The translations under genes and the position numbers were made by a program. From the sequence record PZ445465.1: a stretch of 46,037 bases of DNA; one strand, written 5' to 3'. Shown here piece after piece: positions 1-46,037 of the stretch. Every line of letters starts with the position of its first letter. Positions within the stretch are counted from its first letter, which is position 1. Origin of the DNA: a phage. The notes beneath the pieces were generated by a model. The model searched no databases. It saw only the letters and a program-made list of their open reading frames with translations, and was not told where the DNA came from.

Positions 1-1425
1 ATGGCTCGTAAACGACTCTCCGCGCTGGCAATCGAAAAACTTGAACAGGTAGTTGGCAACTCAACTGCAAAGCCTGAATCAGCAGTTTTTGGGCTTGTAG
101 ATAAGTTACTTCAGGATGGTTCTCCCAATGTCGTAAAGCGACTTAAGATGACAGTCACTGGGGTATCTGAAACTGATGAAGAGCCAACAATATTAATTCC
201 TGAGCGGATGGAGCTTATCCTTTACCCACGGCGCTTTAAGGTGTTTTATGGTGGTAGGGGCAGTTCCAAGAGCCGAACGTGTATATCCTACCTTATCGAA
301 AAGGCAAGGTTCCGCAACAGTCGCGTTGGTTGTTTTCGTGAGATACAGAACTCAATCAAAGAATCAAGCTATGCAGAGCTGGTCGATGAGATAAACAGGA
401 AGGGGCACGCTCAGGAATATCGTTGCGTTGATGGTGAGATAACGCACCACTCAACGAGATCAAAGTTTGTTTTCCGTGGACTGTGGCGAAATATAACCGC
501 CATCAAGGGTATGGCTGGTCTGACTGATGTATTCTGCGAAGAGTCTGAAAACATCAGTCAGGTGTCATGGGATACGCTGATTCCAACAGTTCGCGCCGCT
601 GGCTCTGAAATTATTATTGTTTTTAACCCAAATAAAGAGACAGACCCGACGTGGACTAACTTTGTTGAGCCTTACATCGACAAGATGGTTGATGGCATAT
701 ATCAGGATGATGACATAGTTGTTGTTAATGTTAACTACGTCCACAACCCGTGGTTCACGGAAGAACTTAAACAGCATATGAACCAGATGAAGGCGGTGGA
801 TTATGACCGCTATCTGTGGGTGTATGAAGGATTATTCAACAAGCGGTCTGAGGAAGCTGTGCTTGGCGGGAAATGGCAAACGCTGGACTTCGAGCCATCT
901 CCCGAATGGGGAGGGCCATATTATGGCATTGACTTTGGTTTTTCTCAGGATGCAACCGCAGCAACAGAATCATATGTAGAAGATTTGGGAGATGGGCGCA
1001 GAAATCTATATATCTATCGTGACTTTGCAAAGGTTGGCCTTGAGATAACTGACACGCCGGAAGCGATGCGCTCAGCATTCCCAAATTCAGAGAAGTACAG
1101 GTGGTATGGGGATTGCGCAAGGCCTGAAACAATAAGCCATATACGACGATCTGGATTCGATATTCATCCGTGCGCAAAATGGCCGGGTAGCATTGAGGAC
1201 GGGATTACGTGGCTGCGTGGGTGTGACAGAATTTACGTACACTCAAGATGTAAGCACGTCATTGAAGAGATGACAATGTACAGCTACAAGGTGGATAAAT
1301 TAACAGGAAACATACTCCCTGACATAGTTGATAAGTACAATCACGCGATTGATAGCCTACGCTATGGCCTTGGTGACCACATCGTTCAGCGCGGTAGCGG
1401 AATGCTAATCCGGCGCAGGCGATAA
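1..1425 (+). CDS. terL: terminase large subunit
   Basis: 474-aa ORF with N-terminal P-loop-like motif VFYGGRGSSKSRT and C-terminal nuclease-like region; lies next to putative terS and HNH at the other end of the window. Confidence 0.85.
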   Translation: MARKRLSALAIEKLEQVVGNSTAKPESAVFGLVDKLLQDGSPNVVKRLKMTVTGVSETDEEPTILIPERMELILYPRRFKVFYGGRGSSKSRTCISYLIEKARFRNSRVGCFREIQNSIKESSYAELVDEINRKGHAQEYRCVDGEITHHSTRSKFVFRGLWRNITAIKGMAGLTDVFCEESENISQVSWDTLIPTVRAAGSEIIIVFNPNKETDPTWTNFVEPYIDKMVDGIYQDDDIVVVNVNYVHNPWFTEELKQHMNQMKAVDYDRYLWVYEGLFNKRSEEAVLGGKWQTLDFEPSPEWGGPYYGIDFGFSQDATAATESYVEDLGDGRRNLYIYRDFAKVGLEITDTPEAMRSAFPNSEKYRWYGDCARPETISHIRRSGFDIHPCAKWPGSIEDGITWLRGCDRIYVHSRCKHVIEEMTMYSYKVDKLTGNILPDIVDKYNHAIDSLRYGLGDHIVQRGSGMLIRRRR

Positions 1426-1501
1426 ATCCGCATAACCACACTTGACCAATCTACACCGAGCGCATAGTATAATCTACATCATGCTTACCGGAGATATCAC
1501 T

Positions 1502-1708
1502 ATGCGCAGCTATGCAGGATTCACACAGGAGGAAAAAGAGCAGGTTTATTCACTGGCTCGGGCTGGTGTGCCTGATGATGTGATTTGCCGTCGGTATGAC
1601 ATCGACGAGGATTTCCTGCTGCGCGTTTTGGATGACGTTTTCGTTAACCTGCAGGAGAAGCGCGGGTACAAGGGTATCTGCTGCAAGAATGATTTTTTGA
1701 GAGGGTGA
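1502..1708 (+). CDS. hypothetical protein
   Basis: ATG at 1502 preceded by GGAG (1490-1493); first gene after terL; track ORF 1442..1708 trimmed to the RBS-supported start. Confidence 0.5.
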   Translation: MRSYAGFTQEEKEQVYSLARAGVPDDVICRRYDIDEDFLLRVLDDVFVNLQEKRGYKGICCKNDFLRG

Positions 1709-1710
1709 TT

Positions 1711-1914
1711 ATGAGGGGTTTTGTAAGAGATTTCCTGTTTATTGGCATTAAGTACACCATTGCACTGGTGATTGCTGTTCCGCTTATCTGGTTGATTAGA
1801 TGGGAGGAGCCAAGTATTGATGACATTATAAACTGGCAGGTTTTCAGACTTGTTATCGGCTTGTGGATTATTTCAGCTATTGCCGCATGGTGGATTAATC
1901 ATGTTCAGAAATAA
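1711..1914 (+). CDS. small membrane protein, about two predicted TM helices
   Basis: ATG 1711 after GAGGGTG; hydrophobic segments IALVIAVPLIWLI and LVIGLWIISAIAAWWI. Confidence 0.5.
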   Translation: MRGFVRDFLFIGIKYTIALVIAVPLIWLIRWEEPSIDDIINWQVFRLVIGLWIISAIAAWWINHVQK

Positions 1915-2308
1915 ATTAAAGAAAATAATCCGCGATGCTGCGGATAAGAAGTACACCAAAAAGATTGACATATCATTTATCGACTGCACTGGACTGTACA
2001 ATCACGCATGCCACCTGAATGCAGTGAACCGTGCACGGGATGGTAGTTCGTGCGCAGTGGTTGAGGTGGTTATGATTAATGATGATGGCGCAACAGCGCA
2101 TTACATCAATATGCAGTCAGACGGCGCATACATCGACTACACGCTTGGATGGCACTGGTCTGGTGCTGATTACCGGTTTGTGCGGTTTGTTCCGTTTACT
2201 GAGTGGCCCGATATCACAGGATCGTTAAGCAAACTGAAAGCTGAACTGTGTAAGCCAGTGGCTAAATGGCAGAGGTTATTGATGGTAACTGATGGTGAAC
2301 TTTGTTGA
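1901..2308 (+). CDS. hypothetical protein
   Basis: in-frame ATG at 1901 inside track ORF 1850..2308; overlaps the upstream gene end by 14 nt. Confidence 0.45.
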   Translation: MFRNKLKKIIRDAADKKYTKKIDISFIDCTGLYNHACHLNAVNRARDGSSCAVVEVVMINDDGATAHYINMQSDGAYIDYTLGWHWSGADYRFVRFVPFTEWPDITGSLSKLKAELCKPVAKWQRLLMVTDGELC

Positions 2309-2316
2309 GGTGAGTG

Positions 2317-2490
2317 ATGAAAATCGAAGGTGATTACGGGCAGCATATTATGGTTGATAAGGATTTCAAGTATGGTAACGACCTATTAGTAGTTAGGCAA
2401 ACTGGTGATGTAATCGTCGTTGCAATTGAGCAAGCAGAGCAGCTTATCGAAGTCCTGCAACGCTGGGTTAATGGTGAGGAGATTGAGTGA
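2317..2490 (+). CDS. hypothetical small protein (57 aa)
   Basis: below the 60-aa cutoff of the ORF track; ATG 2317 preceded by GAGGTGAG; its stop overlaps the next start as TGATG. Confidence 0.4.
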   Translation: MKIEGDYGQHIMVDKDFKYGNDLLVVRQTGDVIVVAIEQAEQLIEVLQRWVNGEEIE

Positions 2491-2675
2491 TGAGCGTTTA
2501 TTTTATTCATGCTGAAGTGCTTAATGGTGGTGCTATTGTCGCAAAAATATGTGCTGTTTCTACTGCATCTGACCCAGAAAGAGCATTTGATATGTTTTTT
2601 AATTGCGACAGGGTGAAAGGCCACGAAAGCAAAGGTCGTGATGTTGTAATTGATAAACTGGAAAAGGTGGAGTGA
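2490..2675 (+). CDS. hypothetical protein
   Basis: ATG 2490 overlapping the upstream stop (TGATG); track ORF 2487..2675. Confidence 0.45.
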   Translation: MSVYFIHAEVLNGGAIVAKICAVSTASDPERAFDMFFNCDRVKGHESKGRDVVIDKLEKVE

Positions 2676-2836
2676 TGGCACTATTCTGGTCGTTCTGGAT
2701 TCCACTTAATTTTATGTTCTGGTGGGCTATGGCTGCCGGAGTGAATGAACCAAGCAGGATACATTTCATGGTTGGCTCATTTTTCGCTGTGGTAACTGGT
2801 ATTGTGCCATGCTTGTTGTATCAATATTTCAAATAG
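2675..2836 (+). CDS. small membrane protein (53 aa)
   Basis: unlisted short ORF; ATG 2675 overlaps the upstream TGA; Trp/Phe-rich hydrophobic sequence; RBS AAGGTGGAG. Confidence 0.4.
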   Translation: MALFWSFWIPLNFMFWWAMAAGVNEPSRIHFMVGSFFAVVTGIVPCLLYQYFK

Positions 2837-2846
2837 AGGTGGAGTG

Positions 2847-3095
2847 ATGATAGGGATAATTCTTACTCTTATCGTTACGGCGTTCTTTGTTTATATCCTG
2901 ATAAGACATCAGCTTGTTTATATTGCCAGAGGAAGATTCATAAACTACTTCTATACAGAAGACCATAATGGATATGCAGCCGGCAAGATATTCCATGAGT
3001 CGCTACCAAGCTACGATGAGATGCTGTGGAAATTCTGGGTGTGGCCTCTGTCAAAATTCTATCCGGCGTACAGAAATCGAAATCGCAATAAGTGA
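2847..3095 (+). CDS. small membrane protein
   Basis: ATG 2847 after GAGGTGGAG; TM segment IGIILTLIVTAFFVYILI; followed by a terminator. Confidence 0.5.
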   Translation: MIGIILTLIVTAFFVYILIRHQLVYIARGRFINYFYTEDHNGYAAGKIFHESLPSYDEMLWKFWVWPLSKFYPAYRNRNRNK

Positions 3096-3105
3096 CCATG
3101 CTATA

Positions 3106-3135
3106 ATCCCATCCAACGTGATGGGATTTTTTATT
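3106..3135 (+). terminator. rho-independent terminator
   Basis: hairpin TCCCATC-CAACGT-GATGGGA followed by TTTTTTATT. Confidence 0.55.
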
Positions 3136-3143
3136 GGTGACAT

Positions 3144-4556
3144 ATGTCAAAAATTGATGCATTAAACGCCTATATACGCGACCGCGTGGCGAACAATAAC
3201 CGGGCGCTTCAGCAGCAGCGGCTTTGTGCTGGCGGGAAGAATCTGGACCAGAAACGTGAGTTCATGTGGAAGGAACTGGGCTACCCGCAGGAAATAACCG
3301 CCGAGATGTTCCGCTATGCATACGAGCGACATCCAGCCGCCGCCGCTGGCATTAACCGCATTATTAATAAATGCTGGCAGAAATACCCAGAAGTGGTTGA
3401 GGATGGCGAGGATGACAAGAACTCAACGTCGTGGGAGCTGTCCATCAACGACATGATGAAGCGCGCCTACCCGTTCATCAAGGAGGCTGACAAGCGCAAC
3501 GCCATCAACCGCTATTCCGCTGTTATCCTGCAAATCCGTGACGGCAAACAGTGGAGTGAACCGGTAGACATCACCAAAACACGCCGCATTAAAGATAAAT
3601 CCATTGTTCGCTTTATCCCAGTATGGGAAGAGCAACTCCGCGTCAGCGCATGGAATAACGATGAAACAAGTGAAGACTACGGCATGCCTGAGATGTACGA
3701 ATATCAGGAAAGCGCCGTAGAGGATTTCGATAGCGACGGCAAGCCTGAGCGTTCCGTGCAGATTCATCCTGATCGCATTATCATTCTGGCAGAGGGTAGC
3801 TTCGATGGCAGTATGTTCAGTGGCATCCCGATGCTACGTGCTGGCTACAACAGCCTTATCGACATGGCTAAGGTTTCCGGTAGTTCAGCAGAAGGCTTCC
3901 TGAAGAATGCCAGCCGTCAACTGGCTGTTAACTACACGAAGGACAACGTAACGCCAGCAAGCCTTGCACAGTCAATGGGTGTATCTCAGGATGAGCTTAT
4001 TGACATCATGAATGACAATATCGAGATGCTGAATTCTGGCATTGACGCTGCACTATTTAGCATGGGCGCCGAGACTCAGGTGTTATCCGTAACGCCAGCT
4101 GACCCGAAACCAACATGGGAAGTGGCTGCCAACCAGTTCGCTGCATCAATGGCGCTTCCGTTCACCGTCATTTTCGGGCAGCAAACCGGACGCCTTGCGA
4201 GTGATGAAGACAAGATGCAGGAGGCGATGACTGCCAAGCAGCGCCGAGAAACATGGGTGGATTATGTTATCTCAATGTTCGTTGAGCGCATGATTCAGTT
4301 CGGCATCGTCGATAAAGCACCGGCAAATGGCTACAAGGTTAAGTGGGACGACCTGCTTGCTCCATCAGAGCTGGATAAGGCGGAGTTGCTGTCTAAGCTC
4401 GCCACTGCGAACAAGTCGTTCTTTGATGCTGGTCAATCTGCGTTGCTTACCGTCGATGAGGCTCGCGGCATGGTTGGTATGGAGCCGATTGAACTTGATG
4501 AAAGTTATCGCGAAGACACGCCACCGGAAGATGAAAATGAAGATACTCCGGTTTAA
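3144..4556 (+). CDS. portal protein (putative)
   Basis: 470-aa ORF directly upstream of a Mu F-like head morphogenesis gene; acidic C-terminal tail; position and size typical of portal. Confidence 0.7.
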
Positions 4557-4620
4557 CGCAAGACTTCCGCAGCCGCGCATATCGCAGAGCCTGACCGACC
4601 CGTTAGGCGCTGCAACCCGC

Positions 4621-5487
4621 ATGTCGAAGATGGACAAGGTGATAACGCGCAAATATAAGCAACTCAGGACTCGTGCGCTTGAGTTGTTTCGCACCATTCC
4701 GCATAGTCAGACTAACGCAGAATCAAGCGGTCTGTATTTCTATGATTTCAGTAGTGCGCGCGCCGCTACTTTCATGGATGAGTTGCAGGCGCTGATTGAC
4801 GAGATTCTGCTGGAAGGTGACGACTTCAGTCACGGCAGGATGTGGGCCAATGTGTTCATCGGTGATGCGTATCAGGCAGGAACGCAGAAGGCCAACTCTG
4901 AACTATCAAGCCTGTCTCCGGTTTATGCCGAGCAGAGGCCTATTGCCGCGATACTCTACAGTGAGCCATATCTGAATCGGCTGCGGCTTGCGTATACAGC
5001 TGGTTACTCGGACTGGCGAGGATTGAGTGATTACTCACGCCAACAACTGGCATCCGTCATTATGGAAGGCATTGCCCGTGGTGCCAATCCTCGAGATGTT
5101 GAAGCTGATATCGTCAAGCGTGTTGATGTATCTCATAGCTACGCGAAACAGATAGCACAGACTGAAATCACCGGAACGCTGCGTCAGGCTAACAGAAGAG
5201 AAGTCATTGAGGCGCGCGAGGAATTAGGAATTGAAACGGTGATGCTGTGGCAATCGGCATTAATGCGCACGACACGCCAGACTCACGCGGCGAGACATGG
5301 AAGGTTTTACACGCCAGAAGAAATTGATACGTTTTATAGTGAAGTTGCTAACCGCAGGAATTGTCACTGTGCGCAAACTCCGGCGTTATTAATGGATGGG
5401 AAACCAGTCATTCTTGAGTCATCACAGGAAAGGCTTGATAAGCAGCGCGAGGCATGGCAATCAGCAAACAAAAAGCCCTCTAAGTGA
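4621..5487 (+). CDS. head morphogenesis protein (Mu F / SPP1 gp7-like, putative)
   Basis: start set at ATG 4621 after the portal stop; the track ORF's upstream extension overlaps portal; position and size typical of the family. Confidence 0.55.
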   Translation: MSKMDKVITRKYKQLRTRALELFRTIPHSQTNAESSGLYFYDFSSARAATFMDELQALIDEILLEGDDFSHGRMWANVFIGDAYQAGTQKANSELSSLSPVYAEQRPIAAILYSEPYLNRLRLAYTAGYSDWRGLSDYSRQQLASVIMEGIARGANPRDVEADIVKRVDVSHSYAKQIAQTEITGTLRQANRREVIEAREELGIETVMLWQSALMRTTRQTHAARHGRFYTPEEIDTFYSEVANRRNCHCAQTPALLMDGKPVILESSQERLDKQREAWQSANKKPSK

Positions 5488-5500
5488 GGGCTTGGTTTTA
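5474..5500. terminator. bidirectional rho-independent terminator
   Basis: hairpin AGCCCTC-TAAGT-GAGGGCT flanked by A-run and T-run, between convergent genes. Confidence 0.6.
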
Positions 5501-5571
5501 TCTTATGAGCATACACAGAACGAATATTATTATCGCATAGCACAATATCTCTACGACGCTGAATATTGTCT

Positions 5572-6180
5572 TTAATCATCAAGTTTCACGCCGGGAATTT
5601 TGCCTGCTGCGATGGCTTCATAAATTAGCTTAGCCTCATCCTCGCGCTTGTAATCTTGCGCTACCATTTCTAATACCGCGCAGATAGATTCAAGTACAGC
5701 CTCATGCTTCCTTTCTGCTTCTGTGCGAAATGGGATGAAAACATCCTTATTGGATGGGGTTATTGCGTAGTAAATCTCACCAGATGGTCTGATAACTATT
5801 TTTTCGCCATCAAGACCAATAACCTTGACTTTTCCCCATGACGTTCCGTTGCTGATATACTCACATTCACACCCAACTGGCGGCAGTCCTTCTCCGTTCC
5901 ATGCTGAATTTTTCGATGCTGCGAGCGCTGCTTTGTATTGCCAATAGGTTACTATCGACTCCTTATGGTCGGAAGATAATGGCGTAGCCCATTCTTCTCC
6001 ATACCAGAAATGCACAAGGCTATTGCCAGTGTGGTGTTTCCATGAGAACCCTTCGTAGTGTGGGTCATTCGTGTCCCATACGCACAGTGAACCGTCATTA
6101 TCTTGAGTAATTGACAGCGCGTTTTGAGGCCACCCACCACGCTTAGGCAATTCTTGAACTAACAGGTCGATAAGTTTCAT
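5572..6180 (-). CDS. hypothetical protein (202 aa)
   Basis: ATG at 6180 with GGAGA RBS; last gene of a leftward four-gene cassette; no recognised domain. Confidence 0.6.
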   Translation of the reverse strand: MKLIDLLVQELPKRGGWPQNALSITQDNDGSLCVWDTNDPHYEGFSWKHHTGNSLVHFWYGEEWATPLSSDHKESIVTYWQYKAALAASKNSAWNGEGLPPVGCECEYISNGTSWGKVKVIGLDGEKIVIRPSGEIYYAITPSNKDVFIPFRTEAERKHEAVLESICAVLEMVAQDYKREDEAKLIYEAIAAGKIPGVKLDD

Positions 6181-6192
6181 TTTTGTTCTCCG

Positions 6193-6408
6193 TTAATAAT
6201 TTGGCTTTACGTCTTTCATTGTTAGTGGCTTCCATCCACTTGCGATTGCAATATCAATACAATCCTCAAGCGTTTCAGCTTTTATTGGCTCACCAACTTC
6301 ACTATCATCAAATTTTCTCTGTATTTGATAGCCATCTACGACATAAAGAATCTCTACAGAACCATGTAGTGTGTGCATCGACTCAAGCCATTGCAGGTGG
6401 TAGCTCAT
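6193..6408 (-). CDS. hypothetical protein (71 aa)
   Basis: ATG 6408 with AGGGGG RBS; ATGA overlap with the upstream gene. Confidence 0.55.
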   Translation of the reverse strand: MSYHLQWLESMHTLHGSVEILYVVDGYQIQRKFDDSEVGEPIKAETLEDCIDIAIASGWKPLTMKDVKPNY

Positions 6409-6701
6409 TTTGTTCCCCCTAATGCCTTATTAACCGCAGCACGCGCATTATCTAGAGCGCGGCGCTTACTTGATGTTGTCCAGACTTTGCCGTCTGCAGA
6501 ATCGTAGCATTCAATCATTTGCTGCGTAGCAATAATCAATTCGGAAATAAGCATGTCGCGATATGCTAACTCAGCAGCAATAGCTGATTTTGAGTGCAAT
6601 GATTCAGAGCTCATGGCGCCAACATGCTGTGAATAAAAGCCACCAATTTCATCAAGGATATCTATATCCCGCTCTGCATACAGATTATTGCTGTCAGTCA
6701 T
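6405..6701 (-). CDS. hypothetical protein (98 aa)
   Basis: start moved to ATG 6701, which has a GGAG RBS; track ORF 6405..6725. Confidence 0.5.
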   Translation of the reverse strand: MTDSNNLYAERDIDILDEIGGFYSQHVGAMSSESLHSKSAIAAELAYRDMLISELIIATQQMIECYDSADGKVWTTSSKRRALDNARAAVNKALGGTK

Positions 6702-6859
6702 TTGATATACTCCATAATCTCGCATTCACGCATCTGCACCAGACTAAATGGCGCAACCACTTTGCCGCATGGGCGGATTTTGATTTGCTCAAGGCCGAAC
6801 ATTCCGCAGCGTCCGTTTTCTTTGAATTTGACCATTACCATAATTTCTTCCTCACTCAT
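6698..6859 (-). CDS. hypothetical small protein (53 aa)
   Basis: unlisted ORF MSEEEIMVMVKFKENGRCGMFGLEQ...; stop overlaps the next start as ATGA; weak RBS. Confidence 0.3.
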   Translation of the reverse strand: MSEEEIMVMVKFKENGRCGMFGLEQIKIRPCGKVVAPFSLVQMRECEIMEYIK

Positions 6860-6889
6860 CGTTTGATGTAGATACTATGCACCACCACT

Positions 6890-6920
6890 CAATCTACGTC
6901 AATAGCCATTGTGATAGAAT
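6890..6920 (+). promoter_or_regulatory. promoter region for the lysis genes: motif CAATCTACGTC plus extended -10-like TGTGATAGAAT
   Basis: motif at 6890-6900; TGTG-ATAGAAT at 6910-6920; strong RBS AGGAGG and ATG 6947 downstream; region is divergent toward the leftward cassette. Confidence 0.4.
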
Positions 6921-6946
6921 TAATCATTATTTGAACAGGAGGCAGA

Positions 6947-7225
6947 ATGAAACTATCGCAACGCGGCATGGAGGTGTTTGGAATTACCGATGCCGTAGAT
7001 ATATCGCCTTACATCACCACTGAGACAACACAGAATCAGTTTGATGCGCTGACAAGCCTTGCCACCGACATCGGCATTGACTCGTTCCGCAAATCAACGC
7101 TTCTGAAGAAACACAATCTCCGCTGCTTCTCATGTGTCGTCGCGCATTTCATCGTGTGGGGTGAGAAGACTGGCGACAAAGCAAAACGCAAGGCTGAAAA
7201 AGAGGTTTACTGGTATGGCTATTAG
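6947..7225 (+). pseudogene. truncated GH24 (T4/P22-type) lysozyme remnant, C-terminal portion only
   Basis: 92-aa ORF containing QNQFDALTSLATDIGIDSFRKSTLLKKHN, the conserved GH24 C-terminal lobe motif, but lacking the N-terminal catalytic segment; overlaps the intact endolysin start. Confidence 0.5.
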
Positions 7226-7679
7226 CAAAAACATGAAGGCGTTTCTGGATATGCTGGCGTACAGCGAGGGCACTGATAACGGGCGGCAGAAAACCAATAA
7301 TCATGGTTATGATGTGATTGTTGGCGGCTCACTGTTTACCGACTATTCCGATCACCCGCGCAAGCTGATTAGCCTGCCTAAGCTGGGCATCAAATCCACT
7401 GCCGCCGGGCGCTATCAGGTGCTGGCTAAATTTTATGATGCGTACAAAAAGCAACTGCGCCTGCCTGACTTCTCCCCCGCGTCACAGGACGCTATCGCAA
7501 TGCAACTAATCCGTGAATGCAAAGCCACCGCCGATATTGAGACTGGTCGCATTGCTGATGCTATCCATAAATGCCGCTCCCGCTGGGCTTCATTACCGGG
7601 CGCTGGCTATGGTCAGCATGAGCAGAAGCTGGATAAGTTGATTCAGGTATACAAAGAGGCTGGCGGAGCTGTGGCATGA
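7215..7679 (+). CDS. R: endolysin, lambda R-type lytic transglycosylase
   Basis: MKAFLDMLAYSEGTDNGRQKTNNHGYDVIVGG...DYSDHPRKL...WASLPGAGYGQ closely matches lambda R; start ATG 7215 within track ORF 7134..7679. Confidence 0.85.
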   Translation: MAISKNMKAFLDMLAYSEGTDNGRQKTNNHGYDVIVGGSLFTDYSDHPRKLISLPKLGIKSTAAGRYQVLAKFYDAYKKQLRLPDFSPASQDAIAMQLIRECKATADIETGRIADAIHKCRSRWASLPGAGYGQHEQKLDKLIQVYKEAGGAVA

Positions 7680-7915
7680 AAAAGCTAAGCAACTGGCTGC
7701 TCGGCGCGTGGATTTCATTCTGCTCACTATTGCAGCTATGGCCTGATGCAATGATGCACGTGTGGGTAATGATGCCGGACGACCTGAAAGCGGCGCTACC
7801 GCCAATCGTGGTCAAAGGTGTAAGCTACTCCATCATGCTGGTTGGTATTCTCGGAAAAATGCACGGCATGAGGAAGGAGAACCGGAGGCTGCGCAATGAT
7901 GTCAATTCTCGCTAA
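7676..7915 (+). CDS. lysis-associated membrane protein (possible holin)
   Basis: 79-aa ORF between endolysin and spanins; ATGA overlap with the endolysin stop; two hydrophobic segments and a charged C-terminus. Confidence 0.35.
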   Translation: MKKLSNWLLGAWISFCSLLQLWPDAMMHVWVMMPDDLKAALPPIVVKGVSYSIMLVGILGKMHGMRKENRRLRNDVNSR

Positions 7916-8387
7916 ATACTGGCGACCACTGGCAATTATTATAATTGTTGTCTCTGGCGCGTTGTGGGCGCGTAGCGAAATCATCAGCTACGGCGACCAA
8001 CGATACGCAGAAGGCAAATCCCAAGCAATCGCCGAACAGAAGGCCGCAGACGAACAAGAGGAGCAACGACGCAATGCAGAACTGCAAAAGATTCAGGCTG
8101 ACGCACAGCAAAGGATTGACGCTGCGCGCAATGATGCTGTCAATGCTGCTGCTAAGTCTGGCAGGTTGCAGCAACAGCTCGCAAATATCCGCAAGCAGCT
8201 CGTCGGATATTCCACCGCTGAGTCCATTGGCAATCCAGCCGCAGAAACCGGAGTTTTGCTTGGAGACGTGCTCGGCAAATCTGTCGAAAGAAATCGACAA
8301 CTGGCAGATTATGCTGACAGGGCAAGAGAGGCAGGATTAGCGTGTGAGGCGCAGTATAATTCGCTGCGTAATAAAAAAGCCCCGTGA
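7896..8387 (+). CDS. Rz: i-spanin (Rz-like)
   Basis: N-terminal TM LAIIIIVVSGALW followed by a coiled-coil region rich in Q/A/E; follows the endolysin. Confidence 0.7.
   Translation: MMSILAKYWRPLAIIIIVVSGALWARSEIISYGDQRYAEGKSQAIAEQKAADEQEEQRRNAELQKIQADAQQRIDAARNDAVNAAAKSGRLQQQLANIRKQLVGYSTAESIGNPAAETGVLLGDVLGKSVERNRQLADYADRAREAGLACEAQYNSLRNKKAP
8131..8340 (+). CDS. Rz1: o-spanin (Rz1-like lipoprotein) embedded in Rz in the +1 frame
   Basis: MMLSMLLLSLAGC lipobox (LAGC) followed by a Pro-rich mature region; lies entirely inside the Rz ORF. Confidence 0.6.
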   Translation: MMLSMLLLSLAGCSNSSQISASSSSDIPPLSPLAIQPQKPEFCLETCSANLSKEIDNWQIMLTGQERQD

Positions 8388-8403
8388 TGGGGCTTGTGTT
8401 TAA
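8376..8403. terminator. bidirectional rho-independent terminator
   Basis: hairpin AGCCCC-GTGAT-GGGGCT flanked by A-run and T-rich tract, between convergent genes. Confidence 0.6.
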
Positions 8404-8411
8404 TTGGTTTG

Positions 8412-8555
8412 TTAAGATTCTTCCCGCTGCTTCCACATCTGTTTCAGCTGGAAATAAGCATACGCTTCATCACCATCTTTCGCATTGCGCTCCATTTGCT
8501 CACACCATGCCGATGGTTTTGGCGGCTCACTCTGCTGGCAATGTTGTTGGCTCAT
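8412..8555 (-). CDS. hypothetical small protein (47 aa)
   Basis: ATG 8555 with GAGGA RBS; overlaps the upstream gene by 29 nt; uncertain. Confidence 0.3.
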   Translation of the reverse strand: MSQQHCQQSEPPKPSAWCEQMERNAKDGDEAYAYFQLKQMWKQREES

Positions 8556-8832
8556 TAACAGATTCCTCAACCGCAGATTCAACGATGCGCACCAGTGAGC
8601 ACTCAAGATTCGGTGCATTGTAATTACCAGCCAGAAACAGAACACTGCCGGTGCTGATTAATACCTGCTTTGCGTTCGCCTGTGACAGATTCTGCACGAT
8701 GAATTGCGCTGTTTCCGTGCCGATTTTTAGCACTGCGCTGCCGTCGCTGTTCAGTGATACCGGTTGTGCTGAAGTGTCGGTAATATTGGTGTAGCTCGCG
8801 TTTCGTTGCGCGATTGTTATGTCTGTGAACAT
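8527..8832 (-). CDS. hypothetical protein (101 aa)
   Basis: ATG 8832 with AAGAGG RBS; part of a leftward cassette. Confidence 0.5.
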   Translation of the reverse strand: MFTDITIAQRNASYTNITDTSAQPVSLNSDGSAVLKIGTETAQFIVQNLSQANAKQVLISTGSVLFLAGNYNAPNLECSLVRIVESAVEESVNEPTTLPAE

Positions 8833-8833
8833 A

Positions 8834-9055
8834 TTAGCCTCTTACGTTTAATTTGATTTTTCCATCCACGTCGCGTGATGCACACTCAACAGTGATTGTT
8901 AACTTGGTGATCTCTTCGACGTCTGCATCAAGAATCAAGCGGACGCAACCACCAACTATTCTACCATCCTGATCAACAACGCGAATTTTATCATCGACTC
9001 TTTCAACGTGGAGCCAAACCTTTTCTTCATCACAGCCATTATTGAGAATTGACAT
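8834..9055 (-). CDS. hypothetical protein (73 aa)
   Basis: ATG 9055 overlaps the upstream stop (TAATG). Confidence 0.5.
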   Translation of the reverse strand: MSILNNGCDEEKVWLHVERVDDKIRVVDQDGRIVGGCVRLILDADVEEITKLTITVECASRDVDGKIKLNVRG

Positions 9056-9486
9056 TATTTAATCTCCAGTTCTTTTGCGCGAATTGCGCTGTCAATGATG
9101 TCTTGCAAATCCTGTTCGCGCGATTTATGTCCGCGCTCGCCAGCCTGTAATGCCTTCTTGATTAAGTGCTGCAATGCAGGGTTGGTGACATTCCACGCCA
9201 TGAGCACATCGTATACGTCAACAAATATACCCGGCTTAATCTCGTGCAGGTATTTGTTATCAGCCTCAGGAGCGCCAATGCAATCATTGAGGTCTTGTTC
9301 GTCGGTAATTGGCTCGCGGTATGCAATAACAACATCCCCGCGACCCTCAATCACTTCAATGCGATCAGCATAATATTTGCTTAGATAGAAAATCTCACCA
9401 GTCCTTTCTGACTTAACTACAAGATAAGCCGCGTTATGGCCAGCAAAATCATCCTCATAACCTTTCAGATATTTCCACTTTTTCAT
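9055..9486 (-). CDS. hypothetical protein (143 aa)
   Basis: ATG 9486; ATGA overlap with the upstream gene; no confidently recognised domain. Confidence 0.55.
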   Translation of the reverse strand: MKKWKYLKGYEDDFAGHNAAYLVVKSERTGEIFYLSKYYADRIEVIEGRGDVVIAYREPITDEQDLNDCIGAPEADNKYLHEIKPGIFVDVYDVLMAWNVTNPALQHLIKKALQAGERGHKSREQDLQDIIDSAIRAKELEIK

Positions 9487-9677
9487 TTCATCGTCACCCG
9501 ATTATTTTCATCAACATTAAAATTCGCACGAATCAAATCATACATGTCATTTTTAGGCATATCAGCCAGCGCCACATAGCAACGGGCAAAGTAGCGAACA
9601 TCACGGAGTGTCAGCGGCTGCCGCTTCTCCACAATGCTGGTGATAATGTCCATCGGCTCGCGTCGTGGTCTTGGCAT
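9483..9677 (-). CDS. hypothetical protein (64 aa), first gene of the leftward cassette
   Basis: ATG 9677 with AGGAG RBS, immediately downstream of the divergent regulatory region. Confidence 0.5.
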   Translation of the reverse strand: MPRPRREPMDIITSIVEKRQPLTLRDVRYFARCYVALADMPKNDMYDLIRANFNVDENNRVTMK

Positions 9678-9700
9678 ATTTACTACTCCTTCTCGAAAAA

Positions 9701-9749
9701 CATCTTGACGTTTCTACATCACTTAGTCAATACTTATTGACGTAGATTG
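9701..9749. promoter_or_regulatory. divergent regulatory region with inverted motif copies
   Basis: GTTTCTACATC (9710-9720) and TTGACGTAGATTG (9737-9749, reverse orientation) between divergent gene starts 9677 and 9777. Confidence 0.4.
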
Positions 9750-9776
9750 TACCACAACGGAAAAGGTGATGTGGAA

Positions 9777-9974
9777 ATGCGATACAAAGAAATAGCAGCG
9801 AGATACCAGAAAGAAGTGCGCGAGGTTATGGAAATCCTTAACGTTCGCGAAGATACCATTAAGTATGTGGAAACTGCCATGTGTTCACTTGCTCTTGAAG
9901 CGGAGGTTGCAGGTCGTGAAAAGGCTGACGAACTTATATCTGCGTTGGTTTATAGTTCAACCAGTAACGGTTGA
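9777..9974 (+). CDS. hypothetical protein (65 aa)
   Basis: ATG 9777 after AAAAGGTG; first gene of a rightward early cluster. Confidence 0.5.
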   Translation: MRYKEIAARYQKEVREVMEILNVREDTIKYVETAMCSLALEAEVAGREKADELISALVYSSTSNG

Positions 9975-10034
9975 ATATGAAGGTTATCTGTGCGTTGAGC
10001 ACGTTGTTATCAAGTTCTACGGGAGAAATTATAA

Positions 10035-10229
10035 ATGGCGCATGACGAACTGTACGAAGAATCGTTAATCCAGCGACTGAATGAAGTTGAGCGCACACGC
10101 GAATGGCTGGAGTGCGAATTGCGAGAGGTGCGCAATCGACTGCAACGCAAACGCAGTCAACAGAAAGATGTTATCGACTGGTCTGGCAATGCACCTAAAT
10201 TTAACAACATTGGAGAATGGTTGAAATGA
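10035..10229 (+). CDS. hypothetical protein, coiled-coil-like
   Basis: ATG 10035 after GGGAGA RBS. Confidence 0.5.
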   Translation: MAHDELYEESLIQRLNEVERTREWLECELREVRNRLQRKRSQQKDVIDWSGNAPKFNNIGEWLK

Positions 10230-10447
10230 GAAAGTTCAGTACGTTAGTTGATTTAATTTTTGCTGACATAAGTGAGGATAACGCCAGAAGCGAGAAGTCA
10301 AAAAATCAGCGTCAGGATATTACGTTTCGCACACTGCTTAAGCAATCAATGCGCAATAAGAAGGAGTGGAGATACAGGCGCGACAGAGTTCTGATAAGAC
10401 TGTGCAAATTGAATATGAATAAGATACTTAAGGATATGACCAAATGA
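10226..10447 (+). CDS. hypothetical basic protein
   Basis: ATG 10226 after GGAG; stop overlaps the next start as ATGA. Confidence 0.45.
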   Translation: MRKFSTLVDLIFADISEDNARSEKSKNQRQDITFRTLLKQSMRNKKEWRYRRDRVLIRLCKLNMNKILKDMTK

Positions 10448-10692
10448 CAGCACCACATATGCCAATGATGAATGATAGCGGGTTGCTGTGCTGCCCATTC
10501 TGTGGCGGGAATGAAGTTTACTTGAATATTGATTTAGTGCTTGTATCTGTCGAATGCGGAGATTGCTGTGCAAGTTCAGGTGAATGGGGTTCACCGGAAA
10601 CCGCTGTCAGGCACTGGAACACCCGCAACGGACACCTATACACCGCAGACGACTTCAATCAGGCAGCAGAGGAGCGTGATTATGGACTATAA
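10444..10692 (+). CDS. lar: Lar-family restriction alleviation protein (putative)
   Basis: CPFCGG ... ECGDC ... AVRHWNTRNG: the paired-Cys zinc ribbon and WN.R signature of Lar-like proteins. Confidence 0.6.
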   Translation: MTAPHMPMMNDSGLLCCPFCGGNEVYLNIDLVLVSVECGDCCASSGEWGSPETAVRHWNTRNGHLYTADDFNQAAEERDYGL

Positions 10693-11170
10693 ATCACAAA
10701 TCATGCGCGTGATTATGAATCACCCCGGTTCAACGCGCGCATATATTGAGAAGCATTGCGGAGGAAAGCATTCAAGCACCACAACGCATCGTTTGCATGA
10801 GATGCTTGCGCTTGGATTCATTCGCCGTGAGAAGTCCGTGATTCGCGGTGGGAAGTGGCAGTATAAATATTTCATCTCTGATGATGCAGCTGGTATTGAT
10901 GATGCTATTAAGTGCCATTTGCTTGATAACGCTGGCGCAGAGGTGAAAGAAATCAGCGTAGCCACTGGCATTGATTACCGAATCGTGAAAAGCCGCATCC
11001 GCATTATGTTTCATAACGGTGATGTAACGCGAAGATATGACCACCACAAGAAGCTGTGGCGTTATTCTTGGCATGAGAAGGAAGTTAACGTCAGCAACCT
11101 GTTTAATTCACTTCTTCGCAATGTAAGAGGTCGTCATGGGGAAAGCCAAACGCAAGAAGCAAGAGTATGA
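10682..11170 (+). CDS. hypothetical protein, possibly DNA-binding
   Basis: ATG 10682 after GGAG; 162 aa; helix-rich basic segments; function not established. Confidence 0.45.
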   Translation: MDYKSQIMRVIMNHPGSTRAYIEKHCGGKHSSTTTHRLHEMLALGFIRREKSVIRGGKWQYKYFISDDAAGIDDAIKCHLLDNAGAEVKEISVATGIDYRIVKSRIRIMFHNGDVTRRYDHHKKLWRYSWHEKEVNVSNLFNSLLRNVRGRHGESQTQEARV

Positions 11171-11312
11171 GCCATTACCGCCATGCGAAATGTCAGGAAT
11201 GCCGCAGCAGGAGGATGTGATTCTCACCGAGGCTGAGTGGCGCAAGGTGGCAAGAGTGCAAATCATGTTCCGCAAACTTGCTGAGGACGTACTAAATGAG
11301 ATGGGCTATTAA
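11136..11312 (+). CDS. hypothetical small protein (58 aa)
   Basis: unlisted ORF with AAGAGG RBS; overlaps neighbouring genes; uncertain. Confidence 0.25.
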   Translation: MGKAKRKKQEYEPLPPCEMSGMPQQEDVILTEAEWRKVARVQIMFRKLAEDVLNEMGY

Positions 11313-11643
11313 GCATAAATCTGGCAGAACTCTGTTTATTACATCGGATGAGTTTATTGCCAATAACCGTAGAAAGATGGGCTGGATAGTGGAGGAAGTG
11401 AAGATGACGAGTAGAGAGCAGTTTGAGGAGTGGGCCAAGGAGAACGGAATGAGTCTTGTTTATGGTGACTGTGATTATGTGTATTCGCCAACCGTATGGG
11501 CGTGGAAAGCATGGCGAGCATCGCGCTCAGCAATTGAGATTGAATTGCCAGCGGTAGAGATTGGTTATGAAATGATGGAATACTACGAGCCTCAACAGGT
11601 TATTGAGGCAATCAAACAAGCAGGCTTAAAGGTGAAAAAATGA
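11296..11643 (+). CDS. hypothetical protein (115 aa)
   Basis: ATG 11296 after GAGGA RBS. Confidence 0.5.
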   Translation: MRWAIKHKSGRTLFITSDEFIANNRRKMGWIVEEVKMTSREQFEEWAKENGMSLVYGDCDYVYSPTVWAWKAWRASRSAIEIELPAVEIGYEMMEYYEPQQVIEAIKQAGLKVKK

Positions 11644-11966
11644 TTATCCCATTAAACGACATTATGAAAGCAGACATCATTCAGCTTGAAGATTATGACA
11701 TGCAACTGGCGTTTGAAATAGAAACTGTTGAGCGTCAACTGCAATATGCTGATAAGAAGAATGATCGCATCTGGCATGAGAAAGCGCTTAAAGCACGGGA
11801 CCACATGAAGCGCACGCGCGCACTTATTAAAACTCGTCTGGATAAGCTGTATTTTGGCGAGGAAAGATATTTGCATGGCGCAATTCTGGCGCAAATCCGC
11901 AAGGAAATGCCTATTGGTAAGTTCATGTCATACGTGCACCGGGCAAAGCAGGAGGCTGGGTTATGA
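11640..11966 (+). CDS. hypothetical protein (108 aa)
   Basis: ATGA overlap with the upstream gene. Confidence 0.5.
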   Translation: MIIPLNDIMKADIIQLEDYDMQLAFEIETVERQLQYADKKNDRIWHEKALKARDHMKRTRALIKTRLDKLYFGEERYLHGAILAQIRKEMPIGKFMSYVHRAKQEAGL

Positions 11967-12151
11967 GCGGCCCAAAATTTCCAGAGCTGCCTGTTGAGGT
12001 TCAGGTTGCATTGATTAATGCAGCAAGTGCAATGGCGACAAAGAAGATTGAGGCAATAGGAAGCGATTACAACAGGAGCATAGACTGGTTTCAGAGGGAG
12101 TATCAAAAAATCTGCGACGCACTCTACAAAGAAAACAGGGGTAGACCATGA
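11963..12151 (+). CDS. hypothetical protein (62 aa)
   Basis: ATGA overlap with the upstream gene. Confidence 0.45.
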   Translation: MSGPKFPELPVEVQVALINAASAMATKKIEAIGSDYNRSIDWFQREYQKICDALYKENRGRP

Positions 12152-12294
12152 TCCAATTACTGTGGATATTATCAGCATACGCATTCGCGAGAGTATTTGA
12201 GGCTGATACTCTGTACCAGATGATTTGCTATGGCGCTCTGTTCTGTCTCTCTGGTGCCGCGCTTGCATTTATGGATGATGTGATTTCAGACTAA
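12148..12294 (+). CDS. small membrane protein (48 aa)
   Basis: unlisted ORF; ATGA overlap; hydrophobic MIQLLWILSAYAF... Confidence 0.3.
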   Translation: MIQLLWILSAYAFARVFEADTLYQMICYGALFCLSGAALAFMDDVISD

Positions 12295-12448
12295 CTCCGT
12301 ATATCTTTTGTTCATTATGGGCTGCTATCATTTAATCAGGAGGTAGCCCATGAATATAATCCCCATCACTTACTTTCTTACGCTATACGCACTTACCAAT
12401 TCTCCATTGTTTGCACTGGCTACCGCCTCATGGTGCTATATCTCCCTG

Positions 12449-12457
12449 TGTTATAAT
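12449..12457 (+). promoter_or_regulatory. extended -10-like element TGTTATAAT upstream of the head gene block
   Basis: TGnTATAAT match 32 nt upstream of ATG 12489; no clear -35. Confidence 0.3.
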
Positions 12458-12488
12458 TCGACCACAAACTAACCGTGGAGAGTTAACC

Positions 12489-14368
<1,880 letters not shown>

Positions 14369-14370
14369 TA

Positions 14371-15441
14371 ATGGAAAAGATTATTTTTACCAAAGACCTG
14401 GTAGCCAACTCCGCAGTGGTGGCTGACCAGTGGAAACATCTGACCATCGACCGCAAGGTGTTCTGCAATGCAGAAGCTGAACTGGCGAAAACATACGGTG
14501 TTAACGCCACCGCACTGGTAACGAAAGATTACTGGCGCGACGTGGATAACGTCACCACCCGCGTTTTCCGCAACGAAGCTGGTCAGGACATGATGGCTGA
14601 CCTGATGGGCATCGCGGCAAACATCAACATCGGAAAGACTGTGGCAATCAGCCGCATTGCTTCCGATGCTGGAAAGGTAGTCCGCACTCTGTCTGGTCAG
14701 GAGCCGGAAGATTTGGATAAAACTCGCTACGATTACACTGGCGATGTGATCCCAATCTTCAAAACTGGCTACAGCCGAGAATGGCGCGAGCTGCTGGGTA
14801 TGCAGTCTGAAGGCTTCGACCCACTGCTGGACGATCAGGCCAACGTCACCTTTAACCTGCGTTCCGACATGGCGCAGTATCTGCTGACCGGCGACCAGAC
14901 TCTGAACGTGAACGGCGTTTACACTGGCTATGGTATCACCAACCACCCGAACACTGTTCAGGTTAACCTGAATGCTCCCGGCGGCCTTAATATCGACCTG
15001 CAAACTGCAACGCCAGACGAAATCGTGACCTTCTTCAATCAGGATTTCCAGGCTATTCTGGATGCGCAGAACGTATTTGAGCAGGTGACTCTGTGGGTTT
15101 CTCCGGCAGTGCGTCGTAGCTTCATGCGTCCGTATTCTGATGCGGCAGGCTTCAAAGGCGGCACTGTTGAGCAGTACATCACGCAGTTTGGCAATGGTCG
15201 CATCGGTAAGATTGGCACCAACTTCCTGCTGACTGGTAACCATTTCGTTGGCTACGTTCGCAACGACATGTACATCCGTCCGCGTGTTGCTCAGCCAGTT
15301 TCCACCTACGCGGCAGCTCGTGCCAACCCGCACGATAACTTTAACTTCCTCGTGTGGTCTGCTTTTGGTTTGCAGATTCGCAAGGACGCCACTGGCAAGT
15401 CCAGAGTGTTCAACGGCTACGGTACGCAAACTCCGGTGTAA
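14371..15441 (+). CDS. major capsid protein
   Basis: 356-aa ORF after the scaffold-like gene, GGAG RBS, followed by a strong terminator; size typical of HK97-fold capsid proteins. Confidence 0.75.
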   Translation: MEKIIFTKDLVANSAVVADQWKHLTIDRKVFCNAEAELAKTYGVNATALVTKDYWRDVDNVTTRVFRNEAGQDMMADLMGIAANINIGKTVAISRIASDAGKVVRTLSGQEPEDLDKTRYDYTGDVIPIFKTGYSREWRELLGMQSEGFDPLLDDQANVTFNLRSDMAQYLLTGDQTLNVNGVYTGYGITNHPNTVQVNLNAPGGLNIDLQTATPDEIVTFFNQDFQAILDAQNVFEQVTLWVSPAVRRSFMRPYSDAAGFKGGTVEQYITQFGNGRIGKIGTNFLLTGNHFVGYVRNDMYIRPRVAQPVSTYAAARANPHDNFNFLVWSAFGLQIRKDATGKSRVFNGYGTQTPV

Positions 15442-15442
15442 T

Positions 15443-15468
15443 AAAAAAAGGGGCGAAAGCCCCTTTAT
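15443..15468 (+). terminator. rho-independent terminator
   Basis: AGGGGC-GAAA-GCCCCT followed by TTTAT. Confidence 0.55.
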
Positions 15469-15484
15469 GAATTTGAGGTGAATA

Positions 15485-15682
15485 ATGGCTAAATACGAAG
15501 TGATCGCTCGCGGAATCTTTGTTAAAGAGAAGGGCAAGATTCGTGAATTGCAGCTTGGCGAGGTGATTACCGAGCCAGACGAGCATCTGCTACCAAAACT
15601 GCGCGTTATGCCAGAACTGGAAAAGACTTTCGAAGTCGCAACCCCGCAACAAAAGACGACAAAGAAAAAGAAAGCAGAGTAA
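15485..15682 (+). CDS. hypothetical protein (65 aa), Lys-rich C-terminus
   Basis: ATG 15485 after GAGGTG. Confidence 0.45.
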   Translation: MAKYEVIARGIFVKEKGKIRELQLGEVITEPDEHLLPKLRVMPELEKTFEVATPQQKTTKKKKAE

Positions 15683-15685
15683 ACA

Positions 15686-15711
15686 AAACCCGCATCATGC
15701 GGGTTTTTTAT
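15686..15711. terminator. bidirectional rho-independent terminator
   Basis: CCCGCA-TCA-TGCGGG followed by TTTTTTATT, between convergent operons. Confidence 0.6.
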
Positions 15712-15713
15712 TG

Positions 15714-16250
15714 CTACAGACGCATCGGCATAACAACAATCTTAGCAGTCTCGCCAGATGGCGCATTAAGACAGCAAACTGCGGCATTTGTGTTTCCATT
15801 AAGTTCAAATTTGATACAACTGAATTTAGGATTAAACAGCTTCGCCACTTTCTCAACGTCAACCAGATATCCAGCATTGAAGCCAATTTCCTCTGCTGGC
15901 AAGGTCTGCTTCGGAATGACGCGATCAATATCAGGGAATCGCCCGTCAATCTCTTCACAGATACCAGCACCAACCATAACGCCAGCTTCATCATGATACG
16001 TTGCAATTTTCGACTTTGTATCAATGATGGCGTAGTCATAGCGTTTTGTTGGTGACTTGCCAATCTTGATAATCACATTTTCTGTAAGATTATTATCATG
16101 GTTTCCACCAATAAATGCGCGATGACCGTCAGTTGATGCAATACGACCATCAGGCATAAAGCAAATGCCATTCAGGTAATATCGCACATCGTTGCGCGCC
16201 TGAAATATTAATGCTGATTCAAGTAATAGTTTGCCGATTTTTAGTTTCAT
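15714..16250 (-). CDS. miniaturised beta sliding clamp (DnaN)-like protein
   Basis: 178 aa containing DVRYYLNG...TDGHR, IDGRFPDIDRVIPK, EIGFNAGYLVDV and C-terminal VVMPMRL; these match E. coli DnaN domain II/III segments and its C-terminus as recalled from memory, but the protein is under half DnaN length. Confidence 0.7.
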   Translation of the reverse strand: MKLKIGKLLLESALIFQARNDVRYYLNGICFMPDGRIASTDGHRAFIGGNHDNNLTENVIIKIGKSPTKRYDYAIIDTKSKIATYHDEAGVMVGAGICEEIDGRFPDIDRVIPKQTLPAEEIGFNAGYLVDVEKVAKLFNPKFSCIKFELNGNTNAAVCCLNAPSGETAKIVVMPMRL

Positions 16251-16423
16251 CACTTCACCTTAATCATATGCTGTTTTGCAACCTTCAGGCACTCCTCAAA
16301 AATGCCACCCTTCTTTGCGCTCTGATTGCGCTTGTAATACTGAACTGCCGCATCAATTGCCATCTGGTCGATTTCAGGCAGTTTGGTGCGTAGTTGTTTT
16401 TCAATGAATTGTTCTGGTGTCAT
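16250..16423 (-). CDS. hypothetical small protein (57 aa)
   Basis: unlisted ORF; ATG 16423 overlaps the methyltransferase stop (TAATG) and its stop overlaps the DnaN-like start (TGATG); GAGGT RBS. Confidence 0.4.
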   Translation of the reverse strand: MTPEQFIEKQLRTKLPEIDQMAIDAAVQYYKRNQSAKKGGIFEECLKVAKQHMIKVK

Positions 16424-17220
16424 TAAACGGACCTCATGAATGCTTTAATGAATTCTGCTGCGACTTGTGGAACTATGGCATTGCCATAACCGCGCAATCG
16501 TCCCACTCTTGCGGATACCCCATGAGTTGCCTCGCAAAATCCGCCTGGTATGACTCTAGTTTCCTTATCTGCTCCATGGTTGGGTTTCCATGAATCCCAT
16601 AAACATGAAGCCACATCTGGCGATAAAGAGTATCGTTCCTGAATTTTCCGTCCTTTCTGTAAAATGTCTTGCTGAGATCCCCGTAATCCTTCCATCCTCG
16701 CGCCGTTGGTGTCGCCCATCCTCGCGCCAAAGATGATTCTTTTCCTTTCCTGTGGAGAGCCGACGCTGCAAGCTGGCAATACTGACGCCCCGCAGGCGTA
16801 GCCTTTGTCTTCCAGGTTAAGGAATACAAAATCGAGCCAGTGCTTCCCAATTGCTGCTGCAACCTGCTCTCCAAACAGCAATTCAGGCTTGCACTCTCTG
16901 ATGAGCCTGAGAAATGCTGGGGCAAGGTGTCGATCGTCGTCAAATCCGAGAGACTTACCGGCAACGCTAAACGGCTGGCAAGGTGGTGATCCTGTCCAGA
17001 GTCGAGTGCTTTCTGGTATTCCTGCCAGCTGGAGTGCAAGGGGCCACCCTCCGATTCCGGCAAAGAAGTGACACTGTGTAAATCCTTCCAGGTCTGAAGG
17101 GGTGACTTCGGTGATTGATCGTTCATCGACATATCCGTAAGGAATTAGTTTATTGTTAATTAATTCACGCAGCCATGCCGCTGCGCCCTTGTCCCACTCA
17201 TTGTAATAGTGGACCATCAT
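16423..17220 (-). CDS. DNA (cytosine-5) methyltransferase
   Basis: motif I FFAGIGGW; motif IV GSPPCQPFSVAG (canonical PCQ motif); ENV-like FGEQV. Confidence 0.75.
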   Translation of the reverse strand: MMVHYYNEWDKGAAAWLRELINNKLIPYGYVDERSITEVTPSDLEGFTQCHFFAGIGGWPLALQLAGIPESTRLWTGSPPCQPFSVAGKSLGFDDDRHLAPAFLRLIRECKPELLFGEQVAAAIGKHWLDFVFLNLEDKGYACGASVLPACSVGSPQERKRIIFGARMGDTNGARMEGLRGSQQDILQKGRKIQERYSLSPDVASCLWDSWKPNHGADKETRVIPGGFCEATHGVSARVGRLRGYGNAIVPQVAAEFIKAFMRSV

Positions 17221-18029
17221 CACATCTTCTCCAGAATTGCCATCACCTCGTGAATATCAGCAACAGGAATCTGGATAAACTCCTCATTCTCTGCCACTAC
17301 ATGACCAGCAGGAAGAATAACGTGGTCAGCTGGCTTCAGTAACTCAATCAGTCGGTCTACTGGCTTAATCTTTTTCGACTTAAGCACCTTCGCCGTTACC
17401 TTATCCTTGCCTTGCGCCTTCGCTTCTTCGACTGCCTCGTCGATAACTTTAACCGCATCATCGCCATGTTCGCGAGTTACTGCTACGGCATTTGCATAGC
17501 TGATTTGCCCTGCACTGATTCGCGCTTTTACTTCGGCTGGCACATCACCCAGTGACAGGTGCATCTGCACGTCAGAAACTGAGCGCCCTACCTTCTTGGC
17601 GATTTCCTCGTTGGTCCAGCCAAAACCCTTCAGTCGCGTGTAAGCCTTTGCGCGTTCAAACGGGTCAAGCTGCTTACCCTGACTGGACGACACCATGAAG
17701 GCGATTTTATCTGCTTCGCCTCCTGTGAAATCCTTGCACTCAATACGAACAATTGGTGCGCCACGCTCAATGGCACGCAACGCTCCGAGATAGCGATGCT
17801 GACCATCAAGAATGCGGATTCCCTTCTCGTCTGGAATAACTGTTAATGCTGGCAATGGCTGACCTGACTCCCAGCACTGCGCGAAATACTCCACATGCTG
17901 CTCATCTGCCTCACGGATGTTGTATCCCGGCTCAAGATAGATTTGCTCAACTGGAACGAGATATGTTTTGTTAACAGCGATGCCGTTACGCGTTTCTTTG
18001 TCTGAATAGATTTTGCTGAGTGTTTTCAT
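17220..18029 (-). CDS. ParB-like nuclease domain protein
   Basis: ILDGQHRYLGALRA (the ParB/Srx DGQHR motif); start set at ATG 18029. Confidence 0.7.
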   Translation of the reverse strand: MKTLSKIYSDKETRNGIAVNKTYLVPVEQIYLEPGYNIREADEQHVEYFAQCWESGQPLPALTVIPDEKGIRILDGQHRYLGALRAIERGAPIVRIECKDFTGGEADKIAFMVSSSQGKQLDPFERAKAYTRLKGFGWTNEEIAKKVGRSVSDVQMHLSLGDVPAEVKARISAGQISYANAVAVTREHGDDAVKVIDEAVEEAKAQGKDKVTAKVLKSKKIKPVDRLIELLKPADHVILPAGHVVAENEEFIQIPVADIHEVMAILEKM

Positions 18030-18030
18030 A

Positions 18031-18222
18031 TCATTCACCACTTTCTTCTAACAATTGCTCATAATATGCGACGTATTCATTAGCCAGATGGTACAGGCGA
18101 TCAGCAGACTTGCGTTCTGCATTGCTTAAGTCATCAATAGACTCAATGTTGCCAATTGCATCAACACAATCATTGAAGTCTTGCTCCGTGTTACGGAATC
18201 TACAGTAGGACATGTTTGCCAT
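18031..18222 (-). CDS. small acidic protein (63 aa)
   Basis: ATG 18222 with GAGGAG RBS; high Asp/Glu content. Confidence 0.45.
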   Translation of the reverse strand: MANMSYCRFRNTEQDFNDCVDAIGNIESIDDLSNAERKSADRLYHLANEYVAYYEQLLEESGE

Positions 18223-18224
18223 AA

Positions 18225-18485
18225 TCACTCCTCGTCACCCTGAAAAATACCGCCAAACTCTTCAACCAGTTCATCAATGCATTCGTCCGCCTCAGCGCAA
18301 TTGCCAGCGGCACTCAGCAGAATATCAACAGCCTCATCGTCAGGAATGTTGATTGCCGAGAAGAACTCAACAATGCACATTTTCACAACCTGATATTCAC
18401 CTTCTGTCTGGCAAGATGCGAAACTGCAAGCGACCGCATCAATCAGCTTGGCTTTGTCATCACTTGGGTTATCAATATCAAACAT
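18225..18485 (-). CDS. small strongly acidic protein (86 aa), first gene of the leftward early operon
   Basis: ATG 18485 with AGAGGTG RBS; about 22 D/E versus 3 K/R. Confidence 0.5.
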   Translation of the reverse strand: MFDIDNPSDDKAKLIDAVACSFASCQTEGEYQVVKMCIVEFFSAINIPDDEAVDILLSAAGNCAEADECIDELVEEFGGIFQGDEE

Positions 18486-18505
18486 TTCATCACCTCTAAC
18501 ATTTA

Positions 18506-18552
18506 TTGTTGTTTCTACGTCACTAACTATAAACGCACCATCAATCTACGTC
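18506..18552. promoter_or_regulatory. divergent promoter/operator region
   Basis: GTTTCTACGTC (18511-18521) and CAATCTACGTC (18542-18552); plus-strand TTGTTG-N16-TATAAA (18506-18533); lies between divergent gene starts 18485 and 18602. Confidence 0.45.
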
Positions 18553-18601
18553 AACAGGAATATGCTAAAATCATGCTAATCAAAAAACAGGAGATTTGAG
18601 C

Positions 18602-18721
18602 ATGGGTTCAACAAACGGTCCTTCTCGTTCGCGCGCTACTGGAAATACCAAAACTGGCGGAAAAACTGGCGCAGTTAAGCCGAACGGTTCCACCCGTTCA
18701 CCATCGCGCGGGAAGAAATAA
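18602..18721 (+). CDS. small basic Gly/Ser/Thr/Lys-rich peptide (39 aa)
   Basis: unlisted ORF with AGGAG RBS 8 nt upstream; stop overlaps the next ATG (TAATG). Confidence 0.3.
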   Translation: MGSTNGPSRSRATGNTKTGGKTGAVKPNGSTRSPSRGKK

Positions 18722-19161
18722 TGTTCGGCGCAGACATTGCCATCATGATCATGTATGTGCTGGGTTTTGCCTGCACGGGCATGGTTGCGTTTCTGGTGTT
18801 CATTCCGGCAATGGCGATGTCTGTGTATCTTGGATGGGTGCTTGCTGATTCATTTCCCGCCGAATATCTGTATTACCTTGCGCAGTCTATGGTCTGGCTA
18901 TTCCCGGCTATTGCACTGCGCAAAAGTACAAAAATGGCGCTCTGCGTGCTGACGATGAGCCTTTACGAAAGGCTGGTAGCGATAGAGTCATTCGTATGGG
19001 AATTTATCACGCCTGTAGAAACGCCGCTTCATGCGCAGTACGCATTTATTATTATCGGCATCCATCTGTTCATCCTTTCCATCACTTTTAAATGGGGCGG
19101 CGAAATTGGACATTATTCTTGGCGTGGTCGCCATTGTTTTTTCGCTGATTCAAGTCTATAA
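18721..19161 (+). CDS. integral membrane protein (about four TM helices)
   Basis: several hydrophobic helices across 146 aa. Confidence 0.5.
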   Translation: MFGADIAIMIMYVLGFACTGMVAFLVFIPAMAMSVYLGWVLADSFPAEYLYYLAQSMVWLFPAIALRKSTKMALCVLTMSLYERLVAIESFVWEFITPVETPLHAQYAFIIIGIHLFILSITFKWGGEIGHYSWRGRHCFFADSSL

Positions 19162-19193
19162 GTGCTGGAAACATATCATCAGCGAGACACGCA

Positions 19194-19478
19194 ATGAACG
19201 AAACACTAAGGCAGGCAGCAGAGCAAGTTATAAGCGGGACGACAGGACAGGTGATTGACAAGGCTGGATATGCCTCCATTGGTACTGGTATTGGACTGAA
19301 AGTTGCAGAGCAAACGCCTGTCACGCAGTCTTATTTTGAGGCTATGATTCCACACAGTCTGACGGAGTGGGCGGCAGTAGCGTCAATCCTTGGCGCTCTG
19401 TCTCTGGTAATAAAGAACCTGTTTGAAATGTGGTGGAAAGTCCGGGAGTCAAAGAGAAATGACAGCACCAACACCTGA
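19194..19478 (+). CDS. membrane protein with holin-like topology
   Basis: TM segment WAAVASILGALSLVIKNLFEMWW followed by a charged tail KVRESKRNDSTNT. Confidence 0.35.
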   Translation: MNETLRQAAEQVISGTTGQVIDKAGYASIGTGIGLKVAEQTPVTQSYFEAMIPHSLTEWAAVASILGALSLVIKNLFEMWWKVRESKRNDSTNT

Positions 19479-19851
19479 AGAACTGGTCAGCCAAATGGCG
19501 AATCGCGGAATGACCATCACCACAACAGATGCGTCTGGCATTCTGTGTCTTGTGGCGTCAATCAGTGAATGCCTTGAGCTGAACTATCCCAATGATGAAT
19601 GCCGGCAAAATGCGATCATGCTGTGGGCTTCCATCCTGATTAGCGCAAATACCGCAGGGCGCTACGTCACCAGTCAGAGCGCACCATCTGGCGCATCGCA
19701 ATCATTCGCTTATGGCAGCAAGCCGTGGGTGGCGCTGTACAATCAGATGAAGCTACTGGATACGGCAGGATGCACTGGCGATTTGGTGGAAGACCCTGAC
19801 GGAAGCGGTAAGCCGTGGTTTGCGGTTGTGCGTGGGAGTAAGTGTAAATGA
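19459..19851 (+). CDS. head-tail connector/adaptor protein (putative)
   Basis: 130 aa at the start of the head-tail joining block; assignment is positional. Confidence 0.35.
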   Translation: MTAPTPEELVSQMANRGMTITTTDASGILCLVASISECLELNYPNDECRQNAIMLWASILISANTAGRYVTSQSAPSGASQSFAYGSKPWVALYNQMKLLDTAGCTGDLVEDPDGSGKPWFAVVRGSKCK

Positions 19852-20189
19852 CTTCACTGGCTAACTGGAGCTACACGCAACCATGCACCATCTGGCACAA
19901 AAGCGGCACTGACAAGTACGGAAAGCCGACTTTTGATGCACCAGTAAGCATCATGTGCGATTATGGCTTTAACGATGATGTATCGACCGATGCGAAAGGC
20001 AATGAGATTGTGCAGAAGAATACCTTCTGGACAGAATACACTGGCGCTAAGGTTGGTGATTACATCATGACTGGCACAGTGACAGAAGCTGACCCGCTGG
20101 CGGCTGGCGCAAACCAGATTCTGAATGTGATTAATTATGGCAACACGTTCAATCGTGCTGAGCCGCCTGACTTTGCACTGGTGACATAA
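19848..20189 (+). CDS. head-tail joining protein (putative)
   Basis: ATGA coupling; 113 aa; positional. Confidence 0.4.
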   Translation: MTSLANWSYTQPCTIWHKSGTDKYGKPTFDAPVSIMCDYGFNDDVSTDAKGNEIVQKNTFWTEYTGAKVGDYIMTGTVTEADPLAAGANQILNVINYGNTFNRAEPPDFALVT

Positions 20190-20653
20190 TGCCAGCGAAA
20201 TTAAGAGGCATTCAGGAGGCAATTCGCAAAACTGAGCAGATAGCTGGCACTATCACGGCAGAAAAAGCGGTGAGAGCAATCAAAAGTGCCAACTATATTA
20301 TTCGCACAGAAGCGGCAACAATAACGCCAATTGATACATCAAACCTTATCAATAGCCAATATGATACGGTGGAAGTGTCAGGGACGAGGATAACAGGAAA
20401 AATAGGATATTCTGCTGATTATGCTCTATATGTTCACCGCGCACCGGGGACACTAAAAGGAAAGCCACGCGCTCATTTTGGCAAGACCAATAACCTTTCA
20501 GATTTTGGCCCGAAACAGGTTAAGGAATTTGGTGGCGGCTCGCTGACAGGTAACTACTGGGACCCAAATGCCGAGCCACAATTCCTGACCAAGGCGGCGC
20601 AGCGCACAAAAGACCTGGTTGATAGTGTGATTAAGAAGGAGATGAAACTGTGA
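20189..20653 (+). CDS. HK97 gp10-like tail component (putative)
   Basis: NSQYDTVEVSGTRITGKIGYSADYALYVHRAPGT resembles the gp10 family pattern; TAATG coupling. Confidence 0.45.
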   Translation: MPAKLRGIQEAIRKTEQIAGTITAEKAVRAIKSANYIIRTEAATITPIDTSNLINSQYDTVEVSGTRITGKIGYSADYALYVHRAPGTLKGKPRAHFGKTNNLSDFGPKQVKEFGGGSLTGNYWDPNAEPQFLTKAAQRTKDLVDSVIKKEMKL

Positions 20654-21024
20654 ACATGCTTGAGCTGGTTGATGCATATCTTCAGGATGCAGGATTGTAT
20701 GATGGCTGGACTTCGCAGTTGCAGTTCTGGAACGACACCGGAGATGGCAACGAGCAATTTATTGTTCTGCAATCCAATGGTGGCACGCAGGTGATGGACG
20801 GCCTCGGCGGTGACTTCTATTTCTCGCTGTACGTTGTTGGGAAACAAGGCCAGTACAATGTTGCTGATGTCGACGCTAAAGCCAATGAGATTATCGAATA
20901 CATCAAGACACATCCGATTGATTCATGCGTGAACTACATCCAGTTGCAGGCTCCTCTCGGACGACCAATGTTGACGGAGGAGAAGCGCCCTGTGCATGAG
21001 TTGCTTTTGCGGGTTGTGAAATAA
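20650..21024 (+). CDS. tail terminator / neck protein (putative)
   Basis: 124 aa, last gene before a terminator and the major tail gene; start GTG 20650 or ATG 20656. Confidence 0.35.
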   Translation: MNMLELVDAYLQDAGLYDGWTSQLQFWNDTGDGNEQFIVLQSNGGTQVMDGLGGDFYFSLYVVGKQGQYNVADVDAKANEIIEYIKTHPIDSCVNYIQLQAPLGRPMLTEEKRPVHELLLRVVK

Positions 21025-21078
21025 ATAAAGCCGCACGAAGCGGCCTTATTGCTGGTTTAAGCATTGCCAGCATGCTTT

Positions 21079-21144
21079 CTTAATATCCAGCCCCGTAACC
21101 CATACATACCCCTACATATGATTGCGATAATGCTGGATATTAAG
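21079..21144. repeat. perfect 13-bp inverted repeat (CTTAATATCCAGC / GCTGGATATTAAG) separated by 40 nt
   Basis: read directly; a second small hairpin GCCGG-N9-CCGGC lies at 21155-21173; located in a ~0.65 kb region of low coding potential. Confidence 0.6.
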
Positions 21145-21688
21145 TGTTGTGGTGGCCGGTGCTGATATCCGGCATAAGGCGCTTATTCGGCGGCGTCGAG
21201 CTTGCTTATTCGCTTGAGCCATCCTCGTGAGTCAGCCACGTCCCACTGCGCATCAGCCTGCGCATTCACCACAACGGAAATAGCACTGGATAACCAAGCG
21301 CGCAGACTCTTCACGATTATCTGCTCAATGCTCTTACCTGTTGTGTGCCACGTTTCGTGTGGCTTACGGCAACGACATTACCTGGTTATTCGCTGCACCC
21401 TTGAGGGATTTACTAAGGCGACATGCCCGTTGTTACCCACGAATGAGAGTACTGTCTTCGAGCAGACTTTGCGCGCAAGAACGACGATCAATCACAATAC
21501 CCTCATTTGTGGGTGCCCATTATTAATCACAGCGGGCCACTGCGCCGAATTTGCTTACAAGGAATCGGAAGACCTTGCTGACTTACAGGCTATTACGCCG
21601 CCATCAGAACAACATCATCGTTTGCATTTATCTTTGTGGTCAGTTTCTAAAAAGTCCGCAAAGTCGCTTACGAAAACCATCTGAAATA

Positions 21689-21733
21689 CAATCTACACCA
21701 CAAAATAATCACTGTCAACACCTGTGATATAAT
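21689..21733 (+). promoter_or_regulatory. promoter of the major tail gene: CAATCTACACC motif, TGTCAACACC, extended -10 TGATATAAT
   Basis: motif 21689-21699; TGATATAAT 21725-21733; GGAGA RBS and ATG 21770 downstream. Confidence 0.5.
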
Positions 21734-21769
21734 CACCACGTTAGCAGCTAACACAATTCGGAGATCGAA

Positions 21770-22486
21770 ATGGCTATTTGTGCAAATGATAAAGGCGTTC
21801 TGGTCGGTCGCATGACCAGACTGTTCCTTGCTGAAGGGTGCGGAGACGCAGTTCCGGAGGCGGGAGACTGGAAGTATTTAGGCTCAACCACCAGTAAGGG
21901 TGTTGACTACTCGCCGCAGACTACCACGTCGGAGGCAGATACCACTGGCGGTTTTGTTTCCACTCTCGTTACCAGCTCTGATATGACCATCAGCGCAGAG
22001 GTGGAAATCCGCAAGAATGACCCGAGCGATGAGTTTGGCTTCCATCGTCTGGTTGAGATTTACGCCACCGAACTGAAAGCTCGTCGCCAGCCTTCCTTGT
22101 GGGTGCGTCAGGTGACTGGTGCGACTATCGTTACGGCGTATTGCAACATCACCAGCATCAGCTACGAAGGTGGTACGAACGATATCGTTACTGGCAGCCT
22201 TGAGTTCAAGGTTTACGATTCTGATAGCGTTACCGTCGAAAGCCTTGAGCCTCTGGCATTCACTACAGACCTGCCATCAACTGGCACGGCTGGCAGCCCG
22301 TTAACTGTTGCTGTTGAAGGTGGTGTCGCTCCTTACACTTATGTATGGCGCAAAGATGGCGTGGTTGTCGGCAGCGAATCAGGCGCGTCTCTGGCAAGCC
22401 CTGCCGCTGGCGTGTATACCGTCACGGTGACTGATTCGTCTACTGACCCTGAAATTATTATCAGCACGGCTTGCACTGTGTCCTGA
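21770..22486 (+). CDS. major tail protein with C-terminal Ig-like domain
   Basis: 238 aa; C-terminal GGVAPYTYVWRKDG...AGVYTVTVTDS is Ig-like; flanked by a strong promoter and a terminator. Confidence 0.65.
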   Translation: MAICANDKGVLVGRMTRLFLAEGCGDAVPEAGDWKYLGSTTSKGVDYSPQTTTSEADTTGGFVSTLVTSSDMTISAEVEIRKNDPSDEFGFHRLVEIYATELKARRQPSLWVRQVTGATIVTAYCNITSISYEGGTNDIVTGSLEFKVYDSDSVTVESLEPLAFTTDLPSTGTAGSPLTVAVEGGVAPYTYVWRKDGVVVGSESGASLASPAAGVYTVTVTDSSTDPEIIISTACTVS

Positions 22487-22493
22487 TAAATAA

Positions 22494-22520
22494 AAAAGCC
22501 CCGGAAGGGGCTTTGTTTTA
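22494..22520. terminator. bidirectional rho-independent terminator
   Basis: AGCCCC-GGAA-GGGGCT flanked by A-run and T-rich tract. Confidence 0.6.
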
Positions 22521-22784
22521 TTCTTGCGGTGGCTCTGGTAGTGGCATCCAGTGGGTGGCATCACTAATCAAGCCATATTCATTAGTTTGAGGGTGATTAC
22601 CGCGCCCATCTCCGTATTTAAAACTCTCCATAAAGCCATAATGTTTATCACCATTAATGTTCACAAAACCGTAATAAGCAGGAATAACGCCGATCTCACA
22701 CGTAACCAGTAAGGGAAAACTAGTTCTCCAGTTTAGCTCGCCAATTACAGGCATCCTCTCACTGCACTTAATCCACTGGATCAT
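22518..22784 (-). CDS. DUF551 domain protein
   Basis: N-terminal WIKCSERMP and C-terminal THWMPLPEPP, characteristic of DUF551. Confidence 0.65.
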   Translation of the reverse strand: MIQWIKCSERMPVIGELNWRTSFPLLVTCEIGVIPAYYGFVNINGDKHYGFMESFKYGDGRGNHPQTNEYGLISDATHWMPLPEPPQE

Positions 22785-22924
22785 ATCACCTTATCCTCAT
22801 CAAAAATCACACCAATCACACGAAGCAAGTCTTTCGCCATGCGTTCAGCTTCTTCATAGTCGTAACCCGCATCGACATACAAATCGGTGTAGAAAATCAG
22901 GTCGGATTTTGTTTGTTCGTTCAT
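22781..22924 (-). CDS. hypothetical small acidic protein (47 aa)
   Basis: unlisted ORF coupled by ATGA overlaps at both ends. Confidence 0.35.
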   Translation of the reverse strand: MNEQTKSDLIFYTDLYVDAGYDYEEAERMAKDLLRVIGVIFDEDKVI

Positions 22925-23115
22925 TTTTTATCGCCGCTCTTAACTAATGCCCAAACAAGCGCGGCGACCCAGCCAATAAAACTCCATCCAACGAGAATAT
23001 TCAGTACGCAGATTGCAGTCGTGTTTACGTGCTTGCGTTGCAGAGCCACAAAAGATGGCAGGAGGTACGCAAATATCACCAACCCAACAAAAAACAACAA
23101 AATAACGACGTCCAT
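22921..23115 (-). CDS. superinfection immunity (Imm-like) membrane protein (putative)
   Basis: 64 aa; LPSFVALQRKHVNTTAICVLNILVGWSFIGWVAALVWAL resembles the GW..GW..AL.WA pattern of small Imm-type superinfection immunity proteins; GAGGT RBS. Confidence 0.5.
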   Translation of the reverse strand: MDVVILLFFVGLVIFAYLLPSFVALQRKHVNTTAICVLNILVGWSFIGWVAALVWALVKSGDKK

Positions 23116-23147
23116 AGCTAACCTCAACTGTTAATAACTTGTTTATA

Positions 23148-23441
23148 TTACATGCCATTCTTTTCACACAAAGCAACAGCCACATCACGCAATTGCTCTT
23201 TAGTCATATCCTTGCGTGCATAAACCATTTCTACGATAGCAAGGCCGATTATTTCTGCTGATTCGTTGTTTTTTGCAGAACCTTTTACCACCACTTCCGC
23301 AAGATTCTTGCTGATACCGTTATCGCGAACATCAGCAGTGTTCATGGCGATTTCTCCAATGTTTTTGCACATATCGGAAGTCGCACTGGCGGCAAAAGAA
23401 GAAGCCAATAGTACAGATGCAATCAACATTTTAATTTTCAT
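23148..23441 (-). CDS. secreted small protein with cleavable signal peptide
   Basis: MKIKMLIASVLLASSFAASA signal peptide and no lipobox; GAGGTG RBS; first gene of the leftward cassette. Confidence 0.5.
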   Translation of the reverse strand: MKIKMLIASVLLASSFAASATSDMCKNIGEIAMNTADVRDNGISKNLAEVVVKGSAKNNESAEIIGLAIVEMVYARKDMTKEQLRDVAVALCEKNGM

Positions 23442-23479
23442 AACTCACCTCATTTATTCATCACTCGTTTCGATGACTT

Positions 23480-23529
23480 GAATCTACATCACCACCTCGC
23501 AGGTGTCAACACCACTGAGATGATATAAT
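23480..23529. promoter_or_regulatory. divergent promoter region: GAATCTACATC motif, GTGTCAACACC, extended -10 TGATATAAT
   Basis: motif 23480-23490; TGATATAAT 23521-23529; between divergent starts 23441 and 23559. Confidence 0.5.
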
Positions 23530-23558
23530 CAACATCAGTCAAATTCAGGATGCAAAAC

Positions 23559-24266
23559 ATGAGCAATCGCACGCCACTAACAGAAATCGGGGAGATGCGC
23601 ATCTCTCTTTCTGACAGGAGTTTTTTCTTTAAGCCATCATTCCGCGCCATGAATGAAATTGGCACACCAAAAGAAATCGTCGAGGTGTACGCTAAGCTCA
23701 ATGGCATTGATTATGTTGCGCCATTGCAGCACGTAGAATACCTACCATTTGGCGCGCAGATGCAGGTTATGAAGACTATCAATAAGCCTGTGTATGGTCG
23801 CCATGTGCTGAGCGCAGCCTATATTGTCATGCAGTCATGCTGTGAAGATGATGTTTCTGTGTTGATTGGTGGCTGGAAGCCAACACCGCGCGGCGTGCGA
23901 TATGTTCCAGGCATCATGCCAGTGAGCGACATTATTATTATTGCGCGTAACCTTATGCAGCATGGCATCATCGGAAAATCTCCACTCAAAGTGCCTGAGC
24001 GTCTGGAAGAGCAGGGAAAGAAAACCACAAACGAGTTTCATGCATCGCAATACATCATCTCAGCACGCACGCATTTCGACATGACGCGCGATGAGGCAGA
24101 AAACCTGTCTATGACAGAGTTTCAGATGATGATTAAGAATAAATATCCAGAGCCGAAAGGGTTAACGAAAGAAGAACGCGCAGCAGAGTACGATCAGGCT
24201 AAAGCAGACCGTGAGCGCATGAAGGCACTGGCTGAACGCAAAGCGAAAAAAGCGAGGAATACATAA
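23559..24266 (+). CDS. tail assembly chaperone (putative)
   Basis: 235-aa ORF immediately upstream of the tape measure gene with TAATG coupling; Lys/Arg-rich C-terminus. Confidence 0.45.
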   Translation: MSNRTPLTEIGEMRISLSDRSFFFKPSFRAMNEIGTPKEIVEVYAKLNGIDYVAPLQHVEYLPFGAQMQVMKTINKPVYGRHVLSAAYIVMQSCCEDDVSVLIGGWKPTPRGVRYVPGIMPVSDIIIIARNLMQHGIIGKSPLKVPERLEEQGKKTTNEFHASQYIISARTHFDMTRDEAENLSMTEFQMMIKNKYPEPKGLTKEERAAEYDQAKADRERMKALAERKAKKARNT

Positions 24267-26748
24267 TGGCTGAAGAAGTCGGCGGAATTGTCTATGAAGT
24301 CGGGATGGATGTATCCGGGCTGACGACTGGCGGGCAAAAGGTAAACAAGGTTCTTCAGGAGATTGAGAAGTCAATTGATGAGTCAATTGCCGGGATAAAT
24401 AAACTTGATACCGGATTAAAAAACACCGCATCGACAGCTGAGAAATCTGGCAGGAGTTTCTCCAGTTTAAATAACGCCATGAGACAGGGCGGCTACCAGA
24501 TTCAGGACTTTGTAGTTCAGGTGCAGAGCGGACAATCGGCACTCGTTGCTTTAAGTCAACAAGGTAGTCAGTTATTAAGCGTCTTTGGTTCTGGAGGCGC
24601 AGTTGCCGGTGCATTGCTAACCATCGGTACGGTAATCGTTGGCTCATTAATTGCTGGCATGGATAACGCAGCCGTTTCCACAAAGGCGCTCACCGCAGCA
24701 CAGCAGCGACTTGCTGACATATTCCAGCTTTCTGCTAATGGAGTTGTAGTTCTCTCTGACAAATTCGCAACACTGGCTAAACAGTCAGAAAACGCCGCCA
24801 GAGCACAGTTAACAATGGCTCTGATTGATGCAAACAATATCATCAAGGCTTCAGTGCAGGGCGTCAATGAGCTTGGCGACGCACTTGGCTCATGGAAAGC
24901 GCCACTATCAGCCGCCATCAGCCAGCTTGACACACTGAAAGCAAGAGGCATTGATGTAAACACAGCACTCAAGAATCTTGGCGGGACATATGAGGGTAAT
25001 ATCCTCGGACTAAACCAGCTTAATCAGGTGGTAAAAAGTCTGGCAGATGAGTTTGGCATAAGCGCCGAGGATGCTTTGAAGCTGGTTGAAGCTCTGGCGG
25101 CGGTGAGAAAAAACGCCAATCCTGAAACAATAGCAGAATTACGTGACCTGACTGTTGACCTTAGTCAGAAATATGGATATGCAAACAAGTCGCTATCTGA
25201 ACTGACTGGCAAGGTTGGCGAATATTCCATTTCAGCAGATCAGGCAGCAGAATCTACAAAAATGGCTACCGACATGCTTAACGGTCACAAGGTAGCTTCA
25301 GAAGAGGATGCGAGAGCAACTGAAGAAAACACGAAAAGGCTTCAGGCTTACATCCAGTCGATCAAGGAAGAAGGTGAAACCATCGCCTTTACCGCCAGAC
25401 AAAAGGCTCTGTACAGAGCAGAGCAGCTTGGAGCAAGTGACGCAGATAAGCAAACAATCAACTCGTCGTTCGACAAGATAGAGGCTTACAAAGCTGAACT
25501 TGCCGCAAAGAAAGAGCAGGAAAGGCAAGATAAAAAACGCATAACTGCATCAACAAAACAGGCCAATCTTGAAGAGTCGGTAGCTCAGAAGCTGGAAAAA
25601 TTACGCCAGCAAACCATGCTCAATGCCACGTCTACCAGCGAACTATCACGCGAGCAAGCAATTCTCAACGCGCAGCAATCGCTTGGCAAGGCCGCCACTC
25701 AGGAGCAAATAAAACTGGCTGGTGAGTACGCTGCGAAGATTTGGGACCAGAAGAATGCATTGAAGGAGCAAGCAGAAGCGGAAAAAGAAAAGCAACGCGT
25801 AGAAAAATCATATCAAGGGTTGCGCGCTATTGCATCGCCAACCACTGGCATTGACAGTGAATACCAGCAACGTATGGCTGACCTTGACGCCTACGCCGCA
25901 GCATATCCGCAGAAAATCACGGAGATTGAGCAGACTCGCGCAGCAATTGAAGCACAATACCGCCAACAGCGAATGGACGCTATGTGGGCTGAATGGCAGC
26001 AACAAAGCCTCGGTGCGCAACTGTTCGGTACCGCTCTTGATTCAGCAATGAGTACGGCATCAAACAGCATCACCGGATTGCTTACCGGAACGATGAGCGT
26101 TCAGGATGCCATGCGCAGCCTCGGCTCTACGGTGCTGAACTCTCTGGTAAACAGCTTCATTGAAATGGGTGTGCAGTGGGTTAAATCTGCTGTTATGGGG
26201 CAGACTGCACAGGTTGCGGCTACGGCAACCACAACGGCGGCGCAAACGGCAGGATTGGCAACCACAACAGCAGCATCTACGGCGGCGGCAGCAACCACTA
26301 CGGCGGCATGGACTCCGGCAGCAATCGTCGCATCAATCGGCTCATTCGGCGGGGCGGCTGCAATTGGGGTAGGTGCCGTTCTCGGAGCGCTGGCGATGGG
26401 CATTGCTGGCAAGCGTAAAAATGGTGGCCCTGTTAGTGCCGGAAGTATGTACGAAGTTGGCGAAAATGGCTTGCCTGAAATATTCCAGGCGTCCAACGGC
26501 CGCCAGTATATGATTCCCGGTAACGATGGATCAGTTATCAGCAACAAAGACCTGACAGGCGGCAGCAGTGGCGTTGTAGTTTATAATAGCATTATCAATA
26601 ACAGCTCAGCGCAGGTTAGCAGCAGCGCCAGAGATAATGGTGACGGCAGCGTGACGATTGAGACGATTGTGAGTGATATAGAAAACAACGGCCCCATTGG
26701 GCAAAGCATTAGCCGCAACTACTCAGCAAACCGGAGAGCAACCGAATA

Positions 26749-26749
<1 letters not shown>
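24266..26749 (+). CDS. tail tape measure protein
   Basis: 827 aa, extensive coiled-coil-like low-complexity sequence, Ala/Thr-rich repeat and hydrophobic C-terminal segment; located between chaperone and minor tail genes. Confidence 0.85.
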
Positions 26750-31471
<4,722 letters not shown>

Positions 31472-31510
31472 TACAATATACATCAAATTCACAAAGGAGC
31501 ATTTATTATA

Positions 31511-33418
31511 ATGGCTACCACACCAACTAATAAACCAATTCCGTCAGAAGATCCTCGCGACCTTAAATTTAATGCAGGGAAAATCGACGAGGTGGTAACA
31601 TCTAACGCGCATTACTACACCGACCGCTTCGGAGTTCGCCGGTTTACTATCGCCGGTTTCCAATATACAGCAGAAGAAGCTATCCGTAATTATGGCTATA
31701 TCACGATGGACAGTTTTGAGGATGGGGCGACACTGACGTTGCCTAATCAGGTTCTGCGCTATGAGGCTACTGGCGAATATTACCGCTGGGACGGTGAATT
31801 TCCTAAAACTGTTTCTTCCGGCTCAACACCTGAAGCATCTGGCGGTGTTGGTATTGGTGCATGGGTTAGTGTTGGTGATGCTTCATTGCGCAGTGATTTG
31901 GCCCTAAGCACTGGCGCAGGGTTAGTTGGGACAACATCCGGCAGGACCGTACAGGCAGAGTTTGACCATTTCAAAATAGGGTATATGACACCCGATGATT
32001 TCGGCGCGGTAGGTGATGGTGCCACCGACGACACCACGCCTTTGCAACAGGCTATTGACTATTGTTCAAGCAACGGTATCGCGTTAAGAATCCCCGCAAA
32101 ATCTTATGTTTGGAATGGCGGTATTATAACTTCACCCATAACAATAATCGGTGACAGACGTCCAGATTACAATTTTAGCTCCAATTCTATGTCTAACGGG
32201 TCTGTCATAATTGGCAATTTAAGATTTTCCGCAAGCCAGGTGATTATTAAGTCACTTGGTGTGCGTAGGCCTACAGGCTCCCCCGGAGATTGTCTGGTGT
32301 TATCGACCGATAACTATGCTGGTGGGTCTTGTATTGTTCAAGATGTAGTTGCCGCGGGCCTTTCCGGTTCGGACAAGTACCACAGCGTTCTTGTTGAAGG
32401 CTACGATTCCGCGCATGTATCTCAAATAACTGGCGGTTATAATCTTTTTGGCCTCGCGATTAAGTCAAGAAACGTTGTTGCCAGAGGCGTAATAACCGTA
32501 AGCTGTGATACTGGCGTTATCATTAAATCTGATAGTGAGTTCAGCACGGCAAAAAATGTGGTGCTGGACGGGCACATTAATGTCGGTAATGGTGTTTCTA
32601 GTCAAGGTGTTTGGATTTACAGCACAACCGCACAACTTGAGCGTATTACCTGCGCAAACTTACAAAGCATCGATTCCGCTATACATATGCGGATTAAGTC
32701 CGAAAACGTAGCTAATGACGTGCAAATTGTTGGGGCAAATTATTCAGGATCTACTTATGCGGATGTGCTCGTCGAAGGCACTTCGGCTGGCACGTTGTAC
32801 AATGTTAGTTTAGATAGTATAACCGCAGTAAATAGCCAGAAATTTATGGCTGCAGGTTTCTGTGAACAACTGATGGTAACAGGATTCTATGGGTCCCTGA
32901 AACCTGGCGCTCCCGCCGATACTGCGTTTGAGGTTAGCACCGCCGTAGGGCTTTTTAGCGGGTCAAATATCCAACTAGTCCGTCAATACAGCAGTGACCT
33001 AATGACAATTAATCTCGGTAACAGTTATCTTAATAATAGATTATCATCTGTTAAGGCGAAAGTAATAGGAAACGGCAAACCTAGGCCGGGGTATAAAGAA
33101 CAGAATCTTAGCGGCGCTGCGGCTACAATGATTGTTGGCGACAGTTTGGGGCCCTCTGGGGTTGTGTCTGTCACCGCGATATCCGCCGGCAGTTCATTCA
33201 GCAGTATTGCTATTAATGACGACTATGGTCAGCCGGTTAAGCCAGGTTTTCTTCTAATAATCCGAAACGCATCCGCTATCTCGTTCGTTATGAACCATAA
33301 TCCAGGGTCTGGTGGAATCGCAAATAACGGGGCGGTTGGTAAGACCATTGCGGGCGGAGACACTATAATGTACGTTTTTGACGGGGCGAATTGGCGTCAA
33401 ACTCCATCTATAGCTTAA
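31511..33418 (+). CDS. tailspike / depolymerase with pectate-lyase-like beta-helix
   Basis: DDFGAVGDGATDDTTPLQQAIDY is the pectate lyase-3 signature; 635 aa; last tail gene, followed by a terminator. Confidence 0.75.
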   Translation: MATTPTNKPIPSEDPRDLKFNAGKIDEVVTSNAHYYTDRFGVRRFTIAGFQYTAEEAIRNYGYITMDSFEDGATLTLPNQVLRYEATGEYYRWDGEFPKTVSSGSTPEASGGVGIGAWVSVGDASLRSDLALSTGAGLVGTTSGRTVQAEFDHFKIGYMTPDDFGAVGDGATDDTTPLQQAIDYCSSNGIALRIPAKSYVWNGGIITSPITIIGDRRPDYNFSSNSMSNGSVIIGNLRFSASQVIIKSLGVRRPTGSPGDCLVLSTDNYAGGSCIVQDVVAAGLSGSDKYHSVLVEGYDSAHVSQITGGYNLFGLAIKSRNVVARGVITVSCDTGVIIKSDSEFSTAKNVVLDGHINVGNGVSSQGVWIYSTTAQLERITCANLQSIDSAIHMRIKSENVANDVQIVGANYSGSTYADVLVEGTSAGTLYNVSLDSITAVNSQKFMAAGFCEQLMVTGFYGSLKPGAPADTAFEVSTAVGLFSGSNIQLVRQYSSDLMTINLGNSYLNNRLSSVKAKVIGNGKPRPGYKEQNLSGAAATMIVGDSLGPSGVVSVTAISAGSSFSSIAINDDYGQPVKPGFLLIIRNASAISFVMNHNPGSGGIANNGAVGKTIAGGDTIMYVFDGANWRQTPSIA

Positions 33419-33422
33419 AACT

Positions 33423-33448
33423 AAGGCCCCGAAAGGGGCCTTTTATCT
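33423..33448. terminator. rho-independent terminator between convergent genes
   Basis: AAGGCCCC-GAAA-GGGGCCTT followed by TTATCTTT. Confidence 0.55.
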
Positions 33449-33459
33449 TTGGTCACCAT

Positions 33460-33945
33460 TTAGAAGGGTATTGAATCATCGAAGTCTATCGGATGCTCAT
33501 TGCCTCCTTGTATGCTTTGTTGTTTTTGCTGTTGTTGTTGCTGTTGCGATTGTTGGCCTGATTGCTGTCGTGGTTGCTGCTGACTGGAATCATCACGTTT
33601 ACCACCAAGCATCTGCATAACGCCGCCCACCTGTGGAATAACAATCTCAGTGGTGTATCGGTCTACGCCATTGCTGTCAGTCCACTTACGAGTGCGTAGC
33701 TGACCTTCGATATAAACCTGCGATCCTTTGCGAAGGTATTCTCCTGCAACTTCTGCAAGTTTCCCGAAGATGACAACGCGATGCCATTCAGTTTGCTCTT
33801 TCTTTTCTCCTGTTTGCTTGTCCTTCCACTGTCCAGATGTTGCAACAGAAAGATTGGCAATTGCAGAGCCTGATGCTGAATATTTAACTTCAGGGTCGTT
33901 GCCGAGAGTGCCGACAATAATTACTTTATTTACGCCGCGTGCCAT
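33460..33945 (-). CDS. ssb: single-stranded DNA-binding protein
   Basis: OB-fold SSB sequence with Gln-rich linker and C-terminal DFDDSIPF tail (E. coli SSB ends DFDDDIPF). Confidence 0.9.
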
Positions 33946-33948
33946 TTA

Positions 33949-34986
33949 TTAAAATCCTTCAATTGGAGTTGGTTTGTGTTCTGTTTTTTCTTCCTGCGGT
34001 TCTGGCTGCTGTGGTTGCGGTTTAGCCAGTTTTGCAGGATTGAAATTATCCTGCGGAGTTATTACCACAGGAGATAATTGCTCATCATTGATAAAAGACT
34101 CAATGCGATCATATTCAGCGGCAGAAGCAGCCAGAGAAGGCCAGATTGCGCGAATTTTATCTTTCAGGTTATCAGGTATTGATTTTGCTTCTTCCTTCAG
34201 GCCTTCCATGCCTTTTGCTGCAGAAAGCTGAAGTCTTGAGCGCCATGACTCAAACTCTTCGTCAACTTTAACTCCAGAGTCCACCCATTTGATGAGTCCG
34301 CGACCATGCGCCTCGCCAATGTATCCATGACGAACACTTTCACGACCAGACTCAAAGAAGATTGGGCGTAGTTCTTCTGGTAATTTGGTGAACTCCTGGA
34401 TTTTTCCTCCATCGTGCATCATCATGCTCACGGTCATCTCGAACATGAAATCTTTCTCGCACACTGGCTGCAAACCAAGAGACACAGGTTCCTTCGGGTT
34501 TGCGAAATCAGTTTTCTGACGGGCGCGAAGGCATACAATGATATGCATATTGCTTTGCAGCATGGCGTTCATGAACTTCTTGTGTTCAGCTTTGGCGCGC
34601 TTCCAGTCAGCCATCTTTTTACCGTTAAGCAGCGGCTTTTCAGCAATCTCCGTGCAACTGCCTTCACCTTCCCATTCATGCGAACCTGAATCAATAACAA
34701 GAACCTTAACGCCGGCAGCCTGAAACTCTTCAATGGCCTGACGGTAACGGGCCGGGCTGAATGGAGCATACATATCAGCGTGCAGGAATTTGCCATCAAG
34801 GATGTTTGAGTACAGGCGACCGCGACCGTTTTCAGTATCAAGGAATCCGATTTCTTCTGGTGAATCAACCATCCCGCGAGCCAGCTTAAGTGCGCTATAT
34901 GTTTTGCCGCTACCTGACTGGCCTGAAATGCCGATGACCACGCGAGAACCTGAACGCTCTGCTGGTTTAATATTGAGAATACCCAT
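33949..34986 (-). CDS. P-loop ATPase (recombination/replication-associated, putative)
   Basis: Walker A GISGQSGSGKTYSAL; located between exonuclease and SSB; start set at ATG 34986. Confidence 0.55.
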   Translation of the reverse strand: MGILNIKPAERSGSRVVIGISGQSGSGKTYSALKLARGMVDSPEEIGFLDTENGRGRLYSNILDGKFLHADMYAPFSPARYRQAIEEFQAAGVKVLVIDSGSHEWEGEGSCTEIAEKPLLNGKKMADWKRAKAEHKKFMNAMLQSNMHIIVCLRARQKTDFANPKEPVSLGLQPVCEKDFMFEMTVSMMMHDGGKIQEFTKLPEELRPIFFESGRESVRHGYIGEAHGRGLIKWVDSGVKVDEEFESWRSRLQLSAAKGMEGLKEEAKSIPDNLKDKIRAIWPSLAASAAEYDRIESFINDEQLSPVVITPQDNFNPAKLAKPQPQQPEPQEEKTEHKPTPIEGF

Positions 34987-34996
34987 TTGCATTACC

Positions 34997-35185
34997 TCAC
35001 TCAAATTCTACAAAATCACCACCAACCATTTCGACGATAATGAATCCAGATTCATCATCATATGTTGCCTGCCATATAGCTCCAGTTTCGTCGCTTATGT
35101 TAAAGGTACCACCAAAAAAGTCAGCGCTATACCACTCATCTTCTTTAAATCTTTTGCTTGTTGAGCTTGCACAAAATAATTTCAT
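34997..35185 (-). CDS. hypothetical small acidic protein
   Basis: ATG 35185 with GAGGTG RBS. Confidence 0.4.
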   Translation of the reverse strand: MKLFCASSTSKRFKEDEWYSADFFGGTFNISDETGAIWQATYDDESGFIIVEMVGGDFVEFE

Positions 35186-35202
35186 TTGCATCACCTCACT
35201 AA

Positions 35203-36144
35203 TTATAAATTAAACTGTTTTTTGAACCATTCAGGCGTTTCCATTTCTATGACAGGATTACCCATTGAATAACCGGGCCACGAATTGGCTTTTTTGCACG
35301 CCTTGTAAATTTCCATAGCGCCATGCAACTGAATTCGACCGATGCGTAATTGCTCTTCAGTCAAGCGAATTAACGCAGGAATAAATGGTGCTTTCTTTTC
35401 CTGAACGAGAAGATTAACAGAGCGTGGCGCATGACCATATGCCGCAACAAACATGTCGTGCTGCATCGCCATTTTCATAAAGTACCCAAGTCTCGCAGCA
35501 TGACGGAAAAACTCTTCTGGCTTGGCGCTCACCGCTGTTTTGTAGTCGATGATGTCGCCACCTTTGGTAAGGCAGTCAAAGCGAACTTTTGCCTTCTCTC
35601 CGTTAATTTCACCTAGAATTGACACTTCAGCATAAGCACCAGCGAGAAGACTGCTGTAATAGCTGTTTGCGTGGATTACAGCACGCATTTGCTGAATAGC
35701 GTCATAATCACCACCTTCCAGCATTTGCTTTCCTACAGCAGCTTTTTCAGCCTCTTCACGGATGACATCGTAAATTTTCACTGGCTCGCCAGTCGCCTGG
35801 ATGATTTTGATCACCTCAGCTTTCGACTTTCCTGAAAGTCCTTTGATGCCTCGTTCTTTTGCCCATGAGTTCATATCACTTACAGTAACAAGCAGGTCAT
35901 CACCAAAATCTTCTTTGGTTGGCATTCGTGCATATTCAGCATCAAAACGCTCTGGTTCAAGCAACGCAGTATGGCTACCTGTACCGAATATAAGAGCTTT
36001 TGATTGCTCATCCTCTTCGTCTTTGTATCGCCATGCTGCTGGGCATCTGTCAAGTATATTCCATAATCCAGAGCCATTAATATGCTCTGTGTCTGCGTGG
36101 TAATCTTCATTACTGAGTTCATTATTGAAATAGACTTTCATCAT
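35203..36144 (-). CDS. PD-(D/E)XK-type recombination exonuclease (putative)
   Basis: DCLTKGGDIIDYKT motif; neighbours SSB and ATPase. Confidence 0.55.
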   Translation of the reverse strand: MMKVYFNNELSNEDYHADTEHINGSGLWNILDRCPAAWRYKDEEDEQSKALIFGTGSHTALLEPERFDAEYARMPTKEDFGDDLLVTVSDMNSWAKERGIKGLSGKSKAEVIKIIQATGEPVKIYDVIREEAEKAAVGKQMLEGGDYDAIQQMRAVIHANSYYSSLLAGAYAEVSILGEINGEKAKVRFDCLTKGGDIIDYKTAVSAKPEEFFRHAARLGYFMKMAMQHDMFVAAYGHAPRSVNLLVQEKKAPFIPALIRLTEEQLRIGRIQLHGAMEIYKACKKANSWPGYSMGNPVIEMETPEWFKKQFNL

Positions 36145-36770
36145 CACTCTCCGTGGTTACAGAATTCTTTATGCATCTTTTCTCTGAATTTCATCACAGA
36201 CAACCTCGCTCTCTCAATATCATTGAATAACCCAAGATGGTATCTTTTCCCGTTAACATCACAGTAAGCCTGCCACTTTTTAACCTGTTTTTGCCAATAC
36301 ACACCTTTAACTCCTGATGTGTTATTTTTTGGTTTTTTAGCGTTATACTGGTTCTGCATATTTGTTGCGATTCTTAAGTTGCAAATCCTGTTATCGTCAC
36401 GCACGCCGTTAATGTGATCAATTTGACCTTCAGGCCAGAAACCATAATAAATCAACCATGCCAAGCGATGCGCGTAGTATCTTTTATTATTTATGCTTAT
36501 CTCTATGTATCCGTTATGTTTTTTCCTGCCAGCGACACTACCCTTTCTTATACCTCCACCCGTCTTATTTCTAATGAAAACCCCCGTTTCAGGGTTGTAA
36601 TTTAAGCTATCCAAAACAACATCACGTGGTATTCTTTTTCTTCCTCCTATGGTGTTTGACTCTGCACTTCCCTGAGCAAAATCTTGCTTTTGCAGTTCCG
36701 ATAAACTCATTTCCACAAACCTCGCACTTCTTAACGGTGATAGCCATTTCTTATCCTCTATTGTAATCAT
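36144..36770 (-). CDS. HNH homing endonuclease with AP2-like DNA-binding domain
   Basis: HNH-type His/Asn core (YAHRLAWLIYYG...IDHINGVRDDN) and C-terminal SGVKGVYWQKQVKKWQAYCDVNGKRYHLGLF AP2-type segment. Confidence 0.65.
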   Translation of the reverse strand: MITIEDKKWLSPLRSARFVEMSLSELQKQDFAQGSAESNTIGGRKRIPRDVVLDSLNYNPETGVFIRNKTGGGIRKGSVAGRKKHNGYIEISINNKRYYAHRLAWLIYYGFWPEGQIDHINGVRDDNRICNLRIATNMQNQYNAKKPKNNTSGVKGVYWQKQVKKWQAYCDVNGKRYHLGLFNDIERARLSVMKFREKMHKEFCNHGE

Positions 36771-36815
36771 TTACCGTTACATTGCAAGTAACTTTTATTT
36801 GTTACTAACGATACA

Positions 36816-37241
36816 TTAATCTACGTCATCCAGCAAGCCAAAATAGAAAAGTGTGGCTTTTTTTAGTTCATCAAGACCGTAAGCGATGGCTGCATAATGA
36901 CCAAGCCTGCACATCTCTGTTAGAACTGCTGATTGATCCTTGCTCACTCTGCTCTTACTTTTGTCACGGCGCTTTGCCTCAATCATTCCGCAGCAGTGGT
37001 TCGCACCCGGAGTCATTATTACGTTATCGCCTATTCCAGGCTTAACCCCCATCTTCTGGCGCTTCAGTACGAACTGGACGCGGCTGGATGTTCCTGTTTC
37101 ATTCGGGACGTGAAACCATAGCACATCAGGGAAACAGTGTTGCATCCATGTACCGTAACCCATCTGGTCAGTCTCCTCTTTTGGGCATTCGCCGCGATAA
37201 CCGCTATCAAATACCCATATACCGCTATCAAGCTGCTTCAC
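36816..37241 (-). CDS. VRR-NUC domain nuclease
   Basis: GMIEAKRRD motif; start assigned to GTG 37241 after AGGAG; no in-frame ATG near the 5' end. Confidence 0.6.
   Translation of the reverse strand: MKQLDSGIWVFDSGYRGECPKEETDQMGYGTWMQHCFPDVLWFHVPNETGTSSRVQFVLKRQKMGVKPGIGDNVIMTPGANHCCGMIEAKRRDKSKSRVSKDQSAVLTEMCRLGHYAAIAYGLDELKKATLFYFGLLDDVD
36817..36827. promoter_or_regulatory. TAATCTACGTC motif upstream of the HNH gene
   Basis: copy of the recurrent motif in the short spacer between the VRR-NUC stop and the HNH start. Confidence 0.3.
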
Positions 37242-39165
37242 TTTGTTCTCCTGCAAAATCTTTTCTATGGATTATGTCGCGACCTTTATCATTAATGCGA
37301 TGAGTGATGCGTTTTGGCGCTTTAATCAATCCAGCATACATCATGAACTGCTTAGCATTCTGGCATTTCAGGATTTTCCCCGCCATTGACTTATCATCAA
37401 GGTGAGGAAAAATAGCCTTTGCCTTGAACATGTTTTTCATGTGAGTCGCACCGCCATATGGGTAGAAAACTTCGTTAGCCCAGCCTTCTTTGCCATCACA
37501 ACGATTAATCCAGTAGCGATACAAAATACCTTCTCCATCCTTTGTTAGCTGGACTTTGAAATCAATAACATCAGCCCACTCATTATCGGTATACGCACGC
37601 TCATTCAGTGCCGCATTCGGGTCGCGCAACACGTGATCGCAATGCCGGCAATAGCGCGCCGTTGGGTCGTTTTTAGTGCCGCATCCATCATCAAAAATCC
37701 GTATTCCGTGCTTATCAAAACCGCAACGAATATAACTGAAAAACTCCTCGCAGCGACCATCTGGCGACAATGCATCTTTGCCAATGCATCGACGCGCATA
37801 TGGGCTGTTCATTGTTCCACATGTATGACACGGAACTTGTTCGCCACTGCGTTTTGAACGTTGCGCTTCAGCTTCTTCCAGAATTGGGTCTTCATATAGC
37901 TGACCAAGCTCAAACATCGTGCCTGAGAAATCAAGAACCAGATGGTTTTCTTTATGATACCCGGCGTCAATTTGGTCTTTCTTCAGCAGTCGCATTCCGC
38001 GACCAAGCAACTGAACAAGAAGGGTGAGCGACATTATTTTTCGCAATATAACGCTTGTATCCCATAGCGGGATGTTTACGCCGGTCGTCAAGCAACCAAT
38101 TTGGAAAACATATTTAATCTTGCCAGTGTATGCATCCTTTAATGCCTTGCGTCTGGCTTTCTGTCCCATATCTTCGGTGACGATCGCATAACTTCCTTCA
38201 GGTAGGTATTTTGCCGCCTCCTGACAGTGCTTCTTGCCAGCGCATGTAATCAATACGCCGTTTCTGTTTTTTGTCAGCTCCATAACCTTGAGCATGATTT
38301 TCTGCGTGAGTGTTCCTTGCTCAAGGATTTCTTTCTGCATCTGCTTGAGTTGCTCGGTGGTAAATTCCTGAACTCCATCACTTCCTGACGCCTCAAATGC
38401 TGACAGGTCGTAATGCAGATCATCAATATCATGAAGACCAAAAATTGTAGGGACAAGAAAGCCATTATCAACAAGGTATTTGGTATCAATATTTATTATT
38501 TCATGCTTCCAGTAAGAACCCTTAATTGACTCAGTTCCACGAAATGGGCTGCCAGTGTAGCCAATAACAATGACATCGTGTCCGTATTTAGCTTTGCACC
38601 TACGGTTAAATTCGGTCATTATTACGCCGTACTGTGTGTCTGAATCTTCTCCAACAATATCCTCCCAGTTCACTTGATGGCACTCATCAACCAAAATATA
38701 TCGTGGGCAAAAGTCTGAAAGTGCACACTTTGAGATAACATTGCCTGATTCATCCTTTATGTCGAAAAGTGAGTTTTTTATTGTTCTCTCCGTCCCAGCA
38801 ATAAGCGGGTATGCCGTTGACTTTCTGCCAAGAGACGCGCTGAAAAGTGAGTTTTTAACACTCAGATTCCATAGCTCTTCCGCATCCTGCTCAATAATTT
38901 CCCCCTGTCTGGCAATAACAAGGCCTTCCCACCCCATATCCTGAAAGCGTCGCGCAATCATGGCAATCATAATGGTCTTTCCAGCACCTACAGATGCCGT
39001 CACAAAACTTGGCTTAGGGTCTTTGCCAAACTTGCGGATAACTTCAGCCGTCTTTTCATAAACCAGCCACTGATATGGTCGCGGCTCAATCTCACCCGTA
39101 TGAACAACTGACCGCAATTTGTCTATATCCAATTCAGCAATCATTGCGTCTATTTTATGCGTCAT
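37228..39165 (-). CDS. SF2 DEAD/DEAH-box DNA helicase with C-terminal zinc-ribbon region
   Basis: Walker A GAGKT, motif II DECH, multiple CxxC pairs in the C-terminal third. Confidence 0.8.
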   Translation of the reverse strand: MTHKIDAMIAELDIDKLRSVVHTGEIEPRPYQWLVYEKTAEVIRKFGKDPKPSFVTASVGAGKTIMIAMIARRFQDMGWEGLVIARQGEIIEQDAEELWNLSVKNSLFSASLGRKSTAYPLIAGTERTIKNSLFDIKDESGNVISKCALSDFCPRYILVDECHQVNWEDIVGEDSDTQYGVIMTEFNRRCKAKYGHDVIVIGYTGSPFRGTESIKGSYWKHEIINIDTKYLVDNGFLVPTIFGLHDIDDLHYDLSAFEASGSDGVQEFTTEQLKQMQKEILEQGTLTQKIMLKVMELTKNRNGVLITCAGKKHCQEAAKYLPEGSYAIVTEDMGQKARRKALKDAYTGKIKYVFQIGCLTTGVNIPLWDTSVILRKIMSLTLLVQLLGRGMRLLKKDQIDAGYHKENHLVLDFSGTMFELGQLYEDPILEEAEAQRSKRSGEQVPCHTCGTMNSPYARRCIGKDALSPDGRCEEFFSYIRCGFDKHGIRIFDDGCGTKNDPTARYCRHCDHVLRDPNAALNERAYTDNEWADVIDFKVQLTKDGEGILYRYWINRCDGKEGWANEVFYPYGGATHMKNMFKAKAIFPHLDDKSMAGKILKCQNAKQFMMYAGLIKAPKRITHRINDKGRDIIHRKDFAGEQSEAA

Positions 39166-39180
39166 AGCTACTAACCTTTG

Positions 39181-39221
39181 TTGATGTTTCTACGTCAGTT
39201 AGCTTATACTCAATCTACACC
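39181..39221. promoter_or_regulatory. divergent promoter/operator between helicase and primase
   Basis: TTGATG-N18-TATACT on the plus strand with GTTTCTACGTC (39186-39196) inside the spacer; CAATCTACACC at 39211-39221. Confidence 0.45.
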
Positions 39222-39240
39222 AACAATCAAGGGTCAATTT

Positions 39241-40194
39241 ATGAGATATGACTGGAAGGAAATCGAGCCAAAAATGATCGGCAACTGGCAGGCTGCCATC
39301 ATGTCTATCGTCAATGTGGATAGCAGAGTTTTCAATGGCAAGCACCAGCCATGCCCTCATTGCATGGGGGTTGACCGGTTCCGTTGGGATAATCACTTCG
39401 AAACAAAAGGCGATGGCGGCGCAATCTGCAATCAGTGCGGTTCCGGCAGCGGCATGAATTGGCTGATGAAACTCTCCGGAATGAGCTTTCCTGAAGCGCT
39501 GGAGGCGCTTGGTGGATTCCTGAACATGCACCCGCGCGAAAAGCTGGAGGCAATCAGGAAGGAGCTACCGAAGATAAATTATAGCGATGACTTCATCACT
39601 GAGCAGGAAGTCGCCGCAATAATGGCTAAAACGACTCGTGTCGCGATGAATGAGTGGACTTTGATAAATGGTATTGGTTGCGACGTTAACGTCACCAGAG
39701 GCAAATCTGGAGAACTTATTGCGGTTGAGATGATGCGAGCTGACACAATGAAACTGTGCAACGTGGCATTCATTGGCATGGATGGTGATTCAATCAGAAC
39801 GTTTTTCCGCGCAGGATACAACAAGGACTCAGCCATCAACGGCAAACTCACGCGCGGCGCGATAAGCCCAATCGGAGAAGACAACGGGAAGTTCATTTAC
39901 CTGGTATCTGATTATGCCGATGCGTGGAAGTGCCATTACTTCACTGGCGCGCATGTCTGGTGCTGCTGGTCGCCGGAAAACATGTGGGAAGTGGTGCGCT
40001 CTGTTAGCAATGAGATGAAGTCACGGTTACGCTGCATAGTTAATTATAAATTTGACGAACTTTGCGCTGCGGAAAACGCAGGGATTCCGGTGATGCTTCC
40101 TGATGATGCCGACACTATCAGGATGGCAAAGAGAATCAGGAGAAAGATTTATGACGCTGGCGAGTTGATAGAAAAAATGTCAGTCAACAGATAA
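39241..40194 (+). CDS. DNA primase (zinc-ribbon plus Toprim-like)
   Basis: CPHCMG...CNQCGSG zinc-binding motif typical of phage primase N-termini; start ATG 39241 after AAGGG. Confidence 0.65.
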   Translation: MRYDWKEIEPKMIGNWQAAIMSIVNVDSRVFNGKHQPCPHCMGVDRFRWDNHFETKGDGGAICNQCGSGSGMNWLMKLSGMSFPEALEALGGFLNMHPREKLEAIRKELPKINYSDDFITEQEVAAIMAKTTRVAMNEWTLINGIGCDVNVTRGKSGELIAVEMMRADTMKLCNVAFIGMDGDSIRTFFRAGYNKDSAINGKLTRGAISPIGEDNGKFIYLVSDYADAWKCHYFTGAHVWCCWSPENMWEVVRSVSNEMKSRLRCIVNYKFDELCAAENAGIPVMLPDDADTIRMAKRIRRKIYDAGELIEKMSVNR

Positions 40195-40195
40195 A

Positions 40196-40225
40196 AGAAA
40201 CCCTCCATATGGAGGGTTTTTTGTT
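40196..40225. terminator. bidirectional rho-independent terminator
   Basis: CCCTCC-ATAT-GGAGGG followed by TTTTTTG. Confidence 0.6.
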
Positions 40226-40640
40226 ATTTCTTGAACTCTGGTGCTTCAGTCCAGAAGGCTACATTTCGCAGAGACTTACTCGTGTGATTGCACCAGTATA
40301 TTCCTGAGTCATCATACTTGGCAGTAACCTTGACGCGATCAGTATCAATAATAACAACCTCCTGCCCATCTTTAGGGTCGAAAAGACGCGCATCCTTCCA
40401 GTTAGCAATCTCATTAAGGGAAAGAAGAACATAGCCTGGAAGATAAGCGCCGACATCAGCAATGTGAACTATTGTTCGCTCCGTTCTCTCTCCTGTGTAG
40501 TCGCCATTCCACTCATAAAGAATAACCGTGTCTCCAACCTTAAAATCACGATCGTTCTTCCTTAGTTCCGCCTTCTTGTGTCCGGTAACAACAGGCCAGA
40601 AGTGCTCAGGTAAGATTTTTAGTTCGTGTGTTTTGCTCAT
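40224..40640 (-). CDS. ASCH/PUA-like domain protein
   Basis: KILPEHF...GHKKAELRKNDRDFKVGDTV pattern typical of the ASCH domain. Confidence 0.55.
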   Translation of the reverse strand: MSKTHELKILPEHFWPVVTGHKKAELRKNDRDFKVGDTVILYEWNGDYTGERTERTIVHIADVGAYLPGYVLLSLNEIANWKDARLFDPKDGQEVVIIDTDRVKVTAKYDDSGIYWCNHTSKSLRNVAFWTEAPEFKK

Positions 40641-42217
40641 TTCAACCCCCTCATAAATCTCATGCGCTTAACAGCAGCAGAAAGATAATTTCTAACCGTT
40701 GAGTTCATTCGCAGTCCATCCCATGAACCATCGCTGCACATCTTAATCGCTCTTGGGTTATCTCTGTCCAGCATTAGTGGTGAATGCTTATTCTCCTCAA
40801 TCGCAAGAAGAACCTCATAAACAAATTTATCAGGTGTTAGTGTGATGTTATTAGAGTCAGCAGAATTAATTATCTTTTTAATTCTATCACGACACAGCTT
40901 GTTCTTTATAACAGACAAGTAAGGCGTTTTAATGAATGCCTGTGACTCACAAATTCGCTTAATTTTTTCTACAATGTTCTCCCATTCAGTATTTTCAAGT
41001 CCATCAAACTCCTGTTCGCCCTCAAGGAATCTTTGCAGACCAGCGAGATGCTCAAGAACCACGATATATCCCCATTCGACATGCTCCATCGTAACTGCTG
41101 GCGTCATTCCACGGCGACTTGACAGATCTGCGTAAGCCGCAAGAGTTGCAAGGTCTACAATCATCAGCCCCATGCGCGGGATAACGTCACCAACAACACC
41201 ATCGCGATCGCCAAGCTCACTTTCCAGTTTCATAGACAGAGATCTGTGCAGCTTTTTCACTTCATCATCAGCCCATACAGCGTTAGTTTTCGCGGTAAGA
41301 ATCCTACCTTTCCACTCATTGATTATTTTTCTTGAAATTGTGCCGCTAACTTCCACATCCTTCATCGCTGGCATTTCCTCACCAGCAAGATGTCCAAGCT
41401 GGAACAGCACTCGCCCCATACCGCCATCTTTCTGCCATGAACGCGCAGCATCTATTCCCTGCTCTGGAGTGACAGTAATCAGCGGAACAAATTTTGCGTT
41501 TTCAATTCCACCGTCTTTTGTTGCAATTTCGTATTCATTCATTGCCGACTTGAGCGCGCGACCAACGCTGTGGTCCATCATCGCAAGGCGCTTATAATCT
41601 ATGACGCCTTTACCATCATCACCACCAGTGAGTGGAACTATCCATCCCTCAGCGCTTGCTGCCGCCATAATGCGTTTTGGGTTTTGTTCCCAAGTAAGGT
41701 TTTCAAGCAACTCCTTTATTATTGGCCTGTTAGGAACCCACACTCCGCCGTCAGTAAGACCTCTATACCACGCCATAGTGCCGCCAAGATATGCATTACG
41801 CGGGTTGTTCCAGTCTTCAAGATGTTGCTTATCATCGTTCACAACGTAGAGCAAAGACCCACCTCCAGCAATAAGGTCTAACTGCATCTGTTTTGTCGAG
41901 GTTGATTTAGATGCGCAAACTCTGGACCCTATTCCCAGCGCGTTGGCATATGCCCTGACGAAACTCACCGGCGCACCCTTACCTGCACCAGAGCGAGCTA
42001 CCAGAAATATGCCGGTATTGCAGATACTACCTGTTGGACCAATCAAATATCGGCCAGCCATCGCCTGAGTAAGGCCCAATGCACCAGTTAAACGATACCT
42101 CTCACCATCATTACGGCGCTCAAAGTTTTTCGCAATCTCATCCATAAACTCACCAAGTGCACCAGGAGCATCCCTATTCATACCCATAGCCATGGACTCA
42201 AAATCAATAGCGCCCAT
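40637..42217 (-). CDS. large replication-module protein of unknown function
   Basis: 526 aa; start set at ATG 42217 (GGAGGG RBS, ATGA coupling); lies in the operon that starts next to the iteron array. Confidence 0.45.
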   Translation of the reverse strand: MGAIDFESMAMGMNRDAPGALGEFMDEIAKNFERRNDGERYRLTGALGLTQAMAGRYLIGPTGSICNTGIFLVARSGAGKGAPVSFVRAYANALGIGSRVCASKSTSTKQMQLDLIAGGGSLLYVVNDDKQHLEDWNNPRNAYLGGTMAWYRGLTDGGVWVPNRPIIKELLENLTWEQNPKRIMAAASAEGWIVPLTGGDDGKGVIDYKRLAMMDHSVGRALKSAMNEYEIATKDGGIENAKFVPLITVTPEQGIDAARSWQKDGGMGRVLFQLGHLAGEEMPAMKDVEVSGTISRKIINEWKGRILTAKTNAVWADDEVKKLHRSLSMKLESELGDRDGVVGDVIPRMGLMIVDLATLAAYADLSSRRGMTPAVTMEHVEWGYIVVLEHLAGLQRFLEGEQEFDGLENTEWENIVEKIKRICESQAFIKTPYLSVIKNKLCRDRIKKIINSADSNNITLTPDKFVYEVLLAIEENKHSPLMLDRDNPRAIKMCSDGSWDGLRMNSTVRNYLSAAVKRMRFMRGLK

Positions 42218-42507
42218 CAATATACCCTCCATACTCGCAAGAATTTGCCAGGGATAATACCTTGTTTCACAGTTACCACCGCACCAGCCCTGTCAGCCTC
42301 AATTTTTATCGCCTTCTGAAGTGACGTCATTGTCATCTGAAAACCTCGCTCTATATCGTATGCGTAGCACCCATCTCTTCCACCAATCAAAATTGAAGTT
42401 GAATACCCGTTCTCAAAGTAAAACTGACACCCATCAGGAGCTGTAAGATTATTTATCACGTCGTGAGCAAGAGATGTCGTGACAGGGAATATCTGAGCGC
42501 AACTCAT
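42217..42507 (-). CDS. hypothetical protein (96 aa)
   Basis: ATG 42507 with GGAGGT RBS. Confidence 0.45.
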   Translation of the reverse strand: MSCAQIFPVTTSLAHDVINNLTAPDGCQFYFENGYSTSILIGGRDGCYAYDIERGFQMTMTSLQKAIKIEADRAGAVVTVKQGIIPGKFLRVWRVY

Positions 42508-42509
42508 AC

Positions 42510-42749
42510 CTACCTCCACCCCATGTGTAACAATAAAATTTCGTCTTTATCAACATTCACCAACACCTTGATACCCATATCCATTGAAACAATACTGACA
42601 TTTGTTCGAAAACTCGGTAACCCCATCGCGCGCGCACGTTCCCAATCTTCACCACAAACAAACCACCCATCATGCGTTCTCCTCAGGCGCTTAAGTAACC
42701 CGTACACCCACTCAAGATTTGACCCTTTACGGTAATTTAGTTCTTTCAT
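42510..42749 (-). CDS. hypothetical protein (79 aa)
   Basis: ATG 42749 with GGAGGT RBS; first gene leftward of the AT-rich iteron region. Confidence 0.45.
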   Translation of the reverse strand: MKELNYRKGSNLEWVYGLLKRLRRTHDGWFVCGEDWERARAMGLPSFRTNVSIVSMDMGIKVLVNVDKDEILLLHMGWR

Positions 42750-42858
42750 ACTTACCTCCATCTCCAGTGACTCTAATTTTATATAAATAAAAAAGATATG
42801 CAATTCTAATATGTGCTGGCTGTACAGTTTGGCTAATTTTTGCTCGATTTATACCGTC

Positions 42859-43248
42859 TTTACCTGGTTTTTACCGTGCTATTTTTGATGCAACTAATTG
42901 ATTAATAAGATTTTACCGGTTTTACCGGATTTCTTAAGTGGTATTTTAATTATTAAGATTGGCAGTGTATTAATTTGATCTAATTTTAATAAACTTAAAT
43001 AAAATCAATATATTAATATGAATGAATAACTTACTTACCTCTATAGAATTTACCGGGTAAAACCGGTAACTCCTCCGCAAGCCGCGCCATTGCTGGCTTC
43101 ATTTTTACCACCTGTAGGTAAATACAGTAGTTTTTAAGTGATAATTGTTTTGGTAAGCTGTTGATTACCGGTGCTTTATTTAAAAAACCGGCATTTACCG
43201 GTATTTTGTGGAGTGATTAATAAGTGCGCAATTAGTCCTTGTTTACCA
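42859..43248. repeat. AT-rich iteron array (TTTACCGG-type repeats); candidate origin of replication
   Basis: nine or more direct and inverted copies of TTTACC(G/T)G or its reverse complement, e.g. 42859-42867, 42872-42877, 42912-42919, 42921-42928, 43049-43056 with inverted partner 43063-43070, 43105-43110/43117-43122, 43165-43172, 43184-43191, 43194-43201, 43242-43248. Confidence 0.55.
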
Positions 43249-43277
43249 GAATCAACAAGTGCGAAACCTAAATAATG

Positions 43278-43306
43278 TTGACGTAGAAACATCATTGATG
43301 TAGATT
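43278..43306 (+). promoter_or_regulatory. sigma70-like promoter TTGACG-N17-TAGATT overlapping motif copies
   Basis: TTGACGTAGAAAC (43278-43290) and GATGTAGATTG (43297-43307); GAGGG RBS and ATG 43337 downstream. Confidence 0.45.
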
Positions 43307-43336
43307 GAACTCATCGGAACAAACGAGGGTGAAGAG

Positions 43337-43522
43337 ATGAACAAAGAAAGCACGTACAGCATCGACCAGATGAAGTTGTTCAGCGATATATGCATGGCAT
43401 TGTCACAACAGGTTCCAAGTCTACCTGCTGATATGCGCTCAAATGCCATCATTGATGCGGCAAACATGATTTGTGAGGCATATGCTATGACTGAAGATGA
43501 ATATAAGGCATCGAAGAAATGA
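43337..43522 (+). CDS. hypothetical protein (61 aa)
   Basis: ATG 43337 with GAGGG RBS. Confidence 0.5.
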   Translation: MNKESTYSIDQMKLFSDICMALSQQVPSLPADMRSNAIIDAANMICEAYAMTEDEYKASKK

Positions 43523-43614
43523 CAGGCGCAGCATTCGAGCTTATCTCCAGTCTGGTTATCGTGGCATTCATCATTATCGCAGTGGCGGTTTCTAAATCAG
43601 GGTATAAGGAGTAA
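43519..43614 (+). CDS. small hydrophobic peptide (31 aa)
   Basis: unlisted ORF with ATGA overlap; single hydrophobic helix. Confidence 0.3.
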   Translation: MTGAAFELISSLVIVAFIIIAVAVSKSGYKE

Positions 43615-43617
43615 CAA

Positions 43618-43800
43618 ATGGCAAAGACTATCTATCGTCGCGAGAAACTGGAGCCTGAACTCGGTCACGTTGGCGCGCAAAACTTTATGAGCAAGCAGGC
43701 ACGCAATGCAATGGAATCTATACGCGTGAATCGCGTTGTGCGCGTGTTTAACGGTGAAGGTAAGCGAAGAGTAATGGATGAACTGATTATCGTATTTTGA
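43618..43800 (+). CDS. hypothetical protein (60 aa)
   Basis: AAGGAG RBS 6 nt upstream of ATG 43618. Confidence 0.5.
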   Translation: MAKTIYRREKLEPELGHVGAQNFMSKQARNAMESIRVNRVVRVFNGEGKRRVMDELIIVF

Positions 43801-43836
43801 CATCGATTCAGCAGGCTTATTTCTAATGGTGATGAT

Positions 43837-44064
43837 ATGGAAAAAGTAAAAACATACGAGTTCTGGTTTGTGCAGAACAAAATGTATGCAAGCAGGACAA
43901 TCAAGAGAGTCAGCTGGTGGAATAAGTGGTTAATCCTCTCCGGCTGCATCGTGCTGGCAAAGTGCAAATTCAAAGCGATTGACATCACTGATGAAAACGC
44001 ACTCAAAATCGCAAAGATTGTGTTTGAAGAGGATGGCTATTACGAAGAAATTATGGGGGGTTAG
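43837..44064 (+). CDS. hypothetical protein (75 aa)
   Basis: ATG 43837; internal hydrophobic segment. Confidence 0.4.
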   Translation: MEKVKTYEFWFVQNKMYASRTIKRVSWWNKWLILSGCIVLAKCKFKAIDITDENALKIAKIVFEEDGYYEEIMGG

Positions 44065-44067
44065 GGT

Positions 44068-44349
44068 ATGAGTGAAGTTAAAACGTATGCAGTAAACTGC
44101 AACGACGCGTGGCTTAATACAGATGGTGATGACATCTCTGGCTCATATGTTAAGTATGCTGATTACGCAGCTCTTCAAGCTAAATGCGATGAGCTACTTA
44201 AAGAAATTAAAAACATGCAGGACCAAGCCCTTGATGATGGATGCCGAATTACAGAGCTTGAAGAAGCCTTGCAAGATAAGCAGGCACTAATTCCTGATGA
44301 GCACGACACCACCGCTCTGCAATTCGAAAGCCTGGCTAAAAGTGAATAG
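44068..44349 (+). CDS. hypothetical acidic protein (93 aa)
   Basis: ATG 44068 after a GGGGG RBS. Confidence 0.5.
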   Translation: MSEVKTYAVNCNDAWLNTDGDDISGSYVKYADYAALQAKCDELLKEIKNMQDQALDDGCRITELEEALQDKQALIPDEHDTTALQFESLAKSE

Positions 44350-44412
44350 CCACCCATTCATATTAATTATCAGTGCGCTCTATGTGGCGCACGCTTTAGT
44401 GGAGGAATACAT

Positions 44413-44520
44413 ATGACCAGACACCAACGACGAAAGCACACCACTGGCGCTAAAATATTTCTTGCTGTTTATGTGCTGGCATTGGTAGCAGCTATCGCAG
44501 GAGTAGTGCATTATGTTTAA
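44413..44520 (+). CDS. small membrane peptide (35 aa)
   Basis: unlisted ORF with GGAGG RBS; basic N-terminus then a TM helix. Confidence 0.3.
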   Translation: MTRHQRRKHTTGAKIFLAVYVLALVAAIAGVVHYV

Positions 44521-44692
44521 CGATATCAGTGACGCAATGCAAAACATGTGGGAACGATACTGGAACAGCATGAAGACGTGTCACTACATGATGGTACAGA
44601 TAGGTAATTACATTGAGGTTGTGCCTGATACTGGTGTTCACAACATTAAGTGCATGTGTTCTACGAGGGCTTTTGCGAATGCAAACAACTAA
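44513..44692 (+). CDS. hypothetical small protein (59 aa)
   Basis: unlisted ORF with AGGAG RBS 8 nt upstream. Confidence 0.3.
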   Translation: MFNDISDAMQNMWERYWNSMKTCHYMMVQIGNYIEVVPDTGVHNIKCMCSTRAFANANN

Positions 44693-44846
44693 GCATAAAG
44701 TCTGGCAACTCGCCAAACAACACGAATTAGACGATTTCATCGCGAAGGTTGCAAAGACATTCCCTGACGCGCTTGAAGTCGTTCATGTGCAGACGCGAAA
44801 TGAAAATGCATGGTGCTACACAAAAAATCATACAAATGGTAGATGA
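44679..44846 (+). CDS. hypothetical small protein (55 aa)
   Basis: in-frame ATG inside track ORF 44613..44846; weak RBS. Confidence 0.25.
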   Translation: MQTTKHKVWQLAKQHELDDFIAKVAKTFPDALEVVHVQTRNENAWCYTKNHTNGR

Positions 44847-45273
44847 AATGAAGCTAACAAAAAAACAACGCGAAGAGCTACGCATGAAGTTCGGTGGTCG
44901 CTGTGCTTATTGTGGGTGTGAGCTACCCGAGAAAGGTTGGCATGCAGACCATGTTGAACCAGTGCTACGTAAATCTGAACAGTGCATGAAGGCAGCGGCG
45001 AAAGGGATTTTCAAGCTGAAGGCAACCGGTGAGCTATATCGACCAGAAGCCGAGCGACTGGAAAACCTTTACCCTGCGTGCGCCCCCTGCAATCTGATGA
45101 AAACTTCCTATTCCCTGGAAATGTTCAGGAAGCAGGTATCTCTTCAGGTTGCTCGTGGGCGCAAAAGCAGCATGAATTTCCGCACTGCAGAGCGTTTCGG
45201 TCTTATCGCCGTGGTGGAGAAACCAGTTGTTTTCTGGTTTGAGAAATACCAGGAAGAGAACGAAAAAAAATAA
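44836..45273 (+). CDS. HNH endonuclease (packaging-associated, putative)
   Basis: CAYCGCEL...HADHVEP...CAPCNLMK: zinc-finger HNH core; start uncertain (ATG 44836 or 44848); directly upstream of terS. Confidence 0.65.
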   Translation: MVDEMKLTKKQREELRMKFGGRCAYCGCELPEKGWHADHVEPVLRKSEQCMKAAAKGIFKLKATGELYRPEAERLENLYPACAPCNLMKTSYSLEMFRKQVSLQVARGRKSSMNFRTAERFGLIAVVEKPVVFWFEKYQEENEKK

Positions 45274-45371
45274 ATGTGTTTATGATGCTCTGTTGGCAAG
45301 CGCGATAATGATGGTGTACAATAAACGCATAACCACCATTGCTTTCACTCATATCATCACCCAACCTTTAA

Positions 45372-45404
45372 TCCGCCTTGTGCGGGTTCTTTTTTATCTA
45401 CGTC
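45372..45404 (+). promoter_or_regulatory. weak terminator-like hairpin followed by TTATCTACGTC motif upstream of terS
   Basis: CCGC-CTTGT-GCGG plus T-run (45373-45395); motif at 45394-45404. Confidence 0.3.
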
Positions 45405-45453
45405 TATGTGTTAAAATTAGCGTATGTGAGTTACTCAAAGAACACAAAAAGAC

Positions 45454-45897
45454 ATGGCGAATCCAAATCCAAAACACAAGTTTTCCTCTACAAATCAACC
45501 GCCTCCGCGCGGTAAGAGTTATCGCACAGTGCTGCTTGAGGCGCTTCGTGCTGCAAATACACCGATGAATGAGATTGAATTCGTCACGTATTACATCAAT
45601 AGGGCCATGACATGCGAAGACGCTCAGGCAACTGGTATGCTTCGAGAGATATTCCTGCGGCTCAACCCAATTCCTAAGCCTGTAGCTCCTCCTGTGGAGT
45701 TTGACTTCCCTGCTGACGGAACTCCGGTTCAGAAAATGGATGCAATCATCAAGGGTGTATCCACTGGCGTTGTGCCTGCTGACATAGGCAAGATGATGGC
45801 TGACATTATCAAGTCTGGCCTTGATATTCAGGAAATCACCGAACTCGCCGCGCGACTTGAGCGACTGGAGAAATTACTGGAGCAGCAGAATGCGTGA
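45454..45897 (+). CDS. terS: terminase small subunit (putative)
   Basis: 147 aa with basic Pro-rich N-terminus (NPNPKHKF...PPPRGK) and coiled-coil C-terminus; lies between HNH and terL across the junction. Confidence 0.5.
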   Translation: MANPNPKHKFSSTNQPPPRGKSYRTVLLEALRAANTPMNEIEFVTYYINRAMTCEDAQATGMLREIFLRLNPIPKPVAPPVEFDFPADGTPVQKMDAIIKGVSTGVVPADIGKMMADIIKSGLDIQEITELAARLERLEKLLEQQNA

Positions 45898-46037
45898 TGT
45901 TGTTACGTGGTGCTTTGTGGCATCTATCGCTATGAGCATGATCAGCGTCATTACGCCATCGGGAGATTTTGCTGGAAGCATATTCGGTTTTATGTTCCGG
46001 ATATCAGGATTGGTTATCGCTTGGGGGCGGATTCGAT
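45890..46037 (+). CDS. partial ORF, hydrophobic, truncated at the window end
   Basis: ATG 45890 overlapping the terS end; runs off the window; if joined to position 1 it would stop at nt 9-11. Confidence 0.3.
   Translation, partial: MRDVVTWCFVASIAMSMISVITPSGDFAGSIFGFMFRISGLVIAWGRIR

Follow-up and report, generated by a model that had tools for sequence, protein, structure and literature searches.

What kind of gene occupies positions 36144..36770 on the minus strand of this phage, how it came to lie there and where its translation begins are the questions raised by this locus. The window, by which we mean the whole 46,037-nucleotide stretch of DNA that was analysed (record PZ445465.1), has the genome type of a Skatevirus-like siphophage, and Escherichia phage Bas78 is 98.8% identical to it. 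A 208-codon open reading frame (ORF) was confirmed at 36144..36770. Phages commonly have HNH-AP2 homing genes, and relatives in GenBank already have the nuclease annotated as 'HNH endonuclease'. The new element with respect to existing records is a 41-codon zinc-ribbon gene that lies in another frame under the 5′ end of the nuclease.

Nuclease domains and fold

An earlier note on this DNA had read the ORF as an HNH endonuclease with an AP2-type DNA-binding tail, and domain searches and fold comparison now show both domains, the AP2 part more clearly by fold than by sequence. The catalytic domain (36348..36479, minus strand) is matched by Pfam HNH_3 at aa 98-141 of the 208-codon ORF (E=1.3e-16; 60.4 bits against a cutoff of 24.8), and the ORF matches PHROG 99, 'HNH endonuclease', at E=3e-73. 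The domain reads HRLAW...IDHINGVRDDNRICNLR...NQYN and keeps all of the family-invariant residues, with every invariant column of a 54-sequence alignment (H81, H99, N101, D106, N107, R108, N111, R113, N120 and N123) present in the window protein. The predicted AP2-type DNA-binding domain (36168..36317, minus strand) is matched by Pfam AP2 at aa 152-201 under the curated cutoff (E=9.5e-6; 26.3 bits against 33.3), and also by the folds of 1gcc, 7et5 and 3igm. Homologues of the ORF number more than 1000 at E <=1e-3, and for many of them both HNH_3 and AP2 (PF00847) are on record.

A PDB sequence search returned marginal matches only, with I-HmuI at E=0.14. The AF2 model of the nuclease, built with 53 homologues, reaches a pLDDT of 88, and its best PDB neighbours are I-HmuI (1u3e, Foldseek prob 1.0, 96 columns, rmsd 3.1 Å) and the plant AP2/ERF domains 1gcc (AtERF1) and 7et5. 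The AP2 part, with strands at 137-140, 145-152 and 155-162 and a helix at 165-183, forms an AtERF1-like sheet-on-helix that matches 1gcc at prob 1.0 with an rmsd of 1.4 Å over 47 residues, and 7et5 likewise at prob 1.0. The nuclease is an I-HmuI-like HNH enzyme with a C-terminal AP2 DNA-binding domain and intact catalytic residues. With the I-HmuI / I-HmuII / I-BasI group the protein shares the beta-beta-alpha-metal core, and with I-HmuI the motif HRL...DH.[DN]G..DNN...NLR; both are phage-borne mobile nucleases. I-HmuI, however, is encoded within a group I intron and has a helix-turn-helix module at its C terminus, whereas the window protein comes from a free-standing gene and has an AP2 domain instead. 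Magnani et al. reportedly described the HNH-AP2 endonucleases of phages and cyanobacteria in 2004, and the domain order (HNH_3 followed by AP2) and size of these enzymes are those of the window protein. PMC2248197 and PMC1524935 mention AP2-HNH phage genes.

Position and distribution among relatives

Aligning loci that have the HNH gene with others that lack it delimits an inserted cassette of ~670 bp (36144..36815, minus strand), which comprises a promoter, the zinc-ribbon leader gene and the HNH-AP2 gene. Its upstream limit is the stop codon (TAA 36818-36816) of the upstream neighbour, and its downstream limit is the exonuclease start (ATG 36144/36141), which has one base in common with the HNH stop (TGA 36146-36144). 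The ORF had been placed between an exonuclease gene and a VRR-NUC gene. The downstream neighbour (35203-36147, minus strand) is a DUF3799 PD-(D/E)XK exonuclease (Pfam, E=5e-25), while for the upstream neighbour (36816-37256, minus strand) the VRR_NUC match is weak (E=0.21, 12.1 bits) and the label is therefore plausible but unproven.

Synteny comparison agrees with the expectation of a mobile insertion at a variable locus. The cassette is found in a minority of otherwise collinear relatives: the ORF stands at this junction in 7 of 89 related GenBank phage records, and other relatives have either an empty junction or another small ORF. For example, the junction consists of a 25-52-nt spacer in Vi II-E1 and SB28, of a 276-nt ORF in ZCEC08 and of a 177-nt ORF in LPSTLL. 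A recent gain or loss is seen between CHRF_10034 and SB28, which are filed as one species: 670 bp in the former stand in place of 33 bp in the latter, and the flanks on the two sides show 94.2% and 95.6% identity. Decayed copies also occur, with the catalytic His99 replaced by Tyr in HC6 and a frameshift in lineage L025. The helicase/primase junction (39165-39178) is empty in the window and holds a leader and nuclease in most relatives; no second copy of the zinc-ribbon leader or of its promoter was found across the window. Taken at the level of sequence, the ORF appears to be a real, mobile HNH-AP2 homing endonuclease gene. The seg and mob genes of T4-like phages similarly show intergenic insertion, presence or absence in close relatives and decay in some lineages. 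T4 homing genes are regulated by RNA hairpins and late promoters, whereas regulation in the window seems to be based on an overlapping upstream zinc-ribbon gene and an operator-like dyad.

It seems improbable to us that the nuclease has ceased to be selfish, whether as a domesticated function (exclusion of co-infecting relatives, or initiation of recombination together with the exonuclease) or as an inactive remnant. Such a reading would suit the position of the gene within a recombination and replication module and the decay seen in relatives, and PMC10448857 reportedly describes nuclease genes that mark the boundaries of phage genetic exchange. However, the window copy retains every invariant catalytic residue, exclusion and homing can coexist, and a gene missing from ~90% of relatives is dispensable for growth.

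A zinc-ribbon gene overlapping the nuclease ORF

The 5′ part of the nuclease ORF evidently overlaps a second, conserved gene, relative to which the nuclease is in the +1 frame. This unannotated 41-codon gene (36622..36747, minus strand; MAITVKKCEVCGNEFIGTAKARFCSGKCRVKHHRRKKKNTT) is preceded by a Shine-Dalgarno sequence, GAGGA, at 36758-36754, and encodes a predicted zinc ribbon whose four cysteines are invariant. In its frame, pN<pS holds for all of the 17 pairs, whereas on the same bases the +1 frame has pN >= pS. The AF2 model of the peptide (pLDDT 88.5) is a beta-hairpin plus helix, with YacG (4tma) as its best fold match (TMq 0.71-0.75); Pfam DUF2116, a treble clef, matches at E=7e-4 and NCBIfam YacG weakly at E=0.077. 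The peptide has the C..C...FCS..C spacing in common with YacG, a DNA gyrase inhibitor (4tma, 1lv3), and with FCS zinc fingers (2w0t). The E-values are not significant, however, and the gyrase-binding C-terminal tail of YacG is absent, with a basic helix (RVKHHRRKKK) in its place.

Conservation of the gene extends over enterobacterial and Vibrio phages whose cargo is unrelated. By tblastn, 75 phage records carry it, and an annotation was found in only one of them (LPST10_00001); a search of 5.8 billion proteins returned zinc-ribbon ORFs of 44-85 aa only. The same leader, consisting of promoter, dyad and zinc-ribbon gene, precedes at least seven unrelated cargo families. Where long cargo ORFs overlap it, all 40 of 40, across seven cargo clusters, lie in the +1 frame. 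The leader also stands in front of genes that it does not overlap, a C5 DNA methyltransferase gene and a TAGT-family gene, at distances of 34-42 nt, and it overlaps a Phage_integrase-domain gene by 8 nt only. In-frame fusions of the zinc ribbon to the nuclease were found nowhere among GenBank phages, IMG/VR, metagenomes and the 5.8-billion-protein set. Its occurrence before non-overlapping cargo and the lack of fusions point to an independent gene. The broader ribbon class (C..CG..F...CS..C) does occur in frame within unrelated larger proteins, and similar zinc ribbons are found in frame within other HNH families (PHROG 1271 and PHROG 15471).

Promoters and dyads

The cassette comes with a promoter of its own, which contains an operator-like dyad. 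The predicted sigma-70-type promoter (36760..36787, minus strand) is composed of a -35 element, TTGCAA (36787-36782), a 16-nt spacer and a -10 element, TACAAT (36765-36760), and only 12 nt separate the -10 element from the ATG of the zinc-ribbon gene. The operator-like dyad, TGTAAC-N9-TTACA (36762..36781, minus strand), occupies the promoter spacer, with its right half within the -10 element, and its pattern is matched only once in the window. Another inverted repeat, AGTAAC-N8-GTTACT, is found at 36806-36787 on the same strand. The promoter pattern TTGnnn-n-TGTAAC-N8-GTTACAAT is kept in 13 lineages of differing cargo, and a GTAAC-N8-GTTAC dyad between -35 and -10 is likewise retained in 13 lineages. 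The GTAAC-N8-GTTAC geometry is maintained with co-varying inner bases in lineages L014, L016, L020, L048, L069 and L071.

The earlier note had instead pointed to a copy of a promoter motif directly upstream of the ORF, at 36817..36827 on the minus strand. The repeat is real: the motif, GACGTAGATTA, has six copies with at most one mismatch in the window against 0.34 expected, and corresponds to the -35 portion of the backbone promoters, TTGACGTAGATTG. It is not part of the insert, however. The copy at 36817-36827 reads ATGACG and spans the end of the upstream gene, from its final codons through the stop; it is also found in relatives without the HNH gene and therefore belongs to the backbone.

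Start of the nuclease gene

There are three possible readings of how the nuclease is translated. First, in the database gene model (Bas78, Bas79), translation would start at ATG 36770 and yield a simple HNH protein of 208 aa, with the zinc-ribbon ORF arising by chance. The frame is indeed open in the window, Bas78 and Bas79, and in lineages L010 and L015. This ATG lies within the spacer of the cassette promoter, which makes it an unlikely start, and the extension that it adds (36711..36770, minus strand) is probably non-coding: stops interrupt it in lineage L009, a 1-nt deletion breaks it in NX263, and in L011, an unrelated HNH cassette, a stop falls in the corresponding 5′ part of the +1 frame. 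Purifying selection moreover acts on the zinc-ribbon frame and not on the 208-codon frame, and a peptide that folds confidently and is conserved across phages with unrelated cargo is hard to reconcile with a chance ORF. We regard the 208-aa model as very improbable, and the start at 36770 given in the earlier note is probably wrong.

Second, the nuclease may begin at an internal ATG at position 36710, in the +1 frame relative to the zinc-ribbon gene. Two overlapping genes, with the nuclease starting at this codon, is the most likely arrangement judging from the sequence comparisons. The resulting ORF (36144..36710, minus strand) encodes 188 aa and has GAGG-N9 before its ATG, and the gene models of HC6, NX263 and CHRF_10034 begin at the equivalent ATG. 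The overlap with the zinc-ribbon gene takes up the first 26 codons of the 188-aa ORF, or codons 9-49 of the 208-codon ORF. Residues 1-23 of this reading are unconserved and predicted to be disordered, with pLDDT <50 in the AF2 model against >90 for residues 24-188. Homologues are mostly 156-175 aa long and start at the conserved part of the window protein, and 30 of 53 aligned homologues begin at residues 24-35. The window copy and its clade differ from most HNH-AP2 members of that length in having a leader that overlaps a zinc-ribbon gene.

A comparable start is on offer in other lineages. One +1-frame ATG or GTG occurs at zinc-ribbon codons 8-16 in nearly all lineages with a long overlap, in three different codon pairs, and is followed by no +1 stop; the exception is L069, which has its own ATG near the zinc-ribbon stop. 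In most lineages an SD-like tetramer lies 6-9 nt upstream, and it shifts along with the ATG (GAGG-N9-ATG or GGAG-N9-ATG). Under random synonymous codons the chance of such a start is 0.2-0.66 per lineage, and the product of these chances is ~0.002 over six lineages or ~0.03 over three sites. Lineages L071 and L054 likewise keep the +1 ATG and the open frame, although no nuclease follows there, so that the ATG may be a by-product of the zinc-ribbon sequence. No selection on the +1 overlap peptide, from ATG 36710 to the lysine run described below, was detectable by pN/pS. This result is equally consistent with no translation of that stretch, and thus the selection test does not separate an internal start from a frameshift.

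Third, a programmed +1 (or -2) frameshift could yield a minority zinc ribbon-HNH-AP2 fusion, with the rest of the product remaining free zinc-ribbon protein. The sole candidate site is a lysine run, AGG AGG AAG AAA AAG (36634..36648, minus strand; zinc-ribbon codons 34-38), which resembles prfB in its SD-like AGGAGG, 3-nt spacer and slippery AAA-A, and the output would resemble OrfA/OrfAB of IS1 and IS3. The selected frame turns from 0 to +1 exactly at this run, which is also where leaderless members of the family begin. The uniform +1 phase of the overlapping cargo ORFs and the in-frame zinc ribbons of other HNH families can be counted in its favor, as can the replacement of the internal ATG by ATA in L024, whose nuclease is otherwise intact. 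Every lineage without its own ATG near the zinc-ribbon stop has an AAA followed by A or G, and most lineages have a rare codon, AGG or AGA, at position 34.

Against a frameshift, no stimulator is common to all lineages. AGGAGG is limited to part of the window's clade and varies even in close relatives (AGGTGG, AGGCGG, AGGAAG), and codon 34 is CGT in L019 and CGA in L047, so that we rejected a universal signal; what recurs across members is only the trivial pattern of AAA followed by A or G. An AAA-A that lacks a slow A-site codon is not known as an efficient signal for +1 slippage. Furthermore, L048 lacks a lysine run before the first conserved motif of its cargo body, the zinc-ribbon gene stands alone upstream of non-overlapping cargo, the databases searched contain no in-frame fusion, and nearly all lineages offer a canonical ATG preceded by an SD-like sequence. 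We consider a frameshift at this site rather unlikely.

Other routes into the nuclease frame were tried and rejected. Transcriptional slippage is disfavored by A runs of only 3-7 nt. For re-initiation at the zinc-ribbon stop in the window, the adjacent ATG and GTG are in the +2 frame. A TTG nine codons before LNYNPETG is TTA in Bas79 and CHRF_10034. The literature on homing endonuclease genes yielded nothing relevant on frameshifting or an upstream ORF.

Proposed arrangement and comparison with known systems

The explanation that we favor, and hold to be reasonably probable as a whole, is a free-standing homing cassette that encodes separate zinc-ribbon and 188-aa proteins, with autoregulation by the former and homing into gene-less relatives by the latter. 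The zinc-ribbon gene (36747-36622) would be translated from its own ATG and the nuclease from ATG 36710 (GAGG-N9-ATG), with its first 23 residues forming an unselected, disordered tail. Ribosomes on the zinc-ribbon ORF and a weak internal start site may together keep the nuclease scarce. The small basic zinc-ribbon protein, a putative regulator, could bind the dyad in its own promoter and so autoregulate the cassette. Upon co-infection, the nuclease would cut or nick gene-less relatives near the junction, and repair would then copy the cassette into them.

If the leader is a self-contained control module of this kind, made up of a promoter, an operator, a small zinc-ribbon regulator and an out-of-frame entry to the cargo, it would account for the harmless levels at which toxic mobile nucleases and DNA-modifying enzymes are maintained. 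Its signature could be used to search for cargo genes of this type, a systematic error in the start codons of this gene family would be corrected, and the module would constitute a compact regulated expression cassette.

One may also envisage the promoter, dyad and zinc-ribbon leader as a portable two-frame module for DNA-cutting enzymes of phages, comparable to InsA/InsAB' of IS1, in which the free zinc ribbon is a repressor of the promoter and, through a conserved +1 (or -2) frameshift in the lysine run, a minor share is fused to the nuclease as the active, targeted homing enzyme. We think this unlikely; if true, it would represent a new class of programmed +1 frameshift, spread over at least seven unrelated nuclease families in enterobacterial and Vibrio phages.

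The locus can also be compared with other mobile elements. In IS1 (InsA/InsAB') and IS3 (OrfA/OrfAB), a small DNA-binding protein, in IS1 InsA a zinc finger, is encoded upstream of an overlapping, out-of-frame DNA-cleaving enzyme, the change of frame occurs within an A-rich run, and the small protein acts on the promoter from which it is expressed. The IS1/IS3 enzyme is a transposase reached by a proven -1 shift on A6C or A6G, whereas the window has an HNH nuclease with a normal start codon, would need a +1 shift and has no conserved signal that we could find.

In restriction-modification systems, the gene of the controller (C) protein, a small regulator, directly precedes that of a potentially toxic DNA enzyme and has a dyad operator within its own promoter and a very short leader; in the window, the gene of the zinc ribbon, a putative regulator, and its operator-like dyad are arranged in a similar way. 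The fold of C proteins is a helix-turn-helix, whereas the window peptide is predicted to be a treble-clef zinc ribbon; with this fold it would be an analogue of the C proteins and not a member of their family.

A mobile HNH-AP2 endonuclease gene at a variable junction

The ORF at 36144..36770 (minus strand, 208 codons) had been read as an HNH endonuclease with an AP2-type tail, and the domain search bears this out. Residues 98-141 match Pfam HNH_3 (E=1.3e-16; 60.4 bits against a cutoff of 24.8), residues 152-201 match AP2 under the Pfam cutoff (E=9.5e-6; 26.3 bits against 33.3), and the ORF matches PHROG 99, ‘HNH endonuclease’, at E=3e-73. An AlphaFold2 model built from 53 homologues (pLDDT 88) has as its best PDB neighbours I-HmuI, an HNH homing endonuclease (1u3e, prob 1.0), and plant AP2/ERF domains (1gcc, rmsd 1.4 Å over 47 residues; 7et5). 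Sequence and fold matches together thus uphold the HNH-AP2 assignment. The window copy retains every residue of the catalytic motif that is invariant in the family.

Downstream lies a DUF3799 PD-(D/E)XK exonuclease gene (35203-36147, by Pfam), as the earlier note had placed it, but the VRR-NUC identity given to the upstream gene (36816-37256) is plausible rather than established: it matches VRR_NUC at E=0.21 and has no significant Pfam match. Its product falls in PHROG 824 (unknown function) and carries a D...EAK motif that would fit a PD-(D/E)XK nuclease.

The region shares 98.8% identity with Escherichia phage SandraMuster_Bas78, a Skatevirus-like small siphovirus of the BASEL collection, whose nuclease has INC in place of ING; the window copy is intact. 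Synteny comparison agrees with the suggestion of a mobile insertion at a locus that varies among relatives. The nuclease ORF occupies the exonuclease/VRR-NUC-like junction in 7 of 89 related phage records, while the same junction holds a short spacer in Vi II-E1 and SB28, a 276-nt ORF in ZCEC08 and a 177-nt ORF in LPSTLL. CHRF_10034 (with the nuclease) and SB28 (without), filed as one species, differ by 670 bp in place of 33 bp between flanks 94.2% and 95.6% identical. Copies in relatives have decayed: in phage HC6 a Tyr replaces the catalytic His (IDYING), the AP2 part is frameshifted in locus L025, and locus L024 has lost the internal ATG discussed below, with ATA instead. Patchy presence, same-species replacement and decay are the picture expected of a free-standing homing endonuclease gene. 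The nuclease alone is an ordinary, known kind of mobile gene, already so labelled in relatives.

A zinc-ribbon gene overlapping the nuclease ORF

A 41-codon zinc-ribbon (Zn) gene (36747-36622, minus strand; MAITVKKCEVCGNEFIGTAKARFCSGKCRVKHHRRKKKNTT) overlaps the 5′ end of the nuclease ORF, whose frame is +1 relative to the Zn gene. We regard the Zn gene as real because its ATG directly follows GAGGA-N6, its four cysteines are invariant, pN is below pS in 17/17 pairwise comparisons (in the nuclease frame the same bases give pN ≥ pS), and AlphaFold2 folds the peptide confidently into a beta-hairpin and helix (pLDDT 88.5). In structure it comes closest to YacG and an FCS zinc finger (TMq ~0.7, with non-significant E-values). 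Among the phage records carrying the gene, 75 of them matched by tblastn, LPST10 was the only one found to annotate it.

The nuclease start at 36770 taken previously is probably wrong: this ATG falls in the spacer of the cassette promoter, and the 20-codon extension it opens contains stops in locus L009 and a 1-nt deletion in NX263. An unrelated HNH cassette (L011) likewise has a stop in the equivalent 5′ region of its +1 frame.

Promoters and the leader module

The element GACGTAGATTR occurs six times in the window against 0.34 expected, forming the -35 portion of promoters of the phage backbone (TTGACGTAGATTG; 1470-1480, 6890-6900, 9739-9749, 18542-18552, 36817-36827 and 45394-45404). The copies at 6890 and 18542 have a -10-like hexamer 17 nt further on, and GTAGATT is additionally found at 39218, 43300, 21696 and 23487. 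The motif resembles a phage-specific class of promoters in which a conserved extension follows the -35. The copy at 36817-36827, noted earlier as lying directly upstream of the nuclease, is a genuine repeat but not part of the insert: it reads ATGACG, lies over the upstream gene's final codons and stop, and also occurs in relatives lacking the HNH gene.

The cassette has its own, different promoter, occurring once in the window (36787-36760, minus strand; TTGCAA-N16-TACAAT). Between its -35 and -10 sits an operator-like dyad, GTAAC-N8-GTTAC, whose inner bases co-vary across lineages. The Zn ATG lies 12 nt past the -10 hexamer in the window (36745-36765) and 5-6 nt past it in some lineages (L054, L083, L114); the mRNA may be leaderless or nearly so, and in the window transcription may begin at GAGGA or downstream of it.

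The same promoter, dyad and Zn gene stand upstream of many different cargo genes in phages of enterobacteria, Aeromonas and Vibrio, as well as in metagenomes. An automated census gave 47 unique leader-cargo combinations; in 40 of these an ORF 120 or more codons long spans the Zn stop, in the +1 frame in 40/40 and in seven unrelated cargo clusters. Elsewhere a gap of 34-42 nt separates the leader from a downstream C5 DNA methyltransferase gene (locus L054, 1498-1644 then 1678-2442) and from a TAGT-family gene (L071, 1501-1635 then 1678-2850), and the leader's overlap with a Phage_integrase-domain gene is only 8 nt (L067, 461-622 then 615-1193), so the leader is not specific to nucleases. Another cargo overlaps it by ATGA, in the +2 frame. 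Searches on frameshifting and upstream ORFs in homing endonuclease genes found no relevant literature, and the overlapping Zn-ribbon gene and the promoter-dyad-leader module with its fixed +1 cargo relation appear to be undescribed.

The Zn protein is small and basic, its gene starts 5-20 nt after a -10 element forming one half of the conserved dyad, and the gene directly downstream always encodes a DNA-cutting, DNA-modifying or DNA-recombining enzyme. On the simplest reading it would be an autoregulator of the cassette, comparable to R-M controller proteins but differing from them in its zinc-ribbon fold. Alternatively, it may have a YacG-like protein-binding role.

Translation of the nuclease

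A Lys run (36648-36634) marks the exact point where conservation passes from the Zn frame to +1, leaderless family members (156-175 aa) start at this point, and residues 1-23 of the 188-aa ORF read from ATG 36710 are predicted by AlphaFold2 to be disordered. These observations fit both an internal start and a +1 frameshift.

We consider an internal start at ATG 36710 the probable route. Nearly every long-overlap lineage has one +1-frame ATG or GTG among Zn codons 8-16 (the exception, L069, has a separate ATG close to the Zn stop), at three codon pairs, GAT-GAA, AAT-GAR and TAT-GGA. Where L019, L020 and L077 use an AAT-GAR or GAT-GAA ATG and have Tyr at the TAT-GGA position, the Tyr codon is TAC. 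Stops in +1 are common in Zn codons 1-6 and absent after the internal ATG, and an SD-like tetramer (GAGG-N9 or GGAG-N9) moves with that ATG. With random synonymous codons, an ATG plus open frame has a chance of 0.2-0.66 per lineage, the product being ~0.002 over six lineages or ~0.03 over three sites. These patterns argue for an internal start, as does the Zn gene clearly functioning on its own elsewhere. Pointing the other way, the overlap peptide is under no detected selection (pN ≥ pS), L024 carries ATA, and the +1 ATG and open frame persist even without a nuclease downstream.

A +1 frameshift on AAA-A within the Lys run seems unlikely to produce the nuclease. In the window the sequence does resemble the prfB site (AGGAGG, 3 nt, AAA AAG), but AGGAGG varies among close relatives, L048 lacks a Lys run ahead of the first motif of its cargo body, and no in-frame Zn-nuclease fusion was found among phage and metagenome loci or by protein search. 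A mixture of internal start and frameshift, or something else, takes the remaining probability.

Cassette subtypes and an alternative site

Between cassette subtypes (the window against Bas79 and CHRF_10034), the leader (36622-36815) and the last ~60 nt of the HNH gene (36144-36200), which hold the ribosome-binding site and start codon of the exonuclease, are near-identical, whereas the middle of the HNH gene is only ~75-80% identical. Either the ends are constrained, or bodies have been swapped by recombination. In most relatives (Vi II-E1, Skate, SB28, LPSTLL, swi2 and others) a Zn-leader and nuclease cassette sits instead at the divergent helicase/primase junction, which is empty in the window (39165-39240). 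Direct leader repeats on either side of the helicase gene might be unstable; among the records examined, leaders at the exonuclease and helicase junctions are mutually exclusive in both directions.

Follow-up and report, generated by a model that had tools for sequence, protein, structure and literature searches.

In this study, we analyzed the 526-aa protein encoded at 40637-42217 in a 46,037-nt stretch of phage DNA (record PZ445465.1; hereafter the window), and found that it was probably the phage's own AAA+ replicative helicase, a stand-alone and strongly diverged member of the DUF3987 superfamily that is distantly MCM-like (a probability of roughly 0.75). The identification draws on the homology of the protein, its predicted fold, the retention of its catalytic residues and the context of its gene. 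If it behaves like its relatives, the helicase would form a ring, presumably a hexamer, in which ATP would be hydrolyzed at the subunit interfaces, with K80 of the P-loop and D128 of Walker B acting in cis and the arginine finger R269 in trans. The ring would unwind the phage DNA, the adjoining DnaG-type primase would then prime the unwound strands, and the helicase-primase pair would recruit the host polymerase, a step that would be needed because no DNA polymerase gene was found in the genome. For this protein, we infer its oligomeric state, its helicase activity and the polarity of that activity, its contact with the primase and its reliance on the host polymerase. A counterpoint is that the SF2 helicase of the same genome could in principle act at the fork.

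The initial annotation had proposed an initiator or replisome-organising role for this protein. Our results supported the latter idea, more specifically in the form of a DUF3987-type MCM-like helicase beside a DnaG-type primase; homology to non-replicative proteins was also looked for, and the homology found was replicative. In 2016, Kazlauskas et al. predicted a replicative role for DUF3987 helicases (PMC4889955), and one PriCT-DUF3987 protein, AgaPH, is an ATP-dependent 5'-3' helicase that binds its own primase (PMC11724360).

Gene boundaries and homology to the DUF3987 superfamily

The list of open reading frames gave an ORF of 531 aa on the minus strand (40637..42232) when the first ATG was used, and this alternative start at 42232 adds five residues. 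The ATG at 42217 appeared to be the better start, because a GGAGGG ribosome-binding site lies 8 nt upstream of it, it has one base in common with the TGA of the upstream ORF (TGATG), and the equivalent start was annotated for Bas80_0077 of phage Bas80, which is 99.9% identical. Thus, the coordinates and length assigned initially were confirmed. [quoted passage not shown] Ten phage records of GenBank, as well as metagenomic contigs, contained full-length homologues with 33-98% identity, which indicates a real gene rather than a chance ORF. Among the phages concerned are Bas80, ZCEC08, swi2 and BUCT541, a small set of siphoviruses of Escherichia and Klebsiella, and the homologue was labelled "hypothetical" in all 10 GenBank records. 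Positions of all features are listed in Table 1.

Table 1. Features of the helicase gene and its surroundings (window coordinates; residue numbers are those of the 526-aa protein)
Feature	Position	Strand	Remarks
DnaG-type primase gene	39178..40194	+	Zn ribbon and TOPRIM region; exact start uncertain
Bidirectional terminator-like hairpin	40195..40222		12-bp stem, then T run on both strands
ASCH/DUF3850 gene	40224..40640	-	Pfam DUF3850 E=1e-19, ASCH E=1.8e-5
Predicted helicase CDS	40637..42217	-	526 aa, second ATG of ORF; DUF3987-like/MCM-like AAA+
Basic terminal helix, residues 506-526	40640-40702	-	After the winged-helix-like domain
C-terminal helix-helix-helix-hairpin domain, residues 405-495	40733..41005	-	Winged-helix-like; secondary structure from the model
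Candidate sensor-2 arginine, R348	41174..41176	-	44/44; helix 341-363 of helical lid domain (residues 296-399)
Arginine-finger motif GGMGR, residues 265-269	41411..41425	-	G265 and R269 in 44/44
Sensor-1 strand end LITVT, residues 246-250	41468..41482	-	T250 in 36/44; end of strand 242-249 in the model
Helical insertion of ~110 residues (130-240), Walker B to sensor 1	41498..41830	-	Short beta-hairpin at about 195-207 in the model
Walker B LLYVVNDD, residues 122-129	41831..41854	-	Hydrophobic strand, then acidic residues
Deviant Walker A/P-loop ARSGAGKG, residues 74-81	41975..41998	-	Family pattern [ST][GA]xGK[EDGQSN]
Orphan 96-aa ORF	42217..42507	-	SD GGAGG before ATG; translationally coupled to helicase start
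First gene of leftward unit, 79 aa	42510..42749	-	SD GGAGG; equals Bas80_0079
Divergent intergenic region, ten TTTACCGG-type repeats	42804..43336		Candidate origin and/or operator region

Standard domain searches did not recognize the protein. No useful match was returned by Pfam (E<=10), NCBIfam, PADLOC or PDB sequence searches with either the single sequence or the profile, and the sole PDB sequence match was a designed "phosphate-loop protein" (E=0.04) at the P-loop. Even with the cutoff relaxed to E<=10, the Pfam DUF3987 model (PF13148) matched neither this protein nor three close relatives (P0002, P0004 and P0005); P0012, which is 30% identical, reached E=0.01 (15.5 bits). No match was found to DnaB_C or to the Pfam MCM model, no DnaB or gp4 chain occurred in the top 50 structural matches, and no Prim-Pol, AEP, TOPRIM or Zn-ribbon domain was detected in the protein.

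A word-indexed homologue search returned only 6-8 proteins, even with a profile, and an exhaustive search of representative sequences was used instead. With this approach, the family profile matched 48 proteins among 1.84 billion representatives. The distant matches were 600-1150 aa long and aligned through their C-terminal halves, and their N-terminal parts contained Prim-Pol, PriCT_2, NrS-1 HBD, RepB primase or DnaB_N domains; a TOPRIM fusion was also among the relatives. More than half of these distant matches (16 of 28) were recognized by Pfam DUF3987, with a best E-value of 2.7e-12. One of them, P0022, formed a bridge between the two families: it matched the phage family profile with E=5e-8 (for 1.84e9 proteins) and PF13148 with 40.5 bits against a cutoff of 27. 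The PF13148 region falls inside the stretch aligned to the phage family profile and, within the clade of our protein, covers only the C-terminal half (model positions about 193-362). Membership in the DUF3987 superfamily is therefore proposed through transitive homology.

Direct comparison with individual members of the superfamily gave fainter signals. Using hhalign, the 15-sequence profile showed no significant similarity to YfjI, alone or as an alignment; the 44-sequence profile matched the YfjI family with a probability of 50% and E=1.6e-4, over residues 237-482 only and in the correct motif register. HMM searches against N4 gp43, which we take to be the dns product, and against YfjI were not significant. 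The P-loop of N4 gp43 also reads SGxGKG.

A further match was to phrog_3022, which is annotated 'DNA primase' (E=2.7e-14), and this label would make the protein a primase, a reading we consider extremely improbable. The match is limited to positions 356-712 of 788, which correspond to the helicase half of primase-helicase fusions, C-terminal to Prim-Pol/PriCT, and which are shared with stand-alone proteins. Since it covers the non-primase half, the PHROG label was rejected. Besides, the predicted fold is AAA+, neither an AEP nor a TOPRIM domain was detected, and a separate Zn-ribbon primase gene lies next door.

Predicted fold and catalytic residues

To characterize the fold, an AlphaFold model built from the 15-sequence alignment was kept (AF2, pLDDT 89.3, pTM 0.75), and one from a 7-sequence alignment, which gave a pLDDT of 46, was discarded. 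The Foldseek comparison that had been suggested in the initial annotation was run with this model, and it returned MCM subunits from PDB and viral DUF3987 proteins from BFVD. In PDB, ranks 1-16 were all MCM subunits with probabilities of 0.6-1.0, although these matches were weak (E 5e-3 to 0.1 for these ranks and up to 0.2 for solved MCM structures overall, TM about 0.3, identity 6-11%). Next came ChlI, dynein and ComM, members of the same AAA+ clade; Clp, RFC, DnaA, Orc/Cdc6, DnaC and RecA-type helicases were absent from the top PDB matches. In BFVD, 49 matches had E<=1e-3. Among them was the 'Replicative DNA helicase' of Salmonella phage LPSTLL (A0A8E3ZZ84; TM 0.75/0.79, E=1e-18), and the others included primase/polymerase fusions, a TOPRIM fusion and many 'DUF3987 domain-containing' proteins. 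The predicted fold is thus that of the AAA+ clade comprising MCM, chelatase, dynein and ComM.

The complete AAA+ catalytic set could be assigned, namely the Walker A lysine, Walker B acid, sensor 1, arginine finger and sensor 2, and the positions of these residues agreed with the strand order of the AF2 model. It had been noted initially that GAGKGAP is not a canonical Walker A, and this holds, as it does not fit GxxxxGK[ST]; the accompanying statement that the protein has no assignable motif does not, because aligned relatives show a conserved P-loop. Both G79 and K80 are invariant in the 44-sequence alignment (43/43 of the relatives aligned there, with one gapped fragment), and the residue after the lysine is E, D, G, Q, S or N across the clade and Gly in our protein. 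Judged from these alignments, GAGKG is the clade's own Walker A. For Walker B, strand 121-127 of the model leads into the acidic residues; D occupies column 127 in 41/44 sequences, column 128 holds either E or D in all 44, and in our protein and its closest relatives the first acid is replaced by Asn (VVNDD). ATPase competence is therefore probable from sequence rather than certain, because of the Gly after the P-loop lysine, at a position that varies in the clade, and the Asn in place of the first Walker B acid. The arginine-finger motif was aligned by hhalign with its YfjI equivalent, GFFAR.

Outside the catalytic core, only about 60 helical residues precede the ATPase in the model. In none of the relatives did the Pfam DUF3987 model reach the half of the protein that contains the insertion between Walker B and sensor 1. 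The C-terminal domain is modelled as four helices (408-423, 434-441, 445-455 and 462-474) and then a beta-hairpin at 481-493, a pattern that is compatible with a winged helix. DUF3987 proteins have been reported to end in a wHTH (PMC4889955).

Orc1/Cdc6 proteins likewise combine an AAA+ domain with a winged helix at the C-terminus. It could be argued that the protein is only an origin-binding loader or initiator, acting in the manner of Orc1/Cdc6 or DnaA and not translocating, and that DNA is unwound by the SF2 helicase (37228-39165) or by host DnaB. The deviant Walker A, the second helicase gene in the genome and the location of the gene next to repeats would fit this explanation, but we regard it as unlikely for several reasons. 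First, the top Foldseek matches were to the MCM clade and not to Orc/Cdc6, DnaA or DnaC. Second, homologues in primase fusions take the place of known helicase domains (PMC5862659), and the characterized DUF3987 protein AgaPH unwinds DNA (PMC11724360). Finally, the arginine finger and sensor 2 show no variation, which would be expected of a ring motor.

Genomic context and the repeat-rich region

The gene encodes the largest product of a leftward unit of four genes (the 79-aa gene, the 96-aa ORF, the helicase gene and the ASCH/DUF3850 gene), whose start is some 55 bp away from the intergenic region with the repeats and whose end is at the terminator-like hairpin. This agrees with the initial description of the largest gene in a leftward operon near a candidate origin, and the ASCH gene that had been placed downstream was also borne out by Pfam. 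No homology was found for the 79-aa product, which has no similarity to swi2 gp22, and swi2 lacks a counterpart of its gene at that position. The 96-aa ORF had no Pfam, PHROG or NCBIfam match, and it showed 26-29% identity to the equivalent ORF of swi2, BUCT541 and L008; on sequence grounds, it is a conserved partner of the helicase gene. The ASCH/DUF3850 gene is not such a partner, as unrelated small genes occupy its place in relatives.

Only the ASCH gene and the hairpin, which separates the leftward unit from the convergent primase gene, lie between the helicase and primase genes. The primase was identified by Pfam Zn_Ribbon_Prim (4.7e-10) and by phrog_510 'DNA primase' (1.2e-79). The same convergent arrangement was observed in five relatives (swi2, BUCT541, L008, L010 and L016), and relatives with as little as 18% identity preserve the gene order, in which a small ORF and the helicase gene are followed by the convergent Zn-ribbon primase, SF2 helicase, VRR-NUC-like, exonuclease VIII and recombinase genes. 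With regard to DNA polymerase, no gene was found in the Bas80 annotation and no polymerase domain was detected among ten further large ORFs scanned; the ZCEC08 paper mentions a polymerase gene as ORF 37. In the Swiduovirus-like group, the replication kit appeared to comprise genes for a helicase, a primase, SSB and recombination functions, and a DNA polymerase gene was not found.

This context also bears on the explanation that the protein is a non-replicative ATPase, acting for example in defence or anti-defence, in packaging or in regulation. Such a role would be in keeping with the "hypothetical" label in all GenBank records and with the non-canonical P-loop, yet it is very unlikely: there was no PADLOC match, the gene lies in a replication/recombination module in all relatives, the terminase genes are elsewhere in the genome, away from the helicase gene, and the homologues are primase fusions.

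We further analyzed the divergent intergenic region upstream of the unit. Its TTTACCGG-type repeats occur between 42859 and 43249 in both orientations, some of them 9-11 bp apart. At up to one mismatch, TTTACCGG had 46 matches vs 23 +/- 5 expected, of which 10 were in this region, as were four of the five exact copies. Between the repeat clusters lies an AT-rich core (42933-43044, 81-83% AT), and the AT-richest 100 nt of the whole window are found there. The cumulative GC skew reached its minimum near 43 kb, but this is uninformative on the origin because the minimum coincides with the switch in transcription direction. The direct repeats D1 and D4 were considered as regulatory elements and rejected, since they are the Shine-Dalgarno regions of consecutive genes.

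A similar organization was observed in relatives. In all 10 genomes or contigs examined, down to 18% identity, the helicase gene was directly downstream of a long non-coding region, which was 400-840 bp in relatives with 0-2 tiny ORFs between it and the helicase gene. Short repeats were present in this region in 9 of the 10, usually around an AT-rich stretch, and were only weak in L012. Arrays equivalent to that of our phage but built from another repeat sequence were counted in 8 relatives. The repeat sequence differed by lineage (TTTACCGG, AGTTACCGG, AGTTCCCG, TTTACCAT, TTACCAA and GGATATCC), AGTTCCCG being the repeat of BUCT541 and GGATATCC that of OR881364.

These observations raise the possibility that the same protein also recognizes the origin, which would extend the helicase reading and not replace it. 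Its winged-helix-like domain or basic tail would bind the TTTACCGG repeats, and the protein would melt the AT-rich core and load itself in the way of P4 alpha, papillomavirus E1 and SV40 large T antigen. We consider this plausible, though less likely than not. Several features are in line with it. First, the helicase gene lies just downstream of a repeat-bearing non-coding region in all relatives examined but L012, and the AT-richest 100 nt are flanked by the repeat clusters. Second, L013 and KLB16 keep both repeats and helicase in the absence of the small upstream ORF. Third, in comparison with swi2, divergence affects the repeats, the small ORFs and the helicase jointly, as a single cassette between flanks of 82-94% identity. 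Finally, residues 385-475 tracked the repeat type: in this segment our protein is nearer to swi2 and L008 than to BUCT541 and groups with phages sharing the TTACCGG repeat, whereas the AAA+ part showed the opposite.

However, only one change of repeat type underlies this covariation, the size of which is modest (0.46 vs 0.57-0.63 identity), and L010 retains TTACCGG despite a more diverged C-terminal domain. Helix 462-474, which precedes the beta-hairpin, is acidic and hydrophobic, which is atypical for a recognition helix, the C-terminal WH domain of MCM is not a sequence-specific binder, and no sequence-specific DNA-binding domain could be demonstrated in the helicase. In addition, the setting of the repeats is a divergent promoter region, where they could act as operators for a regulator. 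Conserved small proteins are alternative binders, namely the product of the 42217-42507 ORF, which is encoded just upstream and is an equally good candidate, and the DUF7540 protein. No family of recognizable DNA binders could be assigned to the small upstream ORFs. The gene for the DUF7540 protein is at 43618-43800, and the identities of this protein across relatives do not track repeat type. In the fullest form of this idea, the C-terminal domain would read the repeats of each lineage (TTTACCGG here, AGTTCCCG in BUCT541, GGATATCC in OR881364), and a ring would form on the AT-rich core with no need of a distinct loader, perhaps aided by the 96-aa protein, before the DnaG-type primase and host polymerase are recruited. 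This proposal of a self-loading, origin-specific initiator-helicase is slightly less likely again.

Comparison with known helicases and implications

DUF3987 (PF13148) comprises the 'SF6' helicases of phages and mobile elements, including E. coli CP4-57 YfjI and AgaPH (PMC11724360). The protein studied here resembles them in its AAA+ P-loop, Walker B, Gxx[GA]R arginine finger, and helical lid with a conserved Arg, and the model of its C-terminus is compatible with the winged helix reported for them; its gene is likewise located beside a primase gene (in other members the two may be fused), and relatives of it pass the Pfam model. On the other hand, the protein itself is invisible to that model, and the residue after the P-loop lysine in its clade is E/D/G/Q and not S/T. 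It is stand-alone and has no PriCT domain, and the primase with which it is paired is of the DnaG type, not an AEP. The position of the insertion also differs: in YfjI about 106 residues separate the P-loop lysine (K76) from Walker B (D182-E183), whereas here the insertion follows Walker B and precedes sensor 1.

MCM proteins (archaeal MCM and eukaryotic Mcm2-7) were the best match among solved structures and share the order of AAA+ elements and the replicative fork role that is predicted here; they end in a C-terminal winged helix, with which the model of the phage protein is compatible. The phage protein lacks the N-terminal OB-fold/Zn domain, so that it is MCM-like and not an MCM, and the characterized DUF3987 helicase AgaPH moves 5'-3', opposite to MCM (PMC11724360).

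Among phages, Pantoea phage AAS23 also has a stand-alone DUF3987 helicase gene (gp49) and the same kit of Zn-ribbon primase, SF2 helicase, VRR-NUC, exonuclease VIII and recombinase (PMC8004638). The model of the LPSTLL helicase superposes over the whole length, although its identity to our protein is only 18%. Both gp49 and the LPSTLL helicase are recognized by standard domain searches, in contrast with the protein described here. P4 alpha, an origin-binding primase/helicase of the kind found in satellites and small replicons, and its mechanistic analogues papillomavirus E1 and SV40 LTag are similar in that the helicase gene adjoins an iteron and AT-rich region and the module is exchanged as a unit. 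They are SF3 helicases with a demonstrated origin-binding domain, whereas the ATPase of our phage falls in another AAA+ clade and its origin binding is conjectured.

Conceptually, our results contain nothing new, as DUF3987 helicases beside primases were predicted in 2016 and one was characterized in 2025; what is improved is the annotation. The Pfam DUF3987 model and the PHROG labels miss or mislabel a whole subclade with a GK[E/D/G] P-loop. A function can now be proposed for a gene that is "hypothetical" in ten GenBank phage records, among them those of two BASEL collection phages and of phages suggested for therapeutic use, and the predicted helicase would complete the replication kit of the Swiduovirus-like group. 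Together with the lineage-specific repeat arrays, it may offer a tractable system for studying how an MCM-like helicase is targeted to the origin of a bacterial virus and how the host polymerase is captured. If the protein also proved to be an initiator, it would represent a counterpart of E1 and large T antigen on an MCM-like scaffold in a bacterial virus, and a swappable module would define replicon specificity in this group of phages.

Sequence homology, catalytic motifs and predicted fold

No match to the 526-residue protein was found in Pfam, even at E<=10, or in sequence searches of NCBIfam, PADLOC and the PDB, and the sole PHROGs match was phrog_3022 ("DNA primase", E=2.7e-14), which covered only positions 356-712 of 788. 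Using a profile of the 7 closest sequences, an exhaustive search of 1.84 billion representatives revealed 48 proteins. Near matches were stand-alone proteins of 480-560 aa, and distant ones (600-1150 aa) were aligned via their C-terminal halves, their N-terminal parts containing Prim-Pol, PriCT_2, NrS-1 HBD, RepB primase or DnaB_N domains. More than half of the distant relatives (16/28) matched Pfam DUF3987 (PF13148), an SF6 helicase family, and one relative, P0022, served as a bridge, with E=5e-8 to the window-family profile and 40.5 bits on PF13148 (cutoff 27). The part of PF13148 matched in the DUF3987-positive relatives was only positions ~193-362, the counterpart of window-protein residues ~240-415; the window protein itself failed the gathering threshold of this model. 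When the family profile was compared with that of the YfjI branch of DUF3987 from E. coli, the match was not significant with 15 family sequences and was marginal with 44 (probability 50%, E=1.6e-4), the motif register being correct.

Stand-alone proteins consisting of the AAA+ helicase only matched phrog_3022, phrog_33132, phrog_25777 and phrog_10514, all labelled 'DNA primase', and one of them, P0018 (496 aa), aligned end to end with the 495-position phrog_33132. The label is inherited from fused members and misleads automatic annotation. Primase and DnaB-type helicase identities were both considered for the window protein and rejected.

The initial annotation had found no assignable motif and had not accepted GAGKGAP as a canonical Walker A. 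In our 44-sequence alignment of the family, in which motif conservation was scored, GAGKGAP proved instead to be the family P-loop (see table). Both the motif order and the predicted model, with its five core strands, fit an AAA+ ATPase, and motifs and architecture agree with published descriptions of DUF3987, an SF6 family distantly related to MCM (Kazlauskas et al., PMC4889955). AgaPH, a PriCT-DUF3987 protein whose Walker A shows "some variation", forms oligomers, unwinds DNA as an ATP-dependent 5'-3' helicase and binds its own primase (PMC11724360).

Structure prediction by AlphaFold failed with a 7-sequence alignment (pLDDT 46) and reached pLDDT 89.3 and pTM 0.75 with 15 diverse sequences. 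Foldseek, which the initial annotation had proposed as a check, placed MCM subunits (human, yeast, Xenopus, C. elegans and archaeal) in all of the top 16 positions among solved structures, followed by ChlI, dynein and ComM, members of the same AAA+ clade, although these scores were weak (E 5e-3 to 0.2, TM ~0.3). Among predicted viral structures there were 49 matches at E<=1e-3. One was a protein named "Replicative DNA helicase" from Salmonella phage LPSTLL (E=1e-18, TM 0.75/0.79, 18% identity), and others included primase/polymerase fusions encoded by Serratia phage Eta, Pantoea phage LIET2 and Brucella phage Pr, one TOPRIM fusion and many "DUF3987 domain-containing" proteins. The fold is MCM-like, but the protein is not an MCM because it has no N-terminal OB/Zn domain. 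It also differs from DUF3987 in how its N-terminal half is arranged and in the residue after the P-loop Lys. Based on transitive homology, fold and context, it belongs to the DUF3987/SF6 superfamily, and it would function in the manner of these helicases.

Two further proteins deserve separate mention. The P-loop of phage N4 gp43 (715 aa; L006:15315-17462), SGFGKG, has the same unusual form as that of the window family, and similarity between the two in HMM comparison was below significance; we take gp43 to be dns, an essential replication protein placed in DUF3987 by Kazlauskas et al. P0022 lies on a 10.5-kb contig (SRR15218861_50), and like contigs of 10-20 kb occurred in ~24 samples. They carry portal, protease-capsid and Nu1-like small terminase genes and a 650-bp downstream region full of ATAATTA repeats, and look like a capsid-forming satellite or very small phage using this helicase family.

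Gene structure and replication neighborhood

The second ATG is the better start of the gene: GGAGGG lies 8 nt upstream, the ATG overlaps the TGA of the ORF before it by one base, and Bas80_0077 of Escherichia phage ChristineMuster_Bas80, whose gene is 99.9% identical, is annotated from this codon too. Full-length homologues (34-99.8% identity) were present in 10 GenBank phage records, including Escherichia phages Bas80, ZCEC08, Bas81, ASO78B and swi2 and Klebsiella phages BUCT541, KpnS_VR6602 and KLB16, and were annotated as "hypothetical protein" in all 10. Together with its overlaps with both neighbors, these features indicate that the ORF is real. Its position in a leftward unit beside the repeats and upstream of the ASCH gene, as initially annotated, agrees with the tight four-gene layout (42749-42510, 42507-42217, 42217-40637 and 40640-40224), in which each gene has a GGAGG-type ribosome-binding site, the helicase-gene stop overlaps the ASCH/DUF3850 start (ATGA), and the genes together span the stretch between the repeat-rich intergenic DNA and a hairpin.

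A convergent DnaG-type primase (Zn_Ribbon_Prim; phrog_510, E=1e-79) adjoins this unit, followed by an SF2 helicase, a VRR-NUC-like gene, an HNH-AP2 endonuclease, an exonuclease VIII-like nuclease, AAA_24 (Sak4-like) and SSB. SSB and the AAA_24 protein belong to the replication/recombination module (33460-35004, minus strand), and the latter is annotated as hypothetical in Bas80 and as a recombinase in swi2. No DNA polymerase was found in the Bas80 annotation or in the other large window ORFs scanned for domains; the paper on ZCEC08, a 95.6% identical phage, lists a 'DNA polymerase (ORF 37)'. The order of small ORF, helicase, convergent primase, SF2 helicase and nucleases is kept in swi2, BUCT541 and two contigs (L008 and L010), and also in phage OR881364, despite a helicase identity of only 18%. 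In Pantoea phage AAS23 the gene kit is the same, and its helicase is recognizable as DUF3987 (PMC8004638). Thus, we read the window protein as the replicative AAA+ helicase of this phage, with a probability of about 0.75, which sustains the replisome role first suggested for it. Such a helicase would work with the neighboring DnaG-type primase, and the two would presumably recruit a host polymerase.

Candidate origin and possible recognition of its repeats by the helicase

The divergent intergenic region (42804-43336) contains ten TTTACCGG-type sites at 42859-43249 and four of the five exact copies in the window, in which 46 such sites occur versus 23 +/- 5 expected. The sites form three clusters, some of them being 9-11 bp apart, and include an inverted pair (43049-43070) that is followed by CTCCTCYGCAAGCC, as also in BUCT541. 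They lie on both sides of the 100 nt with the highest AT content in the window (42931-43040, 83% AT). This arrangement resembles iterons with a DNA-unwinding element. It recurs in relatives ahead of the helicase unit, with a repeat sequence that varies by lineage (see table); only weak repeats were found in L012.

Features of the window protein, its gene and the repeat regions
Feature	Location	Description
P-loop	G79, K80 (invariant)	GAGKGAP; family pattern [ST][GA]xGK + E/D/G/Q/S/N
Walker B	122-129	LLYVVNDD; D[DE] in relatives
Helical insertion	between Walker B and sensor 1	~110 residues (model)
Sensor 1	T250	36/44
Arginine finger	265-269	GGMGR; G265 and R269 invariant
Candidate sensor 2	R348	lid domain; invariant
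Helix-helix-helix-hairpin domain	405-495	after lid (model)
Basic terminal helix	506-526	C-terminal end (model)
ORF, longest form	40637..42232 (-)	531 aa
ORF, second-ATG form	40637..42217 (-)	526 aa; initial annotation
Orphan ORF	42217-42507 (-)	96 aa; translationally coupled to helicase start
Terminator-like hairpin	40195-40222	bidirectional; end of leftward unit
Repeat, window		TTTACCGG
Repeat, swi2 and L008	L004:5057-5600; L008:4217-4735	AGTTACCGG
Repeat, L010	L010:2382-2929	TTTTACCGG
Repeat, BUCT541	L007:2617-3103	AGTTCCCG
Repeat, L011		TTTACCTG (plus TGATCCGG)
Repeat, L013 and KLB16		TTTACCAT / TTTACTA
Repeat, L017		TTACCAA
Repeat, OR881364	L016:3721-4244	GGATATCC

Three side observations concern these regions. 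A CDS (gp08) annotated over the BUCT541 array is probably spurious. In the P0009 contig, several tRNA-like repeats with shared ...CCAACTGAGCTAAG... arms lie in the non-coding stretch that precedes the helicase unit (L011:3070-4000), and hence a tRNA cluster adjoins the putative origin region of that phage. On the rightward side of the window repeats lies a 60-aa DUF7540 protein (43618-43800, plus strand; Pfam E=1e-32), whose identities to swi2 (97%), BUCT541 (53%) and L008 (38%) do not track repeat type.

Flanks of the window and swi2 are 82-94% (left) and 85-88% (right) identical in nucleotide sequence, versus only scattered 68-74% patches (ASCH, helicase, two small ORFs and repeats) within 40289-43606; protein identities are 93% for the primase, 52% for the helicase and 26% for the small ORF. 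With this mosaic boundary, the region behaves as a replicon module that can be exchanged. In its AAA+ part, the window helicase is nearest to BUCT541 (0.62, versus 0.49 for swi2), whereas residues 385-475 show the reverse (swi2 0.63, L008 0.57, BUCT541 0.46), a pattern that parallels repeat type. Together with the recurring layout of lineage-specific arrays and an AT-rich core, this correspondence raises the idea that the helicase also recognizes the repeats as an initiator, which we consider unlikely. The correspondence is suggestive but weak: the covariation involves one switch only, L010 departs from it, the helix that might recognize DNA is not basic, and the repeats may be operators. Moreover, a rival binder is available in the coupled orphan ORF, which is kept in most relatives: its counterparts in swi2, BUCT541 and L008 are 26-29% identical, similar-sized ORFs occupy this position in L010, L011 and L012, and KLB16 and L013 lack it. 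Searches of Pfam, PHROG and NCBIfam gave no match to this ORF, whose product could be a loader, origin binder or regulator.

The replicative helicase proposed here is a diverged addition to an already known kind, and should not surprise specialists. Nevertheless, it closes an annotation gap for a gene called hypothetical, exposes a blind spot of the Pfam DUF3987 model as well as misleading PHROG labels, and indicates a testable origin-helicase module.

Follow-up and report, generated by a model that had tools for sequence, protein, structure and literature searches.

A probable iteron-type replication origin in an exchangeable cassette of an enterobacterial siphovirus, matched to an MCM-like helicase

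In satellite phage P4, the helicase-type initiator alpha recognises octamer repeats in direct and inverted orientation close to AT-rich DNA, and a primase function is required. Alpha is an SF3 helicase fused to a primase and uses a second repeat cluster (crr). The Rep proteins of SaPIs are self-loading AAA+ initiator-helicases, and those of the SaPIbov1/SaPI2 type belong to SF6 (PMC9371898). The C-terminal winged helix of SaPI Rep binds 6-12 short iterons, which lie on both sides of an AT-rich centre (PMC9371898). DUF3987 proteins are SF6 (MCM-related) putative replicative helicases that have a C-terminal wHTH and are encoded beside AEP/DnaG primases (Kazlauskas et al. 2016, PMC4889955), and one DUF3987-type protein, AgaPH, was demonstrated to be a helicase (PMC11724360). 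In the searchable literature, no report of origin or iteron recognition by DUF3987 proteins was found. Likewise, full-text searches that covered the genus, the BASEL paper and the combination of DUF3987 and iterons found no replication origin or initiator reported for the siphovirus group studied here (the original genome paper of Vi II-E1 is outside this scope). The GenBank record of Vi II-E1 annotates repeats.

We analysed a stretch of DNA of 46,037 nucleotides (PZ445465.1), called the window here, which is a complete-looking siphovirus genome of the Skatevirus/Macdonaldcampvirus group. In this genome a 586-bp gap (42751-43336) separates a leftward transcription unit from a rightward one. 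The leftward operon contains a 79-aa gene, a ~100-aa gene, a 526/531-aa gene and an ASCH-domain gene, and the rightward unit consists of a promoter (43278-43306) followed by a 61-aa gene. The nearest published relative over this locus is Escherichia phage ChristineMuster_Bas80, which is 99.8% identical across 42400-43600. A preliminary description had pointed to repeats in 42859-43248 as a candidate iteron origin, and the comparisons below favour the same interpretation: an AT-rich core is flanked by repeats, the repeat cores are conserved and the repeated word appears to be matched to the helicase. We conclude that 42835-43275 is probably the replication origin of the phage, of the iteron type and used by a self-loading initiator-helicase as in SaPI Rep/ori, because the repeats flank the least stable DNA, their cores are conserved and the layout recurs in other genomes with helicase-matched words. 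The functional unit is better bounded at about these positions than at those first given. The genes and promoters around it are as follows.

39178-40194, plus strand: Zn-ribbon (DnaG-type) primase (PF08273, phrog_510), a separate gene just outside the cassette
40228-43275: exchangeable replication cassette, made of the ASCH-domain gene, the helicase gene, two small genes and the iteron/AT-rich region
40637-42217, minus strand: putative initiator-helicase, 526 aa (531 aa from an upstream ATG at 42232), Walker A GAGKG
42217-42519, minus strand: small gene s1 (~96-100 aa), directly preceding the helicase gene
42510-42749, minus strand: small gene s2 (79 aa), at the head of the leftward operon
42937-42910, minus strand: sigma-70-like site TTAAGA-16-TAAAAT, whose spacer coincides with the tandem iteron pair
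43278-43306, plus strand: rightward early promoter TTGACG-17-TAGATT, which marks the right edge of the cassette and lies outside it

In the promoter scan overall, sites were no more numerous than in shuffles. The word TTGACGTAGA of the rightward promoter is present in 53 of 60 sequences (the window and 59 loci), even in branches with 57-66% primase identity.

The region had been described as non-coding. The ORF listing agrees with this, but the GenBank record of Bas80 annotates two tiny ORFs of 36-39 aa there, Bas80_0080 and Bas80_0081, on the minus strand at window positions 42970-43080 and 43176-43295. No ORF is annotated in the iteron region in the ASO78B record, and the tiny ORFs of Bas80 are without support in relatives. 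The DNA behaves like non-coding sequence, and both calls are probably spurious. A structured RNA gene was also considered and rejected, since an Rfam search of the region at E <= 1 gave no match and neither a tRNA nor a tmRNA was found. Terminator-like hits near 43164-43201 were rejected as palindromes made by the iterons themselves. Cumulative GC skew, which had been suggested as a check, has its minimum in the region of the gap, but the same point is the change of transcription direction; the minimum was therefore set aside as giving no independent support.

The repeats are present where they had been placed and are far above chance. Exact TTTACC(G/T)G occurs five times in 42859-43201, always on the plus strand, and only twice in the remaining 45.6 kb. 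When up to one mismatch is allowed, TTTACCKG has 11 copies in 42859-43249 (eight plus, three minus), while ~0.6 copies are expected from the rest of the window. Thus, the earlier count of at least nine copies is right with one mismatch allowed and too high for exact copies. In 42751-43336, TTACC occurs 15 times versus 1.85 +/- 1.28 expected (shuffle maximum 7) and TTACCGG six times versus 0.07 expected, where expectations come from 2000 local dinucleotide shuffles of 42751-43336. This is an enrichment of 8- to 80-fold over the local shuffles. One TTACC copy, at 42752, is not an iteron but the leftward gene's ribosome-binding site. No second TTTACCGG cluster was found elsewhere in the genome. 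The iterons form two sets. The left set (42849-42928) has four or five direct copies of (T)TTTACCGG at 9-11 bp spacing, and the right set (43049-43201) has at least seven copies in mixed orientation. The tandem pair and both inverted elements of the preliminary description, TTTACCGGGTAAAACCGGTAA at 43049-43069 and TTTACC-N7-GGTAAA at 43104-43122, were all recovered. The iterons are arranged as follows.

42849-42877, plus strand: left distal iterons ATACCGT, TTTACCTG and TTTACCGT, degenerate, direct, spaced 10-11 bp
42911-42928, plus strand: tandem iteron pair TTTTACCGG TTTTACCGG, 9-bp period, kept in ASO78B, Bas81 and L010
43049-43070: composite iteron element TTTACCGGGTAAAACCGGTAAC, three overlapping copies (plus, minus, minus), invariant in four relatives
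43103-43123: inverted iteron pair TTTTTACC-acctgta-GGTAAATA, invariant in relatives
43164-43201: right distal iterons ATTACCGGT, AAAACCGG and TTTACCGGT, conserved in relatives

At the positions of the left distal iterons, relatives carry TTTACCTA and TTTACCGT. Among close relatives, 92% of the columns in iteron cores are invariant versus 74% in spacers (Fisher p = 2.6e-4). Two peripheral copies, at 43152 (minus) and 43242 (plus), are not kept in the closest relatives. The orientation of the iterons is not a clean left/right inversion, as the left copies are all direct and the right copies point both ways.

Between the two sets lies DNA that is free of iterons and easily melted. The region had been called AT-rich as a whole; this is true of its core and not of the region uniformly, which also contains a GC-rich patch.

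42931-43050: AT-rich core, candidate DNA-unwinding element; its AT content, 81.7%, exceeds that of every other 120-bp stretch in the window
43002-43014, plus strand: IHF consensus match AATCAATATATTA, part of AAATCAATATATTA (43001-43014), invariant in close relatives
43071-43101: GC-rich patch ctcctccgcaagccgcgccattgctggcttca, ~30 bp, between iteron elements

Within the core, 42945-43044 is the least stable 100 bp in 46 kb, with a nearest-neighbour dG of -102.9 kcal/mol versus a window mean of -138.6 (sd 7.1; z about +5). The IHF-consensus word AAATCAATnnnnTTA has 45 matches over 47 related regions versus ~7 expected from approximate shuffles. It recurs in cassettes with unrelated iterons (L004 at 519-531, L007, L018, L024 and others); in the branch of 57-66% primase identity, most loci lack it. 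The window has a second match to the IHF-consensus word at 42891-42903. The GC-rich patch is kept in ASO78B, Bas81 and L010 and is recognisable in a locus of the 539-aa helicase type (L062), although the adjoining AT-rich DNA is unalignable there. In the 549-aa type, a similar GC-rich patch lies within the left iteron set. A DnaA-dependent (oriC-like) origin was rejected, because no DnaA box TTATCCACA was found within one mismatch in 42751-43336.

Comparison with other phages revealed that the repeats belong to an exchanged block. Most of the genome is 96-99.8% identical between the window and Bas78; identity is 97.5% up to 40227, the end of the primase gene, and 99.5% from 43276, the -35 box, onward. 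Between these points, the 3,048 bp of 40228-43275 show no similarity between the two, and none of the few other unaligned segments comes near this one in size. In this two-genome comparison, TTACCGG clusters occur only in the window and CCCCACG only in Bas78. In contrast, 39238-44178 is 99.0% identical to Bas80, whereas the remaining Bas80 backbone is only 85-97% identical. The window genome is thus a mosaic of a Bas78-like backbone and a Bas80-like 39238-44178, and no end-to-end match to it was seen among the phage-collection records examined. Because the block of Bas78 is replaced and that of Bas80 is shared, helicase and repeats move together as one unit, and the protein which reads the repeats must be encoded inside the cassette. 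The ASCH/DUF3850 gene (40224-40640) is present in some cassette variants only. Elsewhere, the window and Bas78 both have an HNH/AP2-like endonuclease gene (36144-36770), most of which does not align with Bas80 (window 36142-36661).

We then compared 54 related loci from IMG/VR, together with GenBank records, using the conserved primase as an anchor, the Zn-ribbon primase gene being kept across all cassette types. In every genome there is a non-coding region to the left of the promoter word and then a leftward protein of ~500 aa. This protein falls into three superclusters of 517-529 aa, 530-549 aa (the type of the window) and 495/496 aa, and the first of them is strongly PF13148/DUF3987. Layout statistics were taken over 47 distinct related regions, and the repeated word was defined as the most repeated GC-containing word of each non-coding region. 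Words repeated across these regions include TTTACCGG, AGTTACCGG, GAGTTCCC, CGTGGGGCA, TTGGGGCA, GGGCGAA and GGGATAA, and they go with the helicase types in this way.

530/531-aa protein: repeated word TTTACCGG
542-aa protein: repeated word AGTTACCGG (10-15 copies)
539-aa protein: repeated word AGTTACCGG
549-aa protein: repeated word GAGTTCCC(G)
PF13148-type protein of 517-529 aa: repeated word CGTGGGGcA, TTGGGGcA, GGGCGAA or GGGCATA
495/496-aa protein: repeated word GGGATAA or GGTTGAA

The layout is common to most of them. In 35 of the 47 regions, the most AT-rich 100 bp (median 84% AT) has two or more copies of the region's own word to its left, two or more to its right and hardly any within. 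Each of the 13 regions in the supercluster of the window has three to six copies on the left, none in the core and five to nine on the right. Some loci of the 495-aa type have weak repeats only. P0005 (539 aa, 47% identity) was a helicase subtype checked after the layout had been predicted, and its locus has the predicted order: six AGTTACCGG-type copies, an AT-rich core, AGTTACCGGGTAAATCTGGTAACT with further inverted copies, and the promoter. AGTTACCGGGTAAATCTGGTAACT is homologous to the composite element TTTACCGGGTAAAACCGGTAAC of the window. In the 549-aa type (L034), the orientation of the iterons is a clean mirror. The preliminary description had held that absence of the repeats from related genomes with the same flanking genes would speak against an origin; what such genomes carry is repeats of a different word in the same layout, together with a different helicase. 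Co-variation of helicase and iteron partly reflects shared descent, because the two are physically linked in one block. What carries the argument is that the layout reappears independently with other words, and not the correlation alone. In one locus of the 495/496-aa type (L018), GGGATAA(A) reads TTTATCCC on the other strand and shares the TTATCC core of the DnaA box. This may be coincidence or a hint of a host factor in that cassette type.

The large protein of the cassette is, by predicted fold, an MCM-clade AAA+ helicase, of the kind placed in superfamily 3 or 6. Its AF2 model, built from a 14-sequence alignment, has a pLDDT of 88, and a Foldseek search of the model against the PDB agrees with an MCM-like AAA+ helicase fold. 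BFVD returns a 495-aa 'replicative DNA helicase' of a sister cassette, DUF3987 proteins and primase-helicase fusions. Relatives by sequence are few (49 matches at E <= 1e-3 among 1.84 billion representatives), and the remote matches are DUF3987 proteins or PrimPol-DUF3987 fusions, which carry PF13148. The Pfam scan of the 526-aa protein gave no match at E <= 0.01, so it stays below the PF13148 (DUF3987) gathering threshold, while helicases of sister cassettes score 121-128 bits and are bona fide members. With hhalign, the helicase family of the window and the PF13148-type family did not match significantly (probability 0.5%); homology between the two helicase superclusters thus rests on fold and remote HMM hits only. 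Sequence searches of the PDB with the 526-aa protein and with both helicase profiles gave nothing meaningful. In the AF2 model, residues ~444-493 form a helix-helix-beta-hairpin followed by a basic terminal helix. This part, the candidate for a winged helix like that of SaPI Rep, has no Pfam match, and the putative recognition helix of the helix-helix-hairpin is not basic. No single specificity-determining domain stood out in sliding-window identity along the helicases.

The preliminary description had named the 526-aa protein or the small adjacent proteins as candidates for binding the repeats. The former is the MCM-like helicase, whose start codon lies ~0.6 kb (about 620 bp) from the iterons with two small genes between, and it is the best partner co-varying with the iteron word; the small genes are uncoupled across cassettes. 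For s2 the case is simple: ASO78B, Bas81 and L010 have the iterons of the window but an s2 of only 33% identity, which makes s2 unlikely to be the reader. Cassettes elsewhere in this supercluster that have related iterons lack the ASCH gene. For s1, a different model has to be weighed, in which the region is still an origin and s1 (42217-42519) is the iteron reader or an adaptor that recruits a helicase without sequence specificity. Within the supercluster of the window, s1 and the helicase follow iteron type in exactly the same way and are inseparable there as candidate binders; TTTACCGG-type loci share 90-93% identity in s1, against 26% to the 542-aa type. In most cassettes, moreover, a small gene precedes the helicase. 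However, s1 has no Pfam or PHROG match and no recognisable DNA-binding domain, and in PF13148-type cassettes the adjacent small gene is swapped or absent while the iterons stay unchanged. The helicases of Bas78 and Vi II-E1, for example, are 98% identical and their iteron regions 92%, whereas their adjacent small genes are unrelated, with no blastp or tblastn match. In the TGGGG group, the flank CG versus T follows the helicase subtype across the small-gene families s0, s3 and s9. We therefore consider reading by s1 unlikely, and the helicase itself the preferred candidate. By eye, VIP0049 of Vi II-E1 (L005 3323-3595), the small gene beside the helicase in cassettes of that type, which its record calls a pseudogene, resembles an AP2-type DNA-binding domain of homing-endonuclease relatives; Bas78-type cassettes have an unrelated 72-aa gene in its place.

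It is similarly improbable that the repeats have no role in initiation and serve only transcription, as operators of a cassette-encoded regulator for the divergent leftward helicase operon, the rightward early promoter or both. The region does lie between divergent transcription units, the tandem pair is inside a minus-strand promoter-like element, and initiators of iteron plasmids commonly autoregulate through their own iterons. However, at least ten sites spread over 400 bp flank and avoid the most meltable DNA, which is the architecture of an origin and not of an operator, and the exchanged block does not include the conserved rightward promoter, whose distance from the iterons varies from ~25 to 85 bp or more among related loci; a purely transcriptional role is less likely for these reasons. 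In addition, no HTH-type regulator was detected in the cassette, and its sole large co-varying protein is the helicase. Autoregulation through the tandem pair is compatible with the origin model. That the region is a site for packaging (pac) or partition, or is recognised by some protein from another part of the genome, for instance the small terminase subunit or a ParB-like protein, is very improbable. The repeated boxes of some pac sites and a candidate small terminase gene ~2 kb downstream of the region are weak leads. Against them, the window and Bas78 share 98-99.8% identity in their terminase, TerS-candidate and ParB-like genes, while the repeat words of the two are mutually exclusive; the same genes with entirely different repeats led us to reject both pac and ParB sites. 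The idea that the repeats are a chance or low-complexity feature of intergenic DNA has the AT-richness of the region in its favour and nothing further, and we give it practically no weight: none of the 2000 local dinucleotide shuffles reached the observed counts, cores are conserved above spacers, and the layout recurs with different words in the 35 regions. These results refute it.

We thus return to an origin read by the helicase. Three features expected of an iteron origin are found here: a clustered word above chance, a meltable element between iterons and a word matched to a nearby replication protein. We infer binding, melting, self-loading and origin firing as follows. The MCM-like AAA+ helicase (40637-42217) would recognise the iterons, directly or with s1, assemble on both sides of the AT-rich core, melt the core and load itself. 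No separate initiator or loader would be needed. The DNA may be bent at the conserved IHF-type site of the core. The Zn-ribbon primase (39178-40194) would then prime synthesis, and elongation would presumably be carried out by the host polymerase, because the Bas80 and Bas78 records annotate no DNA polymerase. Binding at the tandem pair could, at the same time, autoregulate the leftward helicase operon.

The comparative evidence gives a role to an intergenic region and explains a mosaic hotspot. It also gives a concrete role to the ~500-aa proteins of this group, which are annotated as 'hypothetical', 'primase' or 'helicase'. The group of enterobacterial siphoviruses is widespread, and some of its phages are candidates for phage therapy. 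We put forward tentatively, as quite possible, a wider reading for the Skatevirus/Macdonaldcampvirus-like virulent siphoviruses that infect E. coli, Salmonella, Shigella and Klebsiella: the family as a whole may possess eight or more origin/helicase pairs that are mutually orthogonal. In each, an MCM-clade (SF6, DUF3987-related) helicase would act as its own origin-recognition protein and loader, and 3-kb cassettes reaching from the primase terminator to the -35 box of the early promoter would shuffle the pairs among genomes that are nearly identical in other respects. BASEL phages Bas78-81 are a natural panel of matched and mismatched helicase/iteron pairs, which is public and genetically usable in E. 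coli. If the reading is true, these would be the first E. coli phages to offer a tractable model of how an MCM-like helicase recognises an origin by its sequence. Diversification of the cassettes might then serve replication incompatibility, or might aid escape from satellites or defence systems aimed at one origin/helicase pair.

An iteron origin with an initiator-helicase is an already known kind of system, and several independent comparative lines support its presence here; each computational test able to speak against it came out in agreement. The protein of the window shares with DUF3987 (PF13148)/SF6 phage helicases an MCM-like fold, a Walker A/B ATPase, a small C-terminal domain and a primase neighbour, but it is below the Pfam threshold and is linked to them through remote profile matches and fold only. 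As in lambdoid O/ori-lambda and iteron plasmids (pSC101, R6K, RK2), the iterons adjoin an AT-rich unwinding element, initiator and origin swap as a specificity module, and an IHF site may take part. Unlike these systems, the window has neither an O-like nor a Rep (winged-helix dimer) initiator and no DnaA boxes within one mismatch. Moreover, its origin is not within an initiator gene, and the candidate reader is the helicase itself. P4 alpha differs in that the helicase of the window is of the MCM/SF6 type, its DnaG-like primase is separate and it has no second TTTACCGG cluster. The closest characterised system is SaPI Rep/ori, above all with the SF6-type Rep of SaPIbov1/SaPI2. Here the differences are that SaPIs are Gram-positive satellites while the window is a virulent enterobacterial siphovirus; that the SaPI ori is immediately downstream of rep while the origin of the window is upstream of the helicase operon, with two small genes between; and that SaPI iterons are 5-6 nt long while those of the window are 8-9 nt. 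The SaPI criterion is at least two iterons on each side in opposite directions, compared with four or five all-direct copies on the left and at least seven mixed copies on the right in the window. The 526-aa protein has no sequence similarity to solved Rep or Cch chains. What the two systems have in common is an MCM-related AAA+ initiator-helicase, here a putative one by predicted fold, and an origin, here a probable one, that adjoins the helicase gene. In both, two iteron sets with copies in both orientations flank an AT-rich centre. In both, specificity differs between elements and the protein is matched to its own iterons, for the window as judged from sequence comparison.
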